In this document: one piece after another, positions 1-64,000 of the stretch
Numbering within the stretch: the stretch's first letter is position 1
Layout: each line of letters begins with the position of its first letter
From: Roseovarius sp.
Lineage (GTDB): Bacteria; Pseudomonadota; Alphaproteobacteria; Rhodobacterales; Rhodobacteraceae
Assembly (NCBI RefSeq): GCF_965228755.1
Contig: NZ_CBDDIG010000003.1
Location: 36,507 to 100,506, forward strand
DNA length: 64,000 nucleotides
Reading direction: 5' to 3'
Position numbers and translations under genes: made by a program
The notes under the pieces: generated by a model
Databases searched by the model: none
Told to the model about the DNA's origin: nothing
Seen by the model: the letters and a program-made list of their open reading frames with translations, nothing else

Positions 1-1052
1 GAAATGTCGTGCGAACTTACCGACCCGATCCTCCGGTTGGCCTCGGGGATCGTCTCCCGCACTTCCCAGAACGCGGCCCGCTGCGCCTCCGACTGGGCAA
101 CCATGCCGTCGCTCACCAGCCCCGCCTCGAACGCCTCTGCAAAGAGCGTCTCAAGCGCCCCCGCCGGCTCCAGCCCCTTGGCCAGCCCGATATCGATCAG
201 CACCAGCCACTCCGGCGCCTCGTCGAACGGCAACCGCACATCCGGCATCGTCTCCGCCAGGAACTCGAAACCCGCCCGGTGCATCAGCTCGAAGGCCGAC
301 ACCCCCTCCGCCATGTGCGCCCGCGCCAGCGCCAGCAGCTTCAGCGCCTCGCCGGGCCCCGGCACCGCCATCAGCGCCGTCCCCTCGCCCGCGGGCTTCG
401 GGTGCAGCACCAGCGTCGACGCCGTGATTACCCCCAGCGTCCCTTCCGAGCCGATCAGCAGGTCGCGCAGGTCATACCCCATGTTGTCTTTCCGCAGCCG
501 CCGCAGCCCGTGCCAGACCTGCCCGTCCGGCAGCACCGCTTCCACCCCGAGGCACAGCGCCCGCGCATTGCCATAGCGCAGCACGTTCACCCCGCCCGCA
601 TTGGTGGCCAGCATCCCGCCGATCCGCGCGCTCCCCTTCGCCGCGATCGACAGCGGGAACAGCCGGTCCACCGCCTCGGCCGCCGCGTGGATGTCCGACA
701 GGATCGCCCCCGCCTCGACCTCCATCGCGTTCTCCTCGGGCCAGACGCCCCGCACCTTCCGCATCCGCTCGAGGCTCAGCAGCATTGGCGCCGGCCCCTC
801 CGCCACGATCTGCCCGCCGACCAGCCCGGTGCCGCCGCCATAGGGCACCACCGGCACCCTTGCCTCGGCCGCCGCCCGCACACAGGCCGCCACATCCTCC
901 ACGCAATCCGGCGCCACCAGCACACCCGCCCGGCCGGCCCAGCGCCCGCGCGGCTCCTCCAGGTAGGCCGGCGTCACCTCGCGAAACGCCGCCTCCGGCA
1001 GCACCTCCCGCAGCCGCCCGACAAAGGCCTCGTCAACCGAATTCAACACCAT
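1..1052 (-). CDS. FAD-binding oxidoreductase (D-2-hydroxyglutarate/D-lactate dehydrogenase-like), 3' part cut by window edge
   Basis: Not in the ORF track because it is open at the edge. Hand translation from ATG 1052 gives MVLNSVDEAFVGRLREVL...VPYGGGTGLVGG...GSARIGGMLATNAGGVNVLRYGN, typical FAD_binding_4 motifs. Confidence 0.85.
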   Translation of the reverse strand, partial: MVLNSVDEAFVGRLREVLPEAAFREVTPAYLEEPRGRWAGRAGVLVAPDCVEDVAACVRAAAEARVPVVPYGGGTGLVGGQIVAEGPAPMLLSLERMRKVRGVWPEENAMEVEAGAILSDIHAAAEAVDRLFPLSIAAKGSARIGGMLATNAGGVNVLRYGNARALCLGVEAVLPDGQVWHGLRRLRKDNMGYDLRDLLIGSEGTLGVITASTLVLHPKPAGEGTALMAVPGPGEALKLLALARAHMAEGVSAFELMHRAGFEFLAETMPDVRLPFDEAPEWLVLIDIGLAKGLEPAGALETLFAEAFEAGLVSDGMVAQSEAQRAAFWEVRETIPEANRRIGSVSSHDI

Positions 1053-1079
1053 CTCAACCCCTTGCGCGCCGATCCTGCA

Positions 1080-3056
1080 TCACTCGAAAAGCTTCAGAAG
1101 CCCCTTCGTGGCCTCCTCCTCCAGCTTCCGCTTCAGCGCATCCTCGACCGACTCGTCCTCTTCCACCTTCACGCCCAGCTCCTTCTCCACCGCGCGCCGC
1201 ACCTCCTTCTCGGCCTTCTCCTCCAGCTCCTTCTTCTCCTCCCGGAAGTTCCGGTCGATCGCCGCCTCCATGTCCGGCCGGATCTCCGGATCGTCCCACG
1301 ACCCCCGGATCCGCACCGGAATGGCCAGCCCCTTGGTGCTCTCCCCCTCCAGCAGCACGGGCGTGAACAGGTAATCGATCCGCCGCTGACCCAGCGCGAT
1401 CATCCCTTCCCCCTCCGCCTTCGCCAGCGGCAGCTTGAGCAACAGGTCATCGTTCCGCGCCACCCCGTTCTCGATGGTGAACGTCGCCCCCATCGTGTCG
1501 AAGATCGTCGTGCCCCCGGTCGCCACGCCCGACCGCATCAGCTTGTCGAGGTCGAACCCCTTGATCACCCCGCGCCCGGTCTGAACCGCGCCCTTCCCGC
1601 TCAGCGAACTCATGATCGCCTGCTCCGTGTTGCCCACGCCAAGGAAGTTCAGGCTGGCATCCGCCTCGCCGGAAAACCGCGTGATCCCGGCGGCATCGGT
1701 CAGGAACCGCTCCATGTCGATCCCCGCCGCCTTCAGGTCGCCACCAACCGACAGGCCCGAGCGGTTGTTCACAACGAAATTCCCGGTAATCAACGCGTTA
1801 TACGCCCGAACTTCACGCAGGTCGAACACCAGCCGCGACCGGTCCAGCGTGATCATCGACCGCACCTTGCCCACCTTCAGATCGCCTAGGTCGACACTTT
1901 CGGCGGTCAGCGCCACCTCGGCATTCGCCAGCCCCAGCGCCGAGGCGTCAATCGGCTCGGTCGACCACCCCTTGTCCGCCGCCACCGACGCGCGCCCCGC
2001 GCTCGCCTCGCCGCCGCTCTCGCTCTCCATCCCCGTCAGGTCCAGCGCGCCCGCGTTGATCTGCGCCGACACCACCGGCCGCTCGCCGCCCAGGTCCACG
2101 TCCGCCGCCCCGCCGATCCGGTTGCCGTCAAGCTGCAACGCCACCTCGCGCAGCGACAGCCGCTGATCGGCGCTGTAGGTCACCAGCGTCTCGCCATTCA
2201 CGCTCCGCCCCAGCCCGGCCGGAATATCCGCCGCCGGCAGACCCAGCGACGCCATGAACGCGCGCGTATCCGACACCGCCGCCGTCACCCGGCCCTGCAG
2301 CTCCGGCGCGGCACTCGCCCGGCCAAGGAAGGTCGCCTCGCCCCCCTTCGTGCTGACCGTCGCCTTCACGTCGCTCACCGCGCCGTCGATGAACTCGCCC
2401 ACCCGGTCGAGATACCCCTCGACCCGCACCGCCTCCCCGGCCGGCCGCAGCGTCATGTCGAACGTCGCGCGCCCTTCATACTCGGGCCAGCGCAAGTCGA
2501 ACGCCATGCCGCGCATCTCGGTCCGCTCGCCGGTGCCGTGATCGGTGTAGAGAAACGTCGCATCCTGCACCAACGCCCGGTCCAGCGTCAGCGCCAGCCG
2601 GTCCGACCGTGCCATCCCGTCCGCCTGCTCCGACGCGCCCTCGCCCGCCTGACCCGACGGCGCCACGCCCTCGACATTCAGCTCCCAGTTCACCCGCCCG
2701 TCGGCGGCCTTCTCGAGGTTGATGACCGGCCCCACCGCCTCCAGCCCGGTGATCCGGATATCGCCGCCCCACAGAACCTGCGGCTCCACCCCGATCTTCA
2801 GGCTCTCGGCCCGGAACATCGGCGGCCCGTCGCTCCACTCGGCATTGGCCACCGTGACCGCCCCGGTACTGACGCCGAGAATGGGATAGAAGCTCAGCGT
2901 CGTCTCCCCGCTCATCGTCACCTCGCGGCCGGTCCAGCTCGACAACTGGCTCGCCGCGACCTTGGCGATCTTGTCGCCCGGCAGAAGCAGGAAAACACCC
3001 GCCACCAGCACCACCGCCAGCAGCAACAGCCCGAAGGCCCGCACGATCCAACGCAT
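1080..3056 (-). CDS. AsmA family protein
   Basis: N-terminal TM anchor; AsmA-like segments ([34 protein letters not shown]); ATG 3056 follows a GAGGGG SD (ORF track starts at GTG 3065). Confidence 0.85.
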
Positions 3057-3163
3057 ACCGCTCACCCCTCCGCGTCTTTTCCCGCAAGGTTAGGCCCCGG
3101 CGCCCCGCGCAACAACCTCGTTTTCACTTTCGCGCGGGGGCGCGAGCGACTATATCGCGCCAC

Positions 3164-4540
3164 ATGAGCACCAACCCCCCCGACCTGCGCCCCGATCTCG
3201 CGCGCTCCACCATTTCCGAGGCACGCCGCCCCGGCCAGCCGGTCATCGGCATGGTCTCCCTCGGCTGCCCCAAGGCGCTGGTCGACAGCGAGCGGATCCT
3301 CACGCGGCTCCGGGCCGAGGGCTATGGCATTTCCCCCGATTACGGCGGGGCCGACGCGGTCATCGTCAACACCTGCGGCTTCCTCGACAGCGCCAAGGCC
3401 GAAAGCCTCGAAGCCATCGGCGAGGCGCTTCAGGAAAACGGCCGCGTGATCGTCACCGGCTGTCTGGGGGCCGAGCCCGAATACATCACCGGCACCCACC
3501 CCAAGGTGCTCGCCGTCACCGGGCCCCACCAGTACGAACAGGTGCTCGACGCGGTCCATGCCGCCGTCCCGCCCAGCCCCGATCCTTTCGTCGACCTGCT
3601 GCCCTCCTCAGGCGTGAAACTCACACCCCGACATTACAGTTACCTAAAGATATCAGAGGGCTGTAACCACAAGTGCAAGTTCTGCATCATCCCCGACATG
3701 CGCGGCCGCCTCGCCTCGCGCCCGGCCCACGCGGTCCTGCGCGAGGCCGAGAAGCTGGTCGAGAACGGGGTGCGTGAACTCCTCGTCATCAGCCAGGACA
3801 CCTCCGCCTACGGGGTCGATACGAAACACGCCGAAACCGGCAGCCACCGCGCCCATATCGCCGACCTCGCCCGTGACCTGGGCGACTTGGGCGCGTGGGT
3901 CCGCCTGCACTACGTCTACCCTTATCCGCATGTGCGCGACCTGATCCCGCTGATGGCCGAAGGGCGCATCCTGCCCTATCTCGACATCCCCTTCCAGCAC
4001 GCCCATCCCGACACGCTCAAACGCATGGCGCGTCCCGCGGCGGCGGCGAAAACCCTCGACGAAATCAACGCGTGGCGGGCGATCTGCCCCGATATTACCC
4101 TGCGCTCCACCTTCATCGTCGGCTACCCGGGCGAAACCGAGGAGGAATTCCAGACCCTCCTCGACTGGCTCGACGAAGCGCGTCTCGACCGCGTCGGCTG
4201 CTTCAAATACGAAAACGTCGAAGGCGCCCGCTCCAACGCCCTCCCCGACCACGTGCCCGAACCGGTTAAGGAAGAACGCTGGCAGCGGTTTATGGAAAAG
4301 GCACAGGCCATTTCCGCGGATAAACTGGCCGCCAAGGTCGGATCTGTACAAGACGTGATCGTCGACGACATCGACGAAGACGGCATCGCCACCTGCCGCA
4401 CCAAGGCCGACGCCCCCGAAATCGACGGCTGTCTCTTCATCGACGAAGGCACCGAGGCGCTCTCGGTCGGCGATATCGTCACGGTCGAGGTGGACGAAGC
4501 GGGAGAGTACGATCTCTGGGGTCAGATCACCCGCGCCTGA
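3164..4540 (+). CDS. rimO: ribosomal protein S12 methylthiotransferase
   Basis: [17 protein letters not shown], radical [12 protein letters not shown]-terminal TRAM with APEIDG. Confidence 0.97.
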
Positions 4541-4741
4541 CACCGGCGCCGCGCCGCCCATCCCGGCACCCTCCGCCCGGCCCCACGGGAACCAACCGCC
4601 CCCCACAGCGCTTGATCTACCCCATGACGTCGCGTCGGCCCCGGTTTCAAACCGGCCGAAAACAAACCACAGTTTTGCGCGGATGCCGACATCAGGATGT
4701 CGTGGAGAGATGCCATCAACCGGGCAGGAGGTACCGGGACC

Positions 4742-5395
4742 ATGTCCTATCCCAATTACACCCGCGCCGAACGCTGGGCCGACGGCATCGTCCACGTGAT
4801 CGGCGTCACCGCGGCGCTCGCCGGCGTCGCCACGATCTTCTGGATGTGGTACCAGCAGATGCCGTGGTCGACCTTCGTGGCCACCTCGGTCTATGCCGCC
4901 GGCCTCATCCTCATGCTCACAGCCTCGGCCGCCTATCACCTCGGCGCCCATACCGCCGCCCGCCCGATCCTCCGCCGCATCGACCATGCCGCCATCTACC
5001 TCAAGATCGCCGGCACCTTCACGCCGCTCAGCGTGCTGCTCGGCACCGCCTTCGGCTACATCGTGCTGGGCGTCGTCTGGCTTCTGGCCCTCGTCGGCGC
5101 CGCCGCGAAACTCATGGCCGCCCGCGGCGCCATGACCACCGGCTGGTGGCCCCAGGTCGCCCTCGGCTGGATCGGCGTGGCGCTCCTCATCCCGCTCTGG
5201 ACGCTGCTGCCCCCGCAAAGCCTCTGGCTGATCCTCACCGGCGGCATCATCTACTCGGTCGCGGTGATCTTCTACTGCTGGGAATCGCTGCGCTACGCCA
5301 ACGCCATCTGGCACACCTTCGTGCTGGTGGCGACCGGCTGCTTCTTCATGGGCATCTCGGCGGCCCTGGCAAGCGCCGTGCAGATGCCGCTCTGA
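4742..5395 (+). CDS. hemolysin III / PAQR family membrane protein
   Basis: ERWADGIVH, RRIDHAAIYLKIAGTFTP, AIWHTFVL motifs; about 7 TM; AGGAGG SD before ATG 4742. Confidence 0.88.
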   Translation: MSYPNYTRAERWADGIVHVIGVTAALAGVATIFWMWYQQMPWSTFVATSVYAAGLILMLTASAAYHLGAHTAARPILRRIDHAAIYLKIAGTFTPLSVLLGTAFGYIVLGVVWLLALVGAAAKLMAARGAMTTGWWPQVALGWIGVALLIPLWTLLPPQSLWLILTGGIIYSVAVIFYCWESLRYANAIWHTFVLVATGCFFMGISAALASAVQMPL

Positions 5396-5405
5396 CGCGG
5401 CGGCC

Positions 5406-5669
5406 TCAGAACCGCCGACCGTCCTTCAGCCCGTCGAACAGCTCGGCATTCCGGCACATCGGCGGCGCCTGCTCCGCCACCTCCACCTGCGCGGCCAGCC
5501 ATTTCTCGCAGCCGCAAGGATCGGCACAGCCGGTACAGCGCAACACCGCCTCCCCCAGCGTGTCGATCTGCAGCTTGCCGCGCATGATCTTCTCTTCCAG
5601 GTCGATCCCGAGGGCATTCGCCATCCGGTCCACCAGATCGGCATGGCGCTTGTAGGTCAGGTTGGGCAT
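5406..5669 (-). CDS. small Cys-rich protein (DUF6455-like)
   Basis: 87 aa; RHADLVDRMA...AVLRCTGC-x5-C...PPMCRN; GGGAGAG SD. Confidence 0.75.
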   Translation of the reverse strand: MPNLTYKRHADLVDRMANALGIDLEEKIMRGKLQIDTLGEAVLRCTGCADPCGCEKWLAAQVEVAEQAPPMCRNAELFDGLKDGRRF

Positions 5670-5728
5670 GTCGTCTCTCCCGTCGCGTTGTACGCCACCA
5701 AGGCTAGACCGCCGCGCACCCCGCGTCC

Positions 5729-5742
5729 TTGACCTGCATCAA
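5729..5742. promoter_or_regulatory. FNR/FnrL-type site for the DUF6455-like gene
   Basis: TTGAC-ctgc-ATCAA; centre lies 41.5 bp upstream of the start site implied by the minus-strand -10 TAGCCT (5701-5706). Confidence 0.7.
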
Positions 5743-6092
5743 CCGAACGCCTCCAGCCATGCGCGCACACAGGTCTGCACATGCCGGAACCGGTCGCCGC
5801 CCAGGTGCTTGCCGCCATACCAGCGCGTCACCACGACGATCCGGTCCGTCACGCCATCCCGTTCCAGCATCCGCAAAATCACGTTGCCGGCGCCCGATTC
5901 GCCGTCATCCCCCTTCAGCGGCGTCCCGTCCGACAGGATCACCGCCCAGGTGTTATGCGTGGCCTTGGCGAATTTCTTGTCCCGCTTCAGCTCGACCAGG
6001 AAGGCCTCCGCCGCCTCCCGGCTGGCCGCCACGCCGCCCGAGACGGCATATTTCGACCCCCGGTCGCGTACCACATCCGGCAGTTGCTGCAT
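5739..6092 (-). CDS. YigZ/IMPACT (UPF0029) family protein, N-terminal domain only
   Basis: DRGSKY, KATHNTWA, DDGESGAG, VVVTRWYGGKHLGGDRF. Confidence 0.88.
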   Translation of the reverse strand: MQQLPDVVRDRGSKYAVSGGVAASREAAEAFLVELKRDKKFAKATHNTWAVILSDGTPLKGDDGESGAGNVILRMLERDGVTDRIVVVTRWYGGKHLGGDRFRHVQTCVRAWLEAFG

Positions 6093-6102
6093 GCCCCGCG
6101 GC

Positions 6103-6798
6103 TCAGAGCCCGGCGGCCACGCGCCGCACGGTCTGGATCCGGTCGGCATTGCGCGGGTGGGTGCCGAGGAAACTGTCGCCCGGGTCGGCGATCCGCATGA
6201 AATACTCCGCCCCCAGCACCGGGTTATAGCCCGCCTTGTGGGCGATCACCGTGCCGATGGCGTCCGCTTCCAGCTCGAAATCCTTGGAATACCGCCGCGC
6301 ACCCACGCCCGCGCCCATGTTCACCGCCGCCTCGATCCCGGCCGAATTCGCCCCTGAAAGCGAGGCCAGCCCGCCCATCAGGATCGCGCCGGCCATGGCG
6401 TTCTGCTGCTGCCGCGGGATGTGGCCCGCGATATGGTGCGCCGCCTCGTGGCTCATGACAAAGGCCAGCTGGTCGGCATTCTGCACATCCGCCAGAAGCG
6501 ACCGGGTAAACGCCAGGATCGGCCGCCCGTTCTTGTCCAGCGTCTGGTAGGCGTTGGGCTGCAGGCCCGCGCGGTCATCCAGCACGATCCGGAAATCGCA
6601 ATTCGACGAGCGCGTCCGGCTGCGGCAAATTCCTTCGGCCACCGGCTCCACCCGGCTGACCACCGCCCGGAACCGGGCAAGGTCGCCCGCCCCCGGCGAT
6701 TGCGGCGCCCGAGATACCGCATTGGGCCCAGGGGCCGGCGCGGTGGTCACGCACCCCGCCAGACCGATCATCACACTCACGAGTAGAAACCAGCGCAT
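6103..6798 (-). CDS. M48 family zinc metallopeptidase, lipoprotein
   Basis: Lipobox LAGC; HEAAH; ELEAD; THP; GAGGA SD before ATG 6798. Confidence 0.9.
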   Translation of the reverse strand: MRWFLLVSVMIGLAGCVTTAPAPGPNAVSRAPQSPGAGDLARFRAVVSRVEPVAEGICRSRTRSSNCDFRIVLDDRAGLQPNAYQTLDKNGRPILAFTRSLLADVQNADQLAFVMSHEAAHHIAGHIPRQQQNAMAGAILMGGLASLSGANSAGIEAAVNMGAGVGARRYSKDFELEADAIGTVIAHKAGYNPVLGAEYFMRIADPGDSFLGTHPRNADRIQTVRRVAAGL

Positions 6799-6915
6799 CG
6801 CTATCCTCAATCGTCCTTCCCCTTGGTTCTAGCAGGGTTTGCCCCGCTGGCCAGCCCCCCAATGGTTCCGCACGGCCCCGCTTGCAATGGCTCGCCAAGC
6901 GAATAAGGTGGCCCC

Positions 6916-7164
6916 ATGTTTTCCATCGAACACGAATTCGACGCCACCGTCATCACCCTCGTCGACGAAGGCCGCCCCCGGCTCGAGGAAGACGTGATCA
7001 TCAACGCCTTCGAGGAATGCGTCACGATCGAGCAATACGATCCGCGCACCGACCGGGTCGAGAAGATCACCCTCTCCCCGGCCCAGCTGCGCGATCTCGG
7101 CGCGGCGCTGAACCTGCCCGAAGGGGTCTATTCGCTGAACGGCAAGACGCTCAACGAACGCTGA
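6916..7164 (+). CDS. conserved hypothetical protein (82 aa)
   Basis: Normal coding composition; promoter-like TTGCAA-N16-TAAGGT ending 6 nt before the ATG. Confidence 0.7.
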   Translation: MFSIEHEFDATVITLVDEGRPRLEEDVIINAFEECVTIEQYDPRTDRVEKITLSPAQLRDLGAALNLPEGVYSLNGKTLNER

Positions 7165-7405
7165 AAACCTTGTCACGCGCCGTCGCGCCCCGGATCAGCT
7201 CGAGCCGCGATTTCGGCACGCCCATCGCCTTCGCCAACAGCTTCTGCACCGCCGCGTTCGCCTTGCCGCCCTCGGGCGCCACCGTCACGCTGACCCGGAT
7301 CTGCCCGTCGCGCAGCACGATCCCGTTGGCCGCGGCCTTCGGCGTCACGCGCACCGTCACGGTCGTGCCGGCCTCGGCAAGATGACTCAGATCGGGCAGT
7401 TTCAT
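7151..7405 (-). CDS. DUF167 (YggU/UPF0235) family protein
   Basis: VRVTPKA, VTVAPEGGKAN, ELIRGATARDK. Confidence 0.9.
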   Translation of the reverse strand: MKLPDLSHLAEAGTTVTVRVTPKAAANGIVLRDGQIRVSVTVAPEGGKANAAVQKLLAKAMGVPKSRLELIRGATARDKVFSVR

Positions 7406-7509
7406 GGCCCGACTCCCTGCCCGCTTTCCCCGTCCCGCGCAAGATGCAGGGTTGACCCCCGCGCGCTGGCACCCGACATGTAAGCGCGCAACAGGACAGG
7501 AAGACGTGC

Positions 7510-8088
7510 ATGCCCGATCCGAACCCGGCCGCGATGGAGTTTCTGCTCAACCGCCGTTCGCGCCCCGCCAAGACGCTCACCACCCCGGTGCCCGACCGCG
7601 CGGCGCTGATGCCGATCCTGACCGCCGCGGCCCGCAGCCCCGATCACGGCAAGCTCGAACCCTGGCGCTTCATCGTGCTGGAGCGGGGTGCGCTCCTGCG
7701 CCTCGCCGGGCAGGTCGACGAATGCGGCGAACGGCTCGGCAAACCGCCCGAGGATATCGCCAAGGCCCGCGCCCAGTACACCGATGCCCATCTCGCCGTC
7801 GCCGTGGTCGAGGTACAGAAACCCTCTGGGAAAATTCCGCTCCTCGAACAGACCTACTCCGCCGGGGCCGTCTGCCTCGCCCTCCTCAATGCCGCGCTGG
7901 CCTCGGGCTGGGGCGCCAACTGGCTCACCGGCTGGGCCGTCCATGACCGCGACTTTGCCGAGACGGGTTTCGGCCTCGACGCGGGCGAACGCATTGCCGG
8001 GCTGATCCATATCGGCACCGAAACCTCGGCCCCGCCGGACCGCCCTCGCCCCAATCTCGACGCCATCACCACCTGGGTAAGCGAATGA
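7510..8088 (+). CDS. nitroreductase family protein (YdjA-like)
   Basis: RRS, AARSPDHGKLEPWRF, GWGANWLTG. Confidence 0.9.
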   Translation: MPDPNPAAMEFLLNRRSRPAKTLTTPVPDRAALMPILTAAARSPDHGKLEPWRFIVLERGALLRLAGQVDECGERLGKPPEDIAKARAQYTDAHLAVAVVEVQKPSGKIPLLEQTYSAGAVCLALLNAALASGWGANWLTGWAVHDRDFAETGFGLDAGERIAGLIHIGTETSAPPDRPRPNLDAITTWVSE

Positions 8089-8777
8089 TCTTCTCGAGCT
8101 TCTTCAAGGCCCTGGGCCAACTGGGCGACCCGCGCTTCCGCAAGGTCCTGTTTCTCGGCATCGGCCTGACGCTGGCGCTGCTGATCGCCACCTATGCCGG
8201 GCTCCTCGCCGTGATCGAGTGGCTGACGGGCGAGACGACCAACCTCCCCATCGTGGGCGAGGTCACATGGGTCGGCGACCTGCTCAGTTTCGGCTCCCTC
8301 TTCCTGATGCTGTTCCTCTCGGCCTTCCTGATGGTGCCGGTGGCCTCGGCCATCACGTCCATGTTCCTCGACGAGGTCGCACAGGCCGTCGAAGACCGCC
8401 ATTACCCGCGCCTGCCGCCGGCCAACCGCGTACCTTTCGGCGAGGCGGTGAAGGACACGATCAATTTCCTCGGCATCATCATCGCCGCCAACCTCCTGGC
8501 CTTGTTCCTCTACGTCGCCTTCACGCCCGCCGCGCCCTTCATCTTCTACGCGATGAACGGCTACCTCCTGGGGATGGAGTATTTCACCCTCGTCGCCATC
8601 CGCCGCGTCGGCCGGCAAAAGGCCAAGGAACAGCGCCGCCGCCACGTCACGACGATCTGGCTGGCGGGCATCCTGATGGCACTGCCGCTCTCGATCCCGC
8701 TCATCAACCTCATCATCCCGATCCTCGGCGCGGCGACCTTCACCCACATCTATCACCGGCTTGCGGGCAACGGCTGA
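8085..8777 (+). CDS. EI24/CysZ-like membrane protein
   Basis: Hydrophobic segments; FLDEVAQAVE, NGYLLGMEYF, PLINLIIP; ATGA overlap with the upstream gene. Confidence 0.8.
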   Translation: MIFSSFFKALGQLGDPRFRKVLFLGIGLTLALLIATYAGLLAVIEWLTGETTNLPIVGEVTWVGDLLSFGSLFLMLFLSAFLMVPVASAITSMFLDEVAQAVEDRHYPRLPPANRVPFGEAVKDTINFLGIIIAANLLALFLYVAFTPAAPFIFYAMNGYLLGMEYFTLVAIRRVGRQKAKEQRRRHVTTIWLAGILMALPLSIPLINLIIPILGAATFTHIYHRLAGNG

Positions 8778-8868
8778 CCCACACCCTGACCGGAAAATCT
8801 GAAAATAGCGTTAAAGCCGGGCCGTTGCGCAACGCGCCTTGTGTCAACGGCCCCCGGCCACCGGCCCC

Positions 8869-8912
8869 GCACCGACGCGATACCGACAAAATACCGACGT
8901 GATACCGACGTT
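8869..8912 (+). repeat. tandem 11-bp ATACCGAC-nnn array, copy 1 (4 units)
   Basis: gcaccgacgcg / ataccgacaaa / ataccgacgtg / ataccgacgtt; GTTAAC at 8935-8940. Confidence 0.85.
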
Positions 8913-8950
8913 GGAATCCCAGCAAAACAACCCCGTTAACCACCGAGTCG

Positions 8951-9574
8951 TCAGGCCAGCGAGGTCACCCACAAGATCGTGGCATCCTCGTCGCTGACCG
9001 AAACCACGTTATGCCCCATCGTCGCGTCGTAATAGGCGCTGTCGCCCCGGCGCATCTCGATCGGCTCGTAGAACTCGGTGAAGAGCCGCACCACCCCGGT
9101 CAGCACGTACAGGAACTCCTCCCCGTCATGCCGGACCCAGCCGTCGAACTCCTCGACCGACCGCGCCCTGATCCGCGCCCGATAGGGCAGCATCCGCTTC
9201 TTCGACAGCGCCTCGCCCAGCAATTCATGCTCGTACGTGGTGGTCGCGTGATGCGTCCCCTCGCCCGCCTTGGTCACCGCCAGCCGCCCGCTGATCTGGT
9301 CCCGCTGCGGCGGCGTGAAAAGTTGCGGCACCGAGATCTGCAAGCCAACGGCCAGCTTCTTCAACGCCTCGTAAGTCGGTGACATCTGGCCGTTTTCGAT
9401 CTTCGACAGGGTCGATCGCGCCAGCCCGGCCTGCTTCGCCGCCTGCTCCAGCGTCCAGCCACGCCCCTTCCGAAGCTCCCGCACCCGCTCGCCGAGGTTG
9501 AGCGGTTCGGCCTGCTCCTCCGCCCCGTTCTGGCGCGAGATCCTGATAAGGTTTCCGGGCAGCGTTTCCTTCAT
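8951..9574 (-). CDS. XRE-family transcriptional regulator with cupin domain
   Basis: HTH (WTLEQAAKQAGLARSTLSKIENG) plus cupin (HDGEEFLYVL...HN). Confidence 0.9.
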   Translation of the reverse strand: MKETLPGNLIRISRQNGAEEQAEPLNLGERVRELRKGRGWTLEQAAKQAGLARSTLSKIENGQMSPTYEALKKLAVGLQISVPQLFTPPQRDQISGRLAVTKAGEGTHHATTTYEHELLGEALSKKRMLPYRARIRARSVEEFDGWVRHDGEEFLYVLTGVVRLFTEFYEPIEMRRGDSAYYDATMGHNVVSVSDEDATILWVTSLA

Positions 9575-9581
9575 GCGAAAC

Positions 9582-9633
9582 GCTATACGCCCGGCCCGAA
9601 CGACTTGCAACTGAGCCCGCCTGTGCCTAGAGC
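9582..9633. promoter_or_regulatory. divergent promoter pair sharing one palindromic -35
   Basis: TTGCAA 9605-9610, with N17 to TAGAGC on + and N17 to TATAGC on -; each -10 lies 6-7 nt before an ATG. Confidence 0.6.
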
Positions 9634-9639
9634 AAACCC

Positions 9640-11166
9640 ATGGTGTCCCAGACAAATTCTCCGGCCTTCGCGCCCTGCCCCGCGCCCTTCAACCTCGCGG
9701 CCCACGTCCTGCGCCACGCCGACGCGTCGCCCGACAAGGTGGCGCTCGCCGTCCTCGGCCTCTCCGGCGCCGAACGCTGGAGCTACGCCAAGCTGAAACA
9801 GGCGGTCCTCGGCACCGGCACGGGCCTCCTGCAAACCGGCCTCCAGCCCGGCGACCGCGTCCTCATGCGCCTCGGCAACACCGTCGAATTCCCCATCGCC
9901 TATCTCGGCGCCATCGCCGTCGGCCTCGTCCCCGTCCCCACCTCCTCGCAGCTCACCGAGCGCGAGGTCGCCGGCATCATCGCCACCACCGCCCCCGGCG
10001 CCATCCTCCGCGACCCCGCCATCGCCTGCCCTGACACCGACATCCCCGTCATCACCCCCGATGCCCTCGCCACCATGCGCGCCCTCCCCCCGGCCGATTT
10101 CGACATGGGCGACCCGGACCGCATGGCCTACATCATCTATACCTCCGGCACTTCCGGCACACCCCGCGCGGTGATGCACGCCCACCGCGCCATCTGGGCC
10201 CGGCAGATGATGGTCGACGGCTGGTACGGCCTGCGCGACACCGACCGCCTCTGCCACGCCGGCGCCTTCAATTGGACCTACACGCTGGGCACCGGCCTGA
10301 TGGACCCGTGGACAGCCGGCGCCACCGCCCTCATCCCCCAATCCGGCATCGACGCGGGCCAGCTTCCCCTGCTGATGAAGCGCCACGACGCCACGATTTT
10401 CGCCGCCGCGCCGGGCGTTTATCGCAAGTTCCTCAAGGACGGCACGCCACTCGACCTGTCCAAGCTCCGCCACGGCCTCTCCGCCGGCGAAAAGCTCGCC
10501 GACACCATCCGCGAGGCATGGGGCACCGCCACCGGCACCGAGATCTTCGAGGCCTATGGCATGTCCGAATGCTCCACCTTCATCTCCGCCGCGCCGGGCC
10601 ATCAGGCGCCACAAGGCACCCTCGGCTACCCCCAGCCCGGCCGCCGCGTCGCCATCATCGGCGACAACGGCCCCGTGCCGCTGGGCGAGGAAGGCACCAT
10701 CGCCATCCACCGTTCCGACCCCGGCCTGATGCTCGGCTATCTCGGCGCGCCCGAGGCCACGGCGGCCAAGTTCCGCGGCGACTGGTTCCTCACCGGCGAT
10801 CAGGGCGTGATGGACGACACCGGCGCCATCACCTATCTCGGCCGCGCCGACGACATGATGAACGCCGGCGGCTTCCGCGTCTCCCCGATGGAGGTCGAGG
10901 CGGTGCTCAACGCCCATCCCGGCATCCTCCAGGCCGCGGTCACCGATATCGAGGTCAAGGCCGACGCCCGCCTGATCATGGCCTTCTACACCGGTCCCGA
11001 ACCGCTGCCCGAGGCCGAACTGCACGCATTTGCGAAAGAGCGGCTCGCAGGCTACAAATGCCCCCGCGGTTTCTTCCACCTCGACGCGTTGCCCACCGGC
11101 GCGAACGGCAAAATCCTGCGCCGCGAATTGCGGCCGATCTACAAGGCGCTCCATGGTCAAGCTTGA
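9640..11166 (+). CDS. class I adenylate-forming enzyme (acyl-CoA synthetase family)
   Basis: YTSGTSGTPRAV, YGMSE, WFLTGD, GRADD, PTGANGK. Confidence 0.93.
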   Translation: MVSQTNSPAFAPCPAPFNLAAHVLRHADASPDKVALAVLGLSGAERWSYAKLKQAVLGTGTGLLQTGLQPGDRVLMRLGNTVEFPIAYLGAIAVGLVPVPTSSQLTEREVAGIIATTAPGAILRDPAIACPDTDIPVITPDALATMRALPPADFDMGDPDRMAYIIYTSGTSGTPRAVMHAHRAIWARQMMVDGWYGLRDTDRLCHAGAFNWTYTLGTGLMDPWTAGATALIPQSGIDAGQLPLLMKRHDATIFAAAPGVYRKFLKDGTPLDLSKLRHGLSAGEKLADTIREAWGTATGTEIFEAYGMSECSTFISAAPGHQAPQGTLGYPQPGRRVAIIGDNGPVPLGEEGTIAIHRSDPGLMLGYLGAPEATAAKFRGDWFLTGDQGVMDDTGAITYLGRADDMMNAGGFRVSPMEVEAVLNAHPGILQAAVTDIEVKADARLIMAFYTGPEPLPEAELHAFAKERLAGYKCPRGFFHLDALPTGANGKILRRELRPIYKALHGQA

Positions 11167-11803
11167 TATCATCTCCGACACGATCTGCCCCTGGTGCTAT
11201 ATCGGGAAAACCCTGCTCGACAAGGCGCTGGCCGAACGCCCCGACCACCCGTTCGAGATCGAGTGGCACCCGTTCCAGCTCAACCCCGACATGCCGCCCG
11301 AGGGGATGGACCGCCACACCTACCTCGAACGGAAATTCGGCGGTCAGGAAGGCGCGGCACGCGCCTATGCCCCCATCGTCGAGGCAGCCGAGGCCGCAGG
11401 GCTCAACCTCAACCTCGCCGGCATCAAGCGCACGCCCAACACGCTCGACGCCCACCGCCTGATCCACTGGGCCGGCATCGAGGGCAAGCAGATGGCCGTC
11501 GCCATGGCGCTCTTCCGTGCCTATTTCCACGACGGTCGCGATATTGCCGATCACGACACGCTGGCCGATATCGCCGACGGGGCCGAGATGGATGCCGCCG
11601 TGGTGCTTAAATTGCTCAAATCCGATGCCGACCTCGAAGGTATCCACAAGAAGGATGCCGGTTTTCGTGAAATGGGGATCACCGGCGTGCCCACCTTCAT
11701 CGTCGCGGGCAAGCATGCCGTGCCCGGCTGCCAGCCGCCCGAGCTCTGGATCAAGGTGATCGACGAGCTCAACAACCAGCCCGCGCAGGCCGGCAACGGC
11801 TGA
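11153..11803 (+). CDS. DsbA family oxidoreductase (FrnE-like)
   Basis: SDTICPWCYIG, HPFQLNP, GITGVPTF; overlaps the upstream stop codon. Confidence 0.92.
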   Translation: MVKLDIISDTICPWCYIGKTLLDKALAERPDHPFEIEWHPFQLNPDMPPEGMDRHTYLERKFGGQEGAARAYAPIVEAAEAAGLNLNLAGIKRTPNTLDAHRLIHWAGIEGKQMAVAMALFRAYFHDGRDIADHDTLADIADGAEMDAAVVLKLLKSDADLEGIHKKDAGFREMGITGVPTFIVAGKHAVPGCQPPELWIKVIDELNNQPAQAGNG

Positions 11804-11821
11804 GGATCGAGGGGGCAAGGG

Positions 11822-12199
11822 ATGAACTGGCGCCGCATCATCGCCCTATTCTCCACCCTGCCGGCCATCATCATCGGCGGCACGATCTTCTTCCACCATG
11901 TCGAAGGCTGGTCGTGGATCGACAGCTATTTCTTCACCGTCGTGACCCTCTCGACCGTGGGATATGGAGAGCTGGTGCCCGCCACCGCGACGGGCAAGAT
12001 CGGCACCACGATCTTCATCTTCGTGGGCCTCGGCATCTTCGCCGTTGCCATCCAGCAGTTCGGTGCCTTCGCGATGCGTCAACGCAAGGAGCATACCGAG
12101 TGGCTGATCGGCAAGGTCCGCCACGCGCCGCACGTCCATGACGACGCGCAGGACCACGCCGCCAATACCGACACCCGGCCGGATCCCCCCCGGCGGTAA
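11822..12199 (+). CDS. minimal two-TM potassium channel (ion transport 2 family)
   Basis: YFFTVVTLSTVGYG selectivity filter between two TM helices. Confidence 0.9.
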   Translation: MNWRRIIALFSTLPAIIIGGTIFFHHVEGWSWIDSYFFTVVTLSTVGYGELVPATATGKIGTTIFIFVGLGIFAVAIQQFGAFAMRQRKEHTEWLIGKVRHAPHVHDDAQDHAANTDTRPDPPRR

Positions 12200-12274
12200 T
12201 CTTCCTTTAACACCTTTCCCCTCCAGAACCGCCCCCCGCGCCGTTGCCACCCCGGCGCAGGTGTTCTAACGCTG

Positions 12275-12297
12275 GCAATGTTACGATATAACGTAGC
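12275..12297. promoter_or_regulatory. Zur box upstream of zinT
   Basis: GCAATGTTACGATATAACGTAGC resembles the proteobacterial GAAATGTTATA-N-TATAACATTTC palindrome and overlaps a TATAAC -10. Confidence 0.75.
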
Positions 12298-12359
12298 GAA
12301 TCACGCCGGGCGGCTCGCCCCCCGGCCCTGCCAACACCAACCCGAAAGGGAAAGACCAT

Positions 12360-13037
12360 ATGCAAACGCTCTTCCTCAGCCGCGCCGCCGCCCTGGCCAC
12401 CGGCGCCCTGCTCACCCTCGCCACCCCGGCGCTCGCCTCCGACTCCACCGAGAAATCCCATGATCACGACCACGACCATTCCCATTCCGACTCCAAGCAG
12501 CAGGCCGAGATCTACAAGGGATATTTCGAGGACAGCCAGATCGAAGCCCGCGCCCTTTCCGACTGGGAAGGAGACTGGCAATCGGTCTACCCCTACCTGG
12601 TGGATGGCAGCCTCACCCCGGTGATGGCGCACAAGGCCGCCCACGGCGACAAGACCGCCGAGGAATACCGCGCCTATTACGAGATCGGCTACGCCACCGA
12701 TGTCGACCGCATCGAGATCGTCGGCGATCAGGTCACCTTCCACGAGGGCGACACCTCCGTCTCGGGCACCTATGCCGATGACGGCTACGAGGTGCTGACC
12801 TACAAGAAGGGCAACCGCGGCGTCCGCTTCATCTTCCAGAAGACCGAAGGCGACGAGGACGCACCCGATTACATCCAGTTCAGCGACCATCGCATCGCCC
12901 CCGCCAAGGCCGACCATTACCACCTCTACTGGGGCGACGACCGCGCCGCCCTGCTTGAAGAGGTCACCAACTGGCCCACCTACTACCCGGCCGATCTGAC
13001 CGTCGATCAGATCGTCGAAGAGATGACGGCCCACTAG
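12360..13037 (+). CDS. zinT: periplasmic zinc-binding protein ZinT
   Basis: Signal peptide, HDHDHDHSHS, LSDWEGDWQSVYPYL, GNRGVRF, QFSDH...HYHLYWG, NWPTYYP. Confidence 0.93.
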   Translation: MQTLFLSRAAALATGALLTLATPALASDSTEKSHDHDHDHSHSDSKQQAEIYKGYFEDSQIEARALSDWEGDWQSVYPYLVDGSLTPVMAHKAAHGDKTAEEYRAYYEIGYATDVDRIEIVGDQVTFHEGDTSVSGTYADDGYEVLTYKKGNRGVRFIFQKTEGDEDAPDYIQFSDHRIAPAKADHYHLYWGDDRAALLEEVTNWPTYYPADLTVDQIVEEMTAH

Positions 13038-13211
13038 GGCCCGTCACCCGGCGCGCGCCTCCGCTCCTTCCCTGTTGCGGGGCGCGCGCCACCCCGGTCC
13101 GGCGCATTAACCGGGCGGAAAGGTTCCCGCCCGCATATGTGCGCGAACGGCCTTCGACATGTGCGCACCCCGCCTATGGCGCATATCCGCACAGCATGAT
13201 AGCGCCCAGGG

Positions 13212-14444
13212 ATGAGCGTTTCCGAAACTCCCCAGCCCGGCCGCGCGCCCATCGGGCGCATCGAATTCGTCGCCCTCATGGCGATGCTCGTGGCCACCGT
13301 CGCGTTCTCCATCGACGCGATGTTGCCCGCCCTGCCCCGGATCGGCGCGGAACTTACCCCCGAGGCGGTCAACCGGGCCCAGCTCGTCGTGGCCTCCTTC
13401 CTTCTGGGGCTCGGCTGCGGCACCTTCTTCACCGGCCCGCTCTCCGACAGTTTCGGGCGCAAGCCGGTCATCCTTGCGGGCGCGGCAGTCTATATCACCG
13501 GCGCGCTGATGGCGATGATCGCGCCCTCGCTCGAACTGATCGTCGCGGCGCGCATCCTGCAGGGGCTCGGCGCCGCCGCGGCCCGCATCGTCGCGCTCGC
13601 CATCATCCGCGACCTCTATGCCGGGCGCGAGATGGCGCGGCTCATTTCCTTCGTGATGATGGTCTTCACCCTCGTCCCCGCCGTGGCTCCCCTCGCCGGC
13701 AGCGGCGTCATCGCGCTCACCGGCTGGCGCGGCATCTTCGGCATCTTCATCCTCTTCACCATCTGCACCACCCTGTGGATGCTGCTCCGCCTCGCCGAAC
13801 CCCTGCCCGCCGAACGCCGCCGCCCCTTCCGGCCCCGCTCGCTCTGGGCCGCGGTGAAGGAGGTGCTGTCCTACCGCACCGTCCGCCTGTCGATCGCCGT
13901 GCAGATCCTCTGCTTCACCACGCTCTTCTCCTCGATCAGCTCGATCCAGCAGATCTTCAGCGCCACCTTCGACCGCACCGACGATTTCCCCTACTGGTTC
14001 TTCGTCATCGCCCTGCTCGCCGGCACCGGCAGCTTCGTCAACGCGGCGCTGGTCATGCGTCTGGGGATGCGCCGGCTGGTCAGCTTCGCGCTCATGGCCC
14101 AGGTCTGCCTGACGGCGATCACCCTGACCCTCTTCCTGATCGGCCTGCCGCCGGGCATCGACTTCGCGGTCTACGTCGCGTGGCAGACCACCGTCTTCTT
14201 CCAGGCGGCGCTGACGCTCGGCAATCTCAACGCCCTCGCGATGGAGCCCCTGGGCCACATCGCCGGCATGGCCGCCAGCGTCATCGCCAGCATCGGCACG
14301 GTCGGCTCGGTGATCCTGACCGTTCCCGTGGGCCTCGCGTTCAACGGAACGCCCCTGCCGCTCTTCACCGGCGTCCTCGCCTGCGTGCTGGGCGGCACCC
14401 TGCTGATGCGGAAGCTGGAAAAGATCGAGCATTACGACGGCTGA
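13212..14444 (+). CDS. Bcr/CflA family MFS multidrug efflux transporter
   Basis: FSIDAMLPAL, GPLSDSFGRKP, ARILQG; about 12 TM. Confidence 0.92.
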   Translation: MSVSETPQPGRAPIGRIEFVALMAMLVATVAFSIDAMLPALPRIGAELTPEAVNRAQLVVASFLLGLGCGTFFTGPLSDSFGRKPVILAGAAVYITGALMAMIAPSLELIVAARILQGLGAAAARIVALAIIRDLYAGREMARLISFVMMVFTLVPAVAPLAGSGVIALTGWRGIFGIFILFTICTTLWMLLRLAEPLPAERRRPFRPRSLWAAVKEVLSYRTVRLSIAVQILCFTTLFSSISSIQQIFSATFDRTDDFPYWFFVIALLAGTGSFVNAALVMRLGMRRLVSFALMAQVCLTAITLTLFLIGLPPGIDFAVYVAWQTTVFFQAALTLGNLNALAMEPLGHIAGMAASVIASIGTVGSVILTVPVGLAFNGTPLPLFTGVLACVLGGTLLMRKLEKIEHYDG

Positions 14445-14586
14445 CCCCGCCGCGCCCCTCCTGCGCGGCCTCCCGCTGGCCCTCGCCACTTTTTCCGGTA
14501 TACAGTCGCATACCGTCTTTCCAGAGGCGCCGCGATAGGCTATGACGCGCCCAAACGCGTCTTACCCGGATCAAGAGGGATCACCG

Positions 14587-16791
<2,205 letters not shown>

Positions 16792-16811
16792 CCGCCCCTT
16801 CCCCTTGCAAG

Positions 16812-16854
16812 ACGGGCCGTCCTGGGTCATCCCCAAGGCGGCCCGTATTCTTTT
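16812..16854 (+). terminator. stem-loop between the two IDH genes
   Basis: ACGGGCCG...CGGCCCGT stem followed by ATTCTTTT. Confidence 0.55.
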
Positions 16855-16881
16855 GCAGGCACCCTTGCCGAGGAGCATGAC

Positions 16882-18096
16882 ATGTCGAAGATCAAGGTAG
16901 ACAACCCCATCGTCGAGATGGACGGCGACGAGATGACCCGCATCATGTGGGATTTCATCAAGCAGAAGCTGATCCTGCCCTATCTGGATATCGACCTGCT
17001 TTATTACGACCTCGGGATCGAGAACCGGGATGCAACGAGCGACCAGGTCACCATCGACGCCGCCGAGAAGACCAAGGAGGTGGGCGTCGCCGTCAAATGC
17101 GCCACCATCACGCCGGACGAGGCCCGGGTCGAGGAGTTCGGCCTCAAGGAGATGTGGCGCAGCCCGAATGGCACGATCCGCAATATCCTTGGCGGCGTGG
17201 TGTTCCGGGCGCCGATCATCTGCCGCAACGTGCCGCGCCTCGTGCCGGGGTGGACCAAGCCCATCGTGATCGGGCGCCATGCCTATGGGGACCAGTACCG
17301 CGCGACGGACATCAAGTTTCCGGGGCCCGGCAAGCTGAGCCTCAAGTTTGTCGGGGAGGACGGCGAGGTGATCGAGAAGGAGGTGTTCGACGCCCCCTCC
17401 TCCGGCGTCTACATGGGCATGTACAACCTCGACGACTCGATCCGCGATTTCGCGCGGGCGTCGATGAACTATGCCCTGTCGATGGGCTGGCCACTTTACC
17501 TGTCGACCAAGAATACCATTTTGAAACAATATGATGGCCAGTTCCTGCTGCTGTTCGAAGCGGTGTTCGAGGCCGAGTTCAGGGACAAGTTCGAGGAGGC
17601 CGGGATCACCTATGAGCACCGGCTGATCGACGACATGGTCGCCTGTGCGATGAAGTGGAGCGGCGGCTTCGTCTGGGCCTGCAAGAACTACGATGGCGAC
17701 GTGCAATCCGACACCGTGGCGCAGGGTTTCGGCTCGCTTGGCCTGATGACCTCGCAACTGATGACGCCCGACGGCAGGATCGTCGAGGCCGAGGCGGCCC
17801 ATGGCACCGTCACCCGCCACTATCGCCAGCACCAGAAGGGCGAGGCGACCTCGACCAACTCCATCGCCTCGATCTATGCCTGGACGGGCGGGCTGAAACA
17901 CCGGGCCAAGCTGGACGGCAACAAGGCGCTGATGACCTTCGCCACCACGCTGGAGCGGGTCATCGTCGAGACCGTGGAATCAGGGTCGATGACCAAGGAC
18001 CTCGCCCTGCTGGTGGGGCCCGATCAGGGCTGGCTTACCACCATGGGATTCCTCGAGAAGATCGATGAAAACCTCGACAAGGCGCTGGCGGGCTAG
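16882..18096 (+). CDS. icd: homodimeric (eukaryote-like) NADP-dependent isocitrate dehydrogenase
   Basis: [50 protein letters not shown] (NADP-type RH). Confidence 0.96.
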
Positions 18097-18222
18097 GCAC
18101 CCCGGCGCCCCCGGTGGCAGGAAGGGCTCAGGCGGCAGAGGCGCGCGGCGGCGTCGCTTGACCCCGCCGTGAAACCCCTGCGATATGGGCGAAAGTCCCA
18201 CCCCGAGCCCCAGGTGCGCCCC

Positions 18223-18558
18223 ATGCTGAAAGTCTACCTCATCCTGCTGCTGGCCGTTCTCTGCGAAGGGGTTGGGTCCACCTGTCTGCAGGCATCGCAG
18301 CAATTCACCCGTTTCTGGCCCTCGGTGGGCGTGGTGGCCGGGTTCGGCTCGGCCTTCTACCTGATGATGATCGTGCTGAAATACATGCCGCTGGGCATCA
18401 CCTACGCGATCTGGTCGGGTCTGGGCATCTGTTTGACGGCGTTCCTCGGCTGGCTGTTCTTCAAACAGGGGGTCGATTTTCCCGCGATCCTGGGGATGGC
18501 GCTGATCGTCGCGGGCATCGTGGTGATCAACCTCTATTCGAAAACCGCCACCCACTGA
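18223..18558 (+). CDS. SMR/DMT family small multidrug transporter
   Basis: 4 TM, conserved Glu in TM1 (LCEG), PLGITYAIWSGLG. Confidence 0.9.
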   Translation: MLKVYLILLLAVLCEGVGSTCLQASQQFTRFWPSVGVVAGFGSAFYLMMIVLKYMPLGITYAIWSGLGICLTAFLGWLFFKQGVDFPAILGMALIVAGIVVINLYSKTATH

Positions 18559-18564
18559 CCCGGC

Positions 18565-18771
18565 TCAGGATCCGCGATTGTGGGTCTTGGCGTACATCTC
18601 GGCGATCATCCGGCTGGCCGTCTTTTCGAACAGGCAGGGGATGACGGCGTGAACCAGCGCGCAGAACCCGGCGGCGAAGAGTTTGACGCTGAACTTGCCG
18701 GCAAAGGCCGCGTGTTCGAGATAGGTTTCATCCACGCTGCGCGGGTGGTCGAGGAAGGTCTTCGTGATCAT
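18565..18771 (-). CDS. small protein (DUF6356-like)
   Basis: 68 aa, FLDHPRSVDETYLEH...VHAVIPCLFEKTAS; AGGAG SD. Confidence 0.75.
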   Translation of the reverse strand: MITKTFLDHPRSVDETYLEHAAFAGKFSVKLFAAGFCALVHAVIPCLFEKTASRMIAEMYAKTHNRGS

Positions 18772-18894
18772 CGTGTACTCCTGTCTGCGCCAATTTCCTT
18801 GCCATATGTTTAACGTGCCGCGCCGTGGCAGTTTTCCCAATTTCACGAAGAACCCGATTGATTGCGGGATGATTTCCCAAGTATCCTACAAATC

Positions 18895-19353
18895 ATGAGC
18901 GAAATTGACGATATCGACCGGCGCATCCTGACCGAACTCCAGCGCAGTGCCGACCTGCCGCTCGACCAGCTTGGCGAGCGGGTGGGCCTGTCGCGCAACG
19001 CCTGCTGGCGGCGGGTCAAGGCGATGGAGGCGGCGGGGATCATCCGGAAACGCGTGGCGCTGCTGGATGCGGAGAGGCTGGGCTTCGGCCTGACGGTGTT
19101 CATGCAGATCAAGGCCGCCGCCCATGATGCCGACTGGCTGGAGCGGTTTGCGCGGGCCACCAAGACCATGCCGGAGGTGCAGGCGGTCTACCGGATGACC
19201 GGCGAACTCGACTACCTGATCCGGGCCCGGGTGGCGGATATGAAGGGCTATGACCGGCTGTACCAGAGGCTGGTGGCGAAGGTGCCGATGGGAGATGTGT
19301 CGGCGTCGTTCGTGATGGAGGAGATCAAGGAAACGACGGAATTGCCGCTGTGA
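18895..19353 (+). CDS. Lrp/AsnC family regulator, DecR/YbaO-like
   Basis: HTH with CWRRVK; MPEV, RMTGELDYL, VADMKGYD, SFVMEEIK. Confidence 0.9.
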   Translation: MSEIDDIDRRILTELQRSADLPLDQLGERVGLSRNACWRRVKAMEAAGIIRKRVALLDAERLGFGLTVFMQIKAAAHDADWLERFARATKTMPEVQAVYRMTGELDYLIRARVADMKGYDRLYQRLVAKVPMGDVSASFVMEEIKETTELPL

Positions 19354-19406
19354 CGGCGGGGTTGGACGCGAATCGGGGTTAACGCGTTGATATGGCGGGG
19401 AAACCG

Positions 19407-19450
19407 GGTATCGGTATCGCGTCGGTATAACGTCGGTATTTTGTCGGTGT
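19407..19450 (-). repeat. tandem 11-bp ATACCGAC-nnn array, copy 2 (4 units)
   Basis: Minus strand acaccgacaaa / ataccgacgtt / ataccgacgcg / ataccgatacc; GTTAAC at 19378-19383 and 19471-19476. Confidence 0.85.
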
Positions 19451-19485
19451 TCTTGACCGACATTCGCCGGGTTAACGCATCGGCC

Positions 19486-19773
19486 TCAGGAGGCCACTTC
19501 GGTCGCGGGGCCCATCCGGTCGAACATGTCGATATCGCGCACGGTGATCGTGCCGGTGATGATGATATAGGCGAGGATCGACCAGATCACCGCCGAGACC
19601 CCCGTCACGATCAGCGCTTTCTTCTTCAGGTGATGCTTCTCCGGCGAGCCGGAATGGGTGCCCGGCACCACCTCGCCCGCCTCCCCCTGCGTCTGGATGC
19701 GCAGGGGCAGCACGACGAGGAAGGTCATGAACCAGACCACCATGAACAGGACGATGCCCGAGGCGATGCCCAT
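19486..19773 (-). CDS. DUF1467 family membrane protein
   Basis: FLVVLPLRIQTQGEAGEVVPGTHSGSP; two TM segments. Confidence 0.85.
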   Translation of the reverse strand: MGIASGIVLFMVVWFMTFLVVLPLRIQTQGEAGEVVPGTHSGSPEKHHLKKKALIVTGVSAVIWSILAYIIITGTITVRDIDMFDRMGPATEVAS

Positions 19774-20177
19774 CAGACCTGCTCCAGTTCCACGAGGCAG
19801 CCGTTGAAATCCTTGGGGTGCAGGAACAGCACCGGCTTGCCATGGGCGCCGATCTTGGGCTCTCCCGAACCCAGCACGCGGGCGCCGCTTTCCTTCAGGT
19901 GGTCGCGGGCGGCGAGGATGTCGTCGACCTCGTAGCAGACATGATGGATGCCGCCCGAGGGGTTCTTCTCGAGAAAGCCCTTGATCGGGCTGTCCTCGCC
20001 CAGCGGATAGAGCAGCTCGATCTTAGTGTTGGGCAGCTCGATGAAGATGACGGTGACGCCGTGATCGGGCTCGTCCTGCGGTGCGCCCACATTGGCACCG
20101 AGCGCGGTGCGGTACTGGTCGGCCGCGGCCTCGAGGTCGGGCACGGCGATGGCGACATGGTTGAGGCGTCCGATCAT
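19773..20177 (-). CDS. mce: methylmalonyl-CoA epimerase
   Basis: LNHVAIAVPDL, GGIHHVCYEV, GAHGKPVLFLHPKD, ELEQ. Confidence 0.96.
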   Translation of the reverse strand: MIGRLNHVAIAVPDLEAAADQYRTALGANVGAPQDEPDHGVTVIFIELPNTKIELLYPLGEDSPIKGFLEKNPSGGIHHVCYEVDDILAARDHLKESGARVLGSGEPKIGAHGKPVLFLHPKDFNGCLVELEQV

Positions 20178-20276
20178 GGGGGCATCCTTCGGGCTGGTTG
20201 GCTGGGGCCGTTATGCCGGGGCCGCGGGGCGCGTGCAAGCGGCAGGACAGCGCACCCCCGGCCCGCCGGGCAGCGC

Positions 20277-20291
20277 TTAACCGTTCATTAG
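20277..20291 (+). promoter_or_regulatory. possible CtrA site upstream of the response regulator
   Basis: TTAA-ccgttca-TTAG, one mismatch to TTAA-N7-TTAA. Confidence 0.45.
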
Positions 20292-20336
20292 GCGTGATGG
20301 CCTAGCGTGAGTCGCATCGCAGCAAGGGAGCAGCCG

Positions 20337-21053
20337 ATGACAACGCCCGACAGTTTCCGCAGCCCGACCCGGCCGACGGCCAGCCGCCCGCTTCTGGGCA
20401 TGACCATCCTTGTGGTCGAGGACAGCCGCTATACCTGTGAAACCCTGCGCCTGATGTGCCTGCGCAGCGGCGCGCGGATCAGGCGGGCGGATTGCCTCGC
20501 CTCGGCGCGGCGGCACCTGAAGGTGTACCGGCCCTCGGCGGCGATCATCGACATGGGGCTGCCGGATGGATCGGGGCTCGACCTGATCGACGAGCTGGCC
20601 CGCGCGGTACCGCGGGTGGGCGTGCTGCTCGGGCTGAGCGGCGACGACAGGGCCGAGACGGAGGCGCTGGCGGCCGGGGCGGACGGGTTCCTGGCCAAGC
20701 CGCTCGACAGCCTGGCCACGTTCCAGGAGACGATCCTGTCGGCCCTGCCCCCCGACGCGGTGCCCAGCGGCCCGCGCGCCGTGACGCAGGAGGCGGTTCA
20801 CCCCGATAATGTGGCGTTCTGTGATGACATGTCCCACGTGGCGACCCTGCTGGAACAGCGGCAGGACGGGCCGACGATCGACTACGTGGTGCAGTTCCTG
20901 GGCGGGGTCGCGCGCTCGGCCCGGGATCACACGCTGGAACGCGCGGCGAGCGACCTGGCCCGCAGCCGTTGCCAGGGTGATCCGCAGCGCGAGAAGGTGG
21001 CGCGGCTGATGCAGATGGTACATGCGCGGATCGAGAGCCGGGCGGCGATCTGA
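20337..21053 (+). CDS. response regulator (receiver domain plus helical C-terminal domain)
   Basis: VVEDS, IIDMGLPDG (phospho-Asp), LSG, FLAKP; GGGAG SD. Confidence 0.88.
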   Translation: MTTPDSFRSPTRPTASRPLLGMTILVVEDSRYTCETLRLMCLRSGARIRRADCLASARRHLKVYRPSAAIIDMGLPDGSGLDLIDELARAVPRVGVLLGLSGDDRAETEALAAGADGFLAKPLDSLATFQETILSALPPDAVPSGPRAVTQEAVHPDNVAFCDDMSHVATLLEQRQDGPTIDYVVQFLGGVARSARDHTLERAASDLARSRCQGDPQREKVARLMQMVHARIESRAAI

Positions 21054-21163
21054 GAGGCATCGAGGCGGCCGGATCTGGCGGGACGCGACATGGTTGGCCT
21101 GACCGGAAGCCGGACCTGCCGGCAGGACGGCCCGGAGGGCCATAGCAGGCAGGCCGGGCGCGG

Positions 21164-21880
21164 CTATTTCAGCGAAGGGTCCGAGCCGGCGCGCACGAGG
21201 CGGGTGAGATCGCTCAGCCGCTCCTTCTGGTGTCCCTCGGCATCGAAATTCGAGGGCGAAAGCCAGGCGCGGAAGGCCTCCTCCAGCGCGGGCCATTCGC
21301 TGTCGATCACGGCGAACCAGGCGGTGTCGCGGTTGCGGCCCTTGACCACCGTGGCCTGCCGAAAGACGCCCTCGTAGGTGAAGCCCAGCCGCTGCGCCGC
21401 GCGGCGCGAGGGGCGGTTCAGCGCATCGCATTTCCATTCGTAGCGGCGATACCCCGCCTCGAAGGCCCATTTCATCATCAGGTACATCGCATCGGTCGCG
21501 GCCCGCGTGCGCTGAAGCTGGGGCGACATGGCGATGAAGCCCACCTCGATCGAGCCCGCCGCGGGCTGCATCCGCAGGTAGGAGGCGAAGCCGCCATAGG
21601 TGCCGCTGACCTTGTCGCGGATGGCGTAAAAGAGGATATCGTCGCGCTGGGTGGCGCCGCGCATCCAGCGATGGAACTGCGCGGCCGAGGCGAAGGGGCC
21701 GTCGGGCATGTAATCCCAGACATCGTCATGCCCGTCGAACGCCTTGTAGAGCAGGGCGGCATGACGGTCGGCATCGAGCGCCTCGAGCTCGGCATAGCGC
21801 CCTGCCATCGCCTCGCCCGTGGGCAGGGGCGGCGGTGTCCAGTCGGGAACGGCCGGCCCCAGTGGCCGCGCATCTTGCAT
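21164..21880 (-). CDS. GNAT acetyltransferase (RimJ/RimL-like)
   Basis: IEVGFI, GYRRYEWKCDALN, RLGFTYEGVFRQ, NRDTAW. Confidence 0.92.
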   Translation of the reverse strand: MQDARPLGPAVPDWTPPPLPTGEAMAGRYAELEALDADRHAALLYKAFDGHDDVWDYMPDGPFASAAQFHRWMRGATQRDDILFYAIRDKVSGTYGGFASYLRMQPAAGSIEVGFIAMSPQLQRTRAATDAMYLMMKWAFEAGYRRYEWKCDALNRPSRRAAQRLGFTYEGVFRQATVVKGRNRDTAWFAVIDSEWPALEEAFRAWLSPSNFDAEGHQKERLSDLTRLVRAGSDPSLK

Positions 21881-22055
21881 CGGATTGCCCTCTTCTGCCT
21901 GCATTTTGAGGGCAGAATAGGCCCGCCGCGCGGAAAATGGAAAGGAAAACGCGCCGGTCGGGACTCGCCCCCATTGCCGCAGGCCGCTGGGTGCCAGGCG
22001 TCCCGAATTGTCCTTCCGAACGCCGCGGGGGCGCCCGGGCGGTCCGTGGCGGGCG

Positions 22056-23312
22056 TCAGAGGATCAGCTTCGGGTCGGGACCAAGCTCGACCCCCGGAAA
22101 GACGGTGCGCTCGATCAGCCCGGCGTCGAGGCCGAAAAGCTGCCGCATGATCCAGCCGGCATGGGCGCGCACGTCGCGGGTGGGCATCAGGTCGCGTCGG
22201 TCGTAGAGGTCGGCCTCGGCCAGCCCCGGCCAGTCGCCCACCACCCGTCCGCCGCGCAGCGCGCCGCCGGCAAAGAGCATCGCGCCGCCGGTGCCGTGAT
22301 CGGTGCCGCCGGTGCCGTTGGCGCGCGCGGTGCGGCCGAACTCCGTCATGGCGACAACGGCGGTCTTTTCCCAGACCGGGCCCAGCGCCTCGCGCAGGGC
22401 GAGGATGTTGCCGGCAAGGTCGTCGAGCGACCGCGAGAGCTGTCTGGGTTGCCTGGAATGGGTGTCGAACCCGTTGACCGACCACGCCGCGATGCGGGTG
22501 TCGCCGCGCAGCCGACCGGCGGCGAAACGGGCGATCTCGTCTAGCCCGTCCTTCTTCTTGCCGGCGCCCGCCATGCTGTCCTGCATGGTGCCCATCATGC
22601 CGGAACTGTCGAGCGCCGCGTCCGCCGCACCCGCCTGGCCGGACAGGGCGAGGCTGACCTGCGAGAGGGCAATCGCCTCGGCGGTGGCATCACGGAACAG
22701 CGGATCGCCATGCATGACCATGTCGAGCAGCTTTTCCGCCTGCGGGCTGAGCGGCAGGGCGGCATCGGGCGACCAGTTGGCCACGTCCGCCTTGCCGCGT
22801 GTCAGCAGCATGTCGGAATGGCCGATGGCGTAGGCGGTTTCCGCCTCGGTGCCGGGCAGGCCCTGCAGCAGGCGGTTGAGCCAGCCGTCACGCTCCTGCG
22901 CGCGGCCGAGCGAGGCGGTGCCAGCCTCGAGGATGTCCTGCCCATCGAAATGGCTGCGCTTGTCCCGGTAGGGGGTCGAGACGGCATGGGCAAAACCCAG
23001 CTCGCCCGCCTGCCACAGCGGCATCAGCGGCGCCAGCGCCGGGTGCAGCGCGTAGAACCCGTCGAGGTCGAGCTCACCCGGCACCGCCCCGTCCAGCAGG
23101 CTGCCCCGATAGTCGCCGAACTCTGGCGCCCCATACGGGCGCACGGCATCCAGCCCGTCGAGCCCGCCGCGCAGGATCAGGACGACCAGCCGGTTCTCGC
23201 CCGGCGCGCTGGCCATGGTCACCGGCGTCACCAGCGGGCTGGCCGCGAGCGAACAGCCGAGCGCCGCGCTCCGGGTCAGGAACAGGCGGCGGGACAGGGT
23301 CTGGCGGGTCAT
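22056..23312 (-). CDS. DUF1501 domain protein with Tat signal
   Basis: SRRLFL Tat motif; LRGGLDGL, RSHFDGQD, FDTH, TEFGRT, GTDHG. Confidence 0.9.
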   Translation of the reverse strand: MTRQTLSRRLFLTRSAALGCSLAASPLVTPVTMASAPGENRLVVLILRGGLDGLDAVRPYGAPEFGDYRGSLLDGAVPGELDLDGFYALHPALAPLMPLWQAGELGFAHAVSTPYRDKRSHFDGQDILEAGTASLGRAQERDGWLNRLLQGLPGTEAETAYAIGHSDMLLTRGKADVANWSPDAALPLSPQAEKLLDMVMHGDPLFRDATAEAIALSQVSLALSGQAGAADAALDSSGMMGTMQDSMAGAGKKKDGLDEIARFAAGRLRGDTRIAAWSVNGFDTHSRQPRQLSRSLDDLAGNILALREALGPVWEKTAVVAMTEFGRTARANGTGGTDHGTGGAMLFAGGALRGGRVVGDWPGLAEADLYDRRDLMPTRDVRAHAGWIMRQLFGLDAGLIERTVFPGVELGPDPKLIL

Positions 23313-23323
23313 GGCAGAGATCC

Positions 23324-24712
23324 TTACATGCGCTGGAAGGCGGGGGAGGCGAGCACGATGCCGACCCCCTCGGCCCGGGTTTCGGCGGCGCGGGCGGCAA
23401 AGCGCACCTCTTCCGGCACGCGGCGGCCGAGGGCGGTCTCGACGAACTCCCGCGGGTCGGGCAGCACGCGGCGAAGTTCGAACGGCACCGTCATGCCCCA
23501 GATCAGCCGGGCGGAGAGGCGCTGGGGCGTGATCCACTCGGCGTCGGCTTCGGGCCAGCCGTCGGGGCCTCCGGGCTGTCCCCACTCCTGCCCCATGAGC
23601 AGGAGGGGAGTGAGGAAAAGCCGCCGCATCCGGCCCAGCTTGTCGTCGGGGATGTGTTTCGGCACGATGTCGAGCGCCCGCAGGCTGGAGCCGACGAAAT
23701 CCAGCGGCTGCTTGATGTTGCCGGGCTGGTCGGCCCAGGCGGCCGGGTGGTCGAGCATCGCCGCATAGACCTCGGGCAGGTCGCCGTCGGTTTCCGCATA
23801 GCGTGCCGCAATGGTATCGACGAGCGCCTCGTCGGGCGTGTCGGAGACGAAATGCACCGCCAGCTTGCGGGCGATGTGCCGGGCCGTGGCCGGGTGACGG
23901 GCGAGATCGTCGAAAGCGGCGTAGATGTCCTCGAGCCGGGCCTTGCCGGGGCCGCCATACTCGACCGACAGGACCGTTTCCGCGCCGGGCTCGGCAAAGG
24001 CCGGGCGGAACTCGAAACCGCCCTTCAGACGATAGGTCAGCCCCGTCAGAAGCTCGGCCAGTTGCCGCACGTCGGCCTGGCCATATGGCCCGTCCACCCC
24101 GAGCGTGTGCAGCTCCAGCATCTCGCGGGCGAGGTTCTCGTTCAGCCCGGCCAGCTTTTCGTTCTTCGCCGTTGCGCGGCTGTTGGGTCCGGCCGAACGC
24201 CCCTGGTCGAGAAACCGGAGCATCACCGGATGCGTGGCCGAAGCGCGCAGCAGGTCGGCGAAGCGACCGGCCACGTGGGGCCGGATCGCCTCCTCGGCAT
24301 AGATGGCATGGCTGAACTGAAGTGCCCCGCCCTTCTCGAACGCGGTGAAGTGATCGGCCCAGAAGGCCACCAGACGCTCGCGAAAACCGTCTTCGGTCAG
24401 GGCCCGGCGCCGCATCACGCTGGCCAGCCAGCGACCGCCGTCGCGAAACATGGCCCGTTCGGTCTTTCGGCGGGCCTTGAGCTTGGCCGTCTGCTCGGCC
24501 TCGGTCCGGGCCGATCGGTGGGCCTTGCGCGCTTTTCGGATCGCGACGTAATGCGCAACCGCGGCGGAAAACCCCGGAATCGGAAACGCCTCGGCCGCGC
24601 GGTCGGGACCGGTGAGCCGCGAGAGCATCTGCTCGGCAGATTCGGGTGGCGCAATTCGCGGCGAAAGTCCGCATCCGAAGCGGATTGCGGCACGTTCGGG
24701 ATCAAAGCTCAT
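23324..24712 (-). CDS. DUF1800 family protein
   Basis: RERLVAFWADHF, HPVMLRFLD, NENLAREMLELHTLG; directly upstream of DUF1501. Confidence 0.9.
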   Translation of the reverse strand: MSFDPERAAIRFGCGLSPRIAPPESAEQMLSRLTGPDRAAEAFPIPGFSAAVAHYVAIRKARKAHRSARTEAEQTAKLKARRKTERAMFRDGGRWLASVMRRRALTEDGFRERLVAFWADHFTAFEKGGALQFSHAIYAEEAIRPHVAGRFADLLRASATHPVMLRFLDQGRSAGPNSRATAKNEKLAGLNENLAREMLELHTLGVDGPYGQADVRQLAELLTGLTYRLKGGFEFRPAFAEPGAETVLSVEYGGPGKARLEDIYAAFDDLARHPATARHIARKLAVHFVSDTPDEALVDTIAARYAETDGDLPEVYAAMLDHPAAWADQPGNIKQPLDFVGSSLRALDIVPKHIPDDKLGRMRRLFLTPLLLMGQEWGQPGGPDGWPEADAEWITPQRLSARLIWGMTVPFELRRVLPDPREFVETALGRRVPEEVRFAARAAETRAEGVGIVLASPAFQRM

Positions 24713-24816
24713 GGGGCGGGCTCGAAATGGGTCGGAACGTCAAGGTCTACATAACATGGAACGCGGGCTGTTTCACCTTCCGTCGCGGGTTTGTGACGGG
24801 TGACGCCGCGGCGTGC

Positions 24817-24841
24817 GGAACTCCGCCGAACGCTCTGCGTT
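24817..24841 (+). promoter_or_regulatory. EcfG (general stress sigma)-type promoter
   Basis: GGAAC-N16-CGTT, 35 nt before the hemerythrin-like ATG. Confidence 0.6.
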
Positions 24842-24876
24842 GATACGTTTTTGACGTAATCCAGGGAAACCGAGAC

Positions 24877-25353
24877 ATGCCGTCGATCTACGATGCCATC
24901 CAGGACGACCACCAGACCCACCGCAAGCTGCTGAAACAGATTGCCGACACCTCGGGCGACAGCGAGGAGCGCCGCACGGCCTGGGCGGCCTTCTACGAAG
25001 ACGTGAAATCACACGCGGCGGCGGAGGAGGAGACGTTCTATTCCAAGCTGATGAACAAGACCTGGGGTCAGGACGCCGCGCGCCACTCGGTGCACGAGCA
25101 TCAGCAGATGGACGACATCCTGGAAGAGCTGAACGAGATGGACATGTCCTCGCCCGGTTGGCTGCAGCGGTTCGAGACGCTGAAGCACGATTACGAGCAC
25201 CACATGGACGAGGAGGAGGACGACGTCTTCACCCGCGCCAGGGAGGTCTTCGCCGAGGAGGAGACAGAGGCCTTCGGCGGCCGGTTCCTCAAGCGCAAGG
25301 AAGAGGAACGCGGGCTGATCGAGGAGAAGCGCGAGGATAGTCTGGAGGACTGA
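24877..25353 (+). CDS. hemerythrin HHE cation-binding domain protein
   Basis: DH...SHAAAEEETFY...HEH...EHHMDEEEDDVF. Confidence 0.9.
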   Translation: MPSIYDAIQDDHQTHRKLLKQIADTSGDSEERRTAWAAFYEDVKSHAAAEEETFYSKLMNKTWGQDAARHSVHEHQQMDDILEELNEMDMSSPGWLQRFETLKHDYEHHMDEEEDDVFTRAREVFAEEETEAFGGRFLKRKEEERGLIEEKREDSLED

Positions 25354-25371
25354 CCCTGGCGCAGGGCGGGG

Positions 25372-27153
25372 TCACTCCTGCGGAATGACCCGCAACCCCA
25401 GTTCCATGAGCTGATCCGAGGTCGGTTCGGACGGTGCGTTCATCATCAGGTCCTCGGCGCGCTGGTTCATCGGGAACATGATGACCTCGCGGATGTTCGA
25501 GGTACCGGCCAGCAGCATGACGATGCGGTCGATGCCCGCCGCGCAGCCGCCGTGGGGCGGCGCGCCGTACTGGAAGGCGTTGACGAGGGCGCCGAAGCGT
25601 TTGCGCACCTCGGCCTCGTCATAGCCGGCCAGTTCGAAGGCCTTGAACATGATCTCCGGCTTGTGGTTCCGGATGGCGCCCGAGACGATCTCGTAGCCGT
25701 TGCAGGCGAGGTCGTACTGATAGCCCTTGACGGCGAGCGGGTCGCCCTCGAGCGCCTCCATCCCGCCCTGCGGCATCGAGAAGGGGTTGTGCTCGAAGTC
25801 GATGGCACCGGTCTCCTCGTCCTTCTCGTAGATCGGGAAGTCGACGATCCAGGCGAAGGCGAAGCGGTTCTGTTCCGTCAGTTCGAGCTCCTCGCCGATC
25901 ACGTCGCGGGCCTTGCCGGCGACACGTTCGAAGGCGGCGGGCTTGCCGCCGAGGAAGAAGGCGGCATCGCCCACGCCGAGGCCCAGCTGTTCGCGGATCG
26001 CCTCGGTGCGCTCGGGGCCGATGTTCTTGGCCAGCGGGCCGGCCGCTTCCATCCCCTCGCCCTGGTCGCGCCAGAAGATGTAGCCCATCCCCGGCAGGCC
26101 CTCCTTCTGGGCGAAGCTGTTCATCCGGTCGCAGAACTTGCGGCTGCCGCCCGTCGGTGCCGGGATGGCGCGGATCTCGGTGCCGTCCTGTTCCAGCAGC
26201 TTGGCGAAGATGGCGAAGCCCGAGCCGCGGAAATGCTCGGAGACGTCCTGCATCTCGATCGGGTTGCGCAGGTCGGGCTTGTCGGTGCCGTATTTGAGCG
26301 CCGCTTCCTTGTAGGGGATCTGCGGCCAGCTTGCCGGGTCGTCGACCTTGGCGCCTTTTCCATGCTCCTCGAACACGCCCGCGATGACGGGTGCGATGGT
26401 GTCGAAGATGTCCTGCTGGGTGACGAAGGACATTTCCATGTCGAGCTGGTAGAAATCGGTCGGCGAGCGGTCGGCGCGCGGATCCTCGTCGCGGAAGCAG
26501 GGCGCGATCTGGAAATACTTGTCGAAGCCCGACATCATGATCAGCTGTTTGAACTGCTGCGGGGCCTGCGGCAGGGCGTAGAATTTCCCAGGGTGCAGGC
26601 GCGAGGGCACGAGGAAGTCGCGCGCGCCCTCGGGCGAGGACGCGGTGATGATCGGCGTCTGGAACTCGCGGAAATCCTTGTCCCACATGCGACGGCGGAA
26701 GGAGGCGACCACGTCGGAGCGCAGCGTCATGTTGCGCTGCATCGCCTCGCGGCGGAGGTCGAGGTAGCGATAGCGCAGGCGGGTTTCCTCGGGGTATTCC
26801 TGGTCGCCGAAGACGATGAGGGGCAGTTCGGCCGCGGCGCCCAGCACCTCGATATCGCGGATATAGACCTCGATCTCGCCGGTGGGGATGCGCGGGTTCA
26901 CGAGGCTCTCGTCGCGCGCCTTCACGGTGCCGTCGATGCGGATGCACCATTCCGAGCGGACCTTCTCGACCTGCGAGAAGACCGGGCTGTCGGGATCGCA
27001 GAGCACCTGGGTCATGCCGTAATGGTCGCGCAGGTCGATGAACAGAACCCCGCCATGGTCGCGGATGCGGTTCACCCAGCCCGACAGGCGGACGGTCTCG
27101 CCCACGTTCGACTTGGTCAGTTCAGCGCAGGTGTGGCTGCGGAATGCGTGCAT
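25372..27153 (-). CDS. aspS: aspartate-tRNA ligase, probably non-discriminating Asp/Asn type
   Basis: [47 protein letters not shown]. Confidence 0.98.
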
Positions 27154-27415
27154 GATACCCTCTCACCGGGCCCGGGCGGCCCTTGCTCTCGGTCCGCGCC
27201 GATACACATGGCCGGGGCGGCAAAGTCAAGGGCTGCCGCCCTTCCAGCCGCCACGGAAAGGTTGCAAAATCGTTTACAGGTGCATGATTTTCGGCGAAAA
27301 TACCGGTTAGCGAGCAGATAGCCGGGGGAACCGGGTGTTTTTAGGCAGGTTTTACTACATCGCGACAGGGCGCCGTGGGTGGGCGCAGATCCGCAAGACC
27401 AAGATGGGGTGAACC

Positions 27416-28648
27416 ATGTGGGACAAGATTTTCGATGGGTTTCTTACCCATCTCATGCATGTCGGCGATTTCCGGCTTACCTTTCCTGACGGCACGACAC
27501 GGCATTATGGCGACGGGACCGGCAAGCCGATCTCGGTGACGCTGCACGACCCGACCCTGCCGCGCAAGATCATCATGTCGCCCGACATGGCGGTGGGCGA
27601 AGCCTATATGGACGCGCGCCTGACCATCGAGGATGACGACCTGTCCGGCTTCCTCGAGCTGGCCATCCGCAACGTCGGCATGCAGGGCGACCCGTGGTTC
27701 CGCAAGCCGCTGGCGCTGGGGCGGCACATGATGCGCCACCTGCAGCAATTCAACCCCGTGGGCCGGTCGCGCGCGAACGTGGCGCATCACTATGACCTCT
27801 CGGGCGAGCTGTACGACCTGTTCCTCGATGCCGACCGGCAGTATTCCTGCGCCTATTTCCGCCGCCCCGACATGACGCTCGAGGAGGCGCAGGAGGCCAA
27901 GAAGCATCATATCGCCGGCAAGCTGCTGATCGAGCCGGGGATGAAGGTGCTGGATATCGGCTGCGGCTGGGGCGGCATGGGCCTGACGCTGGCGCGCGAT
28001 TACGGCGCCGAGGTCACCGGCGTGACCCTCTCGACCGAGCAGTACAACATGGCCAACAAGCGCGCCGAGGAGGCGGGGCTGGCCGACCGGTGCACCTTCG
28101 AGTTGATGGATTACCGCGACGTGAAGGGCCAGTTCGACCGGATCGTCTCGGTCGGCATGTTCGAGCACGTGGGCATCCCGCATTACGAGGAATATTTCCG
28201 CACGGTGAAGCGCCTGCTGACCGATGACGGCATCGCGCTCATCCACACGATCGGCCGGTCCGACCCGCCGGGCACGACGAGCCCGTGGATCCTGAAATAC
28301 ATCTTCCCCGGCGGCTATTGCCCGGCCCTGTCGGAAGCGATGCGGCCGATCGAGAACCAGGACCTGTTCGCGACCGATGTCGAGGTCTGGCGCCTGCATT
28401 ACGCCGAGACGCTGCGCCACTGGCACGACCGGTTCATGGCCAATATCGACCGCGCGCGGGAGCTGTATGACGACCGGTTCTGCCGGATGTGGCGCTATTA
28501 CCTGATCGCCTGCGAGATGACGTTCCGCCACAACCGGCAAGTTGTGTTCCAGTTCCAGCTGACCAAGCAGCAGGACGCGGTGCCGCTGACGCGGGATTAC
28601 CTGTATTGCCAGGACGAGAAGGACGATCTGCGCCACGCGGCGGAGTGA
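27416..28648 (+). CDS. cfa: cyclopropane-fatty-acyl-phospholipid synthase family methyltransferase
   Basis: HHYDLS, QYSCAYF, LDIGCGWGG, VSVGMFEHVG, YIFPGG. Confidence 0.93.
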   Translation: MWDKIFDGFLTHLMHVGDFRLTFPDGTTRHYGDGTGKPISVTLHDPTLPRKIIMSPDMAVGEAYMDARLTIEDDDLSGFLELAIRNVGMQGDPWFRKPLALGRHMMRHLQQFNPVGRSRANVAHHYDLSGELYDLFLDADRQYSCAYFRRPDMTLEEAQEAKKHHIAGKLLIEPGMKVLDIGCGWGGMGLTLARDYGAEVTGVTLSTEQYNMANKRAEEAGLADRCTFELMDYRDVKGQFDRIVSVGMFEHVGIPHYEEYFRTVKRLLTDDGIALIHTIGRSDPPGTTSPWILKYIFPGGYCPALSEAMRPIENQDLFATDVEVWRLHYAETLRHWHDRFMANIDRARELYDDRFCRMWRYYLIACEMTFRHNRQVVFQFQLTKQQDAVPLTRDYLYCQDEKDDLRHAAE

Positions 28649-28679
28649 TGCCGCGCGACGTTCCCCCGGCCGGTATCGC

Positions 28680-29804
28680 TCAGGCGAAGGCCGGGGTGAG
28701 GCGCCGGGCGAAGCGCGCCTTCCAGAGCGCTTCCTCGTATTCGGACGGGGCGGTGCTGTCATGCACCACGCCGCCGCCCAGGTTGAGCACGGCCCCTGCC
28801 CTCTCCAGCATCAGCGTGCGGATGGCCACGTTGAACTCGGCCCGGCCGTCAGGCGCGGCCCAGCCGATACTGCCGCAATAGATCTCGCGCGGGGCGGTTT
28901 CGAGACCGGCAAGGATCTCCATCGCCCGCAGTTTCGGCGCCCCGGTGATCGAGCCGCAGGGGAAGAGCGCGCGGAAGATGTCCGACAGGCCCGTGCCGCC
29001 GCGCATCTGGCCGGTGACGAGCGAGGTCATCTGGTGGACCGTTTCGTAGCTTTCGACGGCGAAGAGCTCGGGCACGCGGACGCTGCCGGGGGTGCAGACG
29101 CGGGAGATGTCGTTGCGCAGCAGGTCGACGATCATCAGGTTCTCGGCGCGGTTCTTCTCGTCCGATGCGAGGAAGGCGCGGCGGCGGGCGTCCTCGGCCG
29201 GGTCATCGCTGCGGGGCTGGGTGCCTTTCATCGGTCGGGTTTCGATCCGGCCCGTGGCATCGGTGCGGAAGAACAGCTCGGGCGAGCGTGACAGGATGTC
29301 GGGGCCGTCATGGCCGGTGACCAGCGCACCGTGGCGCACCGGCTGGATGGCCGTGAGCGCCGCGTAGAGCGCCTCTGGCGTGCCGTGGGCCTGCATGGTG
29401 ACCGGGAAGGTCAGGTTTGCCTGGTAGATGTCACCGGCGCCGATAAAGGCGTGCACGCGCTCGAAGGCGGCGGTGTAGTCTGCCTCGGACCATGCCGGGC
29501 GGAACCGGTCGAGCGCCGCCGGGCCGGAATGCAGGGGGGCTGCGGATTGCGGCGCCTCGTAGACACCGAAGCAGAGGAGCGGCAGGCGGCGGTTGCCGGG
29601 CATCAGGGCGGCCAGCCGCGGCTCGAGCACATAGCCCAGCTCGTAGCTGGCAAACCCGGCAAGCCACGCGCCGTCGGCACGCGCCGTGTCCAGCGCGGCA
29701 AGCGCGCGGGGCACCTCCGACAGCGTGTCGGCCGTGATCATCCGGCGAGGCGCCCCGAAGAGGGCCGGCCCGCCATCCGGGCCATGATCGAAGCGAATCT
29801 GCAT
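28680..29804 (-). CDS. pabB: aminodeoxychorismate synthase component I
   Basis: [53 protein letters not shown]. Confidence 0.92.
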
Positions 29805-29966
29805 CGTGCTGCATCCTTCTGTCGCCTCCCCGCGCCTGCCTACGCTGTCACGCTTCCGGCCACATCCCCAAAAACGGCAGGTCCACACGGCTTTGCGATC
29901 CCCCTTGCACAGAGGCGCGTGATGGATATAACCGCCAACAATTTGCGCTGCCCCGGGGAAACGACC

Positions 29967-33275
<3,309 letters not shown>

Positions 33276-33487
33276 CGCAACGGCACATAAAACGCAAGCC
33301 ATTGTAAACACGGTATTTTTTTGCGTTATCCACAGCCATGACCGGCGGTCTGCCCGGGTATGCACGGATTGCATAGATTTTAATCTTCATTTCTGTTGCG
33401 CGAATCCACTTGCGCCATATATGCGGGCTATGAGCCGCAGCGAAACGCGACTCGGACCTGACCCACTCTAGACCCAGGAGGCTGGAC

Positions 33488-33610
33488 ATGACCCGCGATG
33501 AACTGAACCGCGAACTTCGTATGCATAGTGCCACCTGGCAGTCGGTTGTGCTGGTATACGGTCTGCTCGTCGGTACGCTGGTGCTCTCGGCAATGGCCAT
33601 CACCGCATAA
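33488..33610 (+). CDS. 40-aa single-TM small protein, paralog A
   Basis: MTRDELNRELRMHSATWQSVVLVYGLLVGTLVLSAMAITA; AGGAGG SD; absent from ORF track. Confidence 0.8.
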   Translation: MTRDELNRELRMHSATWQSVVLVYGLLVGTLVLSAMAITA

Positions 33611-33664
33611 AGGCAGGGCGGGCGCCCCCTGCGCCCGGTACCACGCTCTTCACAACCGAAAAGG

Positions 33665-33700
33665 CGCCGGGCGGTATCTACCGCGCGGCGTTTGTAGTTT
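33665..33700 (+). terminator. possible terminator after paralog A
   Basis: CGCCG-G-GCGGTA...TACCGC-G-CGGCG followed by TTTGTAGTTT. Confidence 0.45.
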
Positions 33701-33752
33701 GACACCCCCGGACGGCATCGTGCTGTCCCCCGTTCCGGGAAGGAAACCGAGA

Positions 33753-33875
33753 ATGACACGAGATGAGCTGAACCGCGAGCTGCGCATGCACAGCGCAAGC
33801 TGGCAATCGGTGGTGATCGTCTATGGCCTCATCGTTGCGGCGATGGTGGGCTCGGCCATGTGGATCATCGGCTGA
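33753..33875 (+). CDS. 40-aa single-TM small protein, paralog B
   Basis: MTRDELNRELRMHSASWQSVVIVYGLIVAAMVGSAMWIIG; GGAAGGA SD; 30/40 identical to paralog A. Confidence 0.8.
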   Translation: MTRDELNRELRMHSASWQSVVIVYGLIVAAMVGSAMWIIG

Positions 33876-33904
33876 CAATCAGAAAAAATCTGGTATTCGA
33901 CGCG

Positions 33905-33936
33905 AAACGGCGGAGGGGTGACCCTCCGCCGTTTTT
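33905..33936. terminator. bidirectional intrinsic terminator
   Basis: Perfect AAACGGCGGAGGG-gtga-CCCTCCGCCGTTT-TT between convergent genes. Confidence 0.85.
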
Positions 33937-33951
33937 GCTTGTGACGGGCCG

Positions 33952-35661
33952 TCAGCTTCCGCTGGTCTCGGTGCCCTCGACCTTCTCGTCGCCCGGGTCG
34001 ATCCTGGCCGAGGCCGCATCGCCCACGTTGTCGACGCCGCGCTCTTCCAGCAGCGTGGTCAGCCAGTCGGGGTCCATCTCGGGAACCGAGCTGAGCAGCA
34101 GGTCGGTATAGGGGTGGTGCGGGGGCGTGAACATCTCGTCCTTGGGCCCCTGCTCGACCACCTTGCCGTGCTGCATAACCACCACCTCGTCGGCGATCGA
34201 CCGCACGGTGGCAAGGTCATGGGTGATGAACATGTAGGCCAGGTTCAGCTCGTTCTGCAGCCGGTCGAGCAGCTTCAGGATGCCCTCCGCCACAAGCTGG
34301 TCGAGCGCCGATGTCACCTCGTCGCAGATGATGAAGGTGGGCTCGGCCGCCAGCGCCCGGGCGATGCCGATCCGCTGTTTCTGCCCGCCCGACAGCTCTG
34401 GCGGGAAGCGGTTGTAGAACTTCGACGGTTCCAGCTCGATCAGGTCGAGCAACTCGTCCACCCGGTTCTTGAGCGCCGCGCCGGTCAGGCCGGAATAGAA
34501 CTGCGCTGGCCGGCCGATGATCTCGGAGATCCGCACCTTCGGGTTCAGCGCCGTGTCGGCCATCTGGTAGATCATCTGGCACTGGCGCAACTGGTCGCGG
34601 CTGCGGTCCTTGTAGGAGGGCGGGAAAGGCTCTCCCTTGAACAGCACCTGCCCCTTGGACGGGGGCAGCAGCCCGGTGATCACCCGCGCCGTGGTGGACT
34701 TGCCCGAACCGGATTCGCCCACGACCGCCACGGTCATGCCCTCGTGGATGTCGAAGGACACGTCATCCAGCACCTTCGCCCCGCCGGTATAGGAGGCGTC
34801 GACGTTCTGCACCGAGATGAGCGGCGTGGCGTCCTTGGGCCGGTGCTTCTGATCCCGCTTGAAGCTGCGGACCGCCCAGAGCGACTTGGTATAGTCCTCC
34901 TTCGGGCTTTCCAGCATCTCCTTGGTGGGCGCCTCCTCGACCTCCTCGCCCTTCAGCAGCACCTTGATCGTGTCGGCCATCTGCGCCACGACCGCCAGGT
35001 CGTGGGTGATGTAGATCGCGGCGGTGTTGAACTGATCGACGATGTCGCGGATGGCCGCCAGCACCTCGATCTGGGTGGTCACGTCAAGCGCGGTGGTCGG
35101 CTCGTCGAAGATGATCAGGTCGGGCCGGCAGGACATGGCCATCGCCGTCATCGCCCGCTGAAGCTGCCCGCCCGACACCTGGTGCGGATAGCGGAAGCCG
35201 ATCTCCTCGGGGTTGGGAAGGCGCAGGCGGCGGTAAAGCTCCACCGCGTCCTCCTGCGCCTCCATCCGTTTCTTGATGCGGTATTGCACCGGCGCCTCGG
35301 TGTGCTGGTCGATCAGCTTGTGCGCCGGGTTGAACGAGGCCGCCGCCGATTGTGCCACGTAGGCGATCCGCGAGCCCCGTAGGGCGCGCCTCTCGCTTTC
35401 GCTGGCGGTCGTCAGCTCCATCCCGTCGAACTCGATCGAGCCGTCCGAGATGCGCGTGCCGTCGCGGGCATAGCCCATGGCGGCGGCGCCGATGGTGGAT
35501 TTGCCGGCACCGGATTCCCCGATCAGGCCCATCACCTCGCCACGGTGGAGGGTCAGGTCGACCCCCTTGATGATGTCGATCCACTGCTCGTCGCTGTAGC
35601 CCTGGATCTTCAGGTTCTTCACCTTGAGCAGGACATCGCTGTCCTTGAACTTGGTCGCCAT
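33952..35661 (-). CDS. peptide/nickel-type ABC transporter ATP-binding protein (two fused NBDs)
   Basis: GESGAGKS and GESGSGKS Walker A; VSGGQLQR and LSGGQKQR signatures. Confidence 0.95.
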   Translation of the reverse strand: MATKFKDSDVLLKVKNLKIQGYSDEQWIDIIKGVDLTLHRGEVMGLIGESGAGKSTIGAAAMGYARDGTRISDGSIEFDGMELTTASESERRALRGSRIAYVAQSAAASFNPAHKLIDQHTEAPVQYRIKKRMEAQEDAVELYRRLRLPNPEEIGFRYPHQVSGGQLQRAMTAMAMSCRPDLIIFDEPTTALDVTTQIEVLAAIRDIVDQFNTAAIYITHDLAVVAQMADTIKVLLKGEEVEEAPTKEMLESPKEDYTKSLWAVRSFKRDQKHRPKDATPLISVQNVDASYTGGAKVLDDVSFDIHEGMTVAVVGESGSGKSTTARVITGLLPPSKGQVLFKGEPFPPSYKDRSRDQLRQCQMIYQMADTALNPKVRISEIIGRPAQFYSGLTGAALKNRVDELLDLIELEPSKFYNRFPPELSGGQKQRIGIARALAAEPTFIICDEVTSALDQLVAEGILKLLDRLQNELNLAYMFITHDLATVRSIADEVVVMQHGKVVEQGPKDEMFTPPHHPYTDLLLSSVPEMDPDWLTTLLEERGVDNVGDAASARIDPGDEKVEGTETSGS

Positions 35662-35663
35662 TT

Positions 35664-36728
35664 TTATTTCTCCTTCAGGCCAGAGGACCGGAACAGCATC
35701 CAGTCGACCACGAAGTTCACCCCGACCGTCAGCAGCGCGATGGCGGCCGCGGGTATCAGCGGGGTGATGTCTCCGAACGAGATCAGGGTCGCGTTCTCAC
35801 GCACCATCGAGCCCCAGTCCGCCGTGGGCGGCTGAATACCGAGCCCGAGGAACGACAGACCCGCCACCAGCAGGAACACGAAGCAGAATTCCAGACCGAA
35901 CTCGGCCACCAGGGGGGCGGTCGAGTTGGGCAGGATTTCCCGGCGGATGAGGTACCACATGCCCTCGCCGCGCAGCTGCGCGGCCTCGATATAGTCCATC
36001 ACCACGACGTTGCCCGCCACCGCCCGTGTCAGGCGGAAGACGCGCGGCGCGTAGATGATGGCCACGGCGATGATGATCACGATGATCTGCGGCCCGAAGA
36101 TCGACAGCATCAGCAGCGCGAAGATCAGTGACGGGATCGACATGATCACGTCGGCCAGCCGGCCCATGAACTGGTCGAACCAGCCGCCCTTGGTGGCCGC
36201 CAGAAGCCCGGCCAGCGCCCCGAAGAAGAACGCCGCCAGCGTCGCCGACAGGGCCAGCCCCACCGAGTTGCGCGTGCCATAGACGATCCGGCTGAACATG
36301 TCGCGGCCCAGCTGGTCGGCGCCGAGCAGCATGTTCGAATCCGCCGGCGCAAAGGCCGAGGCGATCACCTGTGCCTCACCATAGGGCGCGATCAACGGGG
36401 CGAAGATGCCCATGATCGCGTAGGTGAAGATGACGAACATCCCGAAGGCCGCCGTCAGCGGCGCGGTCCGCAGTTCCTTGGCCATCTCGTCCGAGACCAG
36501 CGCGATCAGGAACTCGCGGAACGCGTAGGAGACCATCGCCGCCAGCGCCAGAACGCCCGCGCAGATCGCGACTGCCCGAAGCGCGCCCGTGCCGCCGATG
36601 ATGCCCAGAACGAAGGACACCAGCGTCAGCGAGAACAGCAGCAGGAACGCCGATCTCTTGTTGAAGTAAGCTGCAAGGCAGGAACCGCCCAGAAGCAGCG
36701 TGTAATATCCGATTACAAACCAGCTCAT
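35664..36728 (-). CDS. ABC permease (DppC-like) with extra N-terminal TM segments
   Basis: LLGADQLGRDMFSR, EAA-like YIEAAQLRG, PPTADWG. Confidence 0.92.
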   Translation of the reverse strand: MSWFVIGYYTLLLGGSCLAAYFNKRSAFLLLFSLTLVSFVLGIIGGTGALRAVAICAGVLALAAMVSYAFREFLIALVSDEMAKELRTAPLTAAFGMFVIFTYAIMGIFAPLIAPYGEAQVIASAFAPADSNMLLGADQLGRDMFSRIVYGTRNSVGLALSATLAAFFFGALAGLLAATKGGWFDQFMGRLADVIMSIPSLIFALLMLSIFGPQIIVIIIAVAIIYAPRVFRLTRAVAGNVVVMDYIEAAQLRGEGMWYLIRREILPNSTAPLVAEFGLEFCFVFLLVAGLSFLGLGIQPPTADWGSMVRENATLISFGDITPLIPAAAIALLTVGVNFVVDWMLFRSSGLKEK

Positions 36729-36740
36729 GTGACTGCCTCC

Positions 36741-37697
36741 TTACTTCGGATGCCGCAGACGCGGGTTGGTGAGAATGGCGCCAACATCGGCTGCGAGATT
36801 GAGCAGGATGAAGGTCGCCGCGAAGATCAGGCAGCAGGCCTGGACAACCGGGAAGTCACGCTTCGACACCGCGTCGACAAGCGCCTGCCCGATGCCGGGA
36901 TAGACATAGACCACCTCGACCAGGACCACGCCGGTAATCAGGTAGGCGAGGTTCAGCGCGACCACGTTGATGATCGGCGCCCAGGCGTTCGGCAGGGCGT
37001 GCTTGACGATCACCCGCCACGGCGGCGCGCCCTTGAGGCGGGCCATCTCGATATAGGGCGAGGCCAGCAGGTTGATGATCGCCGCCCGCGTCATCCGCAT
37101 CATGTGCGCCATCACCACCAGCACCAGCGTCAGCGCCGGCAGGAACGTGCGCTCGAGAAGCTGGAGGAAGGACATCCCCTCGCTCAGGCTCGAGATCGCC
37201 GGGAACATGCCCCATTTGACCGCGAAGTAGAGGATCAGGATGTAGCCGAGGAAGAATTCCGGCGACGAGATGAACGACAGCGACACCACGTTGGCGACCC
37301 GGTCGAAGATCGAGTTGCGCAGCAGCGCCACGATCACGCCGAGGACGATCGAGACCGGCACCGCGATGACCGCGGCATAGGCCGCAAGGAAGAGCGTGTT
37401 CATGAACCGGTCGCTGATCGTGCGGGCGACGGATTCGCCGGTGACGATCGAGTTGCCGAAGTCGAACATGACGGCCCCGCTGAGCCAGTCGAGATACCGG
37501 ATGATCGCCGGCTGATCGAGGCCCATCTCCCGGCGCAGGGCGCGCAGGTTCTCTTCCGTGGCCCCCTGGCCGAGCACCGCCTGGGCGATGTCGCCCGGCA
37601 GCAGTTCGACCATGAAGAAAATGATGACCGAGATGACCAGTAGAATGATCAGCCCGAGCCCGAGCCGTCTTCCAACGAGCCCAAGTATGTCTCCCAT
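36741..37697 (-). CDS. ABC permease (DppB-like)
   Basis: ELLPGD, YIEMARLKG, KHALPNA, RDFPVVQ. Confidence 0.93.
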   Translation of the reverse strand: MGDILGLVGRRLGLGLIILLVISVIIFFMVELLPGDIAQAVLGQGATEENLRALRREMGLDQPAIIRYLDWLSGAVMFDFGNSIVTGESVARTISDRFMNTLFLAAYAAVIAVPVSIVLGVIVALLRNSIFDRVANVVSLSFISSPEFFLGYILILYFAVKWGMFPAISSLSEGMSFLQLLERTFLPALTLVLVVMAHMMRMTRAAIINLLASPYIEMARLKGAPPWRVIVKHALPNAWAPIINVVALNLAYLITGVVLVEVVYVYPGIGQALVDAVSKRDFPVVQACCLIFAATFILLNLAADVGAILTNPRLRHPK

Positions 37698-37858
37698 CTG
37701 TCCCTCCTGCTGTTGCCCCTTGGTCCCGCGCTCATGGCTGTTCCGGTGACCGGGTATACAGATATTTTTAGCCTTGGCGGGCTGGGTATGACTGTCTGGA
37801 TGACCCGCCTAGGCGATGGGTCCGGGCCGGGGCGTCGCGCCGTGGGCCGGACGGTGAA

Positions 37859-37882
37859 GCCCCGGCGCCTTCGCGCCGGGGC
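37859..37882. other. GC-rich stem-loop 3' of SBP 1
   Basis: GCCCCGGCGC-cttc-GCGCCGGGGC, no U-tract. Confidence 0.6.
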
Positions 37883-37895
37883 CGGTCGTGTCGTG

Positions 37896-39506
37896 TCAGC
37901 CCTCGAACCACCAGCGGCTGCAGGCGCGGGCGCCGTCCATCTGCCAGCTCGCGGCCAGTTCCGGCCCGTGCTTGACGTTCTTGCGGCGGGCATAGACGAA
38001 ATCCGGGAAGAACGGGATGACGGTGCCGCCATCGTCCTTCGCGAGGATCGCCATCTCGCGGTACATCTCGGCGCGCTTGGCGTCGTCGATCTCCGACTTG
38101 GCCATCCGCAGCAGTTCGTTGAACCGCTCGTTCTGCCAATGGCTTTCGTTCCACGCCGCATCGTCCTTGTAGGCCAGCGAATACATCACGTCCGGCGTCG
38201 GACGCGCGCCCCACTGCACACAGCACCACGGCTTCTTGAGCCAGACGTCGGAATAGTACCCGTCGTTCGGCTCGCGCTTGACCTTGATATTGATGCCGGC
38301 GGCCTTGGCGTGTTCGGCATAGAGCACGCACATGTCGACCGAACCCGAGAAGACCGAGTCGGCGACGCTGATCTCGACGGTGAGGTCTTCCATCCCCGCC
38401 TTCTTCAGCAGCGACTTGGCCTGGTCGGGGTCATACGGGCGTTGCTCGATATCCTCGGGCCAGTAGGGCATGGCCGGCGAATGGTGGAAATCGTTGCCCA
38501 TGGTCGCCGTGCCGAAGACGATCTTGTCGATGATGTCCTGCCGGTCGATCGACAGTTTAAGCGCGTTGCGCACGTCGACATTGTCGAACGGCGCCTGGTC
38601 GCAGAACATCGGCATGGTGATCGCCGCGGCCGAGGCGACCTGGTCGATCTCGATATTCGGGTCGCGCTGCAGCAGGGCGAGCGTCTTCAGCTCGATCTGC
38701 GTGACCGCGTCGACATCGCCGGTGACCAGCGCGGTCTGGCGCGCGTTGGGGTCGTTCAGCACGGTGACGGTGACGCTGTCGAAATAGGCGCCCTCGAGGT
38801 GCCAGTCCTCGTGCCGCTCGAACTCGTAGCTGACACCGAACTCGGCATTGGTCAGCTTGTACGGGCCACAGCCGTCGCCCGATTTCCAGTCGATCGAGCC
38901 ATCCTCGTTCGCCGGGCAGATCGCCAGGTGATAGTCGGTCATCAGCCAAGGCAGGTCGGCGTTGCCCGAGGCCAGCTTGAACGTGATCGAGCCGTCGCCG
39001 TTGTCGACGATATCGTCGACATCGGTCAGCAGCGCGGTCGCCGCCGAGGTGCTGTCCTCGCCGCGGTGGTGGTTCATCGACGCGATCACGTCGTTCGGCG
39101 TGACCTTGGCCCCGCTGTGGAAGGTGGCGTCCTGGTTCAGCTTGAAGGTCCATTCCTTCGCGTCCTCGGTGGCCGACCAGTCCGTCGCCACGTCCGGCCC
39201 GAGCGAGCCGTCGGGCTCGATCAGGGTCAGGTAGCTGCGGAAGGTATGCGCCACCTGGATCATCGAGAACGACAGGTAAGTGCCCGGATCATGCGTGTCG
39301 GAGGTGTTGCCGTCATGCGCGCCGAGGCGGAAATGGCCGCCCTTCTGCGGTTCGGCCTTGGCAGAGGAGGTCCAGAGACCGGTGGCGGCCGAAGCGGTCA
39401 TCCCCGCGGCCAGCGAATAATTCATGAACGAGCGGCGCGAGATCTTGCCTTCGCGGGCGGCATCCGCCAGCCGGTCGATCATCATCTGATCGTGTTTCTT
39501 GGTCAT
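37896..39506 (-). CDS. family 5 ABC substrate-binding protein, Tat-exported (copy 1, 536 aa)
   Basis: ISRRSFM Tat motif, GCGPYKL, DVRNALKLSIDR; GGGAG SD. Confidence 0.92.
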   Translation of the reverse strand: MTKKHDQMMIDRLADAAREGKISRRSFMNYSLAAGMTASAATGLWTSSAKAEPQKGGHFRLGAHDGNTSDTHDPGTYLSFSMIQVAHTFRSYLTLIEPDGSLGPDVATDWSATEDAKEWTFKLNQDATFHSGAKVTPNDVIASMNHHRGEDSTSAATALLTDVDDIVDNGDGSITFKLASGNADLPWLMTDYHLAICPANEDGSIDWKSGDGCGPYKLTNAEFGVSYEFERHEDWHLEGAYFDSVTVTVLNDPNARQTALVTGDVDAVTQIELKTLALLQRDPNIEIDQVASAAAITMPMFCDQAPFDNVDVRNALKLSIDRQDIIDKIVFGTATMGNDFHHSPAMPYWPEDIEQRPYDPDQAKSLLKKAGMEDLTVEISVADSVFSGSVDMCVLYAEHAKAAGINIKVKREPNDGYYSDVWLKKPWCCVQWGARPTPDVMYSLAYKDDAAWNESHWQNERFNELLRMAKSEIDDAKRAEMYREMAILAKDDGGTVIPFFPDFVYARRKNVKHGPELAASWQMDGARACSRWWFEG

Positions 39507-39715
39507 ATCTTCTCCCTGGTATGTCGTCTTGTTGGACTTGTTCCCGGTCGCTGCCGGGCAATTCTTGGTGTTTCTGGTCCGGTTCCTTCCCCCCGTGCCC
39601 AATGGGCATGTCATTCAGAGGCCGTACGAAGACCGGATTCTTCGATTGTGGTGTGATGTCGGTCCTGGTCCCCTTTTCTTCTTCGTCTTGGGCCGCCGGG
39701 GCGGCCGAATGGCAA

Positions 39716-39740
39716 GGCCCGGCGCACATGGCGCCGGGCC
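39716..39740. other. GC-rich stem-loop 3' of SBP 2
   Basis: GGCCCGGCGC-acatg-GCGCCGGGCC. Confidence 0.6.
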
Positions 39741-39749
39741 CTTTCTGGA

Positions 39750-41360
39750 TCAGTCTTCGAACCACCAGCGGCTTGGGCCGCGGGCGCCGTCAAGCTCCCA
39801 GCTGGCGGCGAGGTTCTCGCCCCGCTTCACGTTGGCCCGGCGCGCGTAGACGAAGTTGTTGAACATCGGGATGATCGTCCCGCCGTCGTCCTTCGCGAGG
39901 ATGGCCATGTCGTGGTACATCTCGGCACGCAGGCTGTCGTCGAGCTCCGACTTGGCTTTCAGCAGAAGGTCGTTGAACTCCTCGTTCTGCCAGCGGCTCT
40001 CGTTCCAGTCGGCGTCGGCCTTGTAGGCCAGCGTGTACATCACGTCGGGCGTGGGGCGCGCGCCCCAGGACACCGCGCAGAACGGTTTCTTCAGCCAGAC
40101 GTCGGAATAGTAGCCGTCGTTCGGCTCGCGTACGACCTTGACGGTGATGCCCGCCTGCTTGGCCTGTTCGGCGTACAGAACGCACAGGTCCACCGCGCCC
40201 GAGAACAGGCTGTCGGCGGTCGAGATGCTGACCGTGAGGTCCTCGGCGCCGGCCTTCTTCAGAAGCGACTTGGCCTGGTCCGGGTCGTATTCCCGCTGTT
40301 CGATATCCTCGGGCCAGTAGGGCTGGGCCGGGGAATGGTGGAAGTCGTTGCCGATCGTGGCCGCGCCGAAGGCGATCTTCTCGATGATCTCGTTGCGGTC
40401 GATCGACAGTTTCAGCGCGTTGCGCACGTTGACATCGTCGAACGGCGCCGTGTCGCAGAACATCGGCATGGTGATCGCGGCCGCCGAGGGCACGTTCTCG
40501 ATCTCGATGTTCGGGTCGCGCTCCAGCAGCGCCGAGGTCTTGATGTCGATCAGCGACACCGCGTCGACATCGCCGGTCACCAGCGCGGTCTGGCGGGCGT
40601 TCGGGTCGTTCAGCACCAGCATCTCGACCTTGTCGAAATAGGCGCCTTCGAGGTGCCAGCCGTCATGCCGGCTCAGCTTCCAGCTGACGCCCCATTCGCC
40701 CTGGTCGATCTTGTAGGGGCCCGAGCCGTCGCCCGACTGCCAGTCGATGCTGCCATCCTCGTTGCCGGGGCAGATGGCGAGGTGATAGTCGGTCATCAGC
40801 CAGGGCAGGTCGGCGATGCCGCTTTCCAGCGAGACGACGACGGTGTGATCGCCATCCGTCGTGACATCGGTCACCGACGTCAGCAGGGATTTCGCCGCCG
40901 AGGTGCTTTCCTCGCCGCGGTGGTGGTTGAGCGAGGCGACAACGTCCGAGGCCATCACCGGCCGGCCGCTGTGGAACGAGGCATCGGGGTTGATCTCGAA
41001 GGTCCAGACCGACGCGTCCTCGTTCGCCGACCAGTCGCTGGCAAGGTCCGGGCCGAGAGAGCCATCGGGCTCGATCAGGGTCAGGTAGCTGCGATACTGG
41101 TGCGCGAGGTAGATCTGCTGCCGCGACACGTACTGGCCGGGGTCGTGGGTGTCCGAGGAGTTGCCGTCATGCATCCCGACGCGGAAGGTGCCGCCCTGCT
41201 TGGGCTGGGCGTTCGCCTTGGTGGTCCAGAGCCCCGTGGCGGCCGAGGCGGACATGCCGGCGGCCAGCGAATAGTTCATGAAGGACCGGCGCGAAATCTT
41301 CCCCTCGCGGGCGGCTTCGGCGAGCCGATCAATCAGGAATTGATCTGTTCTCTTGGTCAT
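39750..41360 (-). CDS. family 5 ABC substrate-binding protein, Tat-exported (copy 2, 536 aa)
   Basis: Paralog of copy 1 with the same length; ISRRSFM; GGGAG SD. Confidence 0.92.
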   Translation of the reverse strand: MTKRTDQFLIDRLAEAAREGKISRRSFMNYSLAAGMSASAATGLWTTKANAQPKQGGTFRVGMHDGNSSDTHDPGQYVSRQQIYLAHQYRSYLTLIEPDGSLGPDLASDWSANEDASVWTFEINPDASFHSGRPVMASDVVASLNHHRGEESTSAAKSLLTSVTDVTTDGDHTVVVSLESGIADLPWLMTDYHLAICPGNEDGSIDWQSGDGSGPYKIDQGEWGVSWKLSRHDGWHLEGAYFDKVEMLVLNDPNARQTALVTGDVDAVSLIDIKTSALLERDPNIEIENVPSAAAITMPMFCDTAPFDDVNVRNALKLSIDRNEIIEKIAFGAATIGNDFHHSPAQPYWPEDIEQREYDPDQAKSLLKKAGAEDLTVSISTADSLFSGAVDLCVLYAEQAKQAGITVKVVREPNDGYYSDVWLKKPFCAVSWGARPTPDVMYTLAYKADADWNESRWQNEEFNDLLLKAKSELDDSLRAEMYHDMAILAKDDGGTIIPMFNNFVYARRANVKRGENLAASWELDGARGPSRWWFED

Positions 41361-41669
41361 ATTGTCTCCCTGGAATTCTTCATAATGTCGGACGGTCCGC
41401 GGGATTGCGGTATCACCGTCAAAGCTTCTCTCCCTTATCGGATTTCGGGCGGCTTGAATGCGACATATTGATAGCAAAACACGAAATCGGCGAGTCTTCC
41501 AGTGTGGAGTTTGCCTTTCCACGATTTTTTGAAGAAAGCCGCATGGATAGGGCCCGCTGTGAAAGCGGCTTACGTCGCGGTCGCGCCGCCCCTCCCGTCA
41601 CCGATCTGACGGGGCGGTCAGAAAACGACATTTCCTGACGCGGCGATTGCATCCGCCACCCGGGCCCGC

Positions 41670-42980
41670 TCACTCGTTGCGCTTGGTCCGAAGCTTGGCG
41701 AAATAATCCACGCGTTTCTTCAACTCCCGTTCGAACCCGCGCTCGACCGGCTGGTACAGCACCGGGCGCTTCATGCCCTCGGGGAAGTAATCCTGCCCGG
41801 AAAACCCGTCCTCGGCATCGTGGTCATAGGCATAGCCCTTGCCGTAACCCTGCTCCTTCATCAGCTTGGTGGGCGCGTTCAGGATATGCTTGGGCGGCGA
41901 CAGGCTGCCGGTCTTTTGGGCCTGTCTCCGCGCCTCCTTGTAGGCATTGTAGGCCGCGTTCGACTTGGGCGCCAGCGCCAGGTAGGTCAGCGCCTGCGCG
42001 ATGGCCAGCTCCCCCTCGGGGCTGCCGAGGCGCTCGTACACCTCCCAGGCGTGCAGGCAGTGGGTCTGCGCCTGCGGGTCGGCCAGGCCGATATCCTCCA
42101 CCGCCATCCGGGTGATGCGCCGGGCCAGGTAACGGGGGTCCTCGCCCCCTTCCAGCATCCGCGCGAACCAGTAGAGCGCGGCATCGGGGTCGGACCCGCG
42201 CACCGACTTGTGCAGCGCGGATATGAGGTTGTAATGCTCGTCGCCGCTCTTGTCATACTTCGCCGCCCGCCGCATCAGCCGCGAGGTCAGGCCCTTGACG
42301 TCGAGCTTGCCGTCGGTCTTCCACGCCGCCACCTGCTCGATCAGGTTCAGAAGCGCCCGCCCGTCGCCATCGGCCATCTCCAGCAGCGCCTCGCGCGCCG
42401 GGCCGTCGAGGGGCAGCGGCTTGCCGATTTCCGCCTCGGCCCGCTGCGTCAGCAGTTCCAGGTCGGCCAGCGACAGCCGTTCCAGCACGAAGACCTGCGC
42501 CCGGCTCAGCAACGCGGCGTTCAGCTCGAAGCTGGGGTTCTCGGTCGTGGCCCCCACGAGAAGGATGGTGCCATCCTCCATATGCGGCAGGAAACTGTCC
42601 TGCTGGGCCTTGTTGAACCGGTGGATCTCGTCGACGAACAGCAGCGTCCCCTGCCCGTTCGCGCGGCGGTGCTTGGCCTCGTCGAACACCCGCCGCAGGT
42701 CCGGCACGCCGGTGAAGATCGCGCTGATCTGCACGAAATGCAGGTCGGTCTCGTCCGCCAGGAGCCTTGCAATGGTGGTCTTTCCCACCCCCGGCGGCCC
42801 CCAGAACACCAGCGAGCCAAGGCTGTTCGAGGCCAGCATCACCCCCAGCGGCCCCTCCGGCCCCAGCATCTGCTGCTGGCCAATCACGTCCGACAGCTTG
42901 CGCGGACGCAGCCGGTCGGCCAGCGGGCGCGGTGCGGTGTCGGGCAGCGCCTCGGGCTGGGTATCGAACAGGTCGCTCAT
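41670..42980 (-). CDS. rarA: replication-associated recombination protein A (MgsA)
   Basis: PLADRLRP, GPPGVGKTT, DEIHRFNKAQQD, SALHKSVRGSDPDA. Confidence 0.96.
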   Translation of the reverse strand: MSDLFDTQPEALPDTAPRPLADRLRPRKLSDVIGQQQMLGPEGPLGVMLASNSLGSLVFWGPPGVGKTTIARLLADETDLHFVQISAIFTGVPDLRRVFDEAKHRRANGQGTLLFVDEIHRFNKAQQDSFLPHMEDGTILLVGATTENPSFELNAALLSRAQVFVLERLSLADLELLTQRAEAEIGKPLPLDGPAREALLEMADGDGRALLNLIEQVAAWKTDGKLDVKGLTSRLMRRAAKYDKSGDEHYNLISALHKSVRGSDPDAALYWFARMLEGGEDPRYLARRITRMAVEDIGLADPQAQTHCLHAWEVYERLGSPEGELAIAQALTYLALAPKSNAAYNAYKEARRQAQKTGSLSPPKHILNAPTKLMKEQGYGKGYAYDHDAEDGFSGQDYFPEGMKRPVLYQPVERGFERELKKRVDYFAKLRTKRNE

Positions 42981-42984
42981 CGGC

Positions 42985-44361
42985 TTACAACCGGAACCGC
43001 ATGGTCATGCGTTGGGTGCCGCGCTGCACGTCGAGGAACAGGTGCCGCCGCGCCTCCTCCAGCGCGGCCTCGGCCTCGGTCGCGGTTTCGACCGTCACAT
43101 CATTGATCCCGCGCAGGATATCCCCCGCCCGAAGCCCGGCGCGCAGCCCGATCTGGCCGGGGTCGTCGACCACCACGCCCTGCGCCGACAGCGGCAGGCC
43201 GTACTCCCCGATCACCGCCGGGTTCACCGTCGACAGCACCATGCCGGGAATGGCCGCGTTCCGCCCCGTCGTCAGCTGCCCGCGCGGCGGCACGTCCGGC
43301 GCCGCGATCAGGCGCACCGTTGCCTCGCCCCGCTCGCCGTTGCGCACATGGGCGATCCGCGCCTCCGCGCCGATGCCGGTTACCGACATGCGAAAAATCA
43401 TCTCGGCCGGGGTGTTCACGGGGTGCCCCTCGACCGCGGTGATCACGTCCCCCGGCTGGTAGCCCGCCTCGAGGAAGCTGCTGGCCGGGTGAAGCTGCGA
43501 GATCACCACGCCGCCCGGCGCCGCCAGCCCCAGCCCCTCGGCCATGTCCGCCGTCACCGGCTGGCCATCCATCCCCGCCCACGGCCGCTCGAACACGCTC
43601 TTGCCGTCGCGCGCCTGTGCCACGAATTGCGACACCAGCCGCGAGGGGATGGCGAAGCCGATCCCGTTCGACCCGCCCGAGCGGCTGAGGATCGAGGTGT
43701 TGATGCCGATCAGGCTGCCATTCACGTCGACCAGCGCACCGCCCGAGTTGCCGGGGTTGATCGGCGCATCGGTCTGGATGAAATAGCCCCGCGCGTTGCC
43801 GGTCGCGGTGCCCGACCGCGCGAGCCCCGAGACGATCCCGCTGCTGACCGTCTGCCCCACCCCGAACGGGTTGCCCAGCGCCAGCACCAGCTCGCCCACC
43901 TGCACCGTATCGCTGTCCCGCAGGGTCAGCGCCGGCATGTCGCGGGCGTTCTCCATCTGCAGGATGGCAAGGTCGCTCTCCTCGTCGGCCAGAAGCACCT
44001 TGGCCGAAAACTCCCGCCGGTCGTTGAGCACGACGCGAATATCCGTGGCCTCCCCCACCACGTGGTAATTCGACACCACGATCCCGTCTTTCCCGAGGAT
44101 CACGCCCGAACCAAGGCTGTTCTGCACCCGCTGCCGCGGCGTGCCGAAATCGCGGAACAGGTCCTGGAAGAACGGGTCGCTGGAAAACGGGCTCTGCACG
44201 CTGACCACCCGGCGGGCATAGATGTTCACCACCGCCGGAGAGACCTTCTTCACCACCGGCACGAAACCGGTCTGGATCTCGACCTGGCTGGTCGGCACCT
44301 GCATCTCGGCCCGGGCGGACAGGCCGGCGAGGAGGAGACAGATGACCAGTATCCAACGCAT
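42985..44361 (-). CDS. DegP/HtrA-family periplasmic serine protease with PDZ domains
   Basis: Signal peptide; SLGSGV, SNYHVV, DLAIL, TDAPINPGNSGG. Confidence 0.94.
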   Translation of the reverse strand: MRWILVICLLLAGLSARAEMQVPTSQVEIQTGFVPVVKKVSPAVVNIYARRVVSVQSPFSSDPFFQDLFRDFGTPRQRVQNSLGSGVILGKDGIVVSNYHVVGEATDIRVVLNDRREFSAKVLLADEESDLAILQMENARDMPALTLRDSDTVQVGELVLALGNPFGVGQTVSSGIVSGLARSGTATGNARGYFIQTDAPINPGNSGGALVDVNGSLIGINTSILSRSGGSNGIGFAIPSRLVSQFVAQARDGKSVFERPWAGMDGQPVTADMAEGLGLAAPGGVVISQLHPASSFLEAGYQPGDVITAVEGHPVNTPAEMIFRMSVTGIGAEARIAHVRNGERGEATVRLIAAPDVPPRGQLTTGRNAAIPGMVLSTVNPAVIGEYGLPLSAQGVVVDDPGQIGLRAGLRAGDILRGINDVTVETATEAEAALEEARRHLFLDVQRGTQRMTMRFRL

Positions 44362-44472
44362 GTCCGCCCTCCGTTTTCTCGGCTGCCCCTCTGATATGCT
44401 GGGCCGGCGGGCGGATTGCAAGTTGTCATGAAGGTTGCCGGGCCCCGTTGCAGGGCCCGGCCCGGGCGGGGC

Positions 44473-45543
44473 TCAGCCCGCCTTGCGGGCCAGCCCGCCC
44501 CGCCGCGCGCGCACGGCGTCGGCCAAGCCGTGCAGCGCGGTTTCCGTCTTCTCCCAGCCAAGGCAGCCATCGGTGATCGACTGGCCGTAGACCAGCGGCC
44601 CCTGCCCCACCTTCTGGGCGCCCGCGACAAGGTGGCTTTCCACCATCACGCCGGTGATCCGGCGGTCGCCCGCCGCCACCTGCGCGCCGATCTCGTCCAG
44701 CACCTCCGGCTGTTTCTCGGGGTCCTTGCCGCTGTTGGCGTGGCTCGCGTCGATCATCACCTGCGGCCGCAAACCGTCATTCACCATTTTCGCGCAAGCC
44801 GCCTCGACCGAGGCCGCATCGTAATTCGTGCCGCCCCCGCCGCGCAGGATGACGTGGCAGTCGGCATTCCCGCCGGTGCCGACGATGGCCGCCTGCCCCT
44901 CCTCCGTCAGCCCCATGAAATGATGTGGCTGCGCGGCCGAGCGCACGGCGTCGATGGCGATCTGCACGTTGCCGCGGGTGCCATTCTTGAACCCCACCGG
45001 GCAGGACAGGCCCGACGCCATCTCGCGGTGGATCTGGCTTTCCGTCGTCCGCGCCCCGATGGCGCCCCAGGCCACGAAGTCGGCAATGTATTGCGGCACC
45101 GTGGTATCGAGGAACTCCGTCCCCACCGGCAAGCCCATCTCGGCCAGTTGCAGCAGAAGCGTGCGCGCCGTCTCGATCCCCTCGTTGATGCGGAAAGAGC
45201 CGTCGATGCCCGGATCGTTGATCAGCCCCTTCCAGCCGCCGATGGTGCGGGGCTTCTCGAAATAGGCCCGCATGACAAGCTCCACCGCGTCCGACAGCTC
45301 GTCCCGCAGGGTACGCAGGCGGCCGGCATACTCCACCGCCGCCACCGGATCGTGGATCGAGCAGGGCCCGACCACCGCGACGATCCGGTCGTCGCGCCCG
45401 TCGAGAATGGCGCGGATCGCGGCGCGGCCCTCCTGCACCGTCTGTGCGGCCGGGTCACTCACGGGATGCCGCGCGCGCACCGTCGCGGGGGAGAGGAGTT
45501 CGTGCATCTTCGTGATGCGGAGGTTCTGTGTCGTCGTCGCCAT
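44473..45543 (-). CDS. aroG: 3-deoxy-7-phosphoheptulonate (DAHP) synthase, type I alpha (AroG/F/H-like)
   Basis: GPCSIHD, RAYFEKPRT, GWKGLINDP, AIGARTTESQIHR, GFKNGT, DASHANS; paralog identity (G/F/H) not resolvable. Confidence 0.9.
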   Translation of the reverse strand: MATTTQNLRITKMHELLSPATVRARHPVSDPAAQTVQEGRAAIRAILDGRDDRIVAVVGPCSIHDPVAAVEYAGRLRTLRDELSDAVELVMRAYFEKPRTIGGWKGLINDPGIDGSFRINEGIETARTLLLQLAEMGLPVGTEFLDTTVPQYIADFVAWGAIGARTTESQIHREMASGLSCPVGFKNGTRGNVQIAIDAVRSAAQPHHFMGLTEEGQAAIVGTGGNADCHVILRGGGGTNYDAASVEAACAKMVNDGLRPQVMIDASHANSGKDPEKQPEVLDEIGAQVAAGDRRITGVMVESHLVAGAQKVGQGPLVYGQSITDGCLGWEKTETALHGLADAVRARRGGLARKAG

Positions 45544-45581
45544 GGGATCTGTCCTTCGGGCTGGCCCCCGGCGGTGACATG

Positions 45582-45605
45582 AAAAAACCGCCGGTGAGGG
45601 CGGTT
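45582..45605 (-). terminator. attenuator terminator in the DAHP synthase leader
   Basis: Minus strand AACCGCC-ctcacc-GGCGGTT-TTTT, about 40 nt before the ATG. Confidence 0.8.
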
Positions 45606-45634
45606 CGGTTTGGTGTGTCACTGTCAACGTTTTG

Positions 45635-45712
45635 TCAGAACGCGCAGACCCTTCCCGCCGCCATATGGCTCGGAGCATAAAAATACCAGAATGCGGCAAA
45701 GGTGCGTGTCAT
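45635..45712 (-). CDS. aromatic-amino-acid leader peptide MTRTFAAFWYFYAPSHMAAGRVCAF
   Basis: 25 codons with consecutive TTC TGG TAT TTT TAT; starts at the predicted transcription start; followed by a terminator. Confidence 0.78.
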   Translation of the reverse strand: MTRTFAAFWYFYAPSHMAAGRVCAF

Positions 45713-45719
45713 GGGGGGC

Positions 45720-45748
45720 ACGCTAGCGGGGCTTGCCGGGCATGTCAC
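45720..45748 (-). promoter_or_regulatory. promoter of the leaderless leader-peptide transcript
   Basis: GTGACA-N17-TAGCGT, 7 nt before the leader ATG. Confidence 0.6.
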
Positions 45749-45849
45749 GTGAAAAATGCGGGCGTGGGCGCCCGTGGCCGGCACCCTGGGGGCCAGCCCC
45801 CCGGACCCCCCGGGATATTTCCGGCCAGAAGAAACGTGGGGCGGGATAG

Positions 45850-45880
45850 AAAAACCCCCGCCAGCGGAACCGGCGGGGGT
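45850..45880 (-). terminator. intrinsic terminator after rplQ
   Basis: ACCCCCGCC-N9-GGCGGGGGT-TTTT on the minus strand. Confidence 0.8.
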
Positions 45881-45906
45881 GGAAACAAGCCCGGAAGGGC
45901 GGTTTC

Positions 45907-46326
45907 TTATTCTTCGTCGGCATCCTCGAGCGCGACGCGCTCCTTGTCGGCCTTGCCCTTGGCGTCGAGGTCGCGGTCGACCAGTTCGATGATCGCCATC
46001 GGCGCCATGTCACCATAGCGGAAGCCGGCCTTCAGGACGCGGGCATAGCCGCCCGAGCGTTCCTTGTAGCGCGGGCCCAGCACGTCGAAGAGCTTGGCGA
46101 CGTGGATGTCTTGCTTGAGCTGGGCGGCGGCCTGGCGGCGCGCATGCACGTCGCCGCGCTTGCCCAGCGTGATGAGCTTGTCGATCACCCGCTTGAGCTC
46201 TTTCGCCTTGGGCAGGGTGGTCTTGATCTGTTCGTGTTCGATGAGCGAGCCGGCCATGTTCGCCCACAGCGCCTTGCGGTGCTCGTGGGTGCGGTTCAGG
46301 CGGCGGTAGCCTCGTGCGTGACGCAT
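45907..46326 (-). CDS. rplQ: 50S ribosomal protein L17
   Basis: [24 protein letters not shown]. Confidence 0.98.
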
Positions 46327-46422
46327 GTTTCTTACTCCTATTTGCCCTCTACGGGCGGTTTTGCTTTGTCCGGCCGGCGATGCGTGTCACCGGCTCTCCT
46401 TGGGGCTCGACGCCCATTGTGC

Positions 46423-46474
46423 GGCGGGTTGCCCCCCACCCTACGATCTCCCGTAGGGTGGGTGAAACCCACCA
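46423..46474. repeat. inverted doublet of GTAG-type REP (family A)
   Basis: ggcgggttgccccccaccctacg-atctcc-cgtagggtgggtgaaacccacca, 4 nt past the rpoA stop. Confidence 0.85.
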
Positions 46475-46478
46475 ATGC

Positions 46479-47495
46479 TTAGAACTGATCCTCGAATTTC
46501 TTCGCCAGATCCTCGATGTTGTCCGGCGGCCAGTCCTCGACATCCATGCCGAGGTGCAGGCCCATGCCCGAAAGCACTTCCTTGATCTCGTTCAGCGACT
46601 TGCGGCCGAAGTTCGGGGTGCGCAGCATCTCGGCTTCGGTCTTCTGGATCAGGTCGCCGATATAGACGATATTGTCGTTCTTCAGGCAGTTCGCGGACCG
46701 CACTGAAAGCTCGAGCTCGTCGACCTTCTTGAGAAGCAGCGGGTTGAACTCCAGCCCGTCATCCTCGTCCTGGCGGCCGGCGGATTCGGGTTCCTCGAAG
46801 TTGACGAAGATCGAAAGCTGGTCCTGCAGGATGCGGGCGGCATAGGCCACCGCGTCGTCCGGCGTGACCGACCCGTCGGTGTCGACCTTCATGGTCAGCT
46901 TGTCATAGTCCAGCACCTGGCCCTCGCGGGTGGGCTGCACGTCATAGCTGACCTTGACGACCGGCGAATAGATCGCGTCGACCGGAATGAGGCCGATCGG
47001 CGCGTCTTCCGGCTTGTTCTTGTCGGCGGCGACATAGCCCTTGCCCTGGTTCACGGTCAGTTCCATGAACAGGTCGGCGCCCTCGTCGAGGTGACAGATC
47101 ACGTGATCCTTGTTCAGGATCTCGATGCCCGCGCTGTCGGAAATGTCGCCGGCGGTGACGACGCCCGGCCCCTTGGCCGAGATCGACAGGCGCTTGGGCC
47201 CTTCCACTTCCATGCGCAGGGCTACGCCCTTGAGGTTCAGGACGATATCTGTCACGTCTTCGCGCACACCGGCCACCGACGAGAATTCGTGCAGCACGTT
47301 GTCGATCTGCACCGAGGTGATCGCGGCGCCCTGAAGCGACGACAGCAGCACGCGGCGCAGCGCGTTGCCGAGGGTCAGACCGAAGCCGCGCTCGAGCGGT
47401 TCGGCCACGACGGTGGCCTGGCGCAGCGGGTCGTTGCCCGGCTTCACGTCCAGCTGCGTCGGCTTGATCAGTTCTGCCCAGTTCTTGTGGATCAT
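46479..47495 (-). CDS. rpoA: RNA polymerase alpha subunit
   Basis: [44 protein letters not shown]. Confidence 0.99.
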
Positions 47496-47610
47496 GCGGT
47501 CCCTCCATTCCTGTTCTCGGCCCCATGTCCGAAGGCCAAGAACGCCCGAGGTTTAAAATGACGGAATGGGGCCGTGAACGAACACGCGGCCCCACCGATA
47601 GTCGGTAAGA

Positions 47611-48012
47611 TCAGACCCGGCGACGCTTCGGCGGGCGGCAGCCGTTATGGGCGATCGGGGTCACGTCACGGATCGACGTGATGTTGAAACCGATCGCGGC
47701 CAGGGCGCGAAGGGCGCTTTCGCGGCCCGAACCGGGGCCCTGCACTTCGACCTCGAGGGTCTTCATGCCGTGCTCCTGCGCCTTGCGGCCTGCATCCTCG
47801 GCTGCCATCTGGGCGGCGTAGGGGGTCGACTTGCGCGAACCCTTGAAGCCCATTGTGCCGGCCGAAGACCATGCGATCGCGTTGCCCTGCACGTCCGAGA
47901 TTAGGATCTTGGTGTTGTTGAAAGAGCTGTTCACATGCGCCACGCCCGTGGCGATGTTCTTCGAGACCTTGCGTTTGCCGCGCTGTGCGCCGCGGCGGGT
48001 ATCACGTGCCAT
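47611..48012 (-). CDS. rpsK: 30S ribosomal protein S11
   Basis: [32 protein letters not shown]. Confidence 0.99.
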
Positions 48013-48027
48013 ATCTGCTGCCCTCCC

Positions 48028-48396
48028 TTACTTCTTCTTGCCGGCGATGGGTTTCGCCGGGCCCTTGCGGGTGCGGGCGTTGGTGTGGGTACGCTGGCCG
48101 CGAACCGGCAGGTTCCGGCGGTGGCGCAGGCCACGGTAGCAGCCGAGATCCATGAGCCGCTTGATGTTCATCTGAACATCGCGGCGCAGGTCGCCCTCGA
48201 CGGTGTAGTTGGCGTCGATATGCTCGCGCACGGCAAGCACTTCGGCGTCGCTCAACTCGTTCACCCGGCGGGTGACGTCGATGTTGACGGCTTCGCAGAT
48301 GGCCTTGGCCGAGGAGTGGCCGATACCAGTGATATATGTCAGGGCGATCGGGACCCGTTTGTGGGTCGGGATGTTAACGCCGGCGATACGTGCCAA
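48028..48396 (-). CDS. rpsM: 30S ribosomal protein S13 (TTG start)
   Basis: [30 protein letters not shown]. Confidence 0.98.
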
Positions 48397-48552
48397 GTGT
48401 CGTGTCCTCTTGTGTTGCGGTTCCGTAGTGCCAGAACCTTTTTTCACAACGTAGGCCCGAGACGGTTCCGTCCGGGCCGCAGCTGATGCAGGTGGTCGAT
48501 TCGGCCCCGGGTGCGACCCGGAAAAGAATCATTTTCTCTCATGAGATGGTGG

Positions 48553-48581
48553 TGCTTAGGAGCAAATGCCAAAGGCGTCAA
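48553..48581 (-). promoter_or_regulatory. rpsM (alpha operon) promoter
   Basis: TTGACG-N17-TAAGCA. Confidence 0.7.
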
Positions 48582-48598
48582 GCCCCCCGCGGGGCCTG

Positions 48599-48958
48599 TC
48601 AGTCACTGCACAGGAAATAAGCCCGCGCACTGCCCGTTTCGTCCTCGTAGACATATAGCAGGCCCGGCTCCGATTGAAAGGTCCGCAGCACGAAAACCTT
48701 GGGGTAAAGCGCGCCGGGCTCCTCGCAGTAGCCGGGGCGGATATGGGTGGCGTCCCGGGTCCAGTCGGGGCGCGGGATGGGCTCCGACAGTTCGCAGGAA
48801 TACTCGATCTCGGAAAACCACTTGCCGTCAAAGCTCATGCCGCGCTCGTGCCGCTCGATCATCTCCAGCCCGCACAGCGCCCGGTCGGTGACGAAATCCA
48901 TCTCCGCCCGAAGCGGCGTGGCCAGAAGGGCAAGCCCCGCGATGCAAATGACCTTCAT
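48599..48958 (-). CDS. hypothetical secreted protein with four Cys in the mature part
   Basis: Signal peptide ending LRA; GGAGG SD 7 nt before the ATG. Confidence 0.7.
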   Translation of the reverse strand: MKVICIAGLALLATPLRAEMDFVTDRALCGLEMIERHERGMSFDGKWFSEIEYSCELSEPIPRPDWTRDATHIRPGYCEEPGALYPKVFVLRTFQSEPGLLYVYEDETGSARAYFLCSD

Positions 48959-48959
48959 G

Positions 48960-48992
48960 AAAAAACCTCCGACCCGTGGGACCGGAGGTTAG
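48960..48992 (-). terminator. terminator after adk; its 3' arm is the SD of the next gene
   Basis: AACCTCCG-N11-CGGAGGTT-TTTTC-ATG on the minus strand. Confidence 0.7.
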
Positions 48993-49030
48993 ACGCTTTC
49001 CGTGAAAGCGCCAAGCGTGGGGCGCGGGCC

Positions 49031-49602
49031 TCAGCCCAGCTTGCCGTCGATCTCCCCCGACACCTCGTCGATGGCGCCCAGCCCGTCGACCGAGGTCAGC
49101 TGGCCCTTGGCATAGTAATAGCCGATGAGCGGCGAGGTCTTCTTGTAATATTCCATCAGCCGCTGCTTGAGGCTTTCCTCGTTGTCGTCGGCCCGCACCG
49201 GCTGGCCGGCGGCCGCGGCCTCCTCGGCGCGCCCGACGATGCGGCGCACCAGAACCTCGTCATCCACCTGAAGCTCGATCACGGCATCCAGCGTCTGTCC
49301 GGTCTCTTCCAGCAGATCGGCCAGTGCATCGGCCTGGGCCAGCGTGCGCGGGAAGCCGTCGAAGATGAACCCGCCGCCATTCTCGCCCTGGATCTTCTCC
49401 CGGATCAGCCCGATCACGATCTCGTCGGTCACCAGGTCACCGCGCGCCATCACCTCGGCCACGACCTTGCCCATCTCGGTGCCGCTGTCCTTGGCCTCGC
49501 GCAGCATGTCGCCGGTCGAAAGCTGGATCATGCCCCGCTTCTCGACAAGGATCTGCGCCTGTGTGCCTTTGCCCGCGCCGGGCGGTCCAAGAAGAATGAT
49601 AT

Positions 49603-49606
<4 letters not shown>
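49031..49606 (-). CDS. adk: adenylate kinase (short-LID form)
   Basis: [29 protein letters not shown]; no Cys/Zn lid. Confidence 0.97.
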
Positions 49607-50973
<1,367 letters not shown>

Positions 50974-51088
50974 GCGCGGGTCTCTTTTTCTTTATAAACG
51001 AACGCCGCCAGAGCCGTTTTCCGGCAAAGGCGGCGTCCTAAGGAAAACTAGGGGCTATGTAAGCGGCGCGAAGGCCGCTCACAACCTC

Positions 51089-51562
51089 TTATTCGGCCGC
51101 CTGCGCGGTTGTGACATTCAGAGAGCCACCCGCCTTCTCGACCGCCTCGACGGCCGATTTCGACGCGCCGGTGACTTCCAGCGTCAGCTTGCCGCTGATC
51201 TCGCCCTTGGCGAGCACCCGGATGCCGTCGAGCTTGCGGCGCACGAGGCCGCTTTCGACCAGCACGTCCTCGGTGATCGGCTTGCCGGCGTCGATCTTCT
51301 TGGCGTCGACGAATTTCTGGATCAGGCCGAGGTTGACCACGGCGTATTTCTTGCGGTTCGGCTTGTTGAAGCCACGCTTGGGCAGACGCTGGTAGAGCGG
51401 CATCTGGCCGCCTTCATAGCCCTTGATGGCCACGCCCGAACGGGATTTCTGGCCCTTGATACCACGGCCGGCGGTCTTGCCCATGCCCGAGCCCGGGCCA
51501 CGGCCGACACGTTTGCGGGGTTTGGTCGCGCCCGCGTTGTCGCGCAGTTCGTTCAGTTTCAT
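51089..51562 (-). CDS. rplO: 50S ribosomal protein L15
   Basis: [33 protein letters not shown]. Confidence 0.98.
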
Positions 51563-51659
51563 ATCGCTTCTCCTGAGCCGGATGTGCCCCCCGAAGCGGG
51601 TGAGGACAACCTCGGCATGTCTTGGTTTTCGAGTCGGGCCCATCCCGGGCCACCGGGCG

Positions 51660-51688
51660 CGTATAGACGGGTTGCGCGGGCGGATCAA
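51660..51688 (-). promoter_or_regulatory. rplO-secY-adk promoter
   Basis: TTGATC-N17-TATACG. Confidence 0.7.
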
Positions 51689-51831
51689 GGGGCCTGTGCG
51701 GGGGCGGAGGTCGCGGGGCGGACCCGCGGCGCAACGGCCCCGGTGACGCCCGCCGCGCGCCCCCAGCCGAAACCGCCACCCCCCAACCAAACCCGATTGA
51801 TTTCTCGCCCCCCGCGTTATCTCCTTCTCCC

Positions 51832-52548
51832 ATGACCCTCCGCGCCGCCCTCCTCGCCTCGGCCCTCGCCCTCGCGTCCAGCCCCGCCGCCCCGAGCTGC
51901 GCCACCGATGCCATGCTGGTCTTCGACGGCTCCGCCTCCATGGCCGAGATCGGCGCCGACATCAGCCAGCCCACCCGCATCGCCGAGGCCCGCACGGCCA
52001 TGCACCGCGCCATGCCCCAGATCGCCCCCTTCCGCCGCGTGGGCCTCCTCGTCTACGGCCCCGGCGGCGACCGAAGCTGCACCGGCATCGACCTCCGCTT
52101 CGCCCCCATCCCCGACGCGGCCGACGCGATAACCGGCGCCATCGACACCCTCGCCCCACAGGGCCTCACCCCGCTCGCCGCCTCCGTCCTCGCGGCCGCG
52201 GAAACGCTGGACTACCGCAGCACCCCCGGCATCGTCGTGCTGGTCACCGACGGCAACGAAACCTGCGGCGGCCGCCCCTGCGCCCTCGGCGCGACATTGG
52301 CCGCGGAAGGGTACGACCTCACCGTCCACGTCATCGGTTTCCGCGTGGTCTACGACCCGTTCAGCTGGAACAGCCCCGAGGCCGAGGGCTATGACGGCAC
52401 GACCGTCGCCAAGTGCCTCGCCGACCGGACGGGCGGCATGTACGTCTCGACCGAAACCGTCGACGAACTGGCCGCGGCCCTGCGCGAGACGCTGGGCTGT
52501 GCATTGATCGGGCGGGCCCCTGCCCGTCCCGCGACTTCGGCCGGCTAG
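51832..52548 (+). CDS. secreted von Willebrand factor A domain protein
   Basis: Signal peptide; [25 protein letters not shown]. Confidence 0.88.
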
Positions 52549-52600
52549 ACGAACCTGCCCCTCCCCGAATTCGATATTTTTTACCCCGAAAGGCAAAAAG

Positions 52601-52616
52601 TTAGTAAACTGTTAAC
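52601..52616 (+). promoter_or_regulatory. possible CtrA site upstream of the Cys/His peptide gene
   Basis: TTAG-taaactg-TTAAC in an AT-rich patch. Confidence 0.4.
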
Positions 52617-52639
52617 GCATCATGTGGGGGGAGATTAAC

Positions 52640-52825
52640 ATGAAGCGGTTCATCACAGCGGCGATCATCAGCATCCTGGCCTCGTCCAGCCCGGTTTTCG
52701 CAGTCAACCAGGGCGCGCCGCAGGGCTTACTGGCAGACGATGTCTGGCACAGCGGCGGATGCCGCAAGAGTTCGCCTCCGGGAAAATGCTGCCACGCCGG
52801 GTCGAAACCCTACCATTGCCACTGA
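52640..52825 (+). CDS. small secreted Cys/His-rich peptide (61 aa)
   Basis: MKRFITAAIISILASSSPVFA signal; C-terminus HSGGCRKSSPPGKCCHAGSKPYHCH; GGGGAG SD. Confidence 0.75.
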   Translation: MKRFITAAIISILASSSPVFAVNQGAPQGLLADDVWHSGGCRKSSPPGKCCHAGSKPYHCH

Positions 52826-52864
52826 TCCACGGCGCTTAGGACATCGCGTCCGACAGGGGCCGCC

Positions 52865-52886
52865 CGTAGGATGGGTGAAATCCACC
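52865..52886 (+). repeat. GTAG-type REP (family A)
   Basis: CGTAGGATGGGTGAAATCCACC, 4 nt past the MarC stop. Confidence 0.75.
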
Positions 52887-52890
52887 TCTC

Positions 52891-53535
52891 CTACCCCGCC
52901 CCCACAAGGCTCAGCACGCCCACCACTTCCAGCCCGCTCAGCACCGCGTCCACCGCCACCGTCGCCAGGATCATCCCCATCACCCGGCTGATCACGTTCG
53001 CCCCGGTGTTGCCGATCACCCGTTTCAACCGGCTCGCCAACAGCAGAAGCAGCAGCGTGATCAGCAGCACCACCACCAGGAGTCCCGCCGTAACCGACTG
53101 ATCCGGAATGGAATTCCGGTTGTTGTCGGTCAGGATGACGATCGCCAGCATCGCCCCCGGCGAGGCGATCGAGGGCATCGCCAGCGGGAACACCGCGCCG
53201 CTCATGTGGTCCTTCTCCGCCGCCTCGATCTCGCGCTCGGCCTTGGCCTCGCCAAAGATCATCTGCAGCGCGAAAACGAACAGGATCAGCCCGCCCGCGA
53301 TCTGGAACGACCCCAGTCGCAGCCCGATCGCCTCGAGCACCACCTGCCCCAGCACGAGGAACGCCATCAGCACGATCGCGGCCACGAGAACACCCCGCAC
53401 GGCCAGCCGCCAGTGCAGCTTCTCCGGCACGCCCGCGACGGCGAAATAGAAGACCGGCAGCGTGCCGATCGGGTCGATCACGACGAAAAGCGTGATGAAC
53501 TCGCGGATCAGGGTTTCAAGGTCGATGGCGGGCAC
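52891..53535 (-). CDS. MarC family integral membrane protein
   Basis: LFVVIDPIG, FQIAGGLILF, VFPLAMPSIASPG, SRVMGMIL. Confidence 0.92.
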   Translation of the reverse strand: MPAIDLETLIREFITLFVVIDPIGTLPVFYFAVAGVPEKLHWRLAVRGVLVAAIVLMAFLVLGQVVLEAIGLRLGSFQIAGGLILFVFALQMIFGEAKAEREIEAAEKDHMSGAVFPLAMPSIASPGAMLAIVILTDNNRNSIPDQSVTAGLLVVVLLITLLLLLLASRLKRVIGNTGANVISRVMGMILATVAVDAVLSGLEVVGVLSLVGAG

Positions 53536-53615
53536 GGGGGCGGGTCTCCGGGGGATCTGTTTCTCTTTTGGCAGACCGCTCGCGCCGGGGCAACGGGAGG
53601 AATGCCGCAGGCCCC

Positions 53616-53680
53616 CGTCGCGGCCCCCGAGCCGGGACCTCGCGCGGCCAGGGGCCCCGGGTCAAGCCCGGGGCGCGACA
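53616..53680. repeat. CGTC-type palindromic repeat (family B), copy 1
   Basis: cgtc...ccccgagccgggacct...ggccccgggtcaagcccggggcgcgaca. Confidence 0.75.
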
Positions 53681-53687
53681 CCGCTGC

Positions 53688-53798
53688 CGCCGGGCGAGCG
53701 CCGGCCCGTGGGTAGGCGCTGCAACGGCACCGGCCCGCACTTTATGGTGCCAAGAACAAAGCGCCTGCCCGTGGGGACGGGCCGGCGCTCGCCCGGCG
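53688..53798. repeat. long nested inverted repeat (rod-like hairpin)
   Basis: 22-bp perfect arms (53688-53709 / 53777-53798), 11-bp inner arms, GGCACC/GGTGCC innermost. Confidence 0.8.
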
Positions 53799-53842
53799 CC
53801 TTCGGCGCTATTCGGGCTGCCTCTGCCCCACAACCACAAACG

Positions 53843-53873
53843 AAAAACGCCCCGGCCATCTCTGACCGGGGCG
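53843..53873 (-). terminator. terminator after rpmD
   Basis: CGCCCCGG-N10-CCGGGGCG-TTTTT on the minus strand. Confidence 0.8.
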
Positions 53874-53879
53874 CCTATC

Positions 53880-53903
53880 CGTAGGGTGGGTACTAACCCA
53901 CCA
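53880..53903 (+). repeat. GTAG-type REP (family A)
   Basis: CGTAGGGTGGGTACTAACCCACCA, 9 nt past the rpmD stop. Confidence 0.8.
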
Positions 53904-53912
53904 AACCTTAAC

Positions 53913-54101
53913 TCAACCGCGCTCTTCGACGATTTCCACCAGGTGCGGGATCTTGTTGATCATGCCGCGCACCGAGGGGGTGTCTTCCAGCTCACGGGTC
54001 TTGTGCATCTTGTTCAGCCCCAGGCCAACGAGCGTGGCGCGCTGTTCCTTGGGGCGGCGGATGGGCGAGCCCACCTGCTTGACGACGATGGTTTTGGCCA
54101 T
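53913..54101 (-). CDS. rpmD: 50S ribosomal protein L30
   Basis: [31 protein letters not shown]. Confidence 0.97.
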
Positions 54102-54113
54102 GTCCCTGTCTCC

Positions 54114-54692
54114 TTACGCTTCCGCGGCCGTGTCGGCCGGGTGTTCGCCCTTCGGACCTTCATCCCGTTTCAGGATGTCGGCGACCTTCTTGCCGCGGCG
54201 CTGTGCCACGTGACGCGGGCTTGCCTGGAACTGCAGCGCGTCCAGCGTGGCACGGATCATGTTGTAGGGGTTCTGCGTGCCGACCGACTTGGCCACTACG
54301 TCCTGAACGCCCAGCATCTCGAACACGGCGCGCATCGGACCACCGGCGATGATACCGGTACCTTGCGGCGCGGTGCGCATGATCACCTTGCCGGCGCCGT
54401 GACGGCCGTAACCGTCATGGTGCAGCGTGCGGCCTTCGCGCAGCGGCACGCGGATCATGCCGCGCTTGGCCTGCTCGGTGGCCTTGCGGATCGCCTCGGG
54501 CACCTCTTTGGCCTTGCCCTTGCCGAAGCCCACGCGGCCCTTCTGGTCGCCCACGACGACGAGAGCTGCAAACCCGAAGCGCTTGCCGCCCTTCACGGTT
54601 TTCGAAACACGGTTGATCGCGACAAGGCGATCGGCGAATTCCGGCGCTTCGTCGCGATCGCGACCTCCGCGGCGGTTGTCATCTCTTGCCAT
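54114..54692 (-). CDS. rpsE: 30S ribosomal protein S5
   Basis: [32 protein letters not shown]. Confidence 0.99.
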
Positions 54693-54810
54693 CTGGCATC
54701 CTTTCCTGGCGCCCTCGCGGGCCTAGAATTTGTCCAATCCAGGTGTCGGAAGGCCTCGTGCCCCCGACCCGGATCATCGAGGCGCCCCGGTAGACCGGGG
54801 CACCTGCGCC

Positions 54811-55170
54811 TTAGATTTTCAGGCCGCCTTCGCGCGCGGCATCCGCCAGCGCCTTGATCCGGCCGTGAAACAGGAACCCGCCGCGGTCGAACTGGGCCTC
54901 GGTGATGCCCGCCGCCTTGGCGCGTTCGGCGATGGTGGCGCCGATCTTCTTCGCCGCATCCATCGTGTTCTTGCCGACGAAGCCGAGATCCTTCTCGAGC
55001 GTCGAGGCCGAAGCCAGGGTGACGCCGTTCACATCGTCGATGATCTGCACGCTCATGTTTTTCGACGAGCGGTGCACGCTCAGGCGCGGACGCCCGGCAT
55101 TGACCTTGCGAAGTTTGCTCCGAACGCGCAGGCGGCGTTTCTGGAACAGTTGTCTTTTGCTGTTTGCCAT
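54811..55170 (-). CDS. rplR: 50S ribosomal protein L18
   Basis: [29 protein letters not shown]. Confidence 0.98.
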
Positions 55171-55181
55171 CTGTCGCGTCC

Positions 55182-55715
55182 TTACTTCTTCTTGCCTTCC
55201 TTCTGGAAGATATACTCGCCCTTGTAGCGGATGCCCTTGCCCTTGTAGGGCTCCGGGCGCCGCCAGTCGCGGATATTGGCCGCGACTTCACCGACGAGCT
55301 GCTTGTCATGGCCCTCGACCACCAGTTCGGTGGGCTTCGGCGCCGTGACAGTGATACCTTCCGGGATCGGGAAATCCACATCGTGCGACAGGCCGAGGTT
55401 CAGCTTCAGGACATTGCCCTGAACCTGCGCCCGGTAACCGACGCCCTGGATTTCGAGCTCTTTCTTGAAGGGCTCTTTCGATCCGTGAACGAGGTTGGCG
55501 ATGATCGTGCGGCTCATGCCCCACTGCTGACGCGCGCGCTTGGATTTGCCGCGCGGCGCAACGGTGACCTGGCCGTCCTCGATCGCGATGGTGACGTCGT
55601 CGGTGAAGGTGAAGCTTTTGGTCTGCTTCGGGCCTTTCACCTCGATCGTCTGGCCGCTGAGCGAGGCAGTGACGCCATCGGGCAGGGCCACGGGTTGTTT
55701 ACCGATACGAGACAT
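55182..55715 (-). CDS. rplF: 50S ribosomal protein L6
   Basis: [17 protein letters not shown]. Confidence 0.99.
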
Positions 55716-55727
55716 AATCAGGCCTCC

Positions 55728-56120
55728 TTAGAATACGGTGCAAAGCACTTCGCCGCCAACGTTGGCCGCCCGTGCGTTTGCATCCGACATCACACCCTGC
55801 GGGGTCGAGACAATCGACACGCCGAGGCCCTGGCGGACCGACGGAATGTCCTTGACGCCCATGTACACCCGGCGGCCGGGTTTCGAGACCCGCTTCATCT
55901 CGCGGATGGCGGGGGCGCCTTCGAAATACTTCAGGCTGACCTCGATGGCGGGGTGGCCGCGGCTGTCGGTGGCATCTTCGAAGCCACGGATATAGCCCTC
56001 GTCCGCCAGCACGTTCAGCACGCGCACGCGCATCTTCGAGGCCGGCACCATGACGGTGGACTTGCCGCGCATGCCCGCGTTGCGGATACGGGTCAGCATA
56101 TCGCCGATAGGATCGTTCAT
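55728..56120 (-). CDS. rpsH: 30S ribosomal protein S8
   Basis: [28 protein letters not shown]. Confidence 0.99.
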
Positions 56121-56133
56121 CTCATGTCCCTCC

Positions 56134-56439
56134 TTACCAGCTCGACTTGACCACGCCCGGCATCTGACCGGCCGAGCCGAGGTCGCGCAGGGCGATCCGG
56201 CTGACTTTCAGTTTCCGGTAGTAGGCGTGCGGCCGGCCGGTGAGCTGGCAGCGGTTATGCAGGCGGGTGGCCGAGCTGTTGCGCGGCAGTTCCGCCAGCT
56301 TGAGCGAGGCACGGAAGCGTTCTTCCATCGGCTTCGACTCGTCGCTGATGATTTCCTTCAGAGCGGCACGCTTGGCGGCGTATTGCTTCACCAGGCGCTG
56401 ACGCTTCTTCTCGCGTTCGATCATTGCTTTTTTAGCCAT
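56134..56439 (-). CDS. rpsN: 30S ribosomal protein S14 (long, zinc-free form)
   Basis: [22 protein letters not shown]. Confidence 0.98.
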
Positions 56440-56456
56440 GTCAAATTCCTCCCGGC

Positions 56457-57020
56457 TCAGCTGGTGAAGGGCATATTGAAATGCTTCAACAGCGCCCTGG
56501 CTTCAGCGTCGGTCTTCGCCGTGGTTCCGATAATGATGTCAATGCCCCACACCTCGTCGACCTTGTCGAAGTTGATTTCGGGGAAGACGATGTGCTCCTT
56601 CAGGCCCAGCGCATAGTTGCCGCGGCCGTCGAAGGACTTGGCCGACACGCCGCGGAAGTCGCGGATCCGGGGCATCGCGATGGTGATCAGGCGATCGAGG
56701 AATTCGTACATCCGGTCGCCGCGCAGGGTCACTTTCGCGCCCAGCGGCATGTCTTCACGCACGCGGAAGCCGGCGATGGATTTCTTCGCCTTGGTGACGA
56801 CGGCCTTCTGACCGGCGATCAGCGTCAGGTCTTCCTGGGCCGACTTGGCCTTCTTGGAATCCTTCACCGCCTCGGCGCCGCAGCCGATGTTCAGGACGAT
56901 CTTGTCCAGCCGCGGGATCATCATGTCGTTCGTGTAACCGAACTCTTCCTTCAGCGCGGGGCGGATCGTCTCGCGGAACTGCTGGCGCAGGCGCGGGGTG
57001 TAATTCTCGGTATCAAGCAT
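56457..57020 (-). CDS. rplE: 50S ribosomal protein L5
   Basis: [27 protein letters not shown]. Confidence 0.99.
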
Positions 57021-57324
57021 CGATCACGTCCCCCGTGGTCTTGGCGAAACGCACCTTCTTGTCGCCGTCGATCTTGAAGCCGACGCGGGTGGGTTTGCCG
57101 TTCTTGTCGAGCATCGCCAGGTTGCTCAGGTCGATCGGCATCGCCTTGGGAAGGCGGCCGCCCTGGCTCTGCTGGCTCTGGCGGGTGTGGCGGATGGCCA
57201 TGTTCACGCCGTCGACGACGGCCTTGCCGGCTTTCGAGTCGACGGAAGTGATTGTGCCTTCCTTGCCCTTGTCCTTGCCGGAGATCACGACGACCTTGTC
57301 GCCCTTCTTGAGTTTAGCAGCCAT
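57013..57324 (-). CDS. rplX: 50S ribosomal protein L24
   Basis: [21 protein letters not shown] motif. Confidence 0.98.
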
Positions 57325-57325
57325 C

Positions 57326-57694
57326 TTACAGCACCTCCGGGGCGAGCGAGATGATTTTCATGTAGTTCTTCGCGCGCAGCTCGCGCACGACCGGCCCGAA
57401 GATACGGGTGCCGATCGGGTCACCTGCGTTGTTCAGGATGACGGCGGCGTTGCGGTCGAAGCGGATCGCGGTGCCGTCTTCACGGCGGATTTCCTTGGCG
57501 GTGCGCACGACGACGGCCTTGCGGACATCGCCCTTCTTCACACGGCCGCGGGGGATGGCTTCCTTCACCGAGACGACGATCACGTCGCCGACGGAGGCGT
57601 ATTTACGCTTGGAACCACCCAGGACCTTGATGCACTGAACCTTCCGGGCACCGGAATTGTCAGCCACATCCAGATTGGTCTGCATCTGGATCAT
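57326..57694 (-). CDS. rplN: 50S ribosomal protein L14
   Basis: [23 protein letters not shown]. Confidence 0.99.
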
Positions 57695-57759
57695 TTGGTT
57701 TCTCCCGACCTTTGGGGTAACGACCCCAGGGTTTCGCTCAAACCGGGTGTGCTAGAGCC

Positions 57760-57990
57760 TCAGGCTTCCAGCACCTCCCAGCGTTTCGTTTTGGACTTCG
57801 GTGCGCATTCGATGATGCGGACCTGGTCGCCCACCTTGTAGGTGTTCTTCTCGTCGTGAGCCCGGTATTTCTTGGACTTACGAATGGTCTTCTGAAGCAC
57901 GGGGTGCTTGAAGCGGCGTTCGACCGAGACGGTCACGGTTTGCGCGTTGGCATCAGAGGTCACGACGCCTTGCAGGATACGCTTGGGCAT
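57760..57990 (-). CDS. rpsQ: 30S ribosomal protein S17
   Basis: [24 protein letters not shown]. Confidence 0.98.
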
Positions 57991-58001
57991 GGGTGGCCTC
58001 C

Positions 58002-58205
58002 TTATTCCGCTGCCGCGGACGCGGCTTTTTCGTTCAGCACGGTCAAGACGCGCGCCACGTTGCGGCGCACGGTCTTCATCCGGGCGGGGTTCTCGATCTG
58101 GCCGGTCGCGGCCTGAAAGCGCAGGTTGAACTGCTCTTTCTTCAGGTTCACCAGCTCTTCACGCAGCTGGTCGGGCGTTTTGTCACGCAGCTCTGCAGCG
58201 TTCAT
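58002..58205 (-). CDS. rpmC: 50S ribosomal protein L29
   Basis: [23 protein letters not shown]. Confidence 0.97.
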
Positions 58206-58332
58206 GTCGCCATCGTCCTTCTCTCAAAACACCGGTCGGCCCCTGACGATTGGCTCAGGGTCACCTGCAAACCCGGTGGATGAATTGCAAACAAGCGAAT
58301 CCCGGGGGCATCCCGGGCTCGCGGATTTGGGC

Positions 58333-58361
58333 TCTATAAGGGAGGCGCGGCGACAGGGCAA
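58333..58361 (-). promoter_or_regulatory. rpmC-rpsQ-spc module promoter
   Basis: TTGCCC-N17-TATAGA. Confidence 0.7.
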
Positions 58362-58379
58362 GGGGGAAGTTCCGATTTC

Positions 58380-58403
58380 CGTAGGGCGGGTGCGAACCCA
58401 CCA
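58380..58403 (+). repeat. GTAG-type REP (family A)
   Basis: CGTAGGGCGGGTGCGAACCCACCA. Confidence 0.78.
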
Positions 58404-58416
58404 TTCGGCCGACCGA

Positions 58417-58476
58417 GAAGCCGCGCATCGGCGGGCCGCGGTGCGGCGAACCAACGGCGGTGGACGCCACTTTATC
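58417..58476. repeat. 60-bp dispersed repeat (family C), copy 1
   Basis: 51 of 61 aligned positions identical to 63933-63993. Confidence 0.8.
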
Positions 58477-58604
58477 CCCGCCAAGCACATCCACCCTCAC
58501 GACGTCGCGCCTACCTCACCAAATCGCCGTGCCGTCGGGGCGGCCCGTCGATGCGCGGCGGGCTTCGCCCTCGATTCCGCGCGAGGGCATAAATCAAACT
58601 GGGG

Positions 58605-59225
58605 TCACCCCCACCCGTAATTGAAGCTCACCGAAATCCTATCATCCTCGGCCATGTTCGCCGGCACCTCGTGTCTCAGCCAGCTTTCCCACAGCAGCAC
58701 ATCCCCCACCTTCGGCGCCTCGTAGATGAAGGTCCGCAGCTCCCGCCGCGCGTCCTTCTTCCGCGCCGGCGCCGCCATCATCCTTGCATGGCGCGGGTCT
58801 TCCAGCTTCAACGCGCTGGTCCCGCCGGGCATCGCCACGTAGGTCGTGCCGGAAATCACCGAATGCGGGTGGATATGGCTGCCATGGCTGCCTCCCTCGG
58901 GCAGGATGTTGATCCAGATATCCTCCAGCTTCAATTCCCGCCCGTCGAGGTCGAACTCCAGGTCCTCCGCAAACGCCGCCACATGCGCATCCAGCGCCTT
59001 GACCACGTCCGCGAAGATCGGAAACCGCCACGGCAGGTCGGTCAGCGAGGCATAGGAGGTATAGCCCGGATAGCCGTTCTCCTCGCACCAGGCCTGCCCC
59101 GCCTCGTCATCCTCGGCGATGGAATAGCATGACGCCTCCAGCTCATCTGCATCGATGGCGGGCCCGTGCTCGGTCAGGGGGGCACGGTAGAGACGGGTGA
59201 CGAAAAGCGAGTCGATCTGGGCCAT
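58605..59225 (-). CDS. TIGR02466-like putative 2OG-Fe(II) oxygenase
   Basis: WINIL, HGSHIHPHSVISGTTYV, LLWESWLRHEV, RISVSFN. Confidence 0.85.
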   Translation of the reverse strand: MAQIDSLFVTRLYRAPLTEHGPAIDADELEASCYSIAEDDEAGQAWCEENGYPGYTSYASLTDLPWRFPIFADVVKALDAHVAAFAEDLEFDLDGRELKLEDIWINILPEGGSHGSHIHPHSVISGTTYVAMPGGTSALKLEDPRHARMMAAPARKKDARRELRTFIYEAPKVGDVLLWESWLRHEVPANMAEDDRISVSFNYGWG

Positions 59226-59335
59226 GCCCCCGGTCTAGCGCAGCGCCCCGGCCAGCGCGAGCCCCGAAAGCATTGAGCTTTGCCGCCGTCTGGGAGATAA
59301 GCCGCCCGTCGACCGGCAAGAGGAGCAGGACCACC

Positions 59336-60022
59336 ATGATCACCCGCCTTCGCGAGCGTATCCGGGCGCGCATCCTGCGGCTCTACCGCTCGGCCGTCTC
59401 AGACATCTCGCTCGCCCTGCAGCAGGAGGCGACGCAATCCACCGCCGCCTATGTCCGCCGCCACATGCCGCTGGTGCAATCCGTCCGCCGCTGGCACGAG
59501 GTCCACGACGTGGCGATCGAGGCGGTCACGCTCGACGGGCTGGTGCTGGAATTCGGCGTCTTCGAGGCCCGCACGGCCACCTATATCGCCGGCAAGAGAA
59601 ACTGGCACCTGCACGGGTTCGACAGCTTCGAGGGCCTCCCCGAACCCTGGCGCGACGGCTTCCCGGCGGCCAAGTTCTCGCGCCCCACCCTGCCGGAGGT
59701 GCCCGACAACGTCACCCTCCACAAGGGCCTTTTCGCCGACACACTGCCCCCCTTCCTCGCGTCCCTCCCCTCCCCGCCGGAGCCTGTCGCCTACCTCCAT
59801 GTCGACAGCGACCTCTACAGCTCCGCCAGGACCATCTTCGACGGCCTGTCCGACCGGATCGTCCCCGGCACGGTCATCGTCTTCGACGAGTATTTCAACT
59901 ACAGCGGCTGGGAAGACGGCGAATACAAGGCCTTCCAGGAATTCGTGGCAGCCCGGGGCCTGACCTACGAGTACCTCACCTACAACCACGAACACCAACA
60001 GGTGGCAGTGCGCATCTCGTAG
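59336..60022 (+). CDS. TylF/MycF-like class I SAM-dependent O-methyltransferase
   Basis: LEFGV, FDSFEGLP, KGLFADTL, HVDSDLYSS, FDEY; AGGAG SD. Confidence 0.85.
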   Translation: MITRLRERIRARILRLYRSAVSDISLALQQEATQSTAAYVRRHMPLVQSVRRWHEVHDVAIEAVTLDGLVLEFGVFEARTATYIAGKRNWHLHGFDSFEGLPEPWRDGFPAAKFSRPTLPEVPDNVTLHKGLFADTLPPFLASLPSPPEPVAYLHVDSDLYSSARTIFDGLSDRIVPGTVIVFDEYFNYSGWEDGEYKAFQEFVAARGLTYEYLTYNHEHQQVAVRIS

Positions 60023-60040
60023 GCTGGGTGCAAACGCACC
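60018..60040 (+). repeat. degenerate GTAG-type REP supplying the stop codon of the methyltransferase
   Basis: CGTAGGCTGGGTGCAAACGCACC; TAG at 60020-60022. Confidence 0.6.
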
Positions 60041-60056
60041 GCACCCCCACAAACAC

Positions 60057-60120
60057 CCGTCCCGGCCCCGAGCCGGGACCTCTTGCAACGCAAAGGCCCC
60101 GGGTCAAGCCCGGGGCGGGC
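60057..60120. repeat. CGTC-type palindromic repeat (family B), copy 2
   Basis: cgtcccggccccgagccgggacctc...aggccccgggtcaagcccggggcgggc. Confidence 0.75.
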
Positions 60121-60265
60121 AACGAGCCACAGTCACGCTTCCCCGGCGACGTCAATGGCTCCGCCAAAGGTCGGCCCAGCCGCGCGGACATCCATGCACC
60201 GGTCCTTCATATAAAAGCCCCGAAACAGCGATCCTGGCACCTTGTGTGGACAGTTGGTTTTTGGA

Positions 60266-60757
60266 TCAATCGCGCGGAAATATCGTATGATCTCCCTCGT
60301 ACGTGACTTCCTCGCCTAGCGTCAAAGTGTCGTTGCCAAGGGAATAAGGAATGACCAGGATCACCGAAAAATCGTTCACGTGATCTATATTGACGACAAC
60401 TGCGTCACTTTCTCCGCCGCCATCAGGCAGGTTGACACGCGCATCGAAAAAGAGCGCAGTTGCAACATATTCCTGCGACTTGGCCGCCGCCTGAAATCCC
60501 TCAACAAGGAAGTCGATCACGTCCTGCGACGCAGGAGTTTCATCGCCGTCATAGGCGCCCACGGCCGTGATCTCACCATCGGGCAACATCGCCGCGCCAT
60601 AAGGGTAAAACTCACCATGTTCGCGCAACATCTGCGCGGAGAACCCAATCATGGCGTCCAGCAACTCGTTGGCGTCCGCAGTCGGATCACGCATCGGCTG
60701 GGCCTTCCCACATGACACGGCCACGAGCCAGACCAGCAATGTCAGGCGCAAAAGCAT
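60266..60757 (-). CDS. hypothetical exported protein, lower GC than the window
   Basis: N-terminal hydrophobic signal; MLREHGEFYPYGAAM; sampled lines 48-67% GC; GAAGGG SD. Confidence 0.75.
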   Translation of the reverse strand: MLLRLTLLVWLVAVSCGKAQPMRDPTADANELLDAMIGFSAQMLREHGEFYPYGAAMLPDGEITAVGAYDGDETPASQDVIDFLVEGFQAAAKSQEYVATALFFDARVNLPDGGGESDAVVVNIDHVNDFSVILVIPYSLGNDTLTLGEEVTYEGDHTIFPRD

Positions 60758-60864
60758 TCTCAAAACCCTTCAAGAAAAACCCCTTTTCAAGATGAAACAG
60801 ACAAACGCCAACGTATCAATCCCCGGCCCGATGTCTCAACCCTTAAGCGATGGACGCAGCCCGC

Positions 60865-60888
60865 CGTAGGGTGGGTGCCAACCCACCA
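60865..60888 (+). repeat. GTAG-type REP (family A)
   Basis: CGTAGGGTGGGTGCCAACCCACCA. Confidence 0.8.
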
Positions 60889-60901
60889 TGCCCGCCCCCC
60901 C

Positions 60902-60940
60902 AAAAAAACCAAAACCCCCGCCGATCTCTCGACGGGGGTT
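60902..60940 (-). terminator. terminator after rplP
   Basis: AACCCCCG-N12-CGGGGGTT-TTGGTTTTTTT on the minus strand. Confidence 0.8.
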
Positions 60941-60998
60941 CCGAATTCTCTCGGGCGAGGCGGCCCGCAGATTTCTTCGAAATCCGCTACACCGCCTG

Positions 60999-61020
60999 CG
61001 TCATTTGCAGGCAAATGACG
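60999..61020. repeat. CGTC-tagged hairpin abutting the rplP stop
   Basis: CGTCATTTG-cagg-CAAATGACG. Confidence 0.65.
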
Positions 61021-61434
61021 TTACCAGTCTTCCTTGACCACGATGCGGGTCTTGATCGGCAGCTTCATCGCGGCAAGGCGCAGGGCCTCTTTCGCGATGG
61101 CGTCGGAAACGCCGTCGATCTCGAACATCACCCGGCCGGGCTTGACCTTGCAGGCCCAGAAATCGACCGAGCCCTTGCCCTTACCCATCCGCACTTCGGT
61201 GGGTTTCGAGGTCACCGGCGTATCCGGGAAGATCCGGATCCAGACCCGGCCCTGACGCTTCATGTGACGCGTCATGGCCCGGCGGGCGGCCTCGATCTGG
61301 CGCGCGGTGACGCGCTCGGGCTGGGTTGCCTTGAGCCCATAGGTGCCGAAGTTCAGGTCCGAGCCGCCTTTGGCTTCGCCCTTGATCCGGCCCTTGAACT
61401 GCTTGCGGAATTTGGTGCGCTTCGGTTGCAGCAT
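61021..61434 (-). CDS. rplP: 50S ribosomal protein L16
   Basis: [18 protein letters not shown]. Confidence 0.99.
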
Positions 61435-61447
61435 CTCTTATCCCTCC

Positions 61448-62155
61448 TCAGCGGCGGCCGCCGGCGCCACGGGGCGCGGGACCATCCTGAAGTTCCTGGG
61501 CCTTGCGATCACGGGCCGACGGATCGTGCTCCATGATCTCACCCTTGAAGATCCAGACCTTGACGCCGATGATGCCGTAAGGCGTGGACGCCTCCGCATG
61601 GGCATAATCGATGTCGGCGCGCAGGGTGTGGAGCGGCACGCGGCCTTCCCGGTACCATTCGGTCCGGGCGATCTCGGCCCCGCCGAGGCGGCCCGACACG
61701 TTGACCCGGATACCCAGAGCACCCATGCGCATCGCGTTCTGCACGGCCCGTTTCATCGCACGGCGGAAGCTGACCCGGCGCTCGAGCTGCTGGGCGATGC
61801 TTTCGCCAACCAGCGCGGCGTCAAGCTCGGGCTTGCGCACTTCGACGATGTTGAGGTGCAGTTCGCTGTCGGTCATCTTGGCGAGCTTCTTGCGCAGGCT
61901 CTCGATATCGGCGCCTTTCTTGCCGATGATCACGCCGGGGCGCGCGGTGTGCACCGTGACGCGGCACTTCTTGTGCGGACGCTCGATGATCACGCGGCTG
62001 ACGCCGGCCTGCTTGCACTCTTCCTTGATGAACTCGCGGATCCGGACATCTTCCAGAAGAAGATTGCCGTAATCCTTCGTATCGGCATACCAGCGGCTGT
62101 CCCAGGTGCGGTTCACCTGCAGGCGCATGCCAATCGGATTGACTTTGTTACCCAT
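61448..62155 (-). CDS. rpsC: 30S ribosomal protein S3
   Basis: [33 protein letters not shown]. Confidence 0.99.
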
Positions 62156-62535
62156 TAGGCTTGCTCCTCGACTTCACGCACCTTGATTGTCAGCTCCGAG
62201 AACGGCTTCATGATCCGCCCGAACCGGCCGCGTGCCCGCGGACGACCGCGCTTCATGACCAGGTTCTTGCCCACATAGGCCTCGGCGACGACAAGCTCGT
62301 CGACGTCCAGGTTGTGGTTGTTCTCGGCATTCGCGATGGCGGACTGAAGGCATTTCTTCACGTCCTGCGCGATCCGCTTCTTCGAGAAGGTCAGGTCGCT
62401 CAGCGCCTTGTCGACCTTCTTGCCCCGGATCATCGCGGCAACCAGGTTGAGTTTCTGCGGGCTGGTGCGCAGCATGCGCAGCTTCGCCATCGCTTCGTTG
62501 TCCGCCACGCGGCGGGGATTCTTCTCCTTGCCCAT
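62155..62535 (-). CDS. rplV: 50S ribosomal protein L22
   Basis: RTSPQKL, SAIANAE, PRARGR. Confidence 0.98.
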
Positions 62536-62538
62536 GGC

Positions 62539-62817
62539 TTACTTCCTCTTGGCTTTCTTGTCGGCCGCGTGACCGTAATAGGTCCGGGTCGGTGCGTATT
62601 CCCCGAATTTCTGGCCGATCATGTCTTCGTTGACCAGAACCGGAACGTGTTTCTGGCCGTTATAGACGCCAAACGTCAGGCCCACGAACTGGGGCAGGAT
62701 CGTCGAGCGGCGCGACCAGATCTTGATGACTTCCTTGCGCCCGCTTTCGCGCGTTGCCTCGGCCTTTTTCAGGACGTAGGCATCGACAAAGGGGCCTTTC
62801 CATACAGAACGTGCCAT
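62539..62817 (-). CDS. rpsS: 30S ribosomal protein S19
   Basis: [22 protein letters not shown]. Confidence 0.99.
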
Positions 62818-62820
62818 GTC

Positions 62821-63663
62821 TTAGCGGCCCTTCTTCCGTGCGTGACGCGAGCGCAGGATAAGTTTCTGCGACGCCTTGTTGGTGTTGCGGGTGCGCTTGC
62901 CCTTGGTGGGCTTGCCCCACGGCGTGACCGGGTGGCGGCCACCCGAGGTGCGGCCCTCACCACCACCGTGCGGGTGGTCGATCGGGTTCATCACGACACC
63001 GCGGACGGAGGGGCGGATGCCCTTGTGGCGCATGCGGCCGGCCTTGCCGTAATCCTGGTTGGAGTTGTCGGGGTTCGACACGGCACCCACGGTGGCCTTG
63101 CACTCCTGGCGCACCATCCGCAGCTCGCCCGACGACAGGCGGATCTGCGCATAGCCGCCGTCACGGCCGACGAACTGGGCATAGGTGCCCGCGGCGCGTG
63201 CGATCTGGCCGCCCTTGCCGGGCTTCAGCTCGATGTTGTGAACGATCGTCCCGATCGGCATGCCGGAAAACGGCATCGCGTTGCCCGGCTTGATGTCCGC
63301 GCGCTCCGACGAGACGACCTTGTCGCCGATCGCCAGCCGCTGCGGGGCCAGGATATAGGCCTGTTCGCCATCCTCGTAGCGGATGAGCGCGATGAAGGCC
63401 GTCCGGTTCGGGTCGTACTCGATCCGCTCTACGGTGGCGGCCACATCGAATTTGTTGCGTTTGAAATCGACGATCCGGTAGAGCCGTTTGGCCCCGCCCC
63501 CGCGGCGTCGTGCAGTGATACGTCCGGTGTTGTTCCGGCCGCCCGACTTGGTCAGACCCTCGGTGAGGGCCTTGACGGGGCGTCCTTTGTACAGCTCCGA
63601 ACGGTCGATCAGCACCAGCCCGCGCTGGCCCGGCGTCGTCGGCTTATACGACTTGAGTGCCAT
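62821..63663 (-). CDS. rplB: 50S ribosomal protein L2
   Basis: [30 protein letters not shown]. Confidence 0.99.
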
Positions 63664-63821
63664 GCTTTCTGTCTTCCGTTAGCTAACGGCGGATCGGGAT
63701 CCGCCTATGTGTAGGCCGGGCTTCAGCCCGGCTCGGGTGTAGGGCCCCGAAGGTCCCCGGTTCGGTGATGTTCTCGCGAACAATAAAAACACAGCCCCAG
63801 ACGAATCCGGGGCAGTGCAGA
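63664..63821 (-). promoter_or_regulatory. structured rplB 5' leader (candidate r-leader/attenuator)
   Basis: GCCCCGGA-UUCG-UCUGGGGC plus U-rich tail, followed by three more hairpins. Confidence 0.55.
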
Positions 63822-63827
63822 TGGGTC

Positions 63828-63856
63828 CGTTTAAGCGAGAGACCGGTGGGGGTCAA
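63828..63856 (-). promoter_or_regulatory. internal rplB promoter
   Basis: TTGACC-N17-TAAACG. Confidence 0.7.
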
Positions 63857-63932
63857 GGGAGTAAGGGCAGAAATGCACCTGCGGGCCGCTTGTGGCGTGG
63901 GGTGGGAGACAACACACCTATCCCACGGCCTC

Positions 63933-63993
63933 GAAGCCGCGCGATCGCCAGGCCGCGGGGTGGCGAACCAACATACGTGGACACCACTTTATC
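63933..63993. repeat. 60-bp dispersed repeat (family C), copy 2
   Basis: Matches 58417-58476. Confidence 0.8.
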
Positions 63994-64000
63994 TCTCCGC

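What the first reader, a model, noticed from the sequence alone, without database searches (positions are those of the whole stretch)
33488..33875. Tandem paralogous 40-aa membrane microproteins after carB
Seen: two 123-bp ORFs with strong SDs, 30/40 residues identical. The first 15 residues are identical despite 9 synonymous codon changes, which is clear selection on protein. Each has a charged N-terminal helix (TRDELNRELRMH), then W and one TM helix. A terminator-like hairpin separates them. Copy B has its own TTGACA and a hairpin touching its SD, so the two seem independently regulated. Copy A is missing from the ORF track. Weak inference: H-x-x-T-aromatic plus terminal MAI recalls bacterial aa3 oxidase subunit IV, so they may be swappable accessory subunits of a membrane complex.
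Basis: partly seen in the sequence, partly recalled or inferred. Interest (0 to 1): 0.72.

Follow-up and report, generated by a model that had tools for sequence, protein, structure and literature searches.

The report
Small membrane proteins beside ABC importer
Two real, abundantly transcribed genes for 40-residue membrane proteins belong to an undescribed family that, across marine Alphaproteobacteria, almost always sits tail-to-tail with one highly conserved peptide-type ABC importer, which makes that importer, not cytochrome oxidase, their likely partner.

Summary
ORF A (33488-33610) and ORF B (33753-33875) each encode 40 aa, 30/40 identical. The first 15 residues are identical despite 9 synonymous changes. 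Both are genuine genes. More than 300 homologues exist, all "hypothetical" with no Pfam or NCBIfam family, and codon usage shows protein-level purifying selection. RNA contigs cover 33439-33748 or run on to 33938, at 10-100x the depth of neighbouring genes in one sample. AlphaFold predicts a short cytoplasmic helix, a hinge and one transmembrane helix.

The aa3 oxidase subunit IV idea fails every test, and copy B has no promoter of its own; it appears to be transcribed by read-through of a leaky terminator.

The family is not tied to carB. In Rhodobacterales and Hyphomicrobiales (plus MAGs labelled Rhodospirillales) the gene lies convergent to, and mostly within 250 bp of, the fused ATPase gene of one highly conserved PepT-type ABC importer. 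This holds for 34/34 loci found from the small protein outside Roseovarius and 69/79 loci of the Roseovarius-centred set, while the other flank varies. A conserved promoter (TTG-N19/20-TAnnTG, RpoH-like) and an upstream dyad precede it.

Best reading: an independently regulated accessory or regulatory small subunit of that importer, duplicated in Roseovarius. Binding is untested.

The parts
33360..33381 (+). Conserved upstream dyad ATGCA-N5-TGCAT followed by AGATTTT; a presumed transcription-factor site centred about 64 bp upstream of the predicted start
   Evidence: Consensus GCATGCAAAAAATGCATGGATTTT in 71 aligned Roseovarius-type upstream regions. Related versions occur in Roseibium, Hoeflea and others. 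It is the only exact match in the 64-kb window.
33396..33423 (+). Promoter: -35 TTGCGC (33396-33401) and -10-like TATATG (33418-33423)
   Evidence: TTG-N19/20-TAnnTG occurs in 109 of 134 unique upstream regions, against 3.2 (maximum 8) in shuffles, at a median of 57 nt before the ATG. It matches the TTG / A-12 / T-9 features of R. sphaeroides RpoH promoters (PMC3441632). Which sigma factor uses it was not tested.
33431..33441 (+). Transcript 5' end region
   Evidence: RNA contigs begin at 33439-33441 in runs X25, X26, X30 and X33, and at 33447-33451 in X27 and X29. The position predicted from the -10 element is about 33431.
33476..33481 (+). Shine-Dalgarno AGGAGG of copy A
   Evidence: Nearly invariant in the alignment of related loci. 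The 5' UTR is not significantly structured (z = 0.32).
33488..33610 (+). Copy A, 40 aa: MTRDELNRELRMHSATWQSVVLVYGLLVGTLVLSAMAITA
   Evidence: dN/dS is 0.09 for the N-terminus and 0.16 for the TM segment. AF2 gives pLDDT 95.6 with helices at 3-12 and 17-39.
33662..33700 (+). Leaky intrinsic terminator between A and B (13-pair stem plus T-rich tail)
   Evidence: RNA contig 3' ends fall at 33647-33748 in seven runs, while X29 and X34 contigs run through it. A terminator-like hairpin is present in 24 of 53 A-B spacers by a strict criterion.
33739..33745 (+). Weaker Shine-Dalgarno (GAAGGAA) of copy B
   Evidence: Read directly from the sequence. Similar AAGGA/GAGG motifs occur in other loci.
33753..33875 (+). 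Copy B, 40 aa: MTRDELNRELRMHSASWQSVVIVYGLIVAAMVGSAMWIIG
   Evidence: dN/dS is about 0.25. It is the copy nearer the ABC operon, and in most Roseovarius loci it keeps the outgroup residue Ile7.
33906..33938 (.). Strong hairpin terminator shared by the convergent small-protein unit and the ABC ATPase gene
   Evidence: Fold of -38.4 kcal/mol, z = -5.0. RNA contigs end at 33937/33938 in X29 and X34. The ATPase stop codon lies at 33952.
33952..41522 (-). Linked neighbour: PepT-family ABC importer operon, with two SBP_bac_5 genes, permeases of 318 and 354 aa, and a fused double ATPase of 569 aa
   Evidence: Pfam and NCBIfam hits. The ATPase gene is convergent and adjacent to the small gene in 69/79 loci, 47/51 loci and 32-34/34 loci.

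Best explanation
Shown: A and B are real genes for 40-residue proteins predicted to span the membrane once, with a conserved polar N-terminal helix (R3, D4, L6, R8, E9, R11), a short hinge, and a C-terminus that ends with the TM helix. They belong to an undescribed family found in marine Alphaproteobacteria. They are transcribed from one conserved promoter upstream of A into an abundant short mRNA that either stops at a leaky terminator after A or continues through B to the terminator at 33938. The family's gene is almost always convergent to, and mostly 23-250 bp from, the ATPase gene of one highly conserved PepT-type ABC importer.

Inferred: the N-terminus faces the cytoplasm. The protein inserts into the inner membrane and binds a larger membrane complex through its TM helix (invariant Tyr24, small-xxx-small G/A25...G/A29, S34-A35) and its cytoplasmic helix. 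The adjacent ABC importer is the prime candidate. The small protein would act as an accessory or regulatory subunit made under its own control, which may respond to stress (RpoH-like promoter plus a dyad-binding factor). Roseovarius duplicated the gene inside the transcription unit. This gave a highly constrained, more strongly expressed isoform A and a faster-evolving isoform B whose level is set by terminator read-through.
For: Reality of the genes: homologues; invariant residues across synonymous codons, including both serine codon families; dN/dS of 0.09-0.26.

Fold: AF2 pLDDT 95.6 with helix-hinge-helix; hydropathy of residues 17-40 and conserved positions.

Transcription: contig 5' ends at 33439-33441 and 3' ends at the two terminators; depth 112-182 in the 667-bp bin holding the locus (contigs 100-300), against 18 or less in every other bin of 20 kb, in X29 and X34. 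The 5' UTR is unstructured and carries AGGAGG.

Promoter: conserved across orders. No such promoter occurs before B in any of 53 spacers.

ABC linkage: 69/79 loci of the Roseovarius-centred set. Starting from the Roseibium ATPase, 51/80 orthologous operons in many genera carry a family member, 47 of them convergent within about 250 bp. Starting from the small protein outside Roseovarius, 32/34 loci were scored adjacent, and the other two have ATPase fragments in the same position. The far flank differs: a rough count gives 34 neighbour families among 48 loci.

Precedent: small membrane proteins that bind transporters, such as KdpF, AcrZ and MgtS (PMC12648545).
Against: No physical interaction has been tested, and no co-fold could be run. 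The gene is convergent to the ABC operon rather than inside it, and its RNA is far more abundant than the operon's, which does not suit a 1:1 structural subunit. Eight Roseovarius-clade loci keep the small genes next to carB with ribBA, ahcY or other genes downstream instead of the ABC operon. Conversely, 29 of 80 orthologous ABC operons have no such gene beside them and no fused equivalent. Conservation in the TM helix is not confined to one face (permutation p = 0.10). The RNA evidence consists of unstranded assembled contigs from coded runs. There is no direct evidence of translation (no Ribo-seq or MS).
Confidence: 0.5

Rival explanations
1. The proteins are autonomous stress-induced small membrane proteins. 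They belong to an RpoH-type heat or oxidative stress regulon and act on the membrane or on another target, for example by oligomerising through their small-xxx-small motif. Their position next to the ABC operon reflects only a shared bidirectional terminator or long-standing co-inheritance.
For: The promoter has TTG, A-12 and T-9 as in RpoH promoters, and a conserved G where sigma-70 promoters have the last T of TATAAT. RNA abundance is very high and out of proportion to the ABC genes. Conservation runs all around the TM helix. Eight loci lack the ABC neighbour.
Against: Adjacency to the same ATPase gene persists across orders while the other flank changes repeatedly, which is hard to explain without a functional tie. 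The RpoH assignment is by sequence resemblance only. The conditions of the RNA runs are unknown.
Confidence: 0.28
2. The locus works mainly at the RNA or transcription level. Strong convergent transcription, or a read-through antisense RNA, modulates expression of the ABC operon, and the peptides are secondary.
For: The convergent arrangement has a short spacer (23-250 bp) and a shared terminator. The small unit is transcribed much more strongly than the operon.
Against: Amino-acid sequence is conserved with free synonymous change, whereas the spacer and UTR sequences are not conserved between genera. The terminator after B is strong, and contigs stop at 33937/33938.
Confidence: 0.07
3. They are type I toxin-like, membrane-damaging peptides held in check by an antisense RNA.
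For: They are small hydrophobic single-TM peptides, present in tandem copies, with structured RNA downstream of A.
Against: The 5' UTR is unstructured and the strong SD is exposed. The mRNA is abundant. The locus is stable and vertically conserved rather than patchy and multi-copy. Constraint on the polar N-terminal residues is very strong (dN/dS 0.09). There is no hit in PADLOC or PHROGs. The presence of an antisense RNA could not be checked because the contigs are unstranded.
Confidence: 0.04
4. They are alternative forms of bacterial aa3 cytochrome c oxidase subunit IV.
For: Both are small proteins with a polar N-terminus and one TM helix. There is a superficial H-x-x-T-aromatic motif and a terminal MAI.
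Against: PF07835 gives no hit, while Paracoccus subunit IV scores 59.7 bits. hhalign probability is 4.9% over 8 columns, in a different register. A profile search of the PDB does not find the oxidase chains 7ATE_D or 1M56_D. His13 is replaced in many members. No cta genes are nearby.
Confidence: 0.02

Closest known systems
Small membrane proteins that bind transporters: KdpF-KdpABC, AcrZ-AcrB, MgtS/MgtR-MgtA (review PMC12648545)
   Same: They are 50 aa or shorter with one TM helix. Some are encoded next to the partner (kdpF) and some are regulated separately (acrZ, mgtS). The proposed mode of action, binding a large transporter within the membrane, is the same.
   Different: There is no sequence similarity. 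The candidate partner is an ABC importer, a target class that the 2025 review does not mention (0 occurrences of 'ABC transporter'). The gene is convergent to the operon rather than in it. Binding is untested.
CydX / CioY with cytochrome bd-type oxidases
   Same: These small-protein partners were recognised through conserved synteny with their complex. They too are single-TM proteins of 34-37 aa.
   Different: CydX lies co-directionally downstream in the cyd operon and is a stoichiometric subunit. Here the orientation is convergent, with a separate promoter and excess RNA.
Bacterial aa3 cytochrome c oxidase subunit IV (Pfam PF07835, COX4_pro_2)
   Same: Similar size class (about 40-50 aa), with a polar N-terminus and one TM helix.
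   Different: All homology tests were negative, and the genomic context is different.
Phospholamban / sarcolipin-type regulators of P-type ATPases (own knowledge, not tested)
   Same: The architecture is alike: a cytoplasmic helix, a hinge and a TM helix that ends at the far face of the membrane.
   Different: These are eukaryotic, unrelated in sequence and act on a different class of transporter. The comparison is an analogy only.
Type I toxins (Hok, Ldr, Ibs, TisB)
   Same: Short hydrophobic peptides, sometimes in tandem copies.
   Different: Here the ribosome-binding site is exposed, the locus is stable and syntenic, and the polar domain is strongly constrained. No antitoxin RNA has been identified.

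Membership tests
aa3 cytochrome c oxidase subunit IV (PF07835 COX4_pro_2) | Scores above the Pfam gathering threshold (22 bits) | tested here: not met
   No Pfam family for A or B even at E <= 10. The positive control, Paracoccus subunit IV, scores 59.7 bits.
aa3 cytochrome c oxidase subunit IV (PF07835 COX4_pro_2) | Profile-level similarity to a subunit IV with a solved structure | tested here: not met
   hhalign of A1 against 7ATE_D gives probability 4.9% over 8 columns. A profile search of the PDB returns no oxidase chain.
   Position 13 is H in 95, R in 12 and Q in 9 of 119 sequences. It is mostly R, Q or other residues in members from other genera.
aa3 cytochrome c oxidase subunit IV (PF07835 COX4_pro_2) | Physical association with the oxidase, or cta gene context | tested here: not met
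   The neighbours are aspS, an unknown gene, carB and an ABC importer operon. Physical association cannot be tested here.
Bacterial small membrane proteins acting as accessory or regulatory subunits of transporters | Protein of 50 aa or fewer with one transmembrane helix | tested here: met
   Length is 38-41 aa throughout the family. AF2 predicts a helix at 17-39 with pLDDT 95.6. Mean Kyte-Doolittle hydropathy is 1.76 for residues 17-40.
Bacterial small membrane proteins acting as accessory or regulatory subunits of transporters | The ORF is translated | tested here: inconclusive
   Codon-level purifying selection, a conserved AGGAGG and abundant mRNA point to translation. No Ribo-seq or MS data were available.
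Bacterial small membrane proteins acting as accessory or regulatory subunits of transporters | Conserved genomic linkage to the partner's genes | tested here: met
   Convergent adjacency to the same ABC ATPase gene in 69/79, 47/51 and 32-34/34 loci, with a variable opposite flank.
Bacterial small membrane proteins acting as accessory or regulatory subunits of transporters | Direct binding to the transporter and an effect on it | not testable with these tools
   No multimer prediction or experiment was available. No Rosetta-stone fusion was found in operons that lack the gene.
Type I toxin-antitoxin | Translation blocked by mRNA structure, and an antisense or overlapping antitoxin RNA | tested here: inconclusive
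   The SD is not sequestered (z = 0.32), which argues against this. Antisense RNA cannot be judged from unstranded contigs.
RpoH (sigma-32 family) dependent promoters of Alphaproteobacteria | TTG at about -36..-34, with A at -12 and T at -9 (PMC3441632) | tested here: met
   TTG-N19/20-TAnnTG occurs in 109/134 upstream regions against 3.2 in shuffles. The spacing is one base shorter than in R. sphaeroides in 80 of the 109.
RpoH (sigma-32 family) dependent promoters of Alphaproteobacteria | Transcription depends on RpoH and is induced by heat or oxidative stress | not testable with these tools
   The conditions of the RNA runs are coded, and no mutant data exist.

The most novel reading that the evidence does not exclude
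The family is a dedicated small-protein partner of a highly conserved PepT-type ABC importer in marine Alphaproteobacteria. It would be a separately transcribed, possibly stress-controlled (RpoH-like promoter plus dyad-binding factor) single-TM peptide that binds the permease/ATPase complex and tunes its activity or stability. Roseovarius would carry two isoforms whose ratio is set by a leaky terminator. This would be a little-documented kind of post-translational control of a binding-protein-dependent ABC importer by a 40-residue membrane peptide; the 2025 review consulted lists no such partner.
Probability: 0.33. Interest if true: 0.75.

Novelty: new member of a known kind. Interest (0 to 1): 0.62.

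Why it matters
Small membrane proteins are under-annotated, and few have known partners. This family is conserved and abundantly transcribed, has no Pfam or NCBIfam family and is annotated only as 'hypothetical'. Its partner hypothesis comes from unusually clean synteny across at least two alphaproteobacterial orders. The partner is an ABC importer that is itself 84-99% identical across genera and so is probably important for marine heterotrophs such as Roseovarius, Roseibium, Hoeflea and Tropicimonas. If the link is physical, it adds ABC importers to the list of transporters controlled by small proteins. It would also give a handle on how peptide uptake responds to stress. If the link is not physical, the conserved promoter and dyad still define a small stress-type regulon element that can be tested in culturable strains.

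Tried and rejected
- Pfam, NCBIfam, PHROGs and PADLOC scans of both proteins gave no family.
- Rfam on 33000-34200 gave only sub-threshold chance hits.
- A PDB sequence-profile search gave one meaningless TM match at E = 2.3. Foldseek against the PDB with the AF2 model gave no match.
- aa3 subunit IV is rejected.
- SecE (amphipathic helix, W-P hinge, TM helix) scored 0.2% by hhalign, and the LH1 beta polypeptide scored 8.4%. Both are rejected.
- Flp pilin, CcoQ/CcoS, CydX and CcmD were considered from memory. The motif spacing or topology does not fit, and Pfam gave no hit.
- Sigma-54 reading of the dyad: the spacing is 2 nt too short and it lies about 65 nt from the RNA 5' end. Rejected by inspection.
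- A promoter of its own for B: the TTGACA at 33698 has no -10 element and is not conserved, and 0/53 spacers carry the family promoter.
- A second target of the dyad within +/-5 kb of 80 loci: none was found.
- Rosetta-stone fusion in ABC operons that lack the small gene: none was found.
- Literature searches for locus tags, the peptide sequence, and Roseovarius small proteins found nothing relevant.
- The first carB synteny run used a wrong reading frame and was redone.
- The search for related loci could not use a single 40-aa protein or the too-diverse alignment A2.

Full report
**Observation.** A is 33488..33610 and B is 33753..33875, both on the + strand and each 40 codons plus a stop. 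Thirty of 40 residues are identical. The first 15 residues are identical with exactly 9 synonymous codon differences. A is preceded by AGGAGG (33476-33481), B by a weaker GAAGGAA. A hairpin with a T-rich tail lies between them, and a strong terminator follows B.

**They are genes.**
- A word-indexed search returned 150 homologues, all 39-40 aa once mis-called N-terminal extensions are ignored. All are 'hypothetical protein' with no Pfam domain.
- An exhaustive HMMER search of 1.84 billion cluster representatives found 52 clusters. A broader profile found 340 proteins.
- Across 70 distinct copy-A coding sequences the residues are invariant while codons vary freely. Arg3 uses CGC, CGG, CGT and AGG. 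Ser14 uses AGT, AGC, TCG, TCT and TCC.
- Pairwise dN/dS is 0.09 (N-terminus) and 0.16 (TM) for A, and about 0.25 for B.
- Neither protein matches Pfam, NCBIfam, PHROGs or PADLOC. The region matches no Rfam family.

**Protein anatomy.**
- AlphaFold2 with the family alignment predicts a helix at 3-12, a break at 13-16 and a helix at 17-39, with mean pLDDT 95.6.
- Residues 17-40 are hydrophobic (mean Kyte-Doolittle 1.76). Residues 1-16 carry three basic and three acidic residues.
- Over 119 distinct family sequences, Tyr24 is essentially invariant. R3, D4, L6, R8, E9 and R11 are nearly so.
- Positions 25 and 29 are G or A (small-xxx-small), and 34-35 are S/T followed by A/G.
- The protein ends with the TM helix. 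An N-in, C-out topology is inferred, not shown.
- Conservation in the TM helix is not restricted to one face (p = 0.10).

**Transcription unit.**
- Upstream of A, related loci share a dyad ATGCA-N5-TGCAT followed by GATTTT (window 33360-33381), then TTGCG (33396) and TAnnTG (33418-33423).
- Across Rhodobacterales and Hyphomicrobiales, 109 of 134 distinct upstream regions contain TTG-N19/20-TAnnTG. Shuffles give 3.2 (maximum 8). The motif lies a median of 57 nt before the start codon.
- The invariant G replaces the last T of a sigma-70 TATAAT. The pattern TTG ... TA..T fits the TTG(-36..-34), A-12 and T-9 features reported for R. sphaeroides RpoHI/RpoHII promoters (PMC3441632). The sigma factor assignment is therefore an inference.
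- Assembled RNA-seq contigs from eight coded public runs cover the locus. Their 5' ends fall at 33439-33441 in four runs.
- Their 3' ends fall at 33647-33748, around the spacer terminator, or at 33937/33938, exactly at the U-tract of the terminator after B.
- In runs X29 and X34 the 667-bp bin holding the locus has a mean word depth of 112-182, with individual contigs at 100-300. Every other bin of the surrounding 20 kb, carB included, is at 18 or less.
- The 5' UTR is unstructured.
- None of the 53 A-B spacers carries the family promoter. The window's TTGACA lies in the terminator tail, lacks a -10 element and is not conserved.
- B is therefore best explained as expressed by read-through, at roughly half the level of A in X29 and X34. 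Those B-spanning contigs come from a 95%-identical strain, so this ratio is uncertain.

**Context and distribution.**
- In the window the unit lies between carB and a convergent PepT-family ABC importer operon. The operon has two SBP_bac_5 genes, permeases of 318 and 354 aa and a fused 569-aa ATPase.
- Among 79 related loci with adequate flanks, 63 have carB upstream and 69 have the ATPase gene convergent just downstream. Fourteen keep the ABC operon with a different upstream gene, and eight keep carB without the ABC operon.
- The family is not confined to Roseovarius. A homologue in Roseibium alexandrii (Hyphomicrobiales) lies in the same tail-to-tail position next to an ATPase that is 85% identical to the window's.
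- Starting from the Roseibium ATPase, 51 of 80 orthologous operons have a family member. The genera include Roseibium, Stappia, Oricola, Ahrensia, Hoeflea, Maritimibacter, Aliiruegeria, Tropicimonas, Leisingera, Amaricoccus, Jannaschia and Vannielia, plus MAGs labelled Rhodospirillales. In 47 of the 51 it is convergent within about 250 bp.
- Starting instead from the small protein outside Roseovarius, 32 of 34 loci were scored adjacent. The other two have ATPase fragments in the same place.
- The far flank is highly variable. A rough longest-ORF clustering gives 34 neighbour families among 48 loci.
- The 29 ABC operons without the gene (Thalassobaculum, Minwuia, Hyphomicrobiaceae and others) have no small hydrophobic ORF there and no fused equivalent.

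**Duplication.**
- A tandem pair was detected only in the Roseovarius-centred set (about 50 of 85 loci). Loci from other genera hold a single copy next to the ATPase gene, except one Aliiruegeria locus with a second copy about 2 kb away.
- Copy A always has Asn7. Outgroups always have Ile7. Copy B has Ile7 in 28 and Asn7 in 19 of 47 distinct sequences.
- B therefore more often keeps the ancestral state. In the window's lineage B has acquired A's N-terminal sequence, either by conversion followed by synonymous drift or by parallel selection.

**Known families.**
- aa3 oxidase subunit IV fails on the Pfam score, on hhalign (4.9%) and on the PDB profile search. It also fails on motif conservation and on gene context.
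- SecE and LH1 beta resemblances also fail.
- A type I toxin is unlikely, given the exposed SD, the stable synteny and the strong constraint on polar residues.

**Mechanism.**
- The most economical reading is a separately regulated small membrane protein that acts on the neighbouring ABC importer. This would be analogous to KdpF, AcrZ or MgtS acting on their transporters (PMC12648545).
- Against a simple structural-subunit model stand the convergent orientation, the excess of RNA over the operon's, and operons and small genes that occur without each other. A regulatory or conditional partner fits better.
- The main rival is a stress-induced membrane protein with another target. An RNA-level role for convergent transcription is a minor rival.
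- Binding, topology, translation and the sigma factor all remain untested.

**Limits.** The RNA data are unstranded assembled contigs from runs whose organisms and conditions are coded. The high depth comes from one sample. The gene-neighbourhood counts depend on which loci the searches returned.

Noticed in passing
window 33952-41522 (- strand); loci L094-L173: The PepT-family ABC importer has a fused double ATPase, two permeases and two SBP_bac_5 genes. Its ATPase is 84-99% identical across many genera of at least two alphaproteobacterial orders, with more than 591 hits, which is unusual conservation for a transporter. The full-length fused-ATPase NCBIfam models (YejF, GsiA) are far below cutoff; only single-domain nickel/opine ATPase models (NikD, NikE, marginally CntD) pass. 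In Roseibium and L089 it neighbours GntR, M24 peptidase/creatinase, amidase, DAO, DHDPS-like and aldehyde dehydrogenase genes, so Pro/Hyp-peptide uptake is a guess.
   Followed up: partly
window 33360-33381: A 15-bp dyad, ATGCA-N5-TGCAT, followed by GATTTT, is conserved upstream of the small-protein promoter across genera. It occurs once in the 64-kb window. The binding factor is unknown, and no second site was found within +/-5 kb in 80 loci.
   Followed up: partly
window 27341-28762 (- strand): A 473-aa ORF between aspS and carB has no Pfam or NCBIfam hit. It is conserved at 43-90% identity in some Roseovarius loci.
   Followed up: no
window 29310-33275: The mechanical carB ORF starts about 650 nt upstream of the likely true start (about 29958, MPKRTDISS...). 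Several long GC-rich shadow ORFs overlap carB and the small-gene region, for example 33061..33798 on the - strand.
   Followed up: no
window 33938 (run X29): The RNA contig that ends at the terminator after B continues into about 30 A-rich letters that are not in the genome. This could be polyadenylation or an assembly chimera.
   Followed up: no
L154 4278-4397 and 6458-6577: Aliiruegeria sabulilitoris has a second family copy about 2 kb beyond the ABC-adjacent one, so duplication is not exclusive to Roseovarius.
   Followed up: no
L008, L012, L019, L033, L042, L043, L052, L072: In a Roseovarius-clade subset the small genes stay next to carB, but ribBA, an FkbM-type methyltransferase, ahcY or other genes replace the ABC operon downstream. 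Whether the operon is elsewhere in those genomes or lost is unknown.
   Followed up: partly

Follow-up and report, generated by a model that had tools for sequence, protein, structure and literature searches.

A probable leader-peptide attenuator upstream of the DAHP synthase gene of Roseovarius, with relatives in three proteobacterial classes

The stretch of Roseovarius sp. DNA that we analysed (64,000 nucleotides, referred to below as the window) carries on its minus strand a gene for DAHP synthase, the enzyme that opens aromatic amino-acid synthesis; it lies downstream of rpoA and rplQ. Between rplQ and the DAHP synthase gene is a compact leader unit with its own promoter, a short open reading frame and an intrinsic terminator. 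In the direction of transcription the features are:

47495-46479, rpoA
46326-45907, rplQ (PF01196 match)
45854..45880, minus strand, intrinsic terminator that closes the rpoA-rplQ unit (stem of 12 bp, then a T run; terminator scan)
45751..45774, minus strand, GC hairpin at 45774-45759 that leads into the motif ATTTTTC (45757-45751), a terminator-like site in the terminator scan, just upstream of the -35
45720..45748, minus strand, promoter: -35 GTGACA (45748-45743), 17-nt spacer, -10 TAGCGT (45725-45720), from sequence and conservation
45635..45712, minus strand, leader ORF of 25 codons and TGA, product MTRTFAAFWYFYAPSHMAAGRVCAF (ORF translation)
45693..45706, minus strand, segment 1 (CGCACCUUUGCCGC), which pairs with segment 2 (MFE fold, RNAalifold, helix conservation)
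45677..45691, minus strand, regulatory codons TTC TGG TAT TTT TAT (F W Y F Y), from sequence
45643..45662, minus strand, segment 2 (GGCGGCGGGAAGGGUCUGCG), which pairs with segment 1 or segment 3; its GGCGG core is near-invariant family-wide
45599..45614, minus strand, segment 3 (ACCAAACCGAACCGCC), which contains the terminator 5' arm (45606-45599) and is the antiterminator partner of segment 2 (constrained folds)
45582..45592, minus strand, segment 4 (GGCGGUUU, 45592-45585), the terminator 3' arm, running into a T6 tract (45587-45582), from MFE fold and terminator scan
45606-45582, minus strand, leader terminator: 8-bp hairpin (45606-45585) and T6 tract (terminator scan)
45557-45552, minus strand, Shine-Dalgarno sequence GAAGGA of the DAHP synthase gene
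44473..45543, minus strand, class I-alpha (AroF/G/H-type) 3-deoxy-7-phosphoheptulonate (DAHP) synthase, 356 aa (PF00793, 6.5e-90; TIGR00034 aroFGH, 506 bits)

Upstream, the leader unit is bounded by the terminator of rpoA-rplQ. The leader region adjoins a multi-copy GC-rich repeat (45785-45845). An earlier note on this DNA had described the GTGACA-N17-TAGCGT promoter, the 25-codon ORF and the terminator; all three are present on the minus strand where it had placed them. Transcription is predicted to begin 7 nt after the -10, on the A of the leader ATG, and the ORF, which has no Shine-Dalgarno sequence, is predicted to be leaderless. The terminator is one of four sites that the terminator scan finds, against 0.4 expected from shuffled sequences. 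Two other candidates were set aside. A 49-aa in-frame ORF from GTG 45784 was discarded as the leader because it would begin before the promoter that is conserved, with an N-terminal extension that the relatives do not share, and a GC-rich palindrome (GGGGCTGGCCCCC), considered as inverted repeats flanking a mobile cassette, has two copies in the window, which is not significant.

Runs of at least five aromatic codons are expected by chance 0.03 times in the whole window when all six frames are read, and two were seen. One is the run at 45691-45677, five consecutive aromatic codons just as the earlier note had reported, and a further Phe codon, TTT at 45700-45698, brings the leader ORF to six. 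The other, FWFFW at 60900-60914, was considered as a second leader and rejected, being the T-tract of the rplP terminator read in frame. The claim that TTT and TAT are both uncommon in this DNA holds for the first codon: in high-GC3 ORFs TTT makes up 11% of Phe codons and is truly rare, but TAT, at 40%, is only mildly disfavoured. Across the family, aromatic codons account for 25% of leader codons versus 4% in the adjacent gene, and TTT for 59% of Phe codons in the leaders versus 8% in the gene.

The same arrangement precedes orthologous DAHP synthase genes. An alignment of their upstream regions for F/W/Y clusters and helices, of the kind that the earlier note had proposed, was positive: a short aromatic-cluster ORF and a terminator, with the same spacing, were found in 85 of 89 testable orthologous loci, and the 1:2 helix and the terminator contain compensatory changes. 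The Roseobacter group has the F/W/Y-rich ORF and the terminator in all ten loci compared, despite differing upstream genes. Outside that set there are 80 orthologous loci, of which 79 are testable (L080 was left out because its flank is too short), and 75 of these have an F/W/Y-cluster ORF; they come from Mesorhizobium, Rhodopseudomonas, Bradyrhizobium, beta-proteobacterial MAGs, Rhodanobacter/Dyella/Povalibacter and one Gemmatimonadota MAG. Many of the sequences are closely related, about 50 of them coming from Mesorhizobium, so there are fewer independent events than these counts suggest. The 85 loci besides that of the window keep the reading frame, the length (22-28 aa) and the aromatic cluster, and the leader peptide outside the cluster differs completely between lineages. 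The distance from ATG to gene is 164-195 nt in most loci and 225-230 nt in four Mesorhizobium loci with an insertion. The family has at least 58 distinct sequences, and the scan yielded 574 candidate orthologous loci. A covariance model (R1) built from Roseobacter sequences only gives full-length matches in Mesorhizobium, Rhodopseudomonas and Rhodanobacter leaders (E 1e-8 to 1e-11) and one hit in the 64-kb window; none was found by R1 in the four loci that lack the leader. Locus comparison and R1 together place the element in three proteobacterial classes.

This conservation bears directly on whether the ORF is there by chance, with the hairpin merely ending the ribosomal operon that precedes it or being a repeat element. 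Such a reading could draw on the adjoining multi-copy repeat and on a promoter that is weak by E. coli rules. It is refuted by the comparative data and has practically no probability left: rplQ already ends at a strong terminator of its own, 150 nt upstream; the relatives carry sulfotransferase, TauD, YitT, SUKH, PhoD, MatE or MCP genes in the upstream position and the promoter-leader-terminator unit nevertheless stays with the DAHP synthase gene; and the conservation spans three classes. The ATTTTTC-like motif is also kept in the Roseobacter group irrespective of the upstream gene (promoter strings, 11 loci), and may be a UP-like promoter element or an insulating terminator.

The composition of the aromatic block speaks to what is being sensed. 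F, W and Y are all present in 52 of 58 distinct leaders. Their order and number vary freely (FWYFY, FWYYFY, VWFYFY, YFFYFYGFF, LYFWFYGY), and it is the aromatic character and the position of the block that are kept. Nascent chains rich in aromatic residues are able to contact the exit tunnel of the ribosome, and on that general ground the FWYFY peptide might be imagined as a TnaC-like arrest peptide that senses a free amino acid or some other small molecule and does not report tRNA charging; nothing specific to this idea was found here. The free order and number fit sensing at the level of codons and not a specific arrest peptide, and the enrichment of the rare TTT is likewise a codon-level feature. 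We regard a nascent-peptide sensor as highly improbable.

The RNA can fold in alternative ways, and the mutually exclusive pairings that the earlier note had drawn are reproduced. In the MFE fold segment 1 (ACCUUUGCCGC) pairs with segment 2 (GCGGCGGGAAGGGU), and when a ribosome is placed on the aromatic codons in a constrained fold, segment 2 pairs with CCG-AA-CCGCC, as that note wrote. The 1:2 helices are 84-98% paired with compensatory changes present, and helix 4, the terminator, is 100% paired throughout 44 distinct sequences, 18 of which carry G-C in place of an A-U pair. The off-state structure has 94% of cells paired, against 24-62% when slid, with compensatory changes in 10 of 19 pairs, and none of 500 shuffles reaches the observed values; the antiterminator register is also kept, pairing reaching 86% (alignment A1) and 80% (alignment A3) versus 18-49% in slid registers. 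Fitting A3 to the model inflates its pair counts. The antiterminator duplex of the window has z=-2.5 (p=0.01), and in 18 of 22 lineage representatives the duplex is better than in shuffles. Its inner helix varies in sequence and keeps its complementarity within each lineage, and Bradyrhizobium has a G-C to A-U double change. The core of the 2:3 pairing is invariant and shows little covariation; in the Roseobacter group the antiterminator consists of five invariant base pairs and weak extensions. The 1:2 and 3:4 pairings are well supported, and the 2:3 antiterminator, although conserved, is the weakest leg of the model.

In a co-transcriptional fold of the window's leader the pairing probability of the terminator 5' arm rises from 0.31 in the free leader to 0.64-0.72 once a ribosome has stalled. 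For the window this truncated-RNA calculation follows the prediction, but controls with segment 2 shuffled come almost as high, and it counts as weak support: equilibrium folding with a stalled ribosome was not clearly better than these (1.00 versus 0.70±0.20 for the window), and several relatives did no better than the control. RNAalifold on the truncated region gave a weak antiterminator consensus, MAFFT having put the 3' part out of register, and this result was left out of the argument. The MFE z-score of the whole leader, -1.53, is unremarkable. When the complete leader was folded at equilibrium with the ribosome footprint masked, the terminator survived almost always; the switch is decided during transcription, and this calculation was set aside as the wrong test. 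The spacing of the parts fits the geometry of attenuation, in which stalling at the regulatory codons hides segment 1 under the ribosome and frees segment 2: segment 1 sits 2-15 nt upstream of the aromatic run, and in 68 distinct leaders the median distance from the last aromatic codon to the segment-2 core is 14 nt, with 17 nt from the core to the stop.

A different proposal is that the short ORF acts mainly on translation or mRNA stability, by coupling, re-initiation or occlusion of the ribosome-binding site, with the hairpin and T-tract not serving as a regulated terminator. Undiminished coverage past the hairpin in a Rhodopseudomonas relative could be read in its favour, as could a conserved GGTCTCC...AGGAGC in Mesorhizobium and Rhodopseudomonas that could sequester the Shine-Dalgarno sequence. 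In the orthologous loci, however, the T-tract follows the leader stop by 50-59 nt and the gene start follows it by 90-110 nt, too distant for coupling, and the fully paired hairpin followed by U6-9 is a canonical intrinsic terminator. Segments 1 and 3 have the common core CCGCC, and segments 2 and 4 the common core GGCGG, which is the signature of alternative terminator/antiterminator folding. We consider an effect mainly on translation or stability very unlikely.

An E. coli-type consensus promoter scan returned no sites, and TAGCGT matches TATAAT at three of six positions; it is solely because it is conserved that the leader promoter is credible. It is kept as (G/C)GACA-N17-TAGCGT-like-N7-ATG in 11 Roseobacter-group loci, its counterpart in Mesorhizobium and Rhodopseudomonas is GTGACA/TGGACA-N17-TATAT(G/C)-N6-ATG, and a -10-like hexamer ends 6-9 nt before the leader ATG in the alpha and gamma lineages. 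In Rhodopseudomonas relatives RNA coverage begins 14-18 nt after the leader ATG (contigs from three runs begin 16-18 nt after it), with a raw-read depth of about 0-2 upstream that rises from there on, which rules out a substantial 5' UTR and places the approximate start near the AUG. The promoter spacing and this RNA start are consistent with the leaderless ORF of the earlier note. In the beta group the AUG is preceded by a hairpin of about 37 nt; these loci are not leaderless. A metatranscriptome contig at depth 2-4 covers the leader, the terminator and the gene start in the window's own sequence. In one raw-read RNA-seq run from a Rhodopseudomonas relative no drop in coverage was seen after the terminator, the library being of a type that usually loses short (~130 nt) RNAs. 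RNA-seq contigs of M. loti were long, flat, genome-like and uninformative.

Taken together, these observations suggest a ribosome-mediated (leader-peptide) transcription attenuator that very probably sets the level of DAHP synthase mRNA according to the supply of charged tRNA-Phe, tRNA-Trp and tRNA-Tyr. The trp/phe-type attenuation that the earlier note had proposed for this gene is supported as a reading, with the comparative evidence decisive. The anatomy of the sequence, its conservation, the alternative pairings in silico and the approximate transcription start of a homologous leader are shown; the regulation itself is what we infer, namely that the ORF is translated, that transcripts end prematurely and that starvation is answered by read-through. 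Control would be exerted by aminoacyl-tRNA, and any or all of the three amino acids may count. Transcription would start at, or 1-2 nt from, the A of the leader AUG, and the ORF would be translated as a leaderless mRNA. With plentiful aromatic aminoacyl-tRNAs the ribosome would pass FWYFY and reach the UGA, where segments 1 and 2 would pair behind it or segment 2 would be sterically blocked. With segment 2 unavailable the 8-bp hairpin and U6 would form and RNA polymerase would terminate 38 nt before the gene. Were any of the three aminoacyl-tRNAs short, the ribosome would stall on codons 8-12 and cover segment 1; segment 2, beginning about 14 nt past the last aromatic codon, would lie just outside its leading edge. 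Free segment 2 would then capture the terminator 5' arm, GGCGGCGG pairing with CCG-AA-CCGCC and GGU with ACC, no terminator would form and the polymerase would read into the gene. The rare Phe codon TTT probably sharpens the response.

The attenuator could have a second function, in which the terminated leader RNA of about 130 nt, the 25-aa peptide, or both, also act in trans. This would add to the attenuator model, and it has a precedent in the same bacterial class, rnTrpL/peTrpL of S. meliloti, which likewise has a leaderless leader (PMC10117765, PMC6614838). The C-terminal half of the peptide is kept within lineages, for example as SSLAAGGLRSI or HMA(A/D)GG. Those conserved residues, however, are encoded by segment 2 (GGCGGCGGGAGG reads as AAG/GGG), where RNA pairing accounts for the conservation, and outside the aromatic cluster the peptide is wholly different between lineages; we judge a role in trans distinctly unlikely. 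A broader scenario, speculative and on the whole improbable, is that a single ancient attenuator cassette moved with class I-alpha DAHP synthase genes through the alpha, beta and gamma classes of proteobacteria and reached one or more Gemmatimonadota MAGs. It would comprise a promoter abutting a leaderless AUG, a mixed F/W/Y block rich in the rare TTT and a four-segment CCGCC/GGCGG switch, would integrate the charging of three tRNAs where the pathway begins, and its abundant terminated RNA or peptide would also be trans-acting like rnTrpL/peTrpL.

If the attenuator reading is correct, one leader would read all three aromatic aminoacyl-tRNA pools, and many proteobacteria without TyrR/TrpR-type control of the DAHP synthase gene could tune entry into the shikimate pathway by this means. 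Strain engineering for aromatic compounds in Rhodopseudomonas, Mesorhizobium or Roseobacter-group hosts could also draw on the leader as a natural biosensor part with three inputs. The concept of attenuation is unchanged by this leader family. The kind of attenuator, leader-peptide attenuation of DAHP synthase and leaderless leader ORFs in alphaproteobacteria are already known; what is new is a widespread proteobacterial DAHP synthase leader family that is absent from Rfam 15, NCBIfam and Pfam, a large and cleanly delimited RNA family that is missing from genome annotation as well. An Rfam scan of the window's leader gave no match to any family even at E<=10, including Trp_leader (RF00513) and Phe_leader (RF01859), no Rfam family reached its gathering score in eight loci from other lineages, and leader peptides matched no curated HMM at E<=10 (eight peptides against NCBIfam, four against Pfam). 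A full-text literature search, with Vitreschak 2004, Panina 2001 and Lopatovskaya 2010 outside its coverage, found no proteobacterial description of a DAHP synthase leader attenuator.

Among known systems, the trpL, pheL and pheM leaders of E. coli resemble the present element in having four segments (1:2 and 3:4 versus 2:3), regulatory codons in or beside segment 1 and an intrinsic terminator before the gene. They differ in that each reads a single amino acid from a leader ORF led by a Shine-Dalgarno sequence, and in controlling terminal-branch genes and not DAHP synthase. At the shikimate entry of Firmicutes, T-box leaders reportedly lie upstream of DAHP synthase genes, an observation attributed to Panina and colleagues in 2003. 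A T-box also senses tRNA charging through a terminator/antiterminator switch, as we propose here, but there the uncharged tRNA binds the RNA directly, without a leader peptide or ribosome. In E. coli itself aroF, aroG and aroH are controlled by the TyrR and TrpR repressors (PMC11802643).

A close functional precedent is aroR-aroF of C. glutamicum, a leader-peptide attenuator of DAHP synthase (Neshat et al. 2014; PMC11802643, PMC4046766), in which only Phe mattered experimentally and not Tyr, despite an F-Y-F motif (PMC11802643). There too a short aromatic-cluster ORF precedes the DAHP synthase gene and a stall relieves termination at the same pathway entry point, as would be the case here; but aroR is actinobacterial and its F-Y-F has no Trp, while the present family has 4-9 aromatic codons, usually with one Trp, a comparison by functional description. 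In Acholeplasma, aroF is preceded by the uORFC-13-1 motif, a uORF defined by bioinformatics that contains Phe codons and has a terminator beside it, and that has been proposed as an attenuator (Brewer et al. 2021; PMC8632094). It matches the present element in pairing an aromatic-codon uORF with an adjacent intrinsic terminator before a DAHP synthase gene, and differs in coming from Mollicutes, in having a ribosome-binding site (and so not being leaderless), in a U run that codes for Phe only, in its unrelated sequence and in its 24 representatives. Also alphaproteobacterial is trpL of S. meliloti, where transcription sets in at the very AUG of the leader ORF (PMC10117765): it is a ribosome-dependent transcription attenuator in the aromatic pathway and is leaderless, as is predicted here. 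The S. meliloti leader controls trpE(G), responds to Trp only, encodes a 14-aa peptide and has documented functions in trans for both RNA and peptide; the leader described here would be a further example, after trpL, of a leaderless leader ORF in alphaproteobacteria.

The leader that precedes the DAHP synthase gene is very probably a ribosome-mediated attenuator that responds to the supply of aromatic aminoacyl-tRNAs. This reading, proposed in an earlier note, is supported by an aromatic-rich open reading frame, a terminator and a paired RNA structure that are conserved across lineages. Re-examination of the sequence found all of the earlier coordinates to be correct.

Features of the DAHP synthase locus and its surroundings in the window
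47495-46479, minus strand: rpoA
46326-45907, minus strand: rplQ
45880-45854, minus strand: strong terminator after rplQ
45774-45751, minus strand: GC hairpin, then ATTTTTC
45748-45743, minus strand: promoter -35 element GTGACA, 17 nt from the -10 element
45725-45720, minus strand: promoter -10 element TAGCGT, 7 nt from the leader ORF
45712-45635, minus strand: leader ORF of 25 codons, MTRTFAAFWYFYAPSHMAAGRVCAF
45606-45582, minus strand: terminator, 8-bp hairpin and T6
45543-44473, minus strand: class I-alpha DAHP synthase, 356 aa, Shine-Dalgarno (SD) sequence GAAGGA (PF00793; TIGR00034, 506 bits)
downstream of DAHP synthase, minus strand: DegP-like protease and RarA/MgsA-like ATPase

Two Roseovarius MAGs carry DAHP synthase genes 98% and 96% identical to this one, and identity to the R. 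indicus gene is 92%. The GC-rich stretch at 45785-45845 (ccggggggtccggggggctggcccccagggtgccggcc, minus strand), between the rplQ terminator and the leader promoter, had an assembler word depth of 600-2000 against 28-40 in its flanks in two runs containing this genome, and many contigs through it continue into unrelated sequence, so it is a multi-copy, dispersed REP-like repeat; only two copies of its core palindrome lie inside the window.

By itself the window locus is suggestive, not compelling. Runs of at least five consecutive aromatic codons were expected 0.03 times in the window's six frames and observed twice, but the second (FWFFW) is a false run, a terminator T-tract read in frame. That T-tract belongs to rplP (L16; 61434-61021), which has its own strong terminator (about 60935-60895) followed by a 165-aa ORF (60763-60266) with no Pfam match; the ribosomal-protein gene cluster is apparently interrupted at 60266-61434. 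The folding energy of the whole leader is unexceptional (z=-1.53). An E. coli-type consensus scan of the window misses the leader promoter because the sigma-70 promoters of Alphaproteobacteria deviate from the -10 consensus of E. coli (PMC8407463).

It is the comparative evidence that decides the case. With one genome per species, the ortholog scan gave 80 loci (protein identity 56-98%), and in 75 of them a short ORF with at least four of five consecutive residues aromatic precedes the gene; in another the flank was too short. In most, 164-195 nt separate the leader ATG from the gene start, and the T-tract ends 50-59 nt after the leader stop codon. The carriers are Mesorhizobium, Rhodopseudomonas, Bradyrhizobium, beta-proteobacterial MAGs, Rhodanobacter, Dyella, Povalibacter and one Gemmatimonadota MAG, and the leader is absent from four loci (two Zetaproteobacteria, one Burkholderiales MAG and one Sedimenticola). 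A 25-aa leader, M(T/I)xxFAxFWYFY, was present in all ten additional Roseobacter-group loci (68-92% identity; R. indicus, Pelagimonas, Thalassovita, Epibacterium, Pseudophaeobacter, Tritonibacter, Leisingera, Roseobacter sp. SK209-2-6 and two more assemblies). The aligned upstream regions thus contain the F/W/Y clusters and conserved helices that the earlier note had proposed to look for. Since the gene preceding the Roseobacter-group leaders varies (rplQ, sulfotransferase, TauD, YitT, SUKH, PhoD, MatE or an MCP), the promoter-leader-terminator unit belongs to the DAHP synthase gene. Despite the varying upstream gene, most of these loci also keep an ATTTTTC-like motif, placed 3-5 nt before the -35 element; its role may be that of an UP-like element or of a terminator that insulates the leader promoter, and in the window (45751-45774) it follows a 6-bp GC hairpin and so also scores as a terminator.

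Among 58 distinct leaders, aromatic codons make up 25% of the total against 4% in the adjacent gene, and F, W and Y are all present in 52; the six leaders that lack W all belong to the beta group. The claim that the leader uses uncommon codons holds for Phe and is weak for Tyr: TTT accounts for 59% of Phe codons in leaders against 8% in adjacent genes (two of three in the window's leader against 11% in its high-GC3 ORFs), while TAT stands at 50% against 46% (40% of Tyr codons in the window's high-GC3 ORFs).

The promoter spacing is also conserved. The leader ATG follows the end of GTGACA/TGGACA-N17-(C)TATAT(G/C) by 6-7 nt in Mesorhizobium, Rhodopseudomonas and Bradyrhizobium, that of a (G/C)GACA-N17-TAGCGT-like promoter by 7 nt in the Roseobacter group, and that of TATCAA, TATCTA or TATCAC by 7-8 nt in Rhodanobacter, Dyella and Povalibacter; none of these leaders has an SD sequence before its ATG. 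On the Rhodopseudomonas palustris XCP locus (L042; leader ATG at 2828), contigs from three independent RNA-seq assemblies of Rhodopseudomonas relatives start at 2844-2846, and raw-read depth is about 0-2 at 2806-2841 with a rising ramp from 2842. Ordinary RNA-seq libraries drop the first 10-20 nt, so these starts rule out a substantial 5' UTR and fit transcription from the leader AUG, as first proposed; the exact +1 is beyond such libraries. Some beta-group loci are not leaderless, because a hairpin of about 37 nt intervenes between the -10 element and the ATG. In four beta-proteobacterial MAG loci (L051, L056, L065, L072) the leaders lack a Trp codon (e.g. MNPTARSYFFYFYGFFRLAERVERRA), and a GC hairpin some 40 nt before the leader ATG separates that start codon from a TATCTT -10-like box; this branch is therefore predicted to be neither leaderless nor Trp-sensing. 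A contig binned as Gemmatimonadota (L074) carries a leader and a DAHP synthase (61% identical to the query) of beta-proteobacterial type, so either the gene was transferred horizontally together with its attenuator or the contig was misbinned.

Of the mutually exclusive pairings proposed for the leader RNA, those of the off-state, in which segment 1 pairs with segment 2 and segments 3 and 4 form the terminator, are well founded. RNAalifold recovered both helices from a structure-blind alignment of 11 Roseobacter-group leaders. A covariance model (R1) built solely from these matched Mesorhizobium, Rhodopseudomonas, Rhodanobacter and Povalibacter over its full length and where a leader was expected (E 1e-8 to 1e-11), Dyella, Bradyrhizobium and the Gemmatimonadota MAG more weakly (E about 1e-4) and the beta group only marginally (E 0.003-0.17); it had no hit in the four loci that lack a leader and exactly one in the 64-kb window. 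On the R1-derived alignment, which being fitted to the model favours this structure, pairing in the off-state reaches 94%, where slid partners give 24-62%; compensatory changes occur in 10 of its 19 pairs, and no shuffle attains the observed values. The cores CCGCC (segments 1 and 3) and GGCGG (segments 2 and 4) recur in every lineage, and cores shared by alternating segments are the classical design in which segment 2 chooses between two partners.

The antiterminator, segment 2 with segment 3, is kept in register, with 86% (alignment A1) and 80% (R1-fitted alignment A3) paired against 18-49% when slid, and its duplex exceeds shuffled controls in 18 of 22 representatives. Its inner helix differs in sequence by lineage while keeping complementarity (GGAUU/AAUCC, GGAUUUCG/CGAAGUCC, GAACGCG/CGUGUUC, GUCGA/UCGAC, UUGGGUU/GACCCAA); the core is invariant, with few double changes, such as G-C to A-U in Bradyrhizobium. 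When the window's nascent RNA is folded as far as the terminator loop with no ribosome, the 1:2 helix forms and the 5' arm of the terminator stays free (P paired 0.31); with any of the aromatic codons occupied by a ribosome, segment 2 is predicted to capture that arm (P 0.64-0.72). This thermodynamic test is not very specific: the window scores 1.00, controls with a shuffled segment 2 still reach 0.70+-0.20, and several relatives fail to outperform their own controls. With controls nearly as good, the antiterminator stands on weaker ground than the other two helices, above all in the Roseobacter group.

The conserved leader spacing fits the proposed mechanism. Segment 1, just upstream of the aromatic codons, would lie within the footprint of a stalled ribosome, and the segment-2 core, a median of 14 nt from the last aromatic codon, would be just clear of its leading edge. 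That core ends 17 nt before the stop codon and so would be able to pair again with segment 1 in the wake of a ribosome at the stop. In the RNA-seq runs no short transcript ending at the terminator was seen; coverage runs on past the terminator in the sole raw-read RNA-seq set (a Rhodopseudomonas relative), and a single low-depth metatranscriptome contig of the window's own sequence crosses leader, terminator and gene start.

In four Mesorhizobium loci (L006, L012, L021, L025) the T-tract lies 104-109 nt from the gene start, against 44-47 nt in the others, with an insertion of about 60 nt between attenuator and gene (TAAACATAGTTTTACGCAATTCCGGACGGAAAACCGC... in L006). Past the leader terminator, about 10-45 nt before the DAHP synthase start (e.g. 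L004:2957-3000), Mesorhizobium and Rhodopseudomonas (L003-L050) conserve GCCGGCAGGTCTCC...(A)AGGAGC, where CUCC could pair with the gene's SD AGGAG and may add a translational layer; the Roseovarius copy has GGGGGCCAGCCCGAAGGAC in its place. A ZMP/ZTP riboswitch (RF01750, 63 bits) lies some 2 kb past the DAHP synthase gene at L042:5905-5987, minus strand, and is unrelated to the attenuator.

Leader-peptide attenuation is textbook biology (trpL, pheL, pheM), and a specialist would not be surprised by this family. It is nevertheless solid and merits annotation, and its proposed response to three amino acids, predicted leaderless start and rare-codon bias are neat features. The family matches none in Rfam 15, its peptides match no NCBIfam or Pfam model, and the full-text literature searched, in which subscription papers were incompletely covered, contained no proteobacterial description. 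Attenuation of DAHP synthase was proposed bioinformatically for Acholeplasma aroF (uORFC-13-1) in a paper that mentions an older hypothesis of such control for E. coli aroF (PMC8632094), and S. meliloti trpL is known to have a leaderless leader ORF (PMC10117765). In C. glutamicum aroR-aroF, DAHP synthase is experimentally known to be under leader-peptide attenuation, and Phe limitation alone mattered at aroR, which encodes F-Y-F (PMC11802643). The DAHP synthase leader is a widespread family, new within a known kind of attenuator.
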